Below the pieces are notes generated by a model. It was not told the origin of the DNA, made no database searches, and saw only the letters and a program-made list of their open reading frames with translations. From assembly GCA_017499595.2 (NCBI GenBank), contig CM039005.1:868001-932000 (forward strand): DNA of 64,000 bases, in the 5' to 3' direction. Shown here piece after piece: positions 1 through 64,000 of this stretch (its first letter is position 1; each line of letters begins with the position of its first letter). This DNA is from Psilocybe cubensis. Taxonomy: Eukaryota. The position numbers and the translations under genes are program-made.

Positions 1-824
1 AACTCTACAATTTGGAATAAAATGCTAATCGATGGATGTGATATACACTCTAGTTCTCCAGTGATTCATTCGGTTAGCTCATCTACCATTTTTCCATGCC
101 TGAATTCGCTGAACTTTTAAAATTTTGCTCAACCTTTAGAGGTGAGGGATGATTCCTTCGACGATAGCTCCTGTACTCAACTCTGACCCGATTAACACTC
201 TAGGAATACTACAAATCCGACAACGTTATTTTTAATGTAGCTCATATCAAAGAATGCTACTTGGATGACAATAATTTTTGCATTGCATCCTTGTCTGACA
301 CATTTGTGGCTCAAAGTGAGGGATTCCTTCGAGAACTTTGGATCTAGCCACAATAACAAACTTTCCATAGCGGACTATAGGGATATGGAGGAGGAGATGC
401 CGTGAGTTTTCGTCCATTGACCCCTACCCATTCGCCTGTAATGTTCCATTACCCTCTTAGATCCTGCGACGGCTACATCATTCTCTACTCCATCGCATCC
501 AGGTCATCCTTTCAAGAGGTCTCAAGGATCTGTCGACAAATACCACTGAATGGCCGACAAGACCCAAATCTCATGCTCATCCTAGCCGGAACAAAATCAG
601 ATCTGAAATCTTCGCGACAGGTCAGCACCGAGGAGGGCCTCGCTCTAGCCAAGGAGCTCGGATGTGAAGCATTCTTTGAGACATCGGCCAAGTCTGGAGA
701 AAACGTTGACGCCGTTGTTTTATCCATGGTTCAGGCTCTTCGCAGGGCCGCCGCGTCTCGAGATATGGATATGATGGCACCATTTAGGATGATGCGGAAT
801 CTATTTCGAGGGGAGAAATCATGA
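1..824 (+). CDS. Atypical Ras-superfamily small GTPase (spliced; 5' end uncertain and possibly outside the window)
   Basis: Last exon (about 461-824) encodes DGYIILYSIASRSSF, LILAGTKSDL (G4-like) and FFETSAKSGENV (G5). Upstream exons are bounded by GTGAG donors at 142, 316 and 402. The G3 position reads DTFVAQ and there is no C-terminal CAAX. Confidence 0.7.
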
Positions 825-1160
825 TACTGTTGCAGCCCGTGGTTGCTTGCATGGTGCGGAGATGTATCACTACAGGTGGAGAGTTTATCTGAGCTTTCAT
901 TAATTATTCATTTTTTCTACGGGATTCAGTGTTAATCAGAATTTTATTAGGGCAAATCTTTAAGGGTATTACACGCACATACACGGCGTAATGAACGATT
1001 TATGTACATCAGTTACTACATGACTAAAACATTGATCATATGCACGAGTGAGCGTTTAATGGGAACGATGTGTTGAAGATCGACCATGACAGAGGGGCAT
1101 CAAACTTTCAGCTGCTGTACGTAGTTTTACATGACAGTTCCCAGGCACGGTTTCCCCCAA

Positions 1161-1333
1161 TGTTAGAGTTCCCTCTAACGTAGACACACACACGTGCCTG
1201 TAGTCACATATCACACAGTATTTGTAGACACACCCGTAGCTACGTAGCCTCAGTTCCTTCTTTGTTAGCACACCCAACACGTTCTGGTCCTTCGTCTCTC
1301 TCTCCCGCCTCGTCTCCGGGTCTCCTCCTAACA
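1161..1333 (+). repeat. 5' LTR
   Basis: 173 bp with TG...CA ends and a 6-bp terminal inverted repeat; identical by eye to 7414-7586. Confidence 0.97.
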
Positions 1334-1880
1334 TCAAGAAGGAACTCTAACACATTCAAAACATCCTCTCTCATCGCCTTTTGGCATTTCAATACCACCG
1401 TTTCCCAAACTGCCTGGACTACCTCGTTCCCCTTCGATCCTGCCCATCCAGCAGGATATCGAAGCCTGTACCGACACTTGTGACCGCTACTCTTGGCAAT
1501 TATTTTTTTTGCAAAGAGACCTCTTGTTGCACGAAGAAACCCTGCGTATTGCTTCCAACCAGGGTGCATCTTTTGATACCCTTCGGCGACTTACTGCTGC
1601 TGTTATAGACTGTCAACGGTCAATCTCACATACCAGAGACCTTCTCGCTTCCGCTGAAAGACAGTTGCGTTACCTACACGACCAGGCTGATCGCGTTCGC
1701 GACCTACAAGATTGTCTGGCTACTCTGTCTCGCCGCATTGATAATCTGGCTTTTACCACCTCTCTTAGCCCTGCTATTTTGTCTGGACTTCACGCCCGCC
1801 TTGACGATATTCTCAGCTCTCCTCTCTTCTCCAGGTCCTCTACCCCAGACAGCTTACCTGACCTTGAACCCTCCGATTAG
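1332..1880 (+). CDS. AUG-less open frame (ORF0) upstream of gag, helical/coiled-coil-like
   Basis: Stop-free frame from just after TAA 1329-1331 to TAG 1878-1880 with no ATG. It includes the track ORF 1509..1880 and has a Leu/Arg/Asp-rich, heptad-like sequence. Confidence 0.45.
   Translation, partial: HQEGTLTHSKHPLSSPFGISIPPFPKLPGLPRSPSILPIQQDIEACTDTCDRYSWQLFFLQRDLLLHEETLRIASNQGASFDTLRRLTAAVIDCQRSISHTRDLLASAERQLRYLHDQADRVRDLQDCLATLSRRIDNLAFTTSLSPAILSGLHARLDDILSSPLFSRSSTPDSLPDLEPSD
1336..1346 (+). promoter_or_regulatory. Primer-binding site of self-priming type
   Basis: AAGAAGGAACT, 2 nt after the LTR end, is the exact reverse complement of LTR 1252-1262 (AGTTCCTTCTT). There is no TGG start, which a PBS for a tRNA 3'-CCA would have. 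Confidence 0.7.
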
Positions 1881-1976
1881 AAGCGCATATATTCACCCTT
1901 TTGGCGCATACACCCACCCTCTCTGTTTTTTTCTCTTTCCTTTTTTTAATTCGCTTCTCGCTTATCGTTTGCACTC

Positions 1977-3161
1977 ATGCCTCCCGGAAAAAGTAAAGGT
2001 CGTTCGGTCTCCCCCCGTCGTGGTCGTGACGGTAGTGATGACGACACTGTGTCCCGAATTGACCCTGCCATTATCGCTCTCATTAAGGCTAGCCAGGAAT
2101 CCAATAAAGAAACTATGAAAGATATTCTCGAACTGTCGCGTATACAAGCCGAAACTATGTTCAAATCATTCCTCGCGTTACCCCAACTCCAAACCTCTAC
2201 CCACTCCTCTGCGACTACCTCTACCGCCCGCTCTGGTGATTCACGCGCTTATAAGGTGCCCTTTCCAGGTGCCTTCGACGGCTCCTCTGATACTGTCGAA
2301 GACTTGCTGGCCTCATGGCGTAACTTTTTTCACTCCGACCCCGAAGCATACAAAACCACTGATTCCAAAGTACGCACCGCTCTCAGTTCTTTCAAGACCG
2401 GCACGCCCGCTGTCTGGCGTAACCAGCTCATTGAAGAGCTAGAGTCTGGGCAATGCGTCTTAACCAACTGGTCCGACTTTGAGGAGCGCGTGAAAGACTC
2501 CTTCCTGTTCCATTTCTCGCAACAACGCGCGGCACGCGAGATCATGTGCATCCGTCAGAACTCCACGCCCACTCAAGAGTTCATTATTATCTTCGAGAAC
2601 CTTGCCTTTCGCTCCAAGTTTAACGACGAAGCGTTGATCCAATGCTTCAAAATGGCCTTGGATAAGCGTATTATGGAGGAGATTGGACGAACACACCGTG
2701 AGATGCCCACATTCGCGGAATGGAAGAGTGCCGCAATCTTGATGGCTCACAGACTGCGTGAGACTGATGCCACGGTGACTCCGGTCGTCAACACCACCGC
2801 CACCTGGCGTCCTCCCCCTTCTTTCACCTCCACCCCTTCCACTGTTCAAAAGTCTAGCAACCCCCGCCCCGCTGCTCCTGCCCCCAACGCGACTCTACCT
2901 GCAAACATCTCCGCTGCTCCGAATCGACGTGCCGCCCTGCCCTGCTTTAACTGCGGCGTATTTGGCCACTTCATGCGAGTCTGCCCCAAACCCAAAGATC
3001 TCGAATTCCAACGCAAATCACGCGCAAAACTGGAACGAGCTCGGGCCGTCCTCGAGTGCTTTGATGCTTTGCCTGATGACGACAAGCATGAGATTCGATG
3101 CGTTGATGTTGACGAAAGTGCCTTGTTTGATGATTCGGATTTTGTTTCTTGCGTCGAGTGA
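1977..3161 (+). CDS. gag: Retrotransposon Gag
   Basis: 394-aa ORF with a retrotransposon capsid-like region (PGAFDGSSD...NWSDFEERVKDSF) and zinc knuckle CFNCGVFGHFMRVC (CX2CX4HX4C). Confidence 0.95.
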   Translation: MPPGKSKGRSVSPRRGRDGSDDDTVSRIDPAIIALIKASQESNKETMKDILELSRIQAETMFKSFLALPQLQTSTHSSATTSTARSGDSRAYKVPFPGAFDGSSDTVEDLLASWRNFFHSDPEAYKTTDSKVRTALSSFKTGTPAVWRNQLIEELESGQCVLTNWSDFEERVKDSFLFHFSQQRAAREIMCIRQNSTPTQEFIIIFENLAFRSKFNDEALIQCFKMALDKRIMEEIGRTHREMPTFAEWKSAAILMAHRLRETDATVTPVVNTTATWRPPPSFTSTPSTVQKSSNPRPAAPAPNATLPANISAAPNRRAALPCFNCGVFGHFMRVCPKPKDLEFQRKSRAKLERARAVLECFDALPDDDKHEIRCVDVDESALFDDSDFVSCVE

Positions 3162-6100
3162 GTAGTACGTCCTCGCCGCTTCTGTACAACAACCCTGTAA
3201 TTACTCCCAAATTGCATGTTGCATTGTCTCCAAAATCCGTACCTCTGCCCGTGTTACCTGTTTACGCGACCCCTCAACCTTCATTATCCAATTCTGTATT
3301 GACTCCTGACAAGCCCTCTTCTTCAACAACATCACCCAACTCCGACTACCCGACACCAACACTCCTGCCCGCGCACCCACAACCTCCAACTATGGCACCC
3401 GATTGCATTCCATATTCAGACCTCTTTTTATCCTGTCCTGAGGATGATCCACCAGAGCTGCAAGCCCCAGATGCCTCTGATGATTCGGATGAAGATTCGC
3501 CAACCAAGCCTGCTCAACAAACCTCCGCCCACGATGATGCATCTGTCTCTATGACACACGATGCAAGTCCACCACCGGCCCCACGCGACTCTCTACTTTG
3601 CAGCCCGCCCGTCGCTGACCACACAGACTGCCCGCCTTCAATCCCTACACCTGTCCGCACCGTCCTGTGCAACTTGCGCCGATTACGCAGCACGCCTTGG
3701 CGAACCGAGAGCCTGCTCAAATCCTGGGCCCCAAAGGAGCGTTGGGACGACATTGACGATGATCTGATTGCTGCTCTTTGCGATCTCCCCTGGACCGACG
3801 CCGCCAAAGTCCTCCAGCAGCTCAAGAAGCCCCGCGACTACATCTCCCGCATGGGGAGTAAATGCCTTGACATTCCAATGTCGGCTGCACCCCCAGGCTC
3901 GACCTCTTTGGTGTCGCTGAAAGCGCTCTTAGACAGCGGTGCCACTGGTTGTTACGTGCACTCCGATTTTGTCAAACTCAATGGATGGGTGACTGAGCGG
4001 CTGCCCCACCCCGTTAGCGTTTACAATGCAGACGGAACTCGCAATGCCAACGGTGCTATCACAGATGTTGTTTACCTTGTCATCCGCATTGAAAACCATG
4101 TTGAGCGACTCCGCCTTTCAGTCACCAACACGGGATCATCTTCCCTCATCCTCGGGCACTCCTGGCTCTGGTTCCATAATCCGCTTGTTGACTGGCGAGA
4201 GGCCAAGCTCTGCTTTGCACGCTGCCCCACGTCCTGTGGTGCTGACGTGCTGCCGACTTCGCACCCTGATGGCGAAACCGTGAATGTTTGCCGCGAAGGA
4301 CCCCAGCTCCGTGAAGACGACATCTTTGATGACAGCCCGGGCCCCTTCACGCCGGTCTCTGCTGCGGAATGGGCTGACGCCTTTGCTGGTGAACTTGCCG
4401 ATGGTGAATCGATGTGCGCGGTTGACCTCAATGAGTTCACGTCCGAACAAGTCCATGGCTCATGCGACCACCGCATTTCTCACTTTTTGCGAACTCAACG
4501 TGAAGCAGCTTCATATCCCGACCGCTACCTGAAGGAATTTGCACCTGTTTTCTCCAAAGAGGAGTTTGACGAGCTCCCACCCCGTCGCCCATGGGATCAT
4601 GCTATTAACCTGAAACCAGATGCAAAGTCGTTCAAAGCAAAGCCGTACCGTCTGTCGCCCGCTGAAACCTCGAAGGTCAAGGAATGGATAGAAGAGGAAA
4701 AACGCACTGGCCGTATACGGGACTCCATCTCTCCCTATGCCGCCCCTTTCTTCTTCATCCAGAAAAAGGATGGCTCACTGCGCCCTGTGCAAGACTACCG
4801 ACGCCTGAACGATATCACGATCAAGAACCGCTATCCATTGCCGCTCATCTCTGACCTCATGGACAAGCTTAAAGGCGCGAAAGTATTCACCAAACTTGAC
4901 GTCCGCTGGGGTTTCAATAACATTCGTATCAGGGAAGGCGATGAGCACAAGGCTGCCTTTATCACGGAGTTTGGACTTTTTGAGCCTCTTGTAATGTTCT
5001 TTGGATTGACAAACTCACCAGCTACCTTCCAGAATATGATGAACGATCTGTTCAAGGATCTCATTGCTGGCGGCCATGTCGTGATATATATGGATGACAT
5101 CCTCATCTTCACTGATGATGTCCAGTCCCATCGACATCTTGTCCGCAATGTCTTGCAGATTCTGGAGGACAACAAGCTTTATCTGCGGCCAGAAAAGTGC
5201 TGTTTTGAGCAGGACCGTGTGGAATACTTGGGCGTCATTGTCGGCCACGGGAAAATGTCCATGGATCCCAAGAAAGTTGACGCTATCACCTCTTGGCCAA
5301 TCCCGCGCTGTCGTAAGGACGTCCAACAGTTCCTCGGTTTCGTCAACTTCTACCGTAGGTTTATCAAGAACTTCTCCCGCATTGCCGCTCCCCTGCATGC
5401 CCTGGGTGGTTCGGCGCCTTGGGTATGGGACAATTTGTCAACATCCGCCTTCAACGAGCTCAAATCCGCCTGCGCTTCACACCCGGTGCTACTTCTTCCC
5501 CGCGACGGTGCCCCATTCCGCATAGAGGCAGACAGCTCTGGATACGCAACCGGCGCGGTGCTCAGCCAATTTGTTGACAATTCCTGGCAACCGGTCGCGT
5601 TTGCTTCAAAAGCCCTCAGTCCCGTTGAGCGCAACTACGAGATACATGACCGCGAACTACTGTCAATCATGAGGTCTCTCGATGACTGGCGACGCTACCT
5701 CCACGGCTCCGATTCTCCTGTTGAGATCCACACCGATCACAAGAACCTTCAGTATTTCATGACCGCTCAGAAATTGAACCGTCGTCAGGCTCGCTGGTCC
5801 CTGCAGCTCGCTGAATTCGATTTCGTACTCGTCCACAAGCCAGGCCCGACCATGATCTGCGCAGACTCGTTGTCCCGCCGCCCCGACTACGATAAAGGTG
5901 TTGGCGACAACGAAAACGTCACCTTACTGCGCCCAGAACACATTCGACGTACTGCTGAATGCTCAATTGGGGATGACCCCGTCCTGGCTGACATTCGAAC
6001 TCACCAGCACCAAATCACTGAAATGTGGGAAAAGCACAAGAACCTGCCTGGCTGGTCCCTCCACGACGGCTTGCTTTCATGGCATAACCGAATCTTTGTG

Positions 6101-7402
6101 CCAAACAAAGGCAACTTGCGTCAACGAATACTCGCCGACTGTCATGATCACCAATCCGTAGGCCACCCTGGCCGGATGAAGACCATGGAACTCGTCCTGC
6201 GCGACTATTGGTGGCCGTCACTATCAAAAGACGCGAAGCGTTACGTTGATGGATGCCCCACCTGTCAATCAACTAAGCCTCTGAGGATGGCGCCCGCGGG
6301 CCTACTGACCCCCAACGAAATCCCTTCCTCCAATTGGGAGATCATTTCCTGTGATCTCATCGTGGACTTACCTAAATCTCGCGGCTTCGATTCGATCTTT
6401 GTCGTCGTCGATAGACTCTCAAAAATGGTTCGTATCATCCCATGCAAAAAGTCAATCACTTCTGAGGGTCTCGCGCGCCTCTTCCGCGACCATGTCTGGA
6501 AAGACTTCGGACTGCCACGACGCATCATCTCCGACCGTGGTTCAATCTTCCTGTCAAACTTTACTCGGGCCCTCAACGACCTGCTAGGCATTTCACAGAA
6601 CGCGTCCACCGCATTTCGACCTCAAACAGACGGACAAACTGAGCGCGTCAATCAAGAAATCGAACAATACCTACGGATCTTTGTGAATAACAGGCAAAAT
6701 GATTGGGTGGAATGGCTTGCATGCGCCGAATTTGCTATCAACAATAAGATTCACTCGTCCACTGGCTTCTCGCCCTTCTTCCTAAACTATGGCTCCAACC
6801 CCCGCCGAACCCTGCAACCCGCACGCCTCTCGGACGACCGTGTCCCCAAAGCTCTTGAATTCGCCTCTCAAATGGATTCCCTCGCGAAGGAATCCGCTTC
6901 AGCGCTAAACCTCGCCGCTGATGCAATGAAGCGATCCTATGACACCTCTCACCGCGCTCCACCCGTCTTCAATGTTGGCGACATGGTGATGCTCAGCGCC
7001 TCCGACATCAAGTCCTCACGTCCGTCTAAAAAGCTCGATGTTAAGCGTCACGGACCTTTTCCTGTGACGAAACGCGTTGGCATCCAGTCTTACACCCTCG
7101 ACCTACCGGCCTCGTGGTCGATCCACCCTACTTTCCATGTCTCTAAACTCTCCCGTTTCATACCAGCAGAATTCGATTCCCAAACTTCACCCGCGACACC
7201 AACACCTCCCCCCGCGTTACCACCCCCAGACATTGCAAGTGTGCTCGGCCACAGGGCCCTGCGCAGTGGAACACAGTTCCTCGTGCTGCTCGATGGCTGC
7301 ACAGAGGAAGACGCTTCGTGGTCAAGCCACTCATCCTTCCCTAACTCTGAAGTACTAAACAATTACATACGCCTCCACAACATCCCGGACGCCCACCTTT
7401 AA
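3134..7402 (+). CDS. pol: Retrotransposon Pol (protease, RT, RNase H, integrase, degenerate chromodomain) in the -1 frame relative to gag
   Basis: LLDSGATG (aspartic protease), YMDD (RT), EADSSGYATGAVLSQ and NYEIHDRELL (RNase H), HHCC zinc finger, ISDRG and QTDGQTER (integrase), HGPF motif, C-terminal chromo-like segment. The frame opens at 3134 after TGA 3131-3133. Confidence 0.96.
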   Translation, partial: FGFCFLRRVSSTSSPLLYNNPVITPKLHVALSPKSVPLPVLPVYATPQPSLSNSVLTPDKPSSSTTSPNSDYPTPTLLPAHPQPPTMAPDCIPYSDLFLSCPEDDPPELQAPDASDDSDEDSPTKPAQQTSAHDDASVSMTHDASPPPAPRDSLLCSPPVADHTDCPPSIPTPVRTVLCNLRRLRSTPWRTESLLKSWAPKERWDDIDDDLIAALCDLPWTDAAKVLQQLKKPRDYISRMGSKCLDIPMSAAPPGSTSLVSLKALLDSGATGCYVHSDFVKLNGWVTERLPHPVSVYNADGTRNANGAITDVVYLVIRIENHVERLRLSVTNTGSSSLILGHSWLWFHNPLVDWREAKLCFARCPTSCGADVLPTSHPDGETVNVCREGPQLREDDIFDDSPGPFTPVSAAEWADAFAGELADGESMCAVDLNEFTSEQVHGSCDHRISHFLRTQREAASYPDRYLKEFAPVFSKEEFDELPPRRPWDHAINLKPDAKSFKAKPYRLSPAETSKVKEWIEEEKRTGRIRDSISPYAAPFFFIQKKDGSLRPVQDYRRLNDITIKNRYPLPLISDLMDKLKGAKVFTKLDVRWGFNNIRIREGDEHKAAFITEFGLFEPLVMFFGLTNSPATFQNMMNDLFKDLIAGGHVVIYMDDILIFTDDVQSHRHLVRNVLQILEDNKLYLRPEKCCFEQDRVEYLGVIVGHGKMSMDPKKVDAITSWPIPRCRKDVQQFLGFVNFYRRFIKNFSRIAAPLHALGGSAPWVWDNLSTSAFNELKSACASHPVLLLPRDGAPFRIEADSSGYATGAVLSQFVDNSWQPVAFASKALSPVERNYEIHDRELLSIMRSLDDWRRYLHGSDSPVEIHTDHKNLQYFMTAQKLNRRQARWSLQLAEFDFVLVHKPGPTMICADSLSRRPDYDKGVGDNENVTLLRPEHIRRTAECSIGDDPVLADIRTHQHQITEMWEKHKNLPGWSLHDGLLSWHNRIFVPNKGNLRQRILADCHDHQSVGHPGRMKTMELVLRDYWWPSLSKDAKRYVDGCPTCQSTKPLRMAPAGLLTPNEIPSSNWEIISCDLIVDLPKSRGFDSIFVVVDRLSKMVRIIPCKKSITSEGLARLFRDHVWKDFGLPRRIISDRGSIFLSNFTRALNDLLGISQNASTAFRPQTDGQTERVNQEIEQYLRIFVNNRQNDWVEWLACAEFAINNKIHSSTGFSPFFLNYGSNPRRTLQPARLSDDRVPKALEFASQMDSLAKESASALNLAADAMKRSYDTSHRAPPVFNVGDMVMLSASDIKSSRPSKKLDVKRHGPFPVTKRVGIQSYTLDLPASWSIHPTFHVSKLSRFIPAEFDSQTSPATPTPPPALPPPDIASVLGHRALRSGTQFLVLLDGCTEEDASWSSHSSFPNSEVLNNYIRLHNIPDAHL

Positions 7403-7410
7403 GAGGGGGG
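7401..7410 (+). promoter_or_regulatory. Polypurine tract
   Basis: AAGAGGGGGG, 3 nt upstream of the 3' LTR. Confidence 0.9.
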
Positions 7411-7413
7411 TGA

Positions 7414-7586
7414 TGTTAGAGTTCCCTCTAACGTAGACACACACACGTGCCTGTAGTCACATATCACACAGTATTTGTAGACACACCCGTAGCTACGTAG
7501 CCTCAGTTCCTTCTTTGTTAGCACACCCAACACGTTCTGGTCCTTCGTCTCTCTCTCCCGCCTCGTCTCCGGGTCTCCTCCTAACA
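7414..7586 (+). repeat. 3' LTR
   Basis: 173-bp copy of 1161-1333, followed by TSD CCCAA. Confidence 0.97.
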
Positions 7587-10563
7587 CCCAAGCTGCAAAG
7601 AGTAATAGAACTAAGGTCTTGCATGCTTCTGTTATACGCAATCCACAGCAGTCACGGTTGAGTAGCATTGGATAACCAGGTACAAGAACTGTTCGACTGT
7701 TCGACAATCTCCCCAGGAATATGAGGCCTTACGAGTACCAGGGTTCTACACGATAGGATAACAGTCATTGGCTGCCACCGTCTATAGCGGGTTGATTGGG
7801 CAACAGGATTCACATGTCGACATGCCTCGGGATCAAATCGAGGTTCAAGGCGCTCGTATTAAGTTTATAGCAGTCATCGAGAAATCAACGCCCTTGGTCG
7901 TCAGAGGGCATATATAGATCGAGAAGAAGATTTATAAGATCCAGTAGTGTGGGGCGGTCCTGAGTGGATTCGATACTCAAGGTTCGGATTGCTGGACGGG
8001 CCCATGTTTGTGATGATTGTGCAAAGCGATAAATCGAGGATATACAGGCTTCGTAAGGCCTCTTTAAGCCATATACTTGTTGGTGGTCCGAGTGCCCATT
8101 GAGCCGAATCCCAGAGAGACATGTTCATACACTACAAGATGTGCACAAGGGTGCCCAATAATTAAGAACCAGGACAGAAAATGGGAGATGAGACACAGTT
8201 AAAGAGGCTTGGAAACCATTCTAGATGGTCGCACCGACATCGCGACTTCATTTCAACGAGAGGTTGACTGACATACAGTTCTGCACATTGAGTCACCACC
8301 AGTGTCATCCCCGCTGACTTGACGGGTCTTTCAACCTGAAACCGTCGTCTTATTGCCAATGAGTCATGGACATCTCGGTCGTGAGTTGTTTATTTCGTAC
8401 TGTGGGTGGAGGAGGCGGTGAAACCGGTTAGGATACAGATGGCGCAACATGAAGTAAAGAAGAAATGTAATACTTTGGTCAGAAACTTCACTTCGAGCGG
8501 AATCTAAAAATAGTCTCACGCTGCTTTGTCATTCGAACCCAACCATCTACAGTTTTACGACCAAGTCTGCTGTAATCACGGTCATACGATGCTTTGCTGT
8601 GTCGAAACACCCCAATCCTAAGACGATTCGATATTTTGCCATCGCGGTTCCACTTTCTCGTCGTTCCATGACTATTCTTCCTGTAATCTAGGAAGACCTC
8701 ACTACAGCCTACAGCTTCGTCTAAAGTGGCGTAGTTATCTCGACCGATTGGATAAAATGAATCGGATGGTTTCTCTGGGACTACTTTCTCTGTTCACATG
8801 TGAGGTAACTATCGTTTGGCTTCTTCTTTCGAGATGCTCAACTCTGAGACCCGTGTTAAAAGCTGTACGAAATGCGTGCATCGACGTCTTCCCTGGATTG
8901 GCGATATTTCACACTTTGCGTCGCTGGATCTATGAAGATCGTGATTTTCATCTGACTTACAGCAGGTAAGGACGCATGGTGTCCTCGGGAAATGTAATTT
9001 GTGGAGCTCTCTGATACTGAGGTATGTTGAAAGCTGTTTAGTATTGCATGAGCTGGTATGGCTAACCGTAGTTCATCAGATTTCAATACATCCCTGTTCG
9101 TTGCAACTTGTGAATTCACCAGCAGCTTACGCCCATCGGTCCTTCTCTCATACTCATGTACAAGCCTTCACGATCCCAACAAACTTTCACAGGCATTCTC
9201 TGAGCCTCGCACAAATGACCGATCTTCTGGATCGGGGAATATTGCACGGTCTTTCTTGATAACAATGAATTCTTCCACTGCATACCACACGCGCTATCGC
9301 TTGCCTTCGTCCTCGAATTCATGAAAAGTGGAGTGTCGCCTCGCTTGTATCTGTTGCTAATATCGGTCATATGGGTACATAAACACATACAACGCTTGAT
9401 CAAATTGGTTCTCATTTGCGATGTCTATGGGAGTGGCTTTCGTATTTGTGCTGGACTCCTGTCTCTCTATAATGTCCGTTATTGCAAGAATTCAAAATCA
9501 TCATGTGCGTCGTCTGTTCATCTTCTCCTTCTTCCTTTTTGACAAAATAGATGCATATATGTCCATACAGAGTATTCTTGCCGCTGGGTGTCCGCGCCCG
9601 TAAGACAGACGCAGGAGAAACAATGCGGTGATCTCTCGACGTGGTGGCAAGACAGGCTGAATGCATGCCCAGGAGGACCTGATTTTCAGCCTCATGGCAA
9701 ATTCTCAACCCCAGATCCTGGTATCTAGAACGTTTCCACCGTTTTTGGGCGCATAAAGGATGTTGATTTCCTAATTTGCTATAGTTTTTCTTGCTCTCAA
9801 GCTTGCAGGACCCTCATTGTGTCGTCCAGATGGTTCGCCCGAAAATGCTCCTAAATTGAGCACATTTTTCATTTCTACATATTGTGTAGATCCCTTTCAA
9901 ATCGAGGACATTAATTTCATAGCCGTTATTTGCGCCACCTAGCGTCAAGTATCCTTCACCTACCGGATATCAAATCCATTCGCAATGATTCAACACCTAT
10001 AGCGTCCACTTTCGATATAAAAATGAAATACGTCCGATACATGCTGCAATAATGCTGAAAGCGTGGGTTTTATACCTTCAGTGTTTTCATGGTTTCGTAT
10101 GTGTCAGGTTAGTTTCGCAAGTCCGTCACGCACCACAGGTTAAAATTAATAAATTTACTGAAGTGTTGTATATCGAAAATGGCTTTGAAGCCTATTTTTT
10201 AATTGGCCAAAGATAGGGGATTCTTTCGGTGTGCAAAGCCGACTGATACGAGGAAGACCGTACTGTTCTGGACTAGTTATTAGTGGCAAGGCTAGCCCAA
10301 AATGCCAGATTTATCATTGTTCGACAAGCACGGCATAATGAATTGATAATCGCGGCACGCGTAAAGCCTGCAGTGCAGACGACCGAACAAGGTGGGTAAC
10401 ATCAGGCTGTCAGCGTTTACGCAGCTGACATGGATTGTAAAGATAGAAAGTTTTCCCATCCTGACAACGACAAACCCTTCACAACCTCGGCCCCCACCTT
10501 TCAACACCCAACCACAACAAGTCCTCGTCTTCGTTCGGTAGAAACTTACCTCTGTGTATCATA

Positions 10564-13500
10564 ATGCCTGAACAGTCCAAGCCTTCCACCCCCACGAGTT
10601 TCCAGCCGAATGCTGGAAGTATCGCCAATTTTTTTCGCCCTAACCGAGCTGCGCCTAATATCGGCAATGCCCTGGTCCTCTCGAGTTTCACTGGCCTGGC
10701 GCCTGTTGACTCTCAATCGATCGCCCGTTTAACAAGTGCGCTAGAGAGCTCTTCCGATGCTACCGGTATGGGCCTCGGCCAGGTTATGCTTGCTCTTAGG
10801 ATTTTATCGTCTGTTGGAGATGGCATGGCGCCTTTTCCAGCCTTAAAGGGCATTGCAGGGATTGGCCTTGAAATTATGAATGTTATAGTCGTAAGCCGTG
10901 ATGTCTTAAACGAAGGTATCGGTCTGATAATTAATCTTTCCATGCAGAACTTCCAAAGCAATGGGGACGCTATGCGTGCTCTTGCTCTTCGTATCTACGA
11001 GATGATTCGCACCATTAACGAAGGTAGTCAAAATGGAAGCAACGAGAGCCTTCGTACACTTACAGACCAGTTTGAACGGTGGGAACTTGTTTATTTTTTG
11101 AAGAATTGTCTCTCTTAGTCTTATATGCTACCAGCGATCTTTGCAAGATTCTTAACATTGTCAAAGATATGGCTTCCCAGAACATCGGTCATCAAGTCAT
11201 ACGTGCAGAAGTCATCAAGGCGAAGCTTATTGATTGTACAAAGCTACTTGATCAATATACGGATAAATTTCAGGTAGACCATGGCCCTTGTATTTACAGT
11301 ATGATCTTTTCTTACACATCCATCTTTAATAGGTTGCGCTCGGGATAAATCAACAACAAATCCTTGTTCGTCAACAAGAAAATCTCTCTCGTCAACAGGA
11401 GAGTGTTGATAAGATTGTGGCTATGCTTGAGGTGAATTGCATTGAAAATTAAAAAATAACACGGAACTAAAATACACGTCTAGAAGCATACCCTGTCGAC
11501 CCCTGTAAACAAGTGTGTTAATTGTTGACTTCGGTCTGTCGAATCAAAATTGACAGTTTGTCGTAGCTTGCTCATTTCTGCAATTGCGCCCGCTCCACCG
11601 ATGCACTTTGTGGGACGAGATGATCTTGTCCTTGAAGGAATATCCCACATAACTGATGCAAATCTTACTTCTTCGGCACACATTGCAATTCTTGGCCATG
11701 GTGGTATTGGTAAAACTAGTCTGGCGCTGGCCATTCTACACCATGATATGTCCAAGGCTGCATTTTCGGGACGTCGCTTCTTTATTCCGTGCGAATATCT
11801 GAAGACCGGCCTTGATCTCGCTCAGGCAATCATTCATATTCTCGGTGGCTCTATGCTAGGCCAGGAAAGCGACGGCCTTACTGTTCTTCGACAACAGCTT
11901 TCCAACTTTGGTGAAATGCTGCTTGTGATTGATAACTTTGAAACCCTCTGGCACGAGAGTACTTCACTTGCTCAAATCAAAGTGGCCTTGGAGACCATCA
12001 TGTCTGTCTCATCTGTTTCAGTAATTGTGACTATGAGAGGCTTTGAGCCACCATCTGGATTTAATTGGAGTTTAATTCTGCCACCTCAAGGTTTAGGTCC
12101 TCTTTCACTTGATGCAGCCAAACACATGTATATGCGGGGTCAGTATATGGTGCCAGAAAGCTTTGAATGGAATAGGGATCTTGAACTTCTCCTTACTGAA
12201 ACTGATTGTGTTCCTTTGGCTATATCTCTTTTATCTGCACTTGCTCATTCAGATCCTCGGGTATATACACCTACTAGACTATTGCAGCGGTGGACAAAGA
12301 CCAAAACCAACCTATTGAAAATTCCTGGAGTACAAAGTAATAAAATGGCAAGTGTTGCCATATCAATTGATGTATCTTTGCATTCAAAAGCTATAGCAGA
12401 GAATCCTGATACTCTGATATTGCTCCAAATTCTTGCTTTTTTACCAGAAGGTCTTCCTTATTGGGATGAATTGGTTGAATACATTATACCAGACACCCGG
12501 ATAGAGGATCCATTTGGCACAGTGGAGATTTTATGCCAAACATCTTTAATTTTCAAAGCAGATAATAATTCATTGGCATTGCTATCACCAACAAGACATT
12601 ATATTAATCAACAAAGCCTTGTTGAAAAATCCCAATTCAACAATGATATTCAACAGATTTATAACTTTGTCCAACTATGTATTGCCAATGGAATGGAAAA
12701 TTTAATTAAATTTGGGGTGGCAAATATTACTCAAGTTATTGAACATTTCCTAGTTTTGCATCCTACTACTGAAAATGTGCAAACTGCTTTGCATTGCTCT
12801 GAAGTTCTATTCCAACATGCACAGTATATGTCCAATTTAATGAATACTATTACCAATATGGCTGAAAAATTGAATATACCACAACTCCTTGTCAAATGTG
12901 TAGTCCATCAACGTGATATATTAATGGCCTTAAATATGTGGATGGATGCAGAACAAAAAAGTCAACTAGGCTATATTCTTTATCAAAAACTTGGTGATAA
13001 TGCTGGAATGGCTGAGTGTCTCCACAATATTGGGCATAATATGAAAATGCAAAGCAAATATAGTGAAGCTATTGAAATGCATACATTGGCATATGAGATT
13101 TATATCAAACTGGGAAAACTAAAGCAAACAGCAAATAGCTTAAAAGCTATTGGAAACAATTTATGGGTATTGCATAAACATGAGCAGGCAATTGAGAAAT
13201 TAACTGAGGCATTAACCATTTATACCCAGTTAAAGGATTTAAATGGTATGGGACATTGCATGAAAGGTATAGGTAATAATTTGAGGGCAGAAAAAAATTA
13301 TTCAGAAGCAATTAAAATGCATACAGCTGCGTATAACTATTATTATCAAAAGAAAAATAAAGAAGGCATGGCTGGAGCCTTAAATTGCTTAGGAGATGAT
13401 TTTCGCATGATACAAGAATATGAAAAAGCAGCTGAAAAACACACAGAAGCATACAATATTTTTAAGGAAATCAATAATACTTTGGGATTGGCTGCATCTC

Positions 13501-13781
13501 TTGATAGCCATGGTGATACATTAAGACTCCAGGGTGACTATGCAAAAGCAGCTATAAAACATGAAGAAGCATATAAAATTTTTGTCAAATATCAATATTG
13601 GCATGGTATTGGAAATAGCCTCAATAGCATGGGAGACAATTATAAAGAGCAAAAAAAATATCCAGAGGCAAAAGAAAAATATCAAGCTGCTTATGATATT
13701 TTCAAATCACTTGACAACAAAAGCAAAATGGAAAAATGTGATGAGAATTTAAAAGAAATTGCTCAATATATTTATAACTAA
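10564..13781 (+). CDS. NLR-like STAND protein A: MLKL-like N-terminal helical domain, P-loop NTPase, TPR array
   Basis: Exon model about 10564-10890, 10948-11078, 11135-11273, 11333-11431, 11484-11512, 11567-13781 with GT-AG introns. Walker A GHGGIGKT, Walker B LLVIDNFE, VTMRG, CVPLAI, and about seven 40-aa TPR units. The N-terminal PFPALKGIAGIGLEI...NGDAMRALALRI resembles fungal MLKL-NTD-like domains. Confidence 0.88.
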
Positions 13782-13822
13782 AATCATTTCACAAGGCTGG
13801 ATGGTATTTTAATTTTTGTAAG

Positions 13823-16800
13823 CTAGCTAGACTGCACTTGTTTTTCTAAATACATTTTTATGTTTTCCATATTTTGAATAATTTGAGCCACTTTGCCTTT
13901 GTTTCCTACTTGATCAAATATCTGGTAAGCTGCTTGGTATTTTGAATAAGCTTCTAAATACTTGTGTTGCATTTTCAAATTATTAGCTGTGCTATAAAGA
14001 CAATTTCCCATTCCATGAAAATATTGAAATCTTTTAAAAATTATAAAAGCTTCATGGTGTTTTTGTGCAGCTTTTTCATATTGCTCTTGCATACTTAGAA
14101 CATCACCTAAACTGTCTAAAGAAGCAGCCATCCCAAGTTCATTTTTAAGACTAGAATAAATCTCTAATGCAGCTGCATGCTTTTGAATAGCCTCATTATA
14201 TTTTTCCAAAGAAAGTAAATCATCTCCTATGCATATAAGGCAGTCTGCTATTCCCTCTTTATTATTTGTCTTAATAAAAAGATTATATGCAGTCTGATGA
14301 ACTTTTAATGCTTCAGCATATTCTTTTTGGGACCGTAAAGTGTTGCCTAGCCCTTTCAAAGTAATTGCCATCCCCTTAACATTGTGGATATTTGAATAAA
14401 TCTCATATGCTAAATTGAGATTTTTAGCTGCATCTGCATACTGGCCTAGGGATCTTAAAATAGTTCCAGTAGCCTTTAAAGAACTTGCTAAACCGTGCTG
14501 ATTACCAAGAATTAAATAAATAGCATAGGCACTATTGTGACATTTAATAGCTTCCACATACTTGCTCTGCATTTTTAATGCATGGCCTTGAGCTTGTAAT
14601 GATTTTGCTATTTCCAATTGATTTTTGGATTGACTATATAGCTCATATGCCATTCTGCATTGTTCTTCTGCCATAGCCCATAAATTCATGCCCATAAGAA
14701 GATTATTATAATGGAGAAGATATCCAGCTAGAAGACTCTTTGGTGCATCTATATTTTTAATAATTGGTATAATTTGCTCAACCATGCTTGACAAATTCAT
14801 TTGAAGCTCAGACTCCAAATATTCTGATAACTTCAGTACAGATTGTGCAAGCTCCAAGGTTGGCCTGATTGACACAAGCCTTATTAAAATCTCCGAAATA
14901 TTAGCCTTTCCAAGCAATGCAATATGGTTGGACTGAGATTGCATACAGTCATGCATAAACTTGTAGATAATCTCCAGGTCTTTCTCCAACCAGATAGAGT
15001 TGAATTGTTTCTGTGCTTGAATATAGTAGCGTGTTGGAGAAAGCATAGTCACAGAATTATGAGATGATTTATATACTAGAGCCGCTCTGCATAGGACGTC
15101 GACTGCCACATACGGATCTGCTATTCCGGGCACAAGGTCTTCCAAAATGATATCCCAATGAGGAATGCCTTCAGGCAGAAAGGCAATAATTGCTAACAAA
15201 CGTGTGGCATCTACACAATCAGTTATAGCAGGAACCCGAAGAGACAATTCAATGGATACAGCAATGCTTGTTAATTTGGTTTGCTCTGTGGTTGATATTT
15301 GTAGCAGCTCTGTTTTTATCGCACACCATTTGGCATAGAGCTCTGCACAGGTGAACTGCCCTCGAAGAACAGAAAGCAATGAAATTACAAGAGGGATACA
15401 ATTGGTTTCAACAAGGAGTTGGTCAAGGTCATGCTCTGATTCAGATATTGAAGGAGCCAGATTACTTGGGAGACCATTTTTTAGAAACATATCTTTAGCA
15501 GCGTTGAGTGCAAGAGGTCCTAACCCCTCAGGCGGCAGGATTAAACTCCAAGAGGTATTGTGTGGCGGTATATCACCTCTCATTGTAAGTATCAAAGCAA
15601 GCGATTGGGCAGAAAAAACAAGTTCCAGAACCCTTTGCACCTCTGTAAGCGAAGAGCTTCCAAGCCACAATGTTTCAAAATTATCAATGACGAGCAAAAT
15701 GTTTCCTGCGTAGATTAGCTGTTGAGAGAGCTTTGCCAAGATGTCTTGTTCGTCCACAACCATGAAGCTGCCACCGAGGGTAGAGATGATGGCTAGGGCA
15801 AGGTCAAGGCCGGATTTAAGTCCCTCACAGGACACGAAGAACCTTTTGTCGCCAAAGGCTGTCCGAACACTGTCAGCATGTACTGTAGCAAGAGCAAGAC
15901 TGGTTTTCCCCATGCCTCCAAGGCCGAGGATGATCACACGGGCACTCGGCGTCTGCAGGATATGTTCTACGCCATGATGGACGAGGTCATCCCTTCCAAC
16001 AAAATGAGAAGGTGGAAGAGGAAGATGTCCAGAATCCTTGGAAGGGAACAATAAGACTCGATCCTGCACAAAGCAAACCAGTTGTGAAAATCGTGAGCTG
16101 ACATACAAGATGGAAAACCATCACCTTTGATATATTGGAAATATGACCTTTGCTAACAGCCAAATCCGCCAACTGGGCGTCCTGCCGTACTAACATCTGC
16201 TGCTTGTGTTTGAGAAGGCTCGTCTTCGAGATAGATTAAGCTATAGTTCAAAAGCTTCATAATACGAACGTACCTTGATCTTGTCCACATATCCATTGAG
16301 TATTATATCACACTCAGCCAGCTGAACGCTGGCAGCTTCGGGGTGGATAAGATGCTGGACTGTATTTTCCTTCCCCACAGCCGTTACAATCTCGAAAATC
16401 TTGGAAAAATCACTGCATCGTCGTTTCAGCTCGGGAAATTTCGAGCAAAGATTGAATCGCAATTCACTAACCGTTTAAGTTCCGAGAACTCTAAATGACT
16501 GTTGATATCCACCCCGGCCTTCGACACATCAAATAGCATACGAACTAGATCGTATGTACGAAAAGCAACTGGACGGGATTTGGCTCGATTTTTGACCGCC
16601 AGCTAAATACGTCAAAAGATGAGTGTGCGATTTACGCCGGGGTGCCACATAAGCAACACAGGATCAAGCTACTAAAACGGTGAAGGAACTTACGTCGGCG
16701 GCATCGATGATTGTCAGCGCCAGCTTAGCCAGATCCTGGCACTCTGCAAAATTCACAGACTGTTCGTTTTCATAATGATCAGCTCGCAAGGACGCAAGTA

Positions 16801-17092
16801 TTCGCAGACCGAGTCTAGCTTGATCAAAATCAATGGGGTCGACGGGCATGTTTGCATTGACGCTGTCGATCGCAGAGGGCAAAAGAGCGAGACCGTCGAT
16901 TGCAATCGGAGCTGCAATGGAGATCCCAGAACGCACAAGTGCGTTACCTATGTGTGGCGCAGAGATGCTGGGCGTATAGGGGTGCAGGAGGCCACCCATA
17001 ACGTCAGCTGAGTGCGCAGTCGATGATGAAGTGCGCGAATGAGCACTAATGGATTCGGATTTAGAGTCGGTGGGTTTATTGTTGCTGGCCAT
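13823..17092 (-). CDS. NLR-like STAND protein B, paralog of A
   Basis: Spliced gene from ATG 17092 (track ORFs 16664..17092, 16241..16462, 13823..16108). Walker A GLGGMGKT, Walker B LLVIDNFE, LTMRG, CIPLVI; the TPR array is colinear with gene A. Confidence 0.87.
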
Positions 17093-18159
17093 GATGTTCT
17101 TTCCAGGCGCGGAATGCTGAAGCTGATTAATTTCTTATCGATTGACGGTTGAGATGATGGTGGATCTGGTAAGAGGTGTGAGAAACGGAGTGGTACGGTG
17201 ACGATGACTGGTCTGCTATAATTAACCTCTCGTCCGTGTAGGATAACAATCGATATTTCGATTTTCACGACTTCAACACCGCATTAATCCAATATCAAGA
17301 GTGCATGATGCAATAGTTCCAAATAGGCAGAGCTAGCGCAGATGGTAATGCGCCCAGCTTGTGGTGGTATCATGGTGAATGTAGATGTTGTAACCGCGGA
17401 GCAATTATGAACAGAGGCATGATGTTTTTATCTGGTCGTCATTCCTGGTGTCGTAGAGTGTCCTAGTGTGAGACTAGAGTTTGAACGCAAACGGAGCAAA
17501 AAGCAGACCGACAGATTGAAAGAAATGCCTTACTAGATCAGTCTGCAGGTTCCGGGAAGTCTTTCGCATTGTAAGGGATAGTTAGATGTTGAACAGCGTG
17601 AATGTACTGAATTTGTGACCAAAGCGAATTTCGGCAGGAGCACTGGAAAAGGAGTTGATCTTTTTGTTGAACTCCGTTCATTAACGCTACAAGCAAAGAA
17701 AGTGGTAATATGCGTGGGTGTATAGCTGCATCGTAAATACGAACTGTCGGATGTCTTTGAGTTTTTAGTTTGACAAAAAGTAGAGGTGAAGAATCCAGGT
17801 TGCCGTTGAAAATTGGTTTTGAAATTTGTAGATTCAACGCTTTCTGTCGGCTAGTATTACCACAAGCTTTTCAACTCCGACGTGACTAGCCGTTCGTTCC
17901 AGAGTCATTATTAGTTATAGCTTATATAGCGTGTATACATTGTACGAAGACTCAAACCACAATTGATCGCACACCACACCCGATTCCAAATCAAACATAG
18001 GACATCACTGCGAAAAGAGATCACCAGATATCAATCTTGTGGGTATAAATTGAGCGGGGAGTATTCCATAATATTGACCTCTCTACTGCCCCTAAGTAGT
18101 TACAAATACGTTACATATCTAACTTCAAAGATATGACGGGTATTAGGTCGGATATTCCA

Positions 18160-18759
18160 TTAGTAAGGGGCAGCAGCGGCTTGGCACTATATGCAGTGTA
18201 AGTACATATCAGAATTACAGCAGAAAGGGTTACTCACAGCCTTCAATTGCTCAAGGTACCATGTGCACGATGGGAGGTCAGCCTTCTCGAGGCATTTTGT
18301 GAAGTCTTTGTAATCGGGTCATTGTAAGGCCGGAGTTACGAGGTAAGAGAACATACCCTTGGCCTGAACTTCACAGCTAATACCTGCCTGCTGCTGTTGT
18401 TGAACAGGAGGTGCCTGCGCTTCCGAAGCCTGTGTGCTTCCTCCTCCTCCAAAGAGCATGCTCGACAAACCATGGCCGATCGTTGAACCAACAGCTACTG
18501 AACCAGCTGTGGCAGCCATCTGGGCGAGCATTCCTGGACCCTGGGCAGGAGCAGCAGAAGCAGCGGTCGCAGCCGCAGGGGGTGCAGGTGCATGGGTAGG
18601 GGCGTAGCTAGAAGGAGCTGTGGCTGTTGAAGCGCTGCGAGTTTGGGCAGGAGCAGGAGCTGAACGGGCAGCGGGAGCTGAAGCACGGCTACGGGATTGA
18701 CGCTAGCAAACTCTTTAGAATGCGAAGCCCACTTGAAATACAAAAAAACCCACAGGCAT
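18160..18759 (-). CDS. MIX17: Mitochondrial CHCH-domain protein (Mix17/CHCHD2-like)
   Basis: Spliced product MPRQSRSRA...[26 protein letters not shown]...CEVQAKDFTKC...[11 protein letters not shown], with twin CX9C. First exon is 6 nt (ATGCCT). Confidence 0.88.
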
Positions 18760-18978
18760 TATGAGGAGACAAAGATCGTAGTTGTTGGTGGTGGTGGTTG
18801 AGAATCAAGTCGGAAACTGGAGAACACTAAGGAAATTTAGAATGTTTTCGCCGGGACGCGTGGCCGAACGGTGCCGATGACAAATAATGGTAAGCAAAAA
18901 ATCCGGAAATGTGCTCGCAAGGTCACTGGCACTGGGCAACTGCAAAACTTGGATTATATCTCTACCAACGGCGACGCC
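18760..18978. promoter_or_regulatory. Short bidirectional promoter region between two mitochondrial genes
   Basis: Only 219 bp separate the divergent ATGs at 18759 (-) and 18979 (+). Confidence 0.5.
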
Positions 18979-20362
18979 ATGGCTCTAGGTTTGTCCAGGT
19001 CACGTATTGGGGTCGTCCTGAACCAGCAGGGGCTCTCAGTTCGCCTCGCGTCGCCGTTACAGGCTGCATCATGCGTGCATTCCGGCATTGCCCTTTCTCG
19101 AACTTACACAACAGCCAGTGCGTCTTTGACCAAAAAGACTCCAGTTACGGCAAAAGGGACAAGAAAAGATGCACACCTATCACCCCCACCTCCTAAACAG
19201 AAAGCTGCTTCTCGAAATCCGCCAAAAAAAGCTACATCTCGAGAAATGGAGAGCGCAAAACATGTCGCCGACGAAGAACCTCTACCAACGAAAATATCCG
19301 AAGAGGAAAAGCTCAAGGAGGTGGAACGAATGTTGGCATTCCAGCACCTTATGCCTACTGTTGATGCATGGGGGCAAGAGATCAAGGAAACACTAGGTGG
19401 GTGTTTCTGTGTTCTTGTGCACATTCTGGCTATTGGCGTTTATGTCGAATAAGAAAGATGTTATGATACCTCTGTCTGTCAATTATAGAGAGCCTAAAGC
19501 AGCTTTCAGTTCCCTGCAGAAAAACGTAATCAATTCTCTCAAAAACATCTCGTCGTGAGTAATTTCTCCTTGTGTATCCCATGCACCAGACTGCACCAGA
19601 CTAACCACGGTGGGATAATTAGACTCGCAGCGCTGATAAATGAAAATGCTTTACCTGGTCTTTATCACGGTTCTGGATTCATGGCACGGATACGCCAAAT
19701 GATGCAAATCTTTAGGACACAATCTGTCGAGGCAGATGCAATAATGGCACCAGTGCGCGAGATGGCACTTAATAATTACCAAGCTCTTAATAACGCTATT
19801 GCAAGGTAAGTCAACGTCTACTATTTTTCTCGAACCACCTACTGATTTTCTATAGCCGTGCTGATAAAGAAGTGAGAAAATACACAACGTCTGGTTACCT
19901 CAACCAGTCTCTCCAATTGTCCAAAACGTTCAGGTCGAAGATCCCTCCCAAAGGTCGCATGATATGGCAAATGCACCGAACGATCACACCAGTCCAAGTT
20001 TTGTCGTTGCGGGTGACGGAAGGTTATCTTGCCCCAGAACCACCTAAACTTGGGAATCGATTAATGGTGCATGCGTTAGTCAAGTTTGACACAGAACAAG
20101 TACGCTTTATTCAATATTTGTTGCCGCAATTGTATGCGTATTTATTTTGACCTCGTGACAGAGTTTGGAAATATACGACGCAAGGGGTAATCCGCTGCAC
20201 ACTGTTGTGACCAACCCGGATCGTATGATAGACAGTGAGCAACCCAAGGAAAGTTGGCGTGTACCAGCACCCCGGAAGCGTGTCACCGAATATCTAGTCT
20301 TGGAAAAGAAAATGTGGCATCAAGGACCTTGGCAATTCCGAGAACAGCTATGGCCATTTTGA
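18979..20362 (+). CDS. Mitochondrial Tim44-like domain protein (Mba1/mL45-like)
   Basis: Arg/Ser-rich presequence-like N-terminus; spliced exons; C-terminal VHALVKFDTEQ...EIYDARG...RVTEYLVLEKKMW..PW resembles the Tim44-like fold. Confidence 0.7.
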
Positions 20363-22976
20363 AACTTCAGTGAGTACAACTTTTTCAAACTTCAAATGTA
20401 ATCGCATTGACTGGGTCTCTCCAGACCACATGTATGCACGCGTTATTCATTTCTTTGTCCAAAATGAGTAATTTTGCATAGTACATCTTATCACCTTGTG
20501 CGTCGCAGTGGCCGCTTGGACAACCACAACGACGTACTTGCGATGAAGTCTTGTAACCGTCCGTCTAGCTCCCTACATTCCCTACGATCATGTATCGTTT
20601 ATCCGTTCGTAATATCGCAACCTTTAACTAATCATATAAAATCATCAAAGGATCTCAGCCACATAATATACATCCCTGACAGGGGATGTCTGCACATGCC
20701 TGTCGTATCGTCTTTATTGTCTTTTGAGCGCCACGCACTTTAAATGTGTGGTACCCGGTTCTAAATCCTTGGGCACTCGGAGGTACTTTTTTCCACGGCC
20801 AATAGCGCTGCGCGTTGATTTTCCGTTTCTTTCGCGCTGGATTCGTCTGCCAAATAACCAAGTTTCAACCTAGAAATGTCCGTCAATTTCCTAAAACAGG
20901 TCTCTCTCTCTCGCGTACCTTGACTTATATAGTATTAGTAGTCGGCAGCGTCGGTGCGCTCATCTAAGTTTGGAGCGACACGTCAATATTCAATCCTGAA
21001 AGCGAATCAAATGAGTGCGCTTTGCTTCTAGCGCAAAACAGGTAACCCCGCCTTGTGGTTGCGGCACCGAATGGGTTATTTCGGCTCTTATTCATGGCTA
21101 TTACTTATGATCTAATTGTGTCCCTGGCTCATTTTTGGCCATAGATGATGATGTGATGTTCAATCGCTCCAACTCAAAAATGGCCTTTTCATTTCGACAA
21201 CATCACAACAGCTCGACCGGCAGCATTCGGTATCGTTTCTAACGGATATCGTGGTTGAAAGAACAATGAAGAATACACTAGCCAACCACGAGAGCGTACG
21301 TATATCACTAGATACGATCTCCGTTCAATACGTGCTCGTTTCCAGACACTCCACTGGGATAGATTGCTCCTCCCCGTTCCATATTCCGCAATATCCGTTG
21401 CATCATCCATGATCAATTTTTACAATTTTTTTTTTTCATATTTCTGGGGCGTTTATGATGCTAATAATATTTCTGTGATGATTCCAGGGGCACCTGCAAT
21501 CCGACGTTAGATGCACATCGCACATCGAGTTGGCAACTCGCTTTACGCTGGTATCAGCGTCTTTTTACAGAGTCTTTCTGTGTGCTGTACCCAGGTCGTG
21601 CCAGTAGTGAAATGATGAGTCCCGACTAGACCAACCGCGGTAAGTTGGCGTGGTATGACACCTCTCACGGCATAGCTAATTGTTGCATTGACACTCCGAC
21701 TATCGGCTATGCATCTTGACATAAAGCTTGTTCACTCAGCTGGTCAACTTTCTGGTTGGGCAATGGGCTTGAGTGCTTGGTAGGGTCATCGACTGGTCAA
21801 TGTCCATCCGTTCTTTAGGTCACTTCAAAATATTAGGCGATCAATACGTATATTTCATAAACTAATCAGACGTGACTGGAGACGGGCGCTACTTCAATCA
21901 AATGATGCATGCAGCCGGAAAGAAACATCCGTCTCAAGTTCCGTTGAGAATGCAGGTGCTAGTTTTGAAGAGACTGTGCTTTGAAATGACAGACTTGACT
22001 TACTCTGGAAATTATGACGGCGTTAGAACTTAGAAATAGGTTGCATCGCATGGCGGTGCCGGTGCAGTGTGCCTTAGTGCGCGGATAAAATCTTAATTCT
22101 AAAATTAACCGCCCAACAATAACATGGTTAGGAGCGCAAGTCACTTTCGGAGCACGGAATGTAACTCATGGCAACACGGACAACGTGGATCAACGAATCT
22201 GGTGAGAAAAAACATCGGCCAATGCCAGTGGACATTTGATTAGAACGGGAGCGCCATTTAGAATGTATCATTGTCATTTATCAGTCCAACTTGTAGATGA
22301 GAGATCGAGAATATATTCATGAGGATGCATGCGGATGCAGCCAAAAACCAAGTCAAGCCCATCTTGTAAAAATATAGTAAAAATGTAGATGATATATGTT
22401 AATCATAGTATACAGATGCCATCCATGCAGTAGGAGGAACGAATAATACGCTGTGGAATAGCCAAGATATTATAAATATATAAGGGTAGGTACGAGGTCT
22501 AGATGGGTGTATATGTAAAGCAGGAGGCGTTCCGAATAGCGAAACGAGTGTGCGCTGGATATAAAAATATAGCAGGATGGAGATGGGTCAAATTTTGAAA
22601 AATAAAAGGAGTGAGTAAAAATAATTAAACGAGTGTGGAAGGATAATTAATGGTGTATAGTCGCTGGCCTAGTGTCTGAGGATTTCCAAGAAGTCTACAG
22701 TGGGGGGTTGGGTGCTGTTAATACACTGAATTTTGGCAAATGATGGTGGCAGAAAAAGAAATGGCAATGATAAAGGATACAAATGAAAGTGAAAAGAACG
22801 CAATGGATCGAAGACAGTCAAGGATTGGATGAATGGAAGTCAAACTGTTGATGGGCGTCACCCTGATACTTCAGGAAGAACAGTCATACATTTTGGGGAG
22901 AAAAAGATGAACTACATCAAAAGTTAGTGATGATGTCGTTCAGAATGACAAGACGAACTCACCAGAGCTCAGACAA

Positions 22977-24178
22977 TTAAATCTTCAGGGGAAGTAACTC
23001 CACAGTGCGAGACGCCTTGACTTGTCTACCGTTCTTGCCGAAATACCTTTCGGACTCGAACGACCAGTGGAGAGAACCGACGATCCAATTGGCCAAGCCG
23101 TCGACGTAGATAGCGACGTCGCGATCAATTTCTGGACCCCATGAAGGAAGGGCACGTCTTTCCTCGTTAAAACGATCGATAGACTGCTTGCACATATTCC
23201 CGACGAAGTCCACGGCCTCCTGGAGGTCGATGCCTTCTTGATTCATGACAACGGGAATCATGTTATGAGTATCTCCCTTAGACTGCTCAACATTGTAAGA
23301 GAAGATATCCTGGGATAATTCTCATGAGCATGAATTCGTGATGAAATAGAGTTCAGTCGACGTACATTTGACCAGGTCACCAAATCGTTTGCAGCTTCGC
23401 CCAGAGCGAGTATGGTGGGGTGCTCCATAACTTCGTCGGGTATATCGAGATTACTTGCGTCTAGAATGGGAGAAATTAAGAGGGGGGCTTTGTGAGTAGA
23501 AGAATAGAAGACTTACATTCAATCAAAGCCCAACACGGTTTGCAGCCTGATGTATCGCGTCGCAGAGCGATGTAAGACTCGAGGTCGGGTATTACTCCTG
23601 CAGCACGATCTAAAGCTTGTTGGGTTACGCTTTGGAAGAAAAAATCAAACGTCTCAATGAAACGCTGCTGGGCACCGGGAGACGCTGTGCGAATGAGCCT
23701 CTTATAGTAACTTCAGGGCGGATACATCAGATAAGGTTAACCATGAGGCGAAGAAGGAGACTTACTCTCGCGTCATCTTTCCTACTCTTGCTGACGAACG
23801 CCAAGTGTGGGGATGATAGAGAGAGTTGAGGACTTCGTCGGCGGTGGTACGAGTTCCCCTGTTGTCCATATCGTCCGAAAGATTGTCGAGATGGAAAAGG
23901 TAGGTCAAAAAGTCGTTGACAACTCGTAGTTGCCCATAGCCGGCGTCAGGGTAGCACATCGAGGTTAAGAGCCCACACTTGAGACCGTGATAGGCTTCGC
24001 GTTTCTTGCCTAGCAGATTCCCATCCTTAAACAACCACTTTTTCGTTTCCACAGTAACCTGTTTCCTGTGTCGGCTCATTCGAAGATCGAACGTACAATG
24101 AGAGACAAGGTCGGGGAGAATGATTTTCTTCGCAGTCTGGGGACGCGTCAAAGGAGAGGGCGTAAGAGAGGGAGACAT
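22977..24178 (-). CDS. Sesquiterpene synthase, Cop1-like (basidiomycete clade I)
   Basis: ILPDLVSHC, Asp-rich LFHLDNLSDDMD, LRRDTSGCKPCW, NSE motif NDIFSYNVEQ, WSFESERYFG. Close to Coprinopsis Cop1 as recalled; four exons. Confidence 0.92.
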
Positions 24179-26859
24179 TTTTAGAGAGGCAGGTATGCGA
24201 CGAGGAGTAATGGGAGAAAGAAAAGATGAAAGGGAAAGAGGGGAAAGAAAGGGTGAAGGTGGAGACTTCGGGGCAGGACCTGGAGGATAATAGCTCTGCG
24301 AATGCACGTTTTATAGGAGACCATATATGATCGGTGTCGGATTCTAATTTGGTAAATTGAAAACCAGATTGGGCTGTACCGATTATTCCATTAAAACAAG
24401 GTTTGCGGCTTCGCATCGCAGAGTCTGGGAATATCGTAAATAATAGATTTTAAGTTGCCGAGAAGCAACATCTGTTCAGCAGGCATCCTTCTATGCAAGA
24501 TTGTCACTAGTTTTTGCAGTTTCAGCTCAAGAGTAGTGAGAGATCGCTCCTGGGGGAAAATCTGTGAAAAGGATAGTAATTGAGGGAACGGCTGTCAGGC
24601 CAGATCTCTATGATAGATCGCGCAGGCACATATCGGCGCCGTTGGCATAGACAAGACACGCATTCCTTGGGACTTATAGACGCAGTGCTACTAGCACGGC
24701 TCGTGCGGAATTGTCGGCAGTTGATGGGGTCGAGTCACCAGTGTAATATCATGCCAGACATAGTGGAGGGTGTGTACATGATTGTGCCATGGAAATAAAC
24801 TTCCCGAAAGAGATCGTGTTTCAGGATCGGTTTTCTGCCCAGAGATCTCGTGGACGTCGACAATGGATACGTTATGTTCAACAATGCGTTAACAACGTGA
24901 TGTGCATTCGCCGGAATACTGGGCCAGGGAACGAACCTGGATTTATGAATAGCTACCACGGCCATATCACTGCATTGATTGAAATGTTGTGGCTGCCTTC
25001 CGGGTGACGAGTGGGGTGTTGCTCGTTCACTGATGCATACTTTAATGCATAACCACAGCCAACAATGACCAATATAGCGCGATTAGACGAGTTTTGTGTC
25101 AGAGAAAATCGGAAAGGTCAAGAGAAGTCATAGAGACTGCAACTGATTTCAAGGCAGGGTGGAGAAAAATATAAATTGATCGCCGTCCCCCTGCCGGTCT
25201 CCGGTTTCAAGTTCAGATTTACCTCATTTTTTAGACTGCCAATTGGCATGTATCACCGCGACAACATAAGAAAGGATTGTTGACGCCGAACCTGAATTCG
25301 ATCCAGACCGTGCCGGACACCTTTGCACTATTCTTTCCATCCGTTCGGTTTCCGTAATAAAACAAGCATAAGCTAAATATATCAGGGATAAGTAGTTTTG
25401 TTAGTACCAGTATACGAATCTGTGAGCAAGTTTCTGCTCCATCTGAGGGAACATCCCACCATTAATCTGTCCCATTGTTTAGGTTCGGGCCATCTGCTGT
25501 ATTCATTCAACCTTCGAAGATGAAGCGGAAGAGATTTCAGCGGCATACCAATGTCCAGCAACCCTTATGATGAAAATGTCAATCCATTAGCCTTCCTACA
25601 CAAATGTGTAGAGAACAAAATTTAAGCCTTAAAGCCCTGTTGCATAAAATCGCGAGTCTTTCGGACCGAGACTAATCGAGGCCAGGCGGATCTTACAATT
25701 ATCCTTCTACGTTTTTTCGGGTTCTGAGCCGAATCATCAAGCAATGTGAATTTCTGCAGCCATAAGTTGACGTTTAAAGTTAAGTATACTAAAGATGGAT
25801 CACGAGAGATATAGTGGTGTACTGGTATGATAAGCATACGTCTGGCTTGGGAGGTCTCGGGCATAATGTGACCATGGAGAGTCTATCTGTGCATTCTCAC
25901 AAACCAAATGCGATCTACGTTCAACCATCAATAAGATATGGAACTCTGATCTTTAATGGAAAGATTTTCCGAAGGTCAAAATCTCGTGGTGGATCGGGTC
26001 TTCTGTCTTTCCTCAGGTGTACGTTGAGGCGGACCAGAACAGTGCCTGTTGCTTGATGATTATATTGATATCTTGGCTTCCAGGCAGTGGATGAAGTAGG
26101 GAAGAAGAAAAGGTGCGGAGGATTCAGACGCCGTGCGCATTCAAATCAAAACTAAATTTGTTCTGGAAGGCACTCACCAATGCCCGAGACAAAGTAAAAA
26201 AAAGTGCAGAGCTTGCCATCGGATTACTCCTGAAGTAGTTAGTTTCGCTCGGGACTCGAACGTATTTCATCTGTCATCTAGGTATAGCAGCGGCAACTCA
26301 CAAGGGCGGGTATGAGTATTAGCCCAGAATGTTAGATTTAGACTGAACATAATCAGTAAAGCACTCATGCCACCTACCGTATTGGACAAGCTGAATAATT
26401 CTGTGATTTCTTGAAGTCATTAATTTAGCGCCCATGTGTTGGGCAAGGTAAAAATGAACTAGCTAGTTAGGCAGAGATCGTCCATGATCTGGCCATTTAG
26501 GGAGAAAGGGCTTGCATAGAAAAGGAGGCTTCAGAATAACCGATCCCAAACTGCTATTCCAGAAAGGAATGGCTGCTGCCTATATTCTGAATTGAATGAT
26601 GGTTAATGGTTGTTGTTGCCTTGGTTTACCTGAGCGTGGCCACGGTCGAAACTTGAAGCAAGTCGGAAGCAATGTCATTGGTCAAGAATACCGGAACCGG
26701 CATTACATTTGCATCTATTTAAGGTCAATGACACTGATGGACAACAACACCAAGCAAGTTCCATAATGATCGAGGCGCCATGGAGAGGGGCCATTCTGGG
26801 TCAGCGCTCTTCCAACCTTTCTACTTTACCACTGGCGCCTCTTATTCCACGGGCGTAAA

Positions 26860-29800
26860 ATGAGCATTCCAAGCTCCAGGAGACCCTCTACACATATACG
26901 GTCGTTTGGAACGCTCCCAGTCGACCAACAATCCACCAATGAAGGCTTCGTAGAACCTGAACCATCGGCTGCGCGCCGAATACTTGGAAGGATTTCCTTC
27001 AGCAGTTTTAGGCGTGGTCGTTCAAGCTTTGCACAATCCATGGCCGATAGAGAGGGTGATCCTTCGACACCGAGCACAGAGCGAGCTCCTATACCCACAA
27101 TGATGCAGTCGACCGGGGAAGTATACATGACTCCACTACCAAAGCTTTCTATGGTTGTGTTATCAATTGTCAGTGTTTTCAATATCCTTTTCACATTTTT
27201 TCGTGTATGTCTGATGTATCTTCCAGACAATGCTTGGGGAATTTTTATCGGCGAACGTTTCGACGCCGTTCTTACTATTCATGGTCAGAGGTGCGTTACG
27301 AGCGACCATATGTCTTACAGATTGTTTATAATCGCGCTTAATCAGGCCTTGGAGAATTTGCGGACGAGGCAGAAGTGGCTTTTTGGACGGGAATACTAGG
27401 TATCTTTGTTCACTCAAATTTCCTTTGCTCCATTTGCTAAATGATGCTCAGTCTCGACGTTCTTTCTAACGCAGTTTGTGACTTCTCTCCTATGGGTCAG
27501 ATAATGAGTGCTTCTCCAATTGGCTCTATTAACGTAGTTCAATAGGCTACTATCGCCGAGAAACATGGACGCCGCGCCGTGCTGATGATTTCATTGTTGG
27601 GCTCTGCCATTACATGCCTTACCTTTGGAACAGCGACAACTCTTCAACAGGCTATCTGTATCAGGCTTCTCCAAGGCATCTTTGCTGGCGCTGTCGGCGT
27701 TGCGCGTGGTTGTGTCTCCTTTGTCACCGATCCAAGTAATGAAGGTCGAGCCTACGCTATCTTAGGGTTTGCTCAATTTTTACATTTTTGTCTTCAATTG
27801 CTAATAATTTGTTAGATTCTGTTGGGGTTTCGGAGCTGTTGCCGGAGCTATTATCGGAGGATCTTGTAGGTCCCATTTTCTGATTTCGCAAGATTTCTCG
27901 AATCTCACTTGCATCAAAGTCGAAAGACCTGCCACCAAATGGCCTGAGATTTTCGGCGACGTTCACTTGTTCGTCAAATATCCTTATTTGCTACCTTGCG
28001 GTTTAGCTGCTTCAGTATTACTTTTTGGTGTGTATTCTGTTATCTTTCTATACCGCCGTGCTTGAACATCATACATAGGATCCTTCTTGTCCATATTTTT
28101 GGGGCACGATGGTGGACCTCGAGAGGGGGCAATCCGCTTACTCCCCGAAAAGAATGTCAATCATCCCCCCATTCCAGAAGAGGATTCCACACCGCTAACC
28201 CCTGTATTTGAAGATGAGGAACCACGCGGAATCGCCGGAATTCATAGAAAGTTTTCTCGACGTTTCTCAGATTACTTTGCAAAGCGTGTTCCTGATGCAC
28301 ATCAAAGCTCGGAATCTCCGCTGGATCAGCCACCTTTAGCAATGTCTTCGACTCCCAACACGCGTATTGACCGAACTCGAACCTTCTCAAGAACAAGCAA
28401 AGCCAATGGGTCGGCTTATGGTTATGGTGGTGCATATCGCAATAGGCTGGCAAGTAATGCAACTTTGAATGCCAGGCGTGGAAGTTTTACCAGTTCGTTG
28501 CGGCGTCGAAGGGGCAGCAATTTCGACAGTGTCAGAGACTCTGCGACGGAAGGAGCAGACCTTAATTTCGCACAGCGTCTGTTGTTGGCAAATGAAAATG
28601 CAGTGACAAATATCGCGGACCTTTGGGTCGCCGCCGCCATGAATGCCGACAACGAGGACCCTTTTGAACCCGACTCCGATATCGAGGAAGGTGGGGAAGA
28701 AAGCAACGAAATGGTCGAACCTGGCCCGAGGGATGAGCCCCTAGGCGCAGATGGTGCTGGTACGACCACGACTACTCCCAAATTGACACCGCCTATTGCT
28801 CGGTTGTCGAGACCGTCACACCGCCCAAGCTCAACGAGTTCCCCTCTTCACACATCGTCACCCTTAAGGCATCCGTCTTCATCACCTATACCACATCGCT
28901 CATCTGTTTCCTTTTCCCTCATGGCTCCCCTATCGTCGCGGCGCCCATCTAATGTCCCGTCAATCTTTGCTCATCCTGGAGTGAAGAAGCCTACAGCGGT
29001 TCTCGATGCCCAGCAGCTTCTTACTTCAGATATGGATACCCCTACCGACCCTTTGACTCCTATCGCTGAAACACGTCTATCATCGCAAGCTCACTCTCAA
29101 GCTGATGTTGAATCACTAGCCGAGAAGGCCCCTTCTTTGATGTCACAGCTTCCGGTCGTTGTGATTATACAGTATGGCGTTATGGCTCTACATACCACCA
29201 CGCATGACCAAATTTTTATGTCTTATCTTGTTTCGTAAGTCGGTATACTCAGTATATCAGCTTATATTAATGTTCTTTGTAGTGACTATGAATCTGGAGG
29301 TCTCAATCTGAATGCTGGTCATTTCGCTCAACTAAGTGCGTCCTTTTTATATTTTAATTACAACCCATGCTGATCATATGTTAGTTGCTCTCATGTGCCT
29401 TGCACAAATCGCTTATCAGTTCTATCTCTATCCGTATGTATTAGTGCTATTTTTTATGGTCGACATGTGCTTATGCATTTCCTTTACAGAAATATTGGGT
29501 ATGTCTTTTTCTATAACTTTGTTGAAAGCAGAAGCAAATCAAGCATCTTCAGTCCTCCCCGTGGTCGTTTCTCACACCTAGCGATGTTCCGCATTGGCAC
29601 TGTTATGTTTATACCGGCATACCTTACTGTTGTACTCTACCGTCCTTTCGCCAACAAAAATTCAGATGACTCCAACCCCTTCTTAATGTTTGGTGAGTCT
29701 ATGCTATGTTCACTCTCTATGTGTTTTGGTCTGACAGCGCCGCAGCCCTCTCTCTCAGCACGTACGTTTATACTCGCACCTTCGCCTAGTACCTTCAATA

Positions 29801-30193
29801 TTGATCATGGATTTTTCAGTGCTGTCCGTTACTGCGGGACGACCTTCGGCTATACAGCGATATCTATCTTACTTAATTATAGTATGTGGATTTTGCAGAC
29901 ATTTACCGCAGTATATCCAACTCAATCATCCCTCTCAGTGACGCCTCCCAATGCGATCGGCTATGCAAATGGAATCGCTCAGAGCATCGTCAGCCTTGCA
30001 CGTTGCATTGGACCAGTTATTGGGGGTTGGGTAAGAATACTTTCTTACACGTCAGTGTTTATCTCATCATTATCATTCCACACAGCTCTGGTCTCTTAGT
30101 GTTCAGGATGGACCGTCAGGTTACTACTTTGGCTTTCTTGTCTGCGCTGCCGTTTGTGCGCTGACAGTGGCGCAAAGTTTCTTGATTCGCTAG
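26860..30193 (+). CDS. Major facilitator superfamily transporter with a long central cytoplasmic loop
   Basis: TPLPKLSMVVLSI, AEKHGRRAVL (motif A-like), IRLLQGIFAGAVG, GYANGIAQSIVSLARCIGPVIGG. Many short introns; long Ser/Pro-rich loop in the 28087..29238 ORF. Confidence 0.85.
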
Positions 30194-30667
30194 ATAGATT
30201 TATCCCTCCTTGAACTTTGCTATTTTTTCCACTCATGTAATGCATTTGCATAATTCTTTGTAATGATCTAGGACTACACACGGACTCTTAACTTGTTTTG
30301 ACTTTCTGTTCTGATGCTTTCTTCGCACCTGTCATGTTGTTACATATGTACAAGAAAAGATATCTAGATAGACACAACCTGCCTACCTACCCATTTATAT
30401 ACTATCTCTCAATTATACACATTGTTCTCCCATCTGAATATTAGCAATTCTTTGGTCGGAGTATTCTGACCATCGTTAAATATGTAATTATAAAGAACGA
30501 AACTACTATGCGCCTATATACAGTGTTGAATTTGGTAGTGGAAAAATGGGGTATATATAGTGTATATACTGTATAGTGAGAGTTCGGGATGATTGTCCAA
30601 AAAGGTGTTGAAGAATCTGTCATGTCAGGACTGGTTTGACAGGAGCCACAACTTCTGAGCAAACTAC

Positions 30668-32094
30668 TCAACCACGGACTAAGTTAAGAAGGGCTTCATC
30701 AGCTGCTTTCATAGTTAGATACAAGAAAATCATCACAATAAAAGGACAAGAAACTCACGATCGTGCACATTTTTCCAAGACGTTCCAGACTTATCAGAGA
30801 AAAGCACACCACGCAGATTCCACCGAATCCACCAAAAGCGTAGCCAGGTGGAATATTGCAGGACGTTACTGTACGCACCGTTATTTCGGATACGAAGTTC
30901 TACCAGGTTCGGGAGAACCATCCTTTCGAAAGACTTGAGGAGCGTGTCCAGCGGAGACATGATGGCTGAGTCGTACACTTTTTGTGGAACGCCCACTTCG
31001 ACTTCGACGGAGGGCAGGATACAGATGCGGCGGATGGAGTTGTGGATGGCCGGGAGCGCCATGCGGGTTTCACTGCCTTGCGAGATGACAAGGCTTTGGA
31101 GGTTTGGGCAGAGGGTGAGGGCGGTTGGGAGAGGTTTTTCGGCGGACCAGGCGGTTGTTCGGAAGAGACGGAGTTTGGCCCCGTGGAGATAGAAGAAGCC
31201 CAACGCTTGAATAGGAAAGATATCACATTCAAAACGTTCGAGGGAGGGTAGCTGGGAGGGGTTTGAAGATATGTATTGAAGGAATAGATCCCACGTCAGA
31301 AGGAAGGTGTTGGGATGCCCTGGAGTGTCTGGAATAAGCCCAAGAGAAAGTGTCTTCAGCTTGGGCATGTGCACCCTAGGTGGTGCCGGTTCATGTCTCC
31401 GCGGGTACGAATGAATGGCAAGTAGCTTCAGCGTGGTCAAATTCGGAAGTCCGTTGCAGAGTCTGGCAAGGTCCTGATAACGAGGACATTCTCCAGCCCC
31501 ACTCCATTCCACTCTTTGCAGATATTGACTGCAATGGGCAACCAAGGCGTCTATGACTTCTGGAGGAGTATACCTTTCAGGAAAGTCCGGAGGCCCAATG
31601 CAATTATTGTAGATCATCAAGTTCGGAGTGCAGCGTAAGAGGCGTACTGCATACTCTACCTTATACTGTCCATATATGCGGAAATCGATCCTCGTAGTCC
31701 ACTCACCCAGCAATTTTCCACCGATATTTTTCTTAGATTCAAGTCTCTTGACGAGTTGTTTAAGCTGCTTGCCCGAATAAACAATCATATACTGGGAAGA
31801 CATTTCCAATACCACTCTATTCCAACCGGAGCATACCAAGGACGCGGATTTTCTGTCTTCGAATAAAGTAGGATCGATATCTGGATACTCTTCATACAGG
31901 TACGGCATGTCGAAAGGGTTGTCAAGTTCAACTGAGGTGGCCCCCGCGATTCTGATGAGGAACCCAAGAATTTTGTGCCACACCTCGTTTGGAAGTGTGG
32001 GCAGAATGGAAGACGATAGCGGTGAACACTTCGTAGGCTCCTGCGTACGTAGTTTCCGCAGGGCTTGCCAATGGTTGAAGCGCAAGACTTTCAT
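30668..32094 (-). CDS. F-box-like / LRR-like hypothetical protein
   Basis: LPTLPNEVWHKILGFL (F-box-like) followed by LPNLTTLKL, MPKLKTLSL, CPNLQSLVI and LPNLVELRI repeats. A short final exon ends LNLVRG-stop; the start is uncertain. Confidence 0.65.
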
Positions 32095-32592
32095 GTTCAA
32101 ATGTCGGTAGGAGGAGAACGTTTCCTTCAGAATTGAAAAGGGGAGGTCATATCGTAAAAAGCTGCCATCTGATAAGAAATTAATACGCCAAAGAAAGTTT
32201 AGTATTAAACGCACCTTGAGGTTGGAAGCAAATAGCGCGGAAGTTATGTGGATGTATTGGACGCAGGGCCTTTCCTCGCGTCCACTCGTGATTGTGGTGG
32301 TTGCAGTGAAACGTTTCCGTAGGGAAGCATACCAACAGAAAAATTTGCTTACATGGTTGTATGTACAAGCTAGTCCCTTTGTGAACAGGGACGATCAACG
32401 CAAGATCAACTTTAGATACAAGTGTGGTGACTGTCAAACAGTCTGGCCAATGGTCAGAGGTGAAGTCCACAGTCCGACACGGCAATCACACTGAATCCGG
32501 AAGCAATTGTGTTTTTCGGTATCATATATTTCTTTCTTTGTCAATCTTCTGTTCTGCCGTCTACCCTCATTAATCTTACTCAGGGAGCTGTC

Positions 32593-35497
32593 ATGCCTTC
32601 AACTGAACCACACAAACGCCTAGCCAACAAAAGGAAAATTTCAAATCATCTATCTTTATCCAGAAAAAAAGCGAAACATCAGCACCGCACGGCCGATGAA
32701 TTGCCCTGGAAGACAGTTTCAAGGCCCTCGAAAACTGGGCTTGGGGGCGACGATGGCATACTTGAGCTTGAGGAGGTGGAAGGCGTCGAGGTTATATACG
32801 AGAATACAGAGGGAGGGAGGGTCGCAAAGTTCAACGTCAGTTGCATGTTTCCACTTTCACCTGTTTGCTAAATTTATCTTGTATACTAGGTCGTCGGGGA
32901 TGTTGCATCAGAGAATGAGGAGCCCAATGAAAATCAACAGAATCATTACGATACCCCCGCTGCTGTAGAGGAAGAAGACGAACCCATATCTTTTGAAGAT
33001 TTACCTCCTTTCGATTGTGAGTTTTGTTTAGTCTATGGACGATTCTCGTTTCTCTGACATACAGCTTGTGCAAAAAGCTGAAAAGTTATTACCAGAATGG
33101 CACAAATTCCCTTTACATCAGAAAATCAAGATGGGTCTGCATAAAAAAGGTTTCCTCACACCCACAGCTATTCAATCTGCATCGCTTCCTTTTGCACTTG
33201 CCAATCGGGATGTTGTAGGAATCGCACAGACGGTATAAGCCACCTTCCTAGTCGTGATGAGTATATACTGACCCCCTCATAGGGTTCTGGAAAGACTTTG
33301 GCGTACGGCCTCCCTATTCTTAACTACATTCTATCACAACCTCGTCCATCGGCGAACCGAAAGCGACCTCTTCGTGCACTCATCTTAGCTCCTACGCGCG
33401 AATTGGCTTTGCAAGTATCTTCTCACTTAAATGCATTAGTCACTTGTATCGAATTCTCAAATAAAGGCTCGGATGTGAAGAATACCGAGCAATCAGGAAG
33501 TTCGAGCAAACCGCCTGGCAAAAAACCTCCACCCCACGTCAGCATTGCTGCCATCGTTGGAGGAATGTCCGCACAGAAACAGAGGCGGGTGATTGATAGG
33601 GGAGTTGACGTTATGGTCGCTACACCCGGACGTTTATGGGACATTTTAGAAGACGTTGGTGTCCTCTCGTCTACCCGTTTTATTATGACTGCTCAAATAT
33701 TTTTAGGACGATGAGCTCGCGTTGGAAATCAAAAACCTTAGATTCTTGGTACTGGATGAAGCTGATAGGATGATAGAGGCTGGCCATTTCGTGGAGCTAG
33801 AAAACATCCTCCGTTTGACTTTGCAGGAATCTGAGTAGGTTTATCAACTCCATTTTCACACATTACCCTCACCCAAACGCTGCAGAGATGATCAAATCCC
33901 TGACGAGTTTGAACAAAAGATCGGCGATCCTGAAGAACAGGAAGAGGACGCAAAAAAGGACATCAAGGATAGCCTACAAACCTTCGTTTTCTCTGCTACC
34001 CTGTCAAAAGACCTTCAGCGGAATGTGAAGAAAAAGTTCCGACCCAAAGGGAACAAGAAACACTACAAACGAGATCAAGCCCCGGCTACTACCCTAGGTA
34101 GACATTAACGCTCAATTTTTGCCCATATATCTTGACATTTTTCCAATTCAGATGACCTTTTACTTCGACTTGATTTCCGCGATCCGAACCCGGAGGTCAT
34201 CGATTTGAGCCCCGTTGGTGGTGTTGTATCAACTTTACAAGAAGGAAAGATTGAATGTTTATCGGCTGATAAGGTGTGTCTCTACCTACTCGTACGCAAT
34301 CAGCAAATTTGAACTTGATTCTATATTCGGCACCGCTCAGGATGTATACCTGTATTATTTTCTTTTGCGCTATCCTGGCAAATCCCTGGTGTTCCTTTCT
34401 TCAATCGATGGCATCCGAAGGCTCATGCCTCTCGTCGAACTCCTTAACATCAATGTCTATCCTCTTCATTCTCAACTGGAACAGCGCCAACGTTTGAAAA
34501 ATTTGGACAGGTAATAATTTATTGCTAGCAATCAATCAGTAATAACATCGTCCAAGTCTAACATAGTCCTTGCTAGATTCACGAACACGCCGAACTCAGT
34601 TCTGCTCGCGACGGATATCGCTGCGCGCGGACTTGATATCCCGGCAGTTGATCATGTTATTCACTTCCAAATACCGCGGTCTGCAGATACATACATTCAT
34701 CGTAATGGACGCACGGCTCGTGCTATGCGGAAGGGCTTTAGTATGTTGATGGTTTCCCCGGATGAACGGCGTGTAGTACGGGCTCTTCTGAGCAACCTAG
34801 GTCGAGGTGGGCACTCTTCATTATTCATGCACTATATTTGATATTCTGACTGTAATTAGATGAGGCGGAGATACCTGAAGTCACCGTCGACTTGAGCATG
34901 CTAGACAAACTCAAAGTTCGCGTCCAATTAGCTCGAAAGATTGAGAATACCCAGCACAAAATCAAAAAGACGAACCACGATCGGAACTGGATGCGAGAAA
35001 CTGCTGAGACTCTGGGCGTAGAGTTGGACTCCGACTATATCAGGTACAACAATAAGATATCTGTGCCTTTGTCCCTGGCTGACGTGTGTTTGTTTGACCG
35101 CCGGCTCCCAGTGAATCGGACGATGACGATAAGCTTTCGACCAGGAAACGAAAAGCGAAGGATCAGAAAATGGCCGCTATGAAAGCCGAACTCAAGCATC
35201 TCCTTTCTCAGCCTTTGATTGCCAAAGGTGTATCGACCAGATATATAACATCTGGGAGCAAGCCAATCGTGGATGACCTTCTTGCGGGAGGCTGTGAGTT
35301 TAAATCAGTTTTCTTCTGGTTGAAGTTACTCATACAGTGCCCTTCTAGTCAATGAAACCATGGTAGGGCTAAAGAAGGCGGAAGCTGGAAGTGAGTTGAC
35401 GAAGGCAAAGAAAAAGAAACCTGCTATAGTTGCTAAGCCACTCGCCGCGGTTAAAAAGGAAGAGATGGAGGAGGAATGGGGTGGGATCACAGCCTGA
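32593..35497 (+). CDS. MAK5: ATP-dependent DEAD-box RNA helicase MAK5/DDX24
   Basis: LPWKTV and [12 protein letters not shown]-terminus, Q motif [69 protein letters not shown]. Confidence 0.93.
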
Positions 35498-35671
35498 ATG
35501 TATAGTCGGAAATACTGTTATAATACATACAAGTCTGATTGTCACTTGTATGCCTTCTTGAGTGATTTTGTCGGGTCGCTAACCAGACAAGATAAGATAA
35601 GATGGGTTTGTTTGTCATTGATTGGTAAAGGGTACAATCTCGCTGATTGGGAAGTGGCAGTGCAAAAAAAG

Positions 35672-38600
35672 ATGAAGGCCAACTACAAGGTAACGCACAC
35701 AGAGTTTTGCATTCCAAGAATTTCAACTGATGATACTAGTAGTTTTCCAACATATGTGGAACGGTCTATAGACAAGGCAATATACTGTTTACTCGCGATG
35801 GCAACTCATTATATAGTCCTGTTGGAAATCGAGTTTCGGTCTTCGACCTTGTAAAGTGTGTTATGAACCGTTCATCTGTAACCTATGGATTTTGACATGC
35901 ACGTTTTCATGCAGTAACAAGTCGTTCACTTTTGCGTTTGAAAACAGAAAGAATATTGCTGCTATTGCGTTGAGTCCGGATGGAAATGTTCTCATATCAG
36001 TGGACGAAGGTTTGAATTTACTTGGAGAATTCTTGTGTGCCATTGCCACTCACTTAACAATATGCAGACGGACGCGCCTTGCTTGTGAATGCTCGCAGAG
36101 GTGTTGTCCTTCATCATTTCAATTTCCACAAATCGGTCAAAGACATTCAATTTTCGCCCGACGGACAGTACGTGCCATTGAACATGCTTACAATCATTAG
36201 GTTGACACAAATTTCAAAGATACATTGCTGTGACCCATGGTGCTCATATTCAAGTGTGGAGAACGCCCAACCATCTTTTGCGCGAGTTTGCGCCTTTCAC
36301 CTTGCATAGAACATACACGGGACATCATGATGATGTTTTGAGTATCCAATGGTCTCCAGACTCGCAGTGCGTGTTTTTTTACGCACATGTAACCCTGATA
36401 TTGATACTTGTCTGAAGATGTTTCATTACCACATCGAGGGATATGACTGCCCGACTTTTCACCCTAAATCCACTAGAGGGATTCCGTCCAAAGACTTTTG
36501 CTGGCCACAAAGATGCAGTGATAGGAGCATACTTTTCAGCTGATGGCAATGCGGTGAGAGCAGAAAATTGATGCTGTGCGACGCTTTTGTTGACCTTCGG
36601 ATCCTGAAGATCTATACCGTAAGCAGAGACGGAGCAGTTTTCACTTGGAAGGCGAAAGAAACTTCGGACGACGAAAACTCAGACACCGAAGACACACCGG
36701 TTGCCTCAACATCAAACGGCATTTCTCGCGATCTGCTCAATCGAATTGCTAACACGAGATGGGGTGTACATAAGCGCAATTATTTCAGCCAACCTGGTAC
36801 GAGAGTCGTATGCTCCACCTTCCATGCTGCTTCCAATCTTCTCGTTGTCGGATTTTCGACGGGTATCTTTGGGCTATGGGAGATGCCTTCCTTTTCGAAC
36901 ATTCATACGCTGAGCATATCGCAAGAAAAGATATCTTCGGTCGCTATCAGCCCGTCAGGAGAATGGTTGGCCTTCGGCGCTCGTAAATTGGGACAGCTAC
37001 TCGTTTGGGAATGGCAGTCCGAATCGTATGTCCTGAAACAGCAAGGCCATTACTACGACATGAACACTCTCGCCTACGCGCCGGACGGCCAGACGATAGC
37101 AACTGGAGGCGACGATGGCAAAGTAAAAGTGTGGTCGACATATTCGGGATTTTGTTTTGTCACTTTCACCGAACATAGTGCTCCCATCTCCTCCGTCGCG
37201 TTCGCCAAACAGGGCAGTGTGCTTTTTTCAGCCTCCCTAGACGGCACTGTGCGAGCATATGATCTCATCCGATACCGTAATTTCCGAACTTTTACCTCGC
37301 CTTCACCAGTTCAGTTCTCCTGCCTGGCAGTCGATCCATCCGGAGAAGTGGTCGCGGCTGGTTCGACAGATTCCTTCGAAGTGTTTCTGTGGTCCGTCCA
37401 GACGGGCAAGCTGCTTGATGTGATGGCAGGTCATACCGGTCCTGTCAGCTCTCTTGCCTTTTCGCCTACAGGCGCCAACCAACTGGCCAGTGTATCCTGG
37501 GACAAGACTATGCGTGTTTGGAATATCTTTGGCCGTTCTGGTGCTGTGGAGCCTTTTTCATTAAATTCCGATTGTCTGGCTCTTGCTTTCCGACCAGATG
37601 GCAGGGAAGTTGCCGTATCAACTCTAGATGGTCAAATCACATTCTTTGATATCCAAGATAGCAAGCAAACCAACGTCATCGATGGTAGGAAAGATGTATC
37701 GGGTGGACGAAAGTTGGATGACCGAGTTTCGGCTGCGAACAATGCATCGGGAAAGTCATATAATAGCTTGGCCTATACTGCAGACGGTCGTTGTCTTCTT
37801 GCTGGAGGAAACAGCAAATATGTTGTCCTATACGACGTACGAGAAGGAGAAGGCGTTATGGTTAAGAAATTCCAGATCTCAGAGAATCTGTCACTGGACG
37901 GAACACAGGAGTTCCTGGACAGCAGGCGGATTAACGATGCGGGGATTAATGTCGATCTTATTGATAATAGGGATGGGAGTGATCTTGAAGATAGACTAGA
38001 CACGAGTTTGCCAGGGGCTAGCCGTGGTGCAGGTGACATGTCAATTCGTCGGTTCCGCCAAGAAGCGCGCACGAAGTGCGTACGATTCTCTCCAACTGGG
38101 CGCGCTTGGGCAGCAGCTTCAACGGAAGGACTCCTTATCTATTCACTTGATGAATCTGTAACCTTCGATCCTTTCGACCTGACCATTGATTTGACCCCGC
38201 AATCCGTTCTCCGCGTACTGGGCGACCACGAATATCTCAAGGCCCTTGTTATGGCTTTCCGCCTCACTGAAAAACCCCTTATCCAACGGGTGTACGAATC
38301 AATACCACGTGCAGACATTCGCTTGATTGCTCGCCAACTCCCAGTGATATACGTTCCTCTTCTTCTCAGGTTTGTGGGAGAGCATCTCGATAAAAGCCCA
38401 CACATCGAATTTGATCTTGTGTGGGTCAACACTCTTCTTATGACACACGGACGCCTGCTTCGTGATCGCTCTGGGGAGTTCGCTAGTGTCTTCAGAGTCC
38501 TCCAGAAGGGGTTGGGTGATTTTGAACAATCTATATCAAAATTGTGAGTTGTCCTTTTTTTGTACTTCGGTTGCGAGTCGTTCCAAGGGTCACCCGAGCA

Positions 38601-38788
38601 TAACGCATTGTCTTCTTTTCTCCTTCTGTCGCTGCATATATCTTTGCTTTTAATTATTGCGTAGTTCGTCTACTCACCATTTGCGTCATAGGTGCGAGGA
38701 GAACACGTCCACGCTTTCATACCTAATTGACCAGGTCAAGGTCAACCAAGAAAAGGATGACGAGATAATCTCGGCGCCATCGTCGTAA
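35672..38788 (+). CDS. PWP2: WD40 SSU processome component PWP2/UTP1
   Basis: MKANYK|FSNICGTVYRQGN start, GEWLAFGARKLGQLLVWEWQSESYVLKQQGH, AYDLIRYRNFRTFT, FSPTGRAWAAASTEGLLIYSLD, FDPFDL. Confidence 0.96.
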
Positions 38789-39348
38789 TACGGCTCTTAT
38801 CTTACTATACAATCTAACCTTTTTTAATTTGGCTTCGTCGATGTTGTGATAATCTGCTGAATTGCAAAACTTGGTCATTATTGATTGGTTGCAAGATATT
38901 CGTTCCTGGCTCGTTGTACTATTGGTGTATGCCGTCTAGGCTTGCTGTATCAGGTTTTATTAAGGCTTTCTTGAAGCATCTAGCTTCTGAATCAACGCAT
39001 AGTTCACTTCATCATGTCGTCCATCCCCAGCATGAACTTCTTTTAAGATTTCATTTCATTTGAAGGTAACGTCTAGGCAAGATCACGATACGGATTTACT
39101 GGGATGTCATTCGTACGTTATGATGAGCCACGAGTTAAGACAATTTACACATTTGAATCTAATACAAATACAGAGGCCAATACCAAGTAAAAATACATCT
39201 GCAACTTTAAAATATCACAAGGAGCGAAGATGAGAAGATACAAAATGCGTCGTCAGTACAATATATTGACATCGGATAGACGGCAAATTTGTGTTCGCGT
39301 GCCGATACATGCGCCTCGAGACCACCTCGAGGTATATATTCCATCACT

Positions 39349-39691
39349 TCACTTTGGAACAGTGTATTGAGAAGCGCGGCTCTCAATCTCTTTTGCTACG
39401 GTTGGGGAGATTGCTTGTTAGAACTATCCAACGAGTTTAAACCTTGACTCACCTCGGGCACGCCCAGCTTTGCTCGAACCTTCGGCTTTGTACCCAGCCC
39501 AGTACACAAAACCCGTAAGGCCAGCCAACGCCCCAGCTCCCCAAAGCTGCAATGATGAGCGTAAGAGACGGGAGAAGGGACATCTACAGCGTAGCGATGT
39601 TTACCATTGTGTTATCTGACGGTCCAGGACCGTTGTTCATCAGCCTATTTCCAGTGGCGCCAACGTTGCGCAGAATGCGTGAGGCAAACAT
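39349..39691 (-). CDS. 75-aa single-TM microprotein with a mitochondrial presequence-like N-terminus
   Basis: Exons 39691-39605, 39546-39453, 39395-39349 with GT-AG introns of 58 and 57 nt. They splice in frame to MFASRILRNVGATGNRLMNNGPGPSDNTMLWGAGALAGLTGFVYWAGYKAEGSSKAGRARAKEIESRASQYTVPK. Confidence 0.75.
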
Positions 39692-42600
39692 TTCGAATAG
39701 AGTATGAGGACTGGCTGGAAGTATTGAATAGGATGTGGTAGTAGGATTGGTACTGTGGTGAACGTCAAGCGCAAATTTACATCAAGTGTCAGACATGCTG
39801 ACAGAAGTGTATATATGTGGGGGTGGATCTATTGCGTCACATATGAATGAATCTGTGTTACTTTGCTCCTCAGAACTCAATTACAGTGAATACAGACTAA
39901 CAGTATTTTTGTTTCTGTTGCGCAGTCAGCCGAGACGCGGCGCGTCGCGCTCCACAGTCCACGTGATTGTATTAGTTTGACACGTGACACTAACGCGTAA
40001 GTTCCGACGACTGCCGACCGTGGAAAACGATCAAGGCTTGTCAAACAGACTTCAAACAGAACCAACTCCAGAGTCCAAACCAGCTCTTTGTTCCCAACTG
40101 AACCATGATGCACGGTTCTTCTTTTCATATCCTTCCCTAGCATCGATCATACTAGCTCTACCCATGGTATTTTCACAATTAATCCTCGCCTAAGGCGTTT
40201 TCTTTCATGCCAATCCTTTGACATTTCAAATTCAGGCTTTGGTACCGTGGTACTTTCTACCATCTGCGCATCCCTTTTGCAAAGCGAATGCTTTCAATAA
40301 TGTAAGAAACCATGCAGACCAAGAACCGTTGCCAGCAACACCCAAGAAGAAGTACATTCACTCCATTGCAATTCTGGTCGTCTTTAGGCGAGTACCAGGG
40401 AACCGACCACGAGTTAAGCATGCTGAGTGACATTTACTTATTCTAGTCTAGTCTGGTGTAATTAATGTCTTTTGTAGATCTCTGTTATGCGTTTCGATGT
40501 TGGCAATATTTTTGGGCCATAACTAACAATCAACGCCACGGAACAATCGATAGAGATGAACCTTAATGAATAGACTACTATACAAAGTGAGCGGGTCGTA
40601 ACTACTTTGTCAATGCACAGATTCTCTGGAGAAACATTTTTGCAACATCAAGGTTAGTTGCTACGCTGATCTCTTGTTTTCATATCGACTATGCGATTCT
40701 TGGCTTTGGTTCTATCTCCCCCGATTGAAGAACTTGTCCCTTCACAGTGCCACGCTATCGCAACGTGGGCTTACGTTCCACTAGCCGAAGCGCTCGTGGC
40801 GACCTTCACAGAACCAGAAATTACGAATAGGTCCCCTTTCGAAGAGCTCGATAAACACAATTGGCCTGGTACGACATCTCACAGTGAGATTTTGTTATTC
40901 GAATGACCATGAGAGGCATTTGGAAGGCAGTGGCGCGATATCATGACTTCAAATCATTGCATACTGATATTCTCTATCTCCGCTGTCCGACGTTGCAGAA
41001 CATACAGAAACTTTCCGAATGACATGAGGGGCCAAAGTTTATCGCAGCAATCGCGGTCGGGATTATGATCAATGTCACCAATCTGTTATTCCATCATTGA
41101 ATATGGTCTACTTTAGGAACCCTTCATTCGGAGAACTCATTTGACGGTGCTTTACACATGACACCGAACGTAGGTCAGTGACAATGCCCTTGATGCGGTG
41201 AGCGGTGAGCAGGAATTACTCCATGTATAGTTTCAACAGCAGCGAAGAATTGCTCCGCTCCTATTTCAAGCACTCTTCCCTCCAGTGTCCGTGCTCATTG
41301 CTCTATTTGTAGGTCTTCTGGCTGTGTAATGACCTCATTTTGATCATGTCATTGACAAGGTCCCGTTCAATCATTTCTCCCACTGTGCGGGGGTGATCAA
41401 CTGTCTTTATATATCTACCTTATCTCACATCAAATATATACGGTGGGTCATTAAAGAAAATATATGATGTTTGCTCTGTGAGAATACGCCATAGGAAAAA
41501 AGGTCTCTCTATACTCCGATATCAGCACTGCCCTACGCCTCGGGGGTGATGGAAGCTTCCAGGAGAGTCATGTCAAGTACACTTGAGACGAACGTGTTCT
41601 CCGTGATTTATAGACCATGTTGTCCTGCTGATATACTATTGGCTCGCCACAACTTACTCTTCCAGATAATGTCTATCGTGTGTACCAGCAATAACACAAT
41701 CCCCGACTATAAGCGCCGTTGACGTTCTCTATCTCACGTTGCCCGTCTTTCGCTCTGCCTCTCTCTCGGCTGCGTAATCTTGGGAAGCATATACTGAAAT
41801 GTCACTGACATATCGAGCACGAATCTGTCAAAAGCTCGGACATCAGTATATTGAACGCATGTTTCTATTCTCTGCTTTACACTTTCGAGGGTTCTACGAC
41901 TGCGCAATCACCTTCGAGTTCTTTTCTAGTATACAGCCAGAGGCACTTGTCATTCACCATATCATCTTGTAACGACGCAAACAAAATAAGTTGCGAGGTA
42001 GGGTTGACGTATCAAATACCGAAGAAGCATCTTCGCGGCCAGTTCGTCTGAAGGTGAGATGCATCCCAAACAGATGGAGGGTAGTCAAGGAGGGCGACCA
42101 GCTCGCTTCATAATAAAGAAATTCATTCTCAGGCATTTTCCTTTGGGCCATTGGCCTATGCGTTCGCCATATGCTCATTGAAGTCGTGGAACACCTCAAA
42201 GAATTTACGCCTTAGTGCATTTATCGCTTGTTCCATTATTTGGGCGCTTATTGAATTCAAAATTATCAGTAAGACGGGCATCAGTTGAGTAGAGGAGCAA
42301 GTGAGAATGTAAACCAAGTCATATACGAAGACGTCATTTTGGAGACTGTCAAACCACTTGGCATCAAAAATAATTGGAACTGTAGAAAAATATGGGTGTA
42401 TAGTATATAAGCAAGAGCAGCCAGACTGAACAGCAGTCTACCAGTAGCAACATACAAATTCCAACGAAATTACAAGTTCGCCTGTCCATTATAGTAAATT
42501 TATACAAAACTACTACATAGCAGCACACGACGTCTTGCACCCACCGTACGTACATCCACTATCCAGAAATAGACGCGACAAACTCAAAAATAAACGTTGG

Positions 42601-45600
42601 TGTTTACACCGTGTGGCGATCCTGTTCTTATTCTTAATGGTCAACCGGGCACGGATCAAGGCGGTAGGACGGTGCGGGAGATACTCACAATCAGTCGTCA
42701 CTAGTCACTATTTACCTATTTACCACGCCGACGGCCGCACCACAGTTCCCCGGGTTGTCCTTGCCGTCTTGCCACTCCCACTTCCTCCCGGCACGCTCGA
42801 GCATCTCTTGCGGAGAAACTCGGGAAAATACACTGCAAAGCCTCGGAAATCGGAATCCGATTTTTTTTGAATTACATACCGTAATGTCCTTATTTCTGCA
42901 GTGCGCCGGACCCTCGAGGCAAAAAAGCTATAAAAGCTATCATTATCTAGGTTATCTGATTGCATGCTGGTTCATTTTGAGTGATAGTTTTTAGCATTTC
43001 ATACCTCTATGTAAGGTTTTTTATTTGCCTCCTTGAGAGATGTTAAGTAATTTTAGCTTTGTTTTGGCTGCACACAGGTACACCGGACTGGCCGACGTCA
43101 CCGAGCGTTTAATGGACAATGAAGGACCCATCGACTTAGACAGGTACAAATAACACGCATTTGATTCCGCGTTGAGATAGCCGCGCATGAACATCCTTCG
43201 CCGTGCATCGATTGGTAGTATGTATCCTGCGAATGTTTGTGAAGGTATTAGTGGAGCACCGAGAGTAAGCGCACTGCGGACATTTCCTTTCCTGCTCCTG
43301 CTCCGCATAAAAAATAAAATAAAACTCAGTTGCATAGTCATACTTTATTATAATTAATAGTACGCACGACACGGCCCCGTTTTGCCTCGAGTTTCCGATC
43401 AGAAGCGCATTTTCAGGGGAAGAATATAACTCAAAGAATAATAAGAGCTTTTAGCTCCTGACCCCACACCACTGGCAAACGCAGTCCTCGTGGACATCAC
43501 GCTCTATGGGTCGCCTTGGTCCAACAATTGAGATATAGAGGGGCATACCTTACCCACCAGAGATCCGCCTGCAGCTTCGCCCGTTGCCCGTTAATTTAGC
43601 GTCGGTAGCGCCCGACACGCAGACGCTGTGATTCATATTCGTATATATTGAAGCTTGAGCCTCTCGGGGTGATGCTCACTACCGTCCTTATTACTGCAGA
43701 GATGCACAAACGGAGGAGGTTCGAAGAGCTTCTGCCTACTATAGTGGGATCAGAGCGTCAGATGGACTCTCAGGGAGCATGGGACCACGGTCATTAGGTA
43801 GTAGCTGAAATCTGGGGTGTGCTTCGTCCTGTTCCTCTGAATCTGTGGGTGTCAGTGCAGATGTGGCTCGAGGTCTCGGTCGCCGCCCGGTTCTAGAAGA
43901 TAATCAGAGTGACTTAGTGAGTGATTATATACAAGAGACGGAGGAGAGGATTCACATACCTTCACCTTCGTTTGTAGTCATAGGAAGCTGTCCGTCCGTT
44001 CGTTTAGAACTTGCCAGATGCCGCTGCATGCATGCACAGCGGGGGTGGGGACTCCCCGAGTGTCCGTTTCTCTTGCAGCTGCCTGCTCGACGTTCCGCGA
44101 CGTTTTTGGGGGTATCCTCGAGGCGCGCAGTTCACCGAAACTCTCAGATCTCAGGCCTCAGTCAGGCCTAGACCCTCCTCGGCGTCCTTCGGATAGTAAA
44201 GAATGCTGCATTAAAGTCTGAGGGACTTCCTACGTAGAATCATCTCAAGCTGATCAATTTGGAGTTGATAATCAACGCCCGAGAACATCGTAAAAGTGCT
44301 GCTGCGTACTTCCAGGACCTAGAGGAGGAGAAGCAAGTGCACTTCGTATGGCCGGTCATTGAATACCTACTACTATAAACTCGCGGCCATTATCTTGAAA
44401 TTAGAGCCCCAATTTAATTATAAACGCGTTAGCCGAGCTCAGGTGGTCTGTAGATGAGGCGAGTTACTGCAATGCTACGGTCACACAAGGTCAGAGTATC
44501 GAAATAATGCCAGGTTGTTTGGATGGAAAAGTGCGTACCCGCCGGCTTATTTACCGTCTCAAAAGCTGAGAAAAGAGATGCAGCGAGAGTTCTGAGCTGG
44601 ATATACGCAGCGGAGCATTTTCCTTGAAAGAACCGTTGATTCAGCAGGCAGGCTAGGTCTCCAGACCAGACCTCCAGGAATGAAGAATCTACAAAGGCTT
44701 CTCGGGTATCACGGGAGGGACATTAAAGGTGTCATTTATACGAGGCTGCAGGCGCCTGTGTTCCTGTGGAAATCCCCGAGGGAAGAGGCATGCCCGTAGG
44801 GCACTGGCTAGAATATTAACCTAGATCGTACTTTTGGAAACCGCAGAAGTAGACGGTCAAAGAGGACGATTTAATTTCCTTTGTGCACGCACACATATAC
44901 CCAAAAGAAATTCAGGGTGCTTTGAACCTTGAAGAAGAAGAAGCGAGCTCTTGAGGCGGCTCGGTAGCTGGCGAAAGAGGGACGTAAGATGATGCCAAAG
45001 GTTATCTGCTGAAAGGTTGCTAACCTGTTGCATTTAGAGGATTATTGGTGTCATGTCATGATACACGGCAACAAAATAAAGAAACGAGTTGCAAAAACTG
45101 CCGTGAATGTGTCAGTGCTATTTTTAGAACGACAAGGAAGAAACTAGTTGTAGGCACTTTTGAGAACTGAGATGAACGGTGAATTCAACAACCTCACAAT
45201 ATGTGGGGGCCACGTTTATGTGGTAAAGGAATTAGGTAAAAAGCACGTTTTTTTTACAGGTAGAAAGGTTGCGGATCTTGCAAAGAAATTTGAAAGATCG
45301 GTTGTTTCCCGAATGTCATTCATGGCGACTTTGGTGTTCAAAGCAGAGCGGAGTCAAAACGGAGTCGGAGTAGATTATGCGTGTGTGTGTATGTGTTCCC
45401 AGCTATTTTACTGCGCATTCACGGGATACGAGCTCATCTGGGGAATAAGAGAGTCCGTAATCACATCGTGGTCTTCGAGGCTGTTCCTTGAGTCGGGTGC
45501 CCATTCAGCGTGATCCGACATCTGTAATCACCCGTATAATTGATAATCAACGAGGGTGCAAAACTGAATGAATGTGCGGACCTGTGACAAAGAAAGGTTC

Positions 45601-46471
45601 ACATATCTTCTCGTTTTGCCGTTTGCGCGCGCGCGTCCGTGCAGATGACAGAGTGAGAGCAGACGATTCAGACGACTCGTGGGCTACTACCACGAGTCGA
45701 AAGAGGGCTTTCTTGTTGCGAATTATGCTCAGACCCAACGGACGATTGGGAAGATCGAGTCGTGTGCTTGATTATACAGACCAGGAAATATGTCAGATCA
45801 TGACGATGATATGTTTTCTTCGAACACTAGCACAGGATTTGAGGAAGCATTTGTTCAGTAGCAATTATAGAGTGCCCAACAGGTTTCATGACGTCGTCAC
45901 CTGAAGGTCAGGTTTGTTCACACCCAAAGTTACTTTCCAGTTGGATTCGTTTTTCCGAATTGAGATGGACATGGACATTGGACCGTTATCAAAGTGATCT
46001 TTGTCTGACGCAAGCTTGACAAGAAAATGAGGAAGATTGTGGATATTTCGCGATTCTCCAATTCGCAAAAAGTGTGGAAGTTGGATTGGCGCTGTATGCG
46101 CATCATAGGAAAAGATGATTCAAGAACTCCAAGCCTCGTTTGACTGATGTCAGTTGGGGCGTGGCCTTGCGCAGGACGAAACGCAGACGGTAATCGATAA
46201 ACAGGATAGATGGGCCCGATATGGAAGGCGAGGACCCGGTTGTGAGCTGGAGAAATGAACCGGCTCGGTTGACTGGAGAGATCTGGTTGGCGATCTATGC
46301 ACGCATATTGACCGAGTTTGTATGATGAAAAGGTATAAAGTCCCCCGACTTGACTTGTCATTCATTCTTCAATTCTCTCCTCGTCCGTTATCCAGCCAAC
46401 TCTCCCCTTTCCCCAATCACTTTTTCAAAACGTCCGCCTACAATCCCCAACACGTCCCCGCCCCTCACAAA

Positions 46472-46782
46472 ATGCCGGGTGCTGTCGTCGGAAATGCTAC
46501 GAGAATCTGGGAGTTGAACGTCCACTGGGCTCTGCATAGCCAGTGTGGCATATGGGATCCCAGAGGGCGCGGTGTGGATATCTGGGAGTGTATACGAGAT
46601 CGTGAGTCCTTCCACTGTCCCTCTCATTCCTGCTTTTCTTACCCGTCTTCCAATCTCCAGATGACTCGACTCCCGGAACTCAGGTACTTGACCCACCCTG
46701 TTCCTCCTTCGACTTTTTTTCTGATTCTCCCTTTCTGCAGCCTCCCAATGTCTTGTACTGGCGATACGTCGCGCGAAGATGA
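46472..46782 (+). CDS. 64-aa Trp-rich protein, CBM5/12-like
   Basis: Exons 46472-46601, 46661-46683, 46741-46782 splice to MPGAVVGNATRIWELNVHWALHSQCGIWDPRGRGVDIWECIRDHDSTPGTQPPNVLYWRYVARR. TATAAA near 46334, CT-rich leader, AAAATG context. Confidence 0.8.
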
Positions 46783-49700
46783 TCCCCAACGACAGCATTG
46801 TCGCCCACAAAACATCTTAATACCCTCCGGTTGCTCGTCCTTGGGCCTGGTAACCATACCCTATACATCTCCTCATAGCGGCCACCAATCCAAAACCCAT
46901 CCTCCCCCTCCTCCCAACCTCTATCATTTCCTTTACTGAAGGAAGTCCTCCCACCAGCATTGCTCCCTCGGACCGCTGGTGTTCCCGCTGCTTTCTTGGC
47001 GCCATTCATGATTCCCATTTCTCGGACCATATGCATGGTAATCGTCCACATAACGCATATAATTTCTTCAGCCTGGCTTGCTGAATGACCGCGTACTCCC
47101 CCCAACATACCGAAGCACTTTTGGACATGCTTCTCGCGCCAGTCAAGAACCAACACGGCCTGCACCCGTTATAATCATACATCCAGTTGGTGGTCGGACA
47201 TCGGCGGGCTCACGACGCGATCCCTCCACCAGGACATATATCATCTTGTATTTATACTTCTCCATCCCGCATACCCATTCCCAATCGCACTGCATATTCG
47301 ACGCTATCATCCTCTGCATACTTTCTATTTCCTTTCCATTTTGGTTTTCATTATTTAGGGTTTCTATATATATTTAGGGAGGGCATGTCAAACAGTCTAT
47401 CGAACACTTAATACTGAATTCTGCTTTGCTTAGAGCAATTATTTCGGTCTTATTTCTGATATGAGTGTCGTTCACACAATGGGTATGGGCAGTTGGTGGA
47501 TGAGTTGAGCTAACGAGGTCATTTGTGAAAATGTTATTGACGTCACTGTCGCGTCATCTCTTTACAGTTGCCAGCCGGCTTCTAAACTCCCACGACACGA
47601 GTCGATTCGGCTTGCGATCGAGCGTCGGTTCGACTCGGATTTGTTTTGTTGTTGATTACATCCTCTCACTCTCGTCCTGTTGCCATGCAAAAATTGACAT
47701 CCTCGGCCTCAAGGCCCCTGCCGCAAAAAAACACTCGATATCTCGCTGTGACATTCTTATGCATACAATGCATCTGCGGCCAAAGGCGGAGCCGAACGAA
47801 AAAACTTTCATTTGGCCGCCTTCACGCTGATAGTATCTTTTTCAAGGGGCTTCTGGAATGCCTTTTTTTTCTTTCTTTCAACTCTGGACGCTGGCGCTGA
47901 GTGTTGAGCAGTGACGTTTATAGACCTCTTCCGTCAAGTTTCGAAGGGACACGCGTTCGTTGGCGATCGCGATGTTTTTTGAGCAGTATGTAAGACCGCA
48001 TGTCAGCTGGCCCCTCCGTGTGCCCCATATCCATATCGCCGTCTGGCCTCATGCCTTTTCTACCCCTTGTCTCCCCGAAGTTCTCAAGTGGGAGCACAGA
48101 CGGAAAGTCCGTCGGGAATCAAGATGGCAAGTACCGAAATGGAAATCACGATCCTCCTCCGCCGGCCTTTTCTATAACGTGTAACGACTGATTGACTGGA
48201 GACCGAGAAACGATAGGGACAGGTATGAAATCTACCAGGTACTTGTCCAACCAGCTGCGGAAATCAGCGTTGCGCCCTGCCTTGTATACTGTTTTATGCA
48301 ATTTGCAACTCAGCGACGATCGGGAATTTGTAACTATGCGATTGCGAGAGAAAGTCTCCCTTTCAAGTTGGATTTGACGATTATTTACTACAGTGGACAG
48401 ACAGGCAGGGCTTCTGGAGAGGATCCTTTGTGAACGAGTCGCAAAATAGATGCTTCGCCTGGGGTAAAGGTACCGTTACCACACTTTATACTATATTAAA
48501 CCGGTCAAAATTTACCACAGGTCTAATCTTTTTTCAGAGTCTAGATTTGCGGGAATGGATGGACCTGGGCAGGCAGGGCAAGGCAACGAAAATGACACCG
48601 CCAGAGCAGCAGCACTTTTACTTACTTCGCTGTCGTCCAGGAACGATTGTGACCCACACCACACCACTCCGTTATACTATATTTGCTCCAAAAACCCGTT
48701 CTGCCGCACTGGCATCTTGGTCGTGCACCTATCCTATCCGAATGGTTGCGTGCCGCGGAAAGTAGGGATGCCTTTTCATCAGGTTCGCATCTCAATTCGC
48801 ACCCCAGATTTATTATTAAGTATATCATAAATGACATGAACTCGACTCAGCACCTCTTGATTACTTGTACTAATACAGTTTCCTCGTTTTTGCGCCGGGA
48901 AACTTTTTATTTTCTTTCGTATCAGGAAACGATGGGTTACTGGTTATTGGGCATCGCCTCGTTTTGAGCGGTGGTGTATACCTAGAATAGAGCAGGTTGC
49001 GGGTTTGTTTGCTGGAAGAGGCAGGTGTTATTTCCATGCACTTAGTGCGACCGTATAATAGGTTGCATGAGGCCTGCGCGCATGCACCCACGGAAACCGG
49101 ACGGTGTAAGTGTAAGCAATATATCGTGGCGTAGCGATATATCGCAGTGCCCGTTAAAATGAAGAGATCGGTCGGCCCGACTCGGTTCTTTTTCGTACCA
49201 ACGCCCGCACACCATGGCCAGCGCGCCTGATTATCGATTTGTGATTCCAAATATCAATGAAGTCTGCCCGGGGCGTCGCTGATGGAGACGCGAAATCTGA
49301 AGAGCAGGTTACAGTATCACTATCATGTTGAATCGCGCTGCGGCATCATCAATGCAGAATTAGTTTGACAGCGAGCGACAGTCTAAAGAAAGGGCCAGGT
49401 TGTAGGTATTCAAAATAATTTGATGTGAGAGTGCGGCAAGTCATGGTATATAAATTGGATGTAAGCTAGCGTGAAATCGGTTTTGTTTTCAAGTAAACCA
49501 ATTTGATTTGTTGGCAAGAAAAAAGATGAACAATTAAAATTCGTTTAGCGCGGTTATACGCCTACATTAACTGTACAGGCGCTAAAAAGTGTAACATTAA
49601 ATTGTTTAAGATGTAAGCGTATCGCAAAACCCTATATCTTATTCCTTGGACGCAGACTGACCTCGGTGGCTCCCAAGTGCCATCGGCGCCAACGGCTTGA

Positions 49701-50005
49701 GTTGACAAGCGTTTTCATTTGAAACGCCACGATATCTATGTAAATAGTCAGTAGGGACCACTGTAATACCCCACAACAGCTCCATTGGCGGGCCTTAGGC
49801 CTTAGCGGGTCTCGGTTGCGAAGCTGCTTGGGATTCTTTGGACTAACCCTCATAGGCTAATCTTCCCTAGTTAGAACCGACATGCTAATTTGGGTGATGA
49901 TCGCTGTGGGTTCCAACATGATCATGATGTAAATTGTACAAAGCAATTAAGACCCAGTGGCGTTTCCCCTCCCGTGGCGTTTTTTTCCAAGGTACGTTTA
50001 CCTTT

Positions 50006-50023
50006 GCTATGCTATGCTATGCT
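50006..50023. repeat. Short (GCTAT)n microsatellite
   Basis: GCTATGCTATGCTATGCT. Confidence 0.6.
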
Positions 50024-53000
50024 ACTCTGGATTGACCTAACCCTTTTGTGCAGGCTCAGATAGAGAGGGCGGGGGTAAAATGCTATCAGGTTTCGACACG
50101 GTAATTACATAGAGGTGATTGGCGACTTTAATCAGAGTGTGCTGACTTTGAGTCAGAGTCAGAGTTAATCCGTTGGTAGCGTCATACCAGTCCTGTGATG
50201 TTCGCTTCCCGAAAGACAAGGGGCAGAGTTGTTTTCGGCATCCATGATTGACACAATGTCTTGTCACTTTCCAGTCAAGTTGCCAAGTGCTCAGAGAAGC
50301 AAGGTTGGGTGAGCATCTACGTACAAGTCAAGTCGTCATACAATTTTAGCCTAGTTCTACATATGTAGCTTCTATGTACACAGTCATCTGTTGAAGTAAT
50401 CACGCTATCAGAGCTGCCACAAAGGACCCTGCGCGAAAAAAACAAAAAACGACGTCATTTATTTCGTCAATTCAATTATTACCGGTATTAATAGAAGCGC
50501 CCCTCAGATAACGCGAAGTTGAATCCCGGCGACCTACTTGCACACGACCGTGGTATCACCGTGACAAAAAGGGCGGGCGCGTGTTGTGGAGCTGGACGAA
50601 GCGAAAGAGACTGTGCGTTCCTGCTTTGACTCGATTGGGTTGAGAACGAGAGGTTGGTGCGGATGGCAATCGAAGCTCGCTTGGACGACTGACTTAGTTC
50701 TATAGCAAGGCGTCGGTCGAAGAAGAGGCATTTTCTAGCGTATTAATTTCAAATGCACCCTCGATTACCCTTCTTCGATTGTTGTACTATAGCCCTCGAA
50801 CTCAAAGCTAAGGTTGGTAAAATGAAAGTTCTAGCCGACTGATGTGACGCAATGAAAGCATTTGCCTACTAACTTCCTTTGTCCATGATCAGCGACATTC
50901 ACTCGGTATGAACGTGATTGTATGACGACTTCGGGTGCTTTATAGACAAACAGACTCGGAATGGCGATCTGGTATGGTCTGATATTGCCTAATATGACTC
51001 TTGTGATCACAAGCAATTAGACGCCGGTAAGGCGCCAATTTCGCCATGTCACGGACCAGGACATGCCTAATTGGCACATCAATAGAAAACAGAAGAGTGA
51101 TCCCCCTTCACGAACCGACGGCGACTCTGGAGTATTCATCTCATTCATGCGGCACTCAGCTACCACCGTATGGTAGGTCAAATGCACGAGTCGGTGACTG
51201 AAATCGCCGACGGGGAGGTGGGATATATAACCCATGTATGACTGTACTCGGGCTTCATTTGAAGTATGCGACTCAAATAGGGCAAACAGAGAGGGTGCAC
51301 CCTCGATATGCATGCCTCTTTACCACGTTCCATCAAGAACAGCTACGCCCGTTCGTGTCCCGGGAACTCGGAAGCTTCCGTAGACTGTGAGTTCACACCG
51401 TTGTAGCGGCTTTTTAGAAAATAATCACTTCTTGACATTATTCTCCGTAGAAAATCTGAACAAAGAACGAGGTACACATGCTCATGTACACTTTCAACCT
51501 AGATGCAAATGGCACTTCTTAAGGCAGCCATATCAGTCAATATATGCAAAAATGAAACTTTCAGGTTTGAACCTCTGCGCCCTTCGTATGGACTCCACAA
51601 ACAATGCTAAAGTCATGTAGCAAACGCGCTGACTCCACAAATAACTATCTTTCCACGCATATGACCAGAGTTTTACTTCTATGTAACGACGCTCGAGGCT
51701 GTTCAAGGTCTGCAGATACGCAGTAAACGATCGTGTTTTGCGTATAGTATATACCTGATAGGAGAAGAAAGGTACGGAGTATTACACAATTTTCTCATCT
51801 TAGGATATTCTAACGTACAATGCATCGATCCAAACCGACTGCCAGATAGTGATCGCGTTAAACTCGTATTAAGACAGTTCTATTTAGTATACTACTATAG
51901 TATAATACACCGGGAAACTTCATTGATACGGAATCCAGTGTATCGGTAAAATATTATATCAGCAGGCTTTCCTCAGGTGACGTTTTGAAGACTCTACTCA
52001 ACTCGGTGCTTGGCGGCAGCCTCATATTTTTTTATGCAGAGCTGTAAAATAAGCCATGGTAACTGCAGCGCGAGCGTCGGAGTAGTCAGGGAAGAATATC
52101 GTATAGCAACCAAAAGCAGGCACAAAAGCGAACAGTTGTGTGCGTGTACATATATGCCTGGGTCGATTTTAGTCAACGAGCTTCCAGGGCACAGTACCTT
52201 TCTTTCTCCACGGTTACCAGCTCGAGGCTCGAGGACAGTTAAGAAATTGGCAGTGGAGATGGGCTAAATCAAAGGTATCTGCCGAGATATGATCCTCGAG
52301 AAGGGGCATGCAGTAGCTCGCAGTGCGTTTCAAACGATCGCAGCATACTTTCAGAGTTTGGGCCAGAGCGAGTTGGTACGACTCGGTTCGTTTTGCATAG
52401 CGATCAAAGTTAATGTCCGTGAGCCGCCTCAACTTGAGCCTCCAGTGTAATAGGCTTTCTGCCACCTGAGGAAGTTGATCGTGACGAGGGTGAAGTAAAG
52501 GCAGAGGATCATTTCGCTGAGTAGAATCGGATTCGCAGTTCGACGGCTAGCTTTAAGCTTCTTCGGCTTCTTCATTGAAGAAAACTGTCCGAGAATAAAG
52601 GAGATAAGGAGAACAGAGTGGGGTACCCCTTTCAATGCACAGACACATTTGATGTCCGCCCGCAAGGGCAAGGGCGAACCAAGAATCGCTGCACGAATTT
52701 GGCAAAGGAATGGTAGAGCGGAGATGGAACACCAAGGAGCCAAGCAAACCTTAATCGTAAAGGGGGGAAATGTACAGTTTCTTGATGTTGGGTGACGGAG
52801 AAGATTCAGTGTTTGGACGGTCAAAAAGTATCACGTTAATGTCACCCATTTAAGCACAAGTACTTCAAATCCAAGTGTAGCGTTGACCAAGCGTCGACAC
52901 GCAATGGGGCCGCTGCCTTCGCATCCTCGGCATTTAGGTGCTCGAGCACGAGGCTTATAGCAGATTATGGAAGCCAAGATTCTTACCTGCCGCTCTTTAA

Positions 53001-53319
53001 AGTCTGCCAGGGGTGCATATGTGTGCAGGTTAAATCGTGGAAGGAAGTCAAGTTCAAGTCAGAGAAAGGACCAAACATCCAGAACGCCGCAATGATTTGT
53101 CGCTTTTCCCACAATTACCATTACGTAACATTAATTTCGTCCATAAACTCAGAGGCAAAGCTTTCGCTGAGGTTGAACATTCAACAACAAATTTGTTCGA
53201 CTCCTCTACCCAATCAACCTCCAAACCCCAGCGCGTCAAAAATATCTTACCCCCCATCTAGTTATTCATTTGGATTCTTGGTTAAATCTTTGGAATTCCA
53301 AACCGCAGGCCCGCTCAGA

Positions 53320-53642
53320 ATGGCCAACTTCAAGTTATCCACTTCAAGAAGAATTGTGAGGCCGGCAGGCGATGCATATACAGAAAAGAGGTTTGAGATG
53401 TCTTGACGCCGTTTGTAGGGTCTTGGGTTTACTGGCGCTCTGGTTGTAGCTGGGGCAACATTCTACTTTGCAAGGAAAAGTATGACAGAACGTCGCAAGG
53501 CTGAACATGATCAGTATAAAGCATGTAAGTAACCTGGAAGTTATTGCTTGAAGGTTGCCTGGAATTTATACTGATGCGTTATTTTCTAGCCCGACTGTCA
53601 CCTCACCCGCCTGAACTACCAGATTCCAAGACCCGCATCTAG
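53320..53642 (+). CDS. 64-aa single-TM microprotein (DUF4748-like)
   Basis: Exons 53320-53355, 53419-53524, 53590-53642 give MANFKLSTSRRIGLGFTGALVVAGATFYFARKSMTERRKAEHDQYKASRLSPHPPELPDSKTRI. AGATFYFARKS resembles the DUF4748 motif as recalled. Confidence 0.72.
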
Positions 53643-53895
53643 AAATGAATGTTCGATATTTATGGTTATGCCCCCGTTTCACATTCTCTTGGTGCCCAAA
53701 TTCCAGTTTGTAGTCTCGATCATCAGGACCGACCATTGTTGGCCATGTCGTCACTGGGCATATAATCTGAATCATTCAGTTGCTTAAATCGAATACGGAC
53801 GGCGCTGAGCTCAAACATCTCTCTTTCTACAACCTGTACCACCATCGCAACCCAACTTCGTATATCACTATCTTTACTATCTTTACCAACGCACA

Positions 53896-54518
53896 ATGAC
53901 ATCGTCTGCCCCTTCCGCCCACCGTCCTACAGTCCCTCCTTCAGGATTTGGACGCGTATGCATCATTTCATGCTTGACAGTCATTTTCACCAGCTGAAGC
54001 GTCAAGTGTCTAGACATTCCTCGTAGGAGGGTCCATCGTTTTGGCCGGCTTGACTGGCTTTTATATGAGCATGCTTCGCAACAAACACAAACAGGAGCTC
54101 ATGGGAACGAATCCTCATTGTACGCACCGCTACCATATTTTTGTGTCGTCTAGTTTGACATTGTCTCGGAATTGCCCATTCAGTCGAACAAATCGTCGGC
54201 CACGTTAGCAAGGCTCCTCCAGCTGATCAACCACTCCCAAAGTTGAACGCAACCTATAGCGACGTTCCTCCCGCTTACCCGACCAAAGAACATGTTAGTC
54301 GCCACACCACATTCGCGAACTTCAAAGATTCTCCTGGCTACCTCGAAGGTGGCCCTGCGACTCGCTACATGGAACCGACTCCTCAGAGGCCCAAAAATGA
54401 CGGAACTGGGAGGGCGTACACCAAATCCCCTAATTACGTCGACAACTACGGCAAGACAACTAGGCCTTCCATGGCCAAAGTACCTGCTTTAGCCCAAGAT
54501 CCTGTTGTTGATGTTTGA
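53896..54518 (+). CDS. 166-aa single-TM hypothetical protein
   Basis: Exons 53896-53955, 54014-54119, 54184-54518 splice in frame into track ORF 54243..54518. TM segment FLVGGSIVLAGLTGFYM; Pro-rich tail. Confidence 0.72.
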
Positions 54519-54648
54519 AGCTTCGTCGTCTTGAGTCATGCAAAAAGTATGTGTTTGTCTACTTGTGTATTTTGTCCCTGTACATTGTCTTTTGCGAATG
54601 TCCATGTACATCTCCTTATTGCTATAGTACAAAATATGTATCGTCCAA

Positions 54649-56268
54649 CTATAAATATCCGTGATTTTGTCTCTTAGTGGTTGCGTCAATGATACTATTG
54701 CACTTCGATTCGTGGAGCCAGTGATAGTGATGATTTGTTGGCCTCGATGTCAATGTGGTGGCTAAACTGTACCTATGGAGGTTGTCAATGTCCAATTCGT
54801 CAATTTTAGTTTGACAGAAATTCACCTCTTTAGGTGTCGGTGGAAGTTGTTTGTCCAACATCTGGGGTGTAAGATTCACTCCTGGAGGTTTTGCTGTGAA
54901 TATTGGAATAAGTTTCGAAGCGAAGTGGACATGCGAAACGTGAATCTTACTAAAATTATACAACATGATGTTGGCGGTAAAGGATAGCTTCTTGCGATTT
55001 AAAGCAGAGTCTGGAACATCGTAAGGCGAGCTTCTGCTTTTGCTGACGATCAAATTGACGAAAATGGTGATGATGTACACCCTTCCCATCGTGTTTACCA
55101 GAATATAGAATACTATCGGTGGTAAATGACTGTACAGTGGACAGAGTAGTAGTGAGTTACTTACTGTCAGTCCTAGTCCAAAATAATACAACTAATACAA
55201 GGGTCATGAGAGCCCCGCATCCTCCAGATGAAATAGTATTGACGATGGTATCTCGCCATGTCCTAGACTATTTCAGAATTTTCTACTAAGTCGCACTGAT
55301 TAGGAAAGGCACCTTTGTTTGGATATCTGCAACGGGGTGACTGCATGGATTTGACAGATGAGAGCAAGAGGAATAAAAACATCGACAGTCGAAGCAATCG
55401 ATGCCAGCACACTGAATATGAAAATCATTGGCGATTCCGGCTGTGTGTCAAAAAATACACTTACGATGCTGCTCGATTACCATACCTCCTTGCATCAGGA
55501 TCAATCATTGGAAATGCCACCACATAAATGCCAGAGTAGAACTCCAAAATAGCCTAGTTTATGAACAAGATGCCATCAGTGACAGCCTAAACGGAAAGAT
55601 GAAAAAGACATACGTGTACAAAAACCATAGCTAGCAAAGCAGCTAAAATGAAGGGTGACTGGAATCTGTCAAGCCATATGCAAATGAGCACCCGCGGAAC
55701 GTCGATCAGAAGATACGTTTCTTACAGTCCTCGACAGCGATTTAACAAGTACAATTCTTCAATGACGGCGACTGTGGTCAGCATGAAGGTAGACAACGGG
55801 ACCGTCCACCGAGATTCGCCTAGTGAGTATGCTGAATAAAAAGGTTAGATATATGCGTCTTCATGTAAGTTATTTGGCTGCATTACTTGTATATGAATTT
55901 ATTAAAAGCTAAATAACGTAAAAGAATGAGCACAGTGAAGGACTTGAATTCCTGAAGAGTGTTACTTCACAGTAAATCTCCACGCACCATCCATGAAGAC
56001 GCGAGAACAGTAATTGTGCATATAGTGTCTGCCAGAAGCAGGCCAAAGAGCAGGACTTGTAGTGGTCGATTTGTCTTGAATCGAGTGAAATAGTAGATAG
56101 CGAATGTTAATTCCAGTGTATAGAGAAGAACATTGATCCAAGTTATGGATAAGTAGCCGCTGTTGCACAAAGAAGAAGTTGAGTACCGTGAAACCTGAAA
56201 ATGATTGAATTTGTTGCGCTCGCTTGCCTTGAAAAATGAGGGCCGGGAGACAGTATTATAGAATTCAT
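54649..56268 (-). CDS. Multi-pass membrane protein, DUF6534-like basidiomycete family
   Basis: Exons encode TWINVLLYTLELTFAIYYFTRF...LLADTICT, IEELYLLNRC, ASTVDVFIPLALI and TMGRVYIITIFVNL, which resemble this family as recalled. Internal exon boundaries and the 3' end are approximate. Confidence 0.6.
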
Positions 56269-57879
56269 GATGCTTGGCGTTGTTACAATGGTGTGGAAGA
56301 AAGTGAAGGAAAGGCGCCGACAAGACTTTACAAATACAATGTGCGGGGTAGTCAAGAACGAAGAGAGGGAAACGTTGCCAAAGATTTTGCGTCCATTATA
56401 TCCATTCTTTATGCCATCTCTCGGAGAGGTCGGGCAAACGGTTGGCATACTGATAAGCACTTCGAATGCTAGAATCATGATTAACCACCCCAAATGACCC
56501 AGTCAACCCTGTGCGCCTCGGTACCCAATGGCAGATTCAATGATTGGCCGTCATTGACATCCTGGTTGGCAGGGTTCGGTTGCTTTCGACGACGGAATTT
56601 TCTGGTAGTCCGACAGAGGTTTTAATGGATTCATTATAAAAAGGATATCGCACCTTGGCGATCATTATCTATATCTTCTCGTTGAAGAGTTACTGTGAGA
56701 ATTTGAACTTGGTAAGCCAGCACTACTTGAATGATTTAACCTACAAGAAATACACTGGTGGACCATCGCCTGCTCCCCAATGATTAGGGTCGCTCTCTCC
56801 ATAAAAAAAACTAGATTGTTGCTGACCATGTAATGATGATGAGAACAATATACTTGATTTGGTATTGAATTCTCGCACCGCGAGAAACGGTTTGTAAAGA
56901 AGATGGAATCAGTTGACTTGTTGTCGTTATCCCTGTAGTGTCATTTCCATGTCAACATATCCAGTGACCCAAGATCCATGGAAGCCTCAGAATTGAAGAC
57001 GAGCTGACGAAGAAGAAAGGATGACTTTTAAAACATTCGTTCCATACACGCTGGGTTTTCGTTCAATTGAAATGTTTTCAAAAAACTTCAATGAGACACA
57101 GTGAGTTATGTACGTCGAGCATGTTTTAGAGGCACGTAAATCCCAAAATCGTTCGTGGGCCATAAAAAGTATGTACCTGGTCGATGTGATGAAAACTGGC
57201 AATTTACTGCAGAGATTAACGAGACTTACTCAGTCACCAGCTTCCCCCGCAACTTCCTAAGCACTATGCCTAAGACCTATACCGTTCTTGCCGGATTGTG
57301 GGCGCCTTGAGGTCGGTTCTATCCAAAGTCTTCAAGTAGTCGCACGATTGAATACCGATTAATACTTATGATGAGGGCAAGATGAGGAACAGAAAAAGGC
57401 CAAAGCCAGTATCTTGTACAGCCAGGCATGTTTTGAGAAGTGAGCCACCGTGCATAGTTTGGGTACTTTATGAATTGGAAAGTGTAGCAGGTAACATTGT
57501 GATCTCTCTCAGGAGGAAGCTCATGGTGGTCGCGTCGAACGCGTTGTTTGCACAGCTTTCTATATTTGGTCAGTCAGTCACGGTGCTCATTTGCTCACAA
57601 GTTTAGGAAGTTGCCCAGTGCCAACAAACGTTGTGCTGCGCCTAATGCACTTACACTCCTCTTAATGAACTAGCACATCTCTATACTGCAACGATTCTAA
57701 AAACTCTCAGCTGAGGTTACACAAGCTATATTCCAGGTAAGTAGAGATATAGTTGTTGCATTTTGAATTGCGCACTGACAACCTCTTTAATCCAGTCGGG
57801 ACCTGTGAATTCCACTGAACACCCTAAATCGCGGCGAAAAGCCCTTTCTGTATCCCAGAGACATATAGAAATTAATATA

Positions 57880-59300
57880 ATGTCAAGAGGAGACTATGAA
57901 AGACTTCCTATGTACGCCTCTTCCGCATCATCATCTCGCAAACGCTCATCGTCAAACACACCATCCTCACCTCCATCCCCTTCATCATCTGGGTCTTCAT
58001 CAACCTACCACAGGTCTCGTAATGAACGAACAAAAAGTCCACGATGTCTTGTTACCCCAGGCACTCTCATGACAGTCCTCAAGTTTGCTCTGCCGACCAC
58101 AATTTTCCTCCTTTTTCTTGGGTTCTATTTGTATGAACCACACATCGAGCTCGCGTTTTACGATCGGACATGGGTACATAAAGAAATAGACCCAGTGGAA
58201 CCTCTGTCGAACTGCTTCGACCGGGTTAGTCCAAGCTACAATGTCTCGGAATACGTGTATGGAGTGAAGAAGACAGAAGTCCAGGCTGGCATGCCAATGA
58301 GAATGGGTCTTGATTGCTACAACTTCGCCGGTACAATAAAAAAGGAACCACGGACTCAGCCAATTGCACATATACCCGCTGAATCTCGTGTCCAGTTTCA
58401 TACTTATTGGCGAAACGACCTCGCACCGTTCGGACCTCGCCAGGAATGGATGCTCAAGTCCTTTTTCGCAACACAAGATATAGATTCGTCGCGGTTGATA
58501 TTGTGGTCAAACGGTGAACTTGGTCCCAACTCAATTCTGCAAAGTTACCTCACAAGGTTTCCCGATTCATTCGCTTTGAAAGTGGTTGATATACCATCCC
58601 TTGCAAAGGGGACTGAACTAGAGGGTAGCGATCTTCTAACGAGAAAGGACGCCAAAGCATGGGTAGACGGCGACTTGATCAGACTTCTTCTTTTGTGGAA
58701 TTTCGGAGGTGTTTGGGTGGATATGGATTCGCTTTTAACCCGAGACGTCCAACCTCTTCTGGAGCACGAATTCGTGACCCAGTGGGACTGTTATGGTGCA
58801 ATTTCTTCTCTTTCCATATATGCGTTATGCACTAACCGTACTCGATTGCAGACAAGATATATCTTCCGCTGAATGGCGCCCTGATGCGATTCCGGAAGCA
58901 CTCACCTTACTTATGCGAAGCCTTCCACGTAATGGCTACCTCTTCTCCGCCTCGTTCTGGCTCAACAGATTGGGGTGCGCTGCTTTACTTGAAGCTTTGG
59001 CGTCGACTCCTATCTGCATCAGTACCCCCGTTCAAAATTCTTCCTTTCTGCTTCAGCGATGGCCGGTCTTGTCGACTGGATAACAGGCTCCCCGACCCTT
59101 TCATCCCCGACAGCAAAACCGGAAAATGGACGATGGGCCTAGGCTTGGAAGAAGGCGGTGGATTGGACCAAGCTCTGCAAAAGGTCTTTGGGGTACATCT
59201 TCACAACCAATGGGAGAAACCATATCCTTCCGATGGATGGGTAGAGAGGCTCTTGCTCAAGAGATATGACGAGAAGCTGAAGCCGAGAGAAGAGCTATGA
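57880..59300 (+). CDS. Glycosyltransferase family 32 (DXD sugar-binding) type II membrane protein
   Basis: N-terminal TM anchor, FHTYW, DLIRLLLLWNFGGVWVDMD, VHLHNQW; one intron 58796-58851. Confidence 0.85.
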
Positions 59301-59892
59301 TTGGTTTTTGGATTCTTAACAGGCATCCCTCGTTCGTATCTTTACACTTACCTCTAATTTGTGCACTTGCTGTGATTTTGGGAAACATGGGGACTTTTAT
59401 TTGAGTTTTAAAGCTTTCCCCTCTTTTGCTGAAATGTACTGAATGAGGTGACTGCACGAGGACTGTGTTTAGTTGGTAAGTCTGAATGCTTTAAAAATTT
59501 TCATGTACTAAAAAGTTTGAGGTAGATGTCTATCGCGTCAATGTTCAATGCTTTCGCTATGCGTCCACATTAATGATGGAAAGCCGCTTAAGTGCGGTCA
59601 TCGGCACGATGAAAATGACGACTTTGACGTTTGTTCGAGCTATGCGTGCCAATACGTCAACTGCGCTTCAGAGCGAGCGCTGCGCCATGGCTAATATTGG
59701 AGCAAACGTTCATCTAAGAATGTATACGCCAATCCTCGCAGTCCACAAACACTGCCATGAAGATCATGCTCCTTCATGTTTGAAGTGTTGATATGACCAG
59801 TTAAAATATTGAGCTGACTATCTTCTCAGGTATAAAGCCTTTCGAGTCGAACAGGACAAATCTCACCAATCAAGCCAATCAACGATCTTTAC

Positions 59893-62524
59893 ATGAAACA
59901 TACGGCTGGCTTCTTCGCATTTCTCGCTGCTCTCTTCCATGAGGTGGGGGCCACGCCTCTACTGCCCCGATATGGAGATTATTTGGTCCACGAAAAACGC
60001 GAGTTCTTTAGAGATGCTCAAACTTTGCGTCGACTAGACGGAGACGTCATCGTCCCACTTCGCATAGGTCTTTCCCAGCAAAACCTTGATACGTTAGAAG
60101 CCCATCTTATGGCTGTTTCCGACCCGGAATCCACAATGTACGGACAGCACTGGTCGCCAGCGCGAGTGCTCGAAGTCTTTTCCCCCTCTCAGGAAAGTCA
60201 TGATGCCGTTCGTGCATGGCTTCTGGATGCAGGCTTCGATGCGAATCGCCTATCTGTAAGTCACAACAATGCATGGATTGAAATCCAAGGCGCTACTGTC
60301 TCCGAGACCGAGGCATTGCTCAACACGGAATATCATGTCTTTGAACATGATGGAGAAGAACATGTTGGTATGCTATTACGCCAGCCCTTTTTCCAAACAA
60401 TTGTTTGATTTTTTTTTTTCAGCTTGCCATGAATACTCCGTTCCAGCTGGAGTAGCTCCTCACATCGATCTCATCACACCTACTGTGCAAGCCAACACGA
60501 AACTCGTCAAACCAGTCACTAGCCGCCAGCCGCCAACCTCTCTTCGTCGACGGGATATTGCTCCTGAGCAACTACAGGATATCGTGACGAGAGCATCTGT
60601 CGCGACAAACGGATCCCTTGCCGGATGCGACACGGCTGTTGTTCCAAGTTGTCTGCAAACGTTGTATAACATGACGTATACCCCAAAAGCGACTGATAGA
60701 AACACCTTTGGCATAGGTTTGTCGCATGTCATTTTTTTAAAAAAAATCTGTTTTCAAACCGCTGATCCTACGTGTGTTAGTTACATACTTTCCAGACACA
60801 TACCTCCAGTCGGACCTTGATACTTTCTTCCGCAATTTTTCTCCCTCCCTTGTCGGTGTTGTTCCAAAACTTGTTTCTATTAATGGAGGTGAGTATCTTT
60901 TTGTGGGCAATCTATCATACACTTACGTCGGTCAACCAGGCACTATCGACGTCGACCCCACTTCTGATGTCGGAGAAGATGGCTGGATTCTTGAATATGC
61001 AATGACTCTAACAAACCCACAACCAGTTCAATTTTTGAAAGTTGGGAACCCGCAAATTAGTATGTGCTTTAATCCCGTTATCAACAGTCAAGATGATGAC
61101 ACTATTTTCTAGGCCCCTCTCTTTCCTTCAATGAATGGCTGGACGCTGTAGACGGCTCGTATTGCACATCGGAAGGTGGAGATGATTTCACTTTCGATCC
61201 TCAGCTTCCAAACCCCCTGCCAGGAGGCTTCCAAGACCATTCTTGTGGTACCGTCAAACCACCGAACGTCGTTTCAAATTCCCAAGGCTTTGAAGAGCTC
61301 CGGTTATCTCAATTTTATAGGCAGCGTCAGTGCAACGAATTTGGAAAGCTAGGTTTAATGGGGGTCACTGTCTTGTATTCAGCTGGGAATACGGGCACTT
61401 CTGGTACTCAGAGTGGATACTGCCTGGATGACAATGGTATTCTCTTCTCTCCACTCCAAGTGCGAATCTTGTTTTATTGATATGACATGGGTAGGTTCAA
61501 TGAATCTGAATGGTACACATTTCAACCCGAATTGGCCGGCCTCTTGCCCGTGGATTACTGCTGTTGGTGGCACCCAGGTTAAACCCAACGCTTCAGCAAC
61601 CGATGCATTTCCCGAAGAAGTGTGGAATCAAGAAATAATCCCAGGGTTTTTCGAGTCCGGCGGCGGTGGCTTTAGCAACCATTTCACGAGACCCTCGTAC
61701 CAGGACAATGCAGTTGCCAACTATATGAAGTTCTTGTCCAAGACCAGCCCTGGCACTTTGAAGCATTTCAACATAAATGGGGTGCGTATTTCTTCAGCTA
61801 ATCTTCTGTGCAATGTCACTCATGGCGGATGAATCATTTAGAGAGCGTATCCTGATTTGAGCGCGAATGCGTAACGTCTAATTCATTTAAGATTGTTGGT
61901 TGTACCTGACAAAAGGAATAGGAATATGTTCCTAGATATCTCCAACGGTTCTGTGTCTATTGACAGCGGCACGTCAGGTGCCACTCCGACTGTTGCATCC
62001 ATTATCACCCTTGTTAACGACGCTCGTATCTCGGCTGGCAAAAAGCCTGTCGGTACGTGTCCACCATGATCCCACCACGATGTTTTACCAAAATGCTGAA
62101 CCAAAAATCAATAGGCTTCATCAATCCTACAGTAAGTTGTCTTGAAGGCTGAAGGCACGTAGTGCCGGTGACAAAATTATTCTGCAGATATATTCGACTG
62201 CTTTTCAGAGTGCGTTCAATGATATAGTGGACGGTACCAATCAGGGATGCAAAGGCTGTAAGAATTTTTGATATGCGTGAAGAGCATGGATTGATTTGTC
62301 TATTTTGAAGTGCAAGGAGATCGCGGTGGTGGATTCAATGCGTGAGTTGTTCCTTCTTAGTTAGATGTCCATGTTATTGATCAGTTCCACAGAACGAAAG
62401 GATGGGATCCAGCGTCAGGTATGTCACATCGATACCATCCCGTAAGGTGGCTTTTGATTTGAACGTAGGTGTGGGCACTCCAAACCTCGGCAAGCTGATC
62501 GAAAGGTGGTTGGCATTGCCGTGA
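59893..62524 (+). CDS. Secreted sedolisin (peptidase S53, tripeptidyl-peptidase-like) with non-canonical active-site motifs
   Basis: Signal peptide; prodomain LRIGLSQQNL...VSDPESTMYGQHWS; PASCPWITAVGGT, SGGGGFSN, RAYPDLSAN, GTSGATP, FNDIVDG, GWDPASGVGTPN. TATAAA near 59831. Confidence 0.9.
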
Positions 62525-62664
62525 ATGTCAACGTTTGAATGGAGGTGTAAATAGACTTTTTACTTGATTTATACATTGAAGTAATTAGTTGGTTGGCGTA
62601 TGTGTCACTTTTGAGAACTGCATGTAATTCGTCTGAAGATATGATATTCATCTCGATGAACTGC

Positions 62665-63196
62665 TTATAGTGCTGGCATCACGCGAACGACCTTTCCTTC
62701 ATTTCGAGCGTGGATTTTGAGTTTTTCTAGGAGAGGAGATTTTTCCCAACGCTCAGGAGGCGCTCGCTCGCTCGTGGCCCAATAGTAGATATCCCAATCT
62801 GGTTCGTCGAGAAGCTTTTCAATGTATCAGAACAAAACAATTCGTTGTATCTTTGGATATCGAACATACCTTGTCATACTCCATCAACTCGGCTTCAGAC
62901 ATTGTGCTCAGATGATCCCTGGCAAATGTACTAAGCAAGAGGTCACTCTCTAGGGTTCCACGTTTTCTGGACTGATAAACAAGACGCGCTCTGAGAGTAT
63001 CCACAGATTCATTAGGTCTCGGTAAAGGTGCTGGAGGCGGAATGTCTGAGGGTGTGGTCGTTGAAGCCAGATGCTGCGGCGTGTGCGGAAGAGGCCATGG
63101 ATCCGCAAATAGACGCGACGTGGAAGATATACACCTTTCCTTGGTGGTTCGCCTTGTGGCGAGAGTGAACCCTGTTCGAGCAAGCTGTCGGAACAT
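62665..63196 (-). CDS. SDH5: Succinate dehydrogenase assembly factor 2 (flavinator)
   Basis: [24 protein letters not shown]...[18 protein letters not shown]; mitochondrial presequence; one intron. Confidence 0.95.
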
Positions 63197-63582
63197 CGTA
63201 ATTGAAAACCTTGGTGGTTGTAGTTCAGAGAGTCTGGGAGAATAGATCAATTCTATTCAAATGACCCAGTTTGTCTGTTATTGTGGTCAAATTTTCTTTC
63301 ATTGGAGCAGAATCCTATCTATATTTGGCAATTGTGGGAATTTGACCCTCTAATTACGCAACGGTGCTTGGCTGCCACTCAATGCTTTCGACTTCATACT
63401 TAGGTCTTTAAAGTCCAACTCATCCATCCTGCTTGATGTTACACAACTCTTCTTAACTGGAGGGAATATACCATCTCACTAACATTATAGAACGCAAAAC
63501 ATCACACAACTTGCTACTGTACATTGCCTCACCTATTTAAACACACTCGGACCCTTTGGACTGCTGAGACCCTGGCATTGTT

Positions 63583-64000
63583 ATGATTACGATTTGTCGG
63601 GCGGAGGACGGCCAAGTATTCCAAGTGAGTGAACACCTCTTTATGCGCGATTCAGTTCTCATTAATTGACCAGGTTAACGCGTCTGTTCGTGATATTGAA
63701 GGGTAAGTCTGCATAACTCGTGGCTGCGCGTGTGTTTACTGATCTAAGCCATTCAGAACCGGAAGTCTTGAACAATTCTTGCAACAGGAAACTGGAATCG
63801 AAGCAGATGCAGCGTTAGCTTTTCTGTCTGATGGAAGACGGTTGACTACTGGCAATATTCGTGATTTGAGTAGCGCCCAGGACCAGGTGTGCATCGTGTT
63901 TGATATGACTCTCAATGCGTGTGCTAATCTGATTTGTGCAGTATATTTTTGTGTTCAACCAAGACCTCATTGAATCCAATCTTGAGGATTCACTCAATCG
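63583..64000 (+). CDS. ATG11: Autophagy-related protein 11, N-terminal part (runs off the window)
   Basis: Spliced MITICRAEDGQVFQ|VNASVRDIE...SLEQFLQQETGIEADAALAFLSDGRRLTTGNIRDLSSAQDQ|YIFVFN matches the agaricomycete Atg11 N-terminus as recalled. Confidence 0.75.

Follow-up and report, generated by a model that had tools for sequence, protein, structure and literature searches.

The window analysed here, a 64,000-nucleotide stretch, belongs to contig C8 of the 46.6-Mb Psilocybe cubensis assembly and carries two genes, hereafter A and B, which converge with their stop codons (13779-13781 in A and 13823-13825 in B) facing each other (Table 1). Every intron of gene A has GT..AG borders, and two database proteins labelled Psilocybe cubensis, P0001 for A and P0067 for B, match the gene models at 100%. 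A second database model of gene B ends at 765 amino acids, ahead of the TPRs. Exons 2, 3 and 4 measure 131, 139 and 99 nt in both genes, and gene A has one additional exon of 29 nt. The two proteins are 40% identical overall, the values for the separate parts being 27% in the N-terminal helical domain, 55% in the NTPase, 35% in the helical/winged-helix part and 44% in the TPRs. The gene models and the database proteins together confirm what the initial annotation had described, namely convergent paralogues of similar exon layout with 41 bp between their stops. The 3' untranslated regions of the two genes probably overlap across this gap.

Two RNA-like runs of a single study cover the 5' end of gene B, the third intron of which (16224-16273) was spliced as modelled. 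No contig of these runs extends over 10736-15872, a blank that says nothing on expression; none of the coding introns of gene A was seen. The spliced plus-strand RNA upstream of gene A is probably either a long 5' leader of A or an upstream non-coding RNA. If its pieces form one transcript, the leader would be about 1.7 kb in length, with 32 ATGs and no frame exceeding 61 codons. A second study provided two DNA runs, in each of which a single contig carries positions 7592-16390. They show 92 and 100 differences, respectively, and among the differences listed (40 of the 188 substitution rows) coding indels were absent. We also noticed an LTR retrotransposon 3 kb upstream of gene A.

Table 1. 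Positions of genes, protein domains and other features at the A/B locus, numbered within the window.
Feature	Position	Strand	Details
Spliced RNA upstream of A	8577..10563	+	Five GT..AG introns; last piece enters A exon 1; RNA-like runs
Gene A, MLKL-like / nSTAND1 / 7xTPR NLR	10564..13781	+	6 exons, 979 aa; built from sequence
Gene A exons	10564-10890, 10948-11078, 11135-11273, 11333-11431, 11484-11512, 11567-13781	+	
A short N-terminal motif, residues 30-48	10651..10707	+	Low model confidence
A MLKL-like four-helix bundle (predicted), residues 91-207	10834..11356	+	6ux8 Z 10.7, rmsd 2.6, 116 aligned
A nSTAND1 NTPase match, residues 255-399	11604..12038	+	Pfam 37.2 bits, cut-off 27.1
A Walker A	11694-11717	+	Alignment of relatives
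CpG-eroded, AT-rich core over both 3' halves	11900..14900	.	CpG o/e 0.13; fades by about 15500
A seven 40-residue TPR units	12912..13778	+	Pfam TPR_12 101 bits, cut-off 30.1
Gap between A and B stop codons	13782..13822	.	41 bp
Gene B, NLR paralogous to A	13823..17092	-	5 exons, 1002 aa; built from sequence
Gene B exons	17092-16694, 16602-16472, 16412-16274, 16223-16125, 16063-13823	-	
B seven 40-residue TPR units	13826..14707	-	Pfam TPR_12 107 bits, cut-off 30.1
B nSTAND1 NTPase match, residues 276-422	15566..16006	-	Pfam 39.9 bits, cut-off 27.1
B Walker A	15902-15925	-	Alignment of relatives
B MLKL-like four-helix bundle (predicted), residues 115-230	16203..16750	-	6ux8 Z 9.7, rmsd 2.6, 114 aligned
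B acidic loop, residues 104-115	16748..16783	-	Just ahead of bundle helix 1; length not conserved

Domain architecture of the two receptors

Both genes show the tripartite layout of fungal NLRs, an N-terminal helical domain followed by a STAND NTPase and C-terminal repeats, and their assignment to the fungal NLR type holds, as a helical N-terminal domain, an nSTAND1 match and TPRs were found in each. The NACHT profile scored below its cut-off of 26.7 bits (18.4 in A and 14.2 in B), and so did the NB-ARC profile (18.5 and 15.7 bits; cut-off 23.5). In an alignment of 16 relatives, the Walker A and Walker B motifs are intact in both proteins, as had been claimed for them, and so are the downstream STAND motifs. 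When the TPR units of A and B are compared in register, 8-23 of 40 residues are identical, a divergence comparable to that of either protein from the Crucibulum relative (44-45%). From repeat to repeat within each protein, 4-18 of 40 residues are identical. The repeats thus lie below the identity that defines HIC repeats (at least 85% over 100 residues; PMC4986451), and their periodic identity at the DNA level is 0.53-0.54. Exchange between the two genes by gene conversion finds no support: the best DNA match reaches 66.5% over 478 bp, and the patterns of shared residues among the TPRs are even (33/36/36).

AlphaFold models of the N-terminal domains, made from 64-row alignments, are confident (pLDDT 86 for A and 84 for B). 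According to DSSP, both start with two leading helices, which are followed by a core of four helices; a further, short helix lies between the third and the fourth of these. In a structure search of 48,161 chains, in which designed bundles score higher, MLKL was the joint best natural match of the A domain and the best natural match of the B domain, followed in the ranking by plant MLKL, MLA13 and NRG1. Both Z scores (Table 1) fall below the bar of this search for helical bundles, which is about 13. Foldseek found no match for either domain at E<=0.001, and 2msv reached only E 0.96 for A. As for the expectation that both domains would model as MLKL-like bundles, the predicted fold and the rank of MLKL among natural structures speak for it, but the Z scores and the Foldseek result do not, and neither does the profile check, in which Pfam MLKL_N (PF22215) matched neither A nor B at E<=1. 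We regard MLKL-like as the best reading of both modelled domains, because two further lines add to the fold comparison: (i) the Atlas has clusters of MLKL_N, MCAfunc, RPW8 and HeLo among their neighbours, and (ii) the Agrocybe relative P0005 weakly matches MLKL_N (E 0.0054, below cut-off), and more distant relatives carry MLKL_N.

Sequence comparison with the relatives agrees with the view that the N-terminal domain of B is more diverged than that of A. The insertion attributed to B stands in part. The extra residues are real, B having six more than A, but they belong to an acidic loop that lies outside the bundle, precedes the helix superposing on MLKL helix 1, and is shorter in the B-type protein of P. 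cyanescens. Helix 1 of B is acidic and less hydrophobic than that of A (0.87 vs 1.33), features that recur in the P. cyanescens protein; in four of the five other relatives compared, too, the net charge of helix 1 is negative. The short N-terminal motif of A recurs in B, in the P. cyanescens protein and in the Agrocybe relatives.

The closest described class is that of the BaMLKL NLRs, of which about 600 sequences have been described (PMC9815663). As in those proteins, a predicted MLKL-type four-helix core is fused in A and B to a STAND NTPase and repeats, and an extra N-terminal helix as well as a short one between the third and fourth helices are found on both sides (PMC9815663). A and B differ from the class in that they miss Pfam MLKL_N, that their NTPase scores as nSTAND1 rather than as NACHT or NB-ARC, and that two predicted helices and a conserved short motif stand before the bundle.

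Age of the duplication and the question of a receptor pair

In a tree of 27 rows, A and B form one clade (100/100) with proteins from Crucibulum, Gymnopilus and Agrocybe and a protein fragment from P. cyanescens. This fragment, a B-type relative with 56% identity that is annotated at 332 amino acids only, is the sister of B (100/99), and the duplication therefore predates the split between P. cubensis and P. cyanescens. A is as near to the Crucibulum protein as to B (NTPase identity of 60% vs 55%). A sister relationship of A and B was absent from the NTPase and helical-domain trees, although not rejected (AU p 0.07), and appeared with support of 88/91 in the tree built from TPRs alone, in which the two sequences may be drawn together by a similar composition. 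We conclude that A and B are real and intact, and that they constitute a long-standing inverted pair of MLKL-like/nSTAND1/TPR receptors in a basidiomycete.

Crucibulum and Gymnopilus each yielded one clade member in protein searches bounded by length, clustering and annotation, and the four Agrocybe clade records lie on four different contigs. An A-type protein was not found in P. cyanescens by protein searches bounded by length and annotation. No paired relatives of A and B were found among the protein records, in which Crucibulum, Gymnopilus and Agrocybe appear as single matches or dispersed copies. A word-based search with the N-terminal domain of A among 2410 candidates of 538-1714 residues returned A itself as the sole match. 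Of 137 loci in a metagenome scan, 80 were retained, every one a distant relative (20-43% identity in the best segments), and no convergent second copy was seen at the 38 loci examined.

Plant sensor/helper NLR pairs include the RRS1/RPS4 and Pik types. Such pairs resemble A and B in that the genes are adjacent, inverted and strongly diverged from each other (PMC12258605). A and B, unlike those pairs, lack the head-to-head layout with a shared promoter, which their tail-to-tail arrangement does not allow, and have neither an integrated domain nor a degenerate partner. The proposal of the initial annotation that A and B constitute a two-component sensor/executor system is unsupported, as the bundle, the NTPase motifs and seven TPRs are present in both and an integrated extra domain in neither. 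No division of labour was apparent in the sequence, whether as an integrated domain or as a degenerate effector or NTPase; helix 1 differs modestly. The layout itself has a parallel on contig C7, which holds another convergent pair of paralogous NACHT genes. Of the 225 two-NLR clusters counted in the Sordariales, 13 are arranged head-to-head (PMC12258605), so most adjacent fungal NLRs there are in other layouts.

A co-functioning pair, in which B senses or restrains and A executes or the two form a mixed oligomer, with their linkage kept by selection, would account for the continued adjacency of two genes that diverged as deeply from each other as A did from its Crucibulum relative. The age of the B lineage, the helix-1 signature kept in P. 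cyanescens, the contiguity of A and B in the two further DNA runs, and the representation of both 5' regions among the spliced contigs of the two RNA-like runs are also in its favour. It is nevertheless unlikely in our view, given the symmetry of A and B in NTPase motifs, repeat number and domain content, an orientation unlike that of plant pairs, the failure of the bounded searches to find an A-type P. cyanescens protein or paired relatives, and the commonness of two-NLR clusters in fungi (PMC12258605). The best reading of A and B is that of two independent all-in-one receptors derived from an old inverted duplication.

CpG depletion over the facing 3' halves

The kilobases spanning 12001-15000 have a CpG o/e of 0.08-0.16, while the remaining 61 kb of the window are at 0.56 or above. 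In 20 background regions on 9 of the 21 contigs, the minimum was 0.42 and none of the 200 kilobases fell below 0.4. The trough is centred on the A-B junction and spans both genes. In the 3' parts of A and B together, CpG is kept at four of the 204 synonymous CpG-capable sites: 2/138 in A, against 39/105 in its 5' part (p 2e-14), and 2/66 in B, against 60/188 (p 2e-7). Likewise, C is kept before G at 1/84 sites in the 3' part of A and at 72/233 before other bases, the counts for B being 1/36 and 31/133. The synonymous-site test rules out that amino-acid composition produced the loss. Third-position C outside CpG is somewhat reduced as well in the 3' parts, indicating that CpG deamination is not the whole story. 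The observation of this footprint on the sensor halves of the two genes is robust.

Nor is CpG loss a trait of the whole family, as C is retained before G at 35-68% in eight further frames with TPRs. Among the metagenome relatives, one of the 38 loci examined has a kilobase below 0.4 (0.37). The young retrotransposon adjoining the locus has normal CpG. In the main texts of the open-access literature, we found no report of CpG erosion in basidiomycete NLRs.

Elsewhere in the genome, 4 of the 144 kilobases at 20 NACHT loci are below 0.4, all of them within two NACHT-WD40 genes and centred on 129-bp arrays. We then compared 33 further repeat loci, taken from the best matches of repeat searches. 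WD40 and ankyrin arrays with a periodic identity of at least 0.80 were CpG-depleted in five of eight cases, and those below this value in none of 25 (Fisher p 2e-4); two of the five were chosen with their depletion already known, and without them the count is three of six. Three of the eight highly similar arrays are thus free of depletion. The arrays of A and B break this rule, being depleted at a periodic identity that, though inflated somewhat by low GC, is at most 0.54; nine other TPR loci lie lower still, at 0.34-0.38. In mushrooms, CpG is the main methylated context, methylation is found in repeats and spreads to neighbours, and methyl-CpG decays to TpG (PMC6191308, PMC13297926). The pattern at A and B points to repeat-directed CpG methylation followed by deamination, and the CpG loss is likely a scar of DNA methylation that other repeat arrays in the genome have in common.

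Alternatively, the two genes may form a regulatory unit, in which convergent transcription over the 41-bp gap gives rise to overlapping RNAs that methylate the 3' halves and repress the genes or make them mutually exclusive. The position of the trough, centred on the junction, and arrays now too diverged for the pattern of other depleted arrays would suit such a unit. We rate its chances as low, since (i) there are depleted arrays with no known convergent partner, (ii) the convergent NACHT pair on contig C7, whose genes are 253 bp apart and form a 76% identical inverted repeat with no tandem array seen, has normal CpG, and (iii) methylation in Neurospora is promoter-enriched and dynamic (PMC3764098). 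The C7 pair likewise weakens the idea that convergence or inverted duplication would by itself bring about the CpG loss.

The AT-rich, CpG-poor state of the 3' halves might also be read as heterochromatic erosion, with the genes silenced and slowly decaying and their open frames recent survivors; the B model that ends before the TPRs (765 amino acids), the 332-residue annotation of the P. cyanescens relative and the LTR retrotransposon upstream of A could all be taken this way. Such decay is highly improbable, however. About 1000 codons (354-979 in A and 645-1002 in B) stay open despite near-total synonymous CpG loss, which needs purifying selection; every NTPase motif is intact, the differences listed for the two other DNA runs include no coding indel, and both 5' regions are represented in spliced RNA.

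A model for the receptors and their CpG scar

The explanation we hold to be probable, well short of certain, is that A and B are complete, independent all-in-one NLRs whose 3' halves were scarred by array-directed CpG methylation. An old local inverted duplication would have yielded the two genes, both retained because the targets they sense diverged, and each most likely works alone. Parts of the activation path that we envisage belong to the general biology of NLRs and MLKL. A non-self ligand would bind the TPR array and release the autoinhibited STAND NTPase, ATP-driven oligomerisation would cluster the N-terminal MLKL-like bundles, and the clustered bundles would damage the membrane, so that the hyphal compartment dies. 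This order of events is modelled on NLR and MLKL biology (PMC12881547).

As to the scar, the TPR arrays, which were probably more uniform at an earlier time, as the Gymnopilus relative still retains near-identical units, may have drawn CpG methylation in the germ line. Methylation would then have spread 0.3-1 kb past the arrays into the helical regions, and deamination would have stripped nearly all CpG while selection held both frames open. Survival of the mark beyond the divergence of the repeats may reflect maintenance methylation or a contribution of convergent transcription, for which Neurospora offers a precedent in directing methylation (PMC3764098).

A close parallel is found in the HIC NLRs of Podospora (het-d/het-e, NWD), where a repeat defence, RIP, also leaves C-to-T scars in repeat-bearing NLR genes and, as at A and B, leaks into adjacent domains (PMC1805685, PMC13449251, PMC4986451). 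RIP in Podospora acts in the CpA/CpT context, whereas the context at A and B is CpG, in a basidiomycete; moreover, A and B bear the scar on the arrays proper, within genes whose frames are open, and high internal conservation is gone. The CpG repeat methylation of Agaricomycetes matches the A/B footprint in being CpG-specific and repeat-associated and in that it may spread (PMC6191308, PMC13297926). It has been described for transposons and adjacent genes in the same sources, whereas the footprint reported here is inside single-copy, intact coding genes.

The class to which A and B add two members had been described before, and the clustering of fungal NLRs was already known. The pair itself, or tail-to-tail NLR pairs in fungi, we did not find reported in the main texts of open-access articles, although the cluster tables of PMC12258605 may list some. 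If A and B do function together, they would represent a fungal NLR-NLR unit, of which a 2025 review makes no mention in the passages searched. It is attractive, albeit a long shot, to speculate that CpG methylation of sensor arrays is a standing RIP-like mutator of mushroom NLRs, that the convergent layout sustains the mark well past the divergence of the TPR repeats, and that A and B are one co-regulated, co-mutated and possibly co-acting unit, joined at the level of RNA and chromatin.

The part of these results that may matter is the CpG scar, which may bear on how variation arises in basidiomycete NLR sensors. The case in which we found genome defence tied to NLR diversity in the open-access literature is RIP in Podospora. 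The CpG footprint on sensor arrays is a marker that can be scored from sequence alone in any mushroom genome.

Sequence upstream of gene A

The Ty3/Gypsy-type element lies 3 kb upstream of gene A, the plus-strand MLKL-like/nSTAND1/TPR gene of the convergent pair, and its CpG content is normal. In both X3 and X5, two DNA runs, the long contig passes into other sequence at position 7592 of the window, and the insertion thus looks polymorphic. We found no long frame in the five-intron RNA upstream of gene A, which is possibly a uORF-rich leader.

Features of the window and of other loci in the P. cubensis assembly (G000)
Feature	Location	Strand	Description
Ty3/Gypsy-type LTR retrotransposon	window 1160-7586		174-bp identical LTRs; gag and pol frames
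Spliced RNA	window 8577-10563	+	five introns; single-copy; upstream of gene A
Short motif preceding bundle	window 10651-10707 in A; matching part of B exon 1
L170	G000:C7:884000-893900		three NACHT paralogues
L171, NACHT-WD40 gene	G000:C1:3913500-3923400, 5085-6879		14 WD40 units of 129 bp; CpG o/e 0.14
L188, NACHT-WD40 gene	G000:C1:3875000-3882500, 2805-4630		14 WD40 units of 129 bp; CpG o/e 0.05

CpG content at other NACHT and repeat loci

The two NACHT-WD40 genes are related and inverted relative to each other, with ~40 kb between them, and the long frame of L188 carries an internal stop inside the WD40 array. Ankyrin arrays of high similarity at L197 (C10), L210 (C16) and L212 (C8) have CpG observed/expected (o/e) ratios of 0.00-0.24; nevertheless, arrays just as similar at L190, L194 and L206 are not depleted. 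At L170, two NACHT paralogues are direct copies at 89% and one is an inverted copy at 73-76%, which ends 253 bp from the neighbouring copy. CpG is normal at this locus, and no tandem array was found in it.

N-terminal region of the pair

The motif ahead of the MLKL-like four-helix bundle is common to A, its paralogue B, the P. cyanescens protein and the Agrocybe relatives, and is missing from the Pleurotus relative. The P. cyanescens protein (P0100, B-type) is annotated at 332 residues and ends shortly past Walker A, which may reflect a broken gene, an assembly break or a mis-annotation.

In one part of the B N-terminal coding region, window 16361-16587, X3 and X5, both from one study only, each carry two alleles, one of which has 17 differences in 227 bases vs ~1% over 7592-16390. 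Either balancing selection acting on the B effector domain or a haplotype boundary could account for this pattern.
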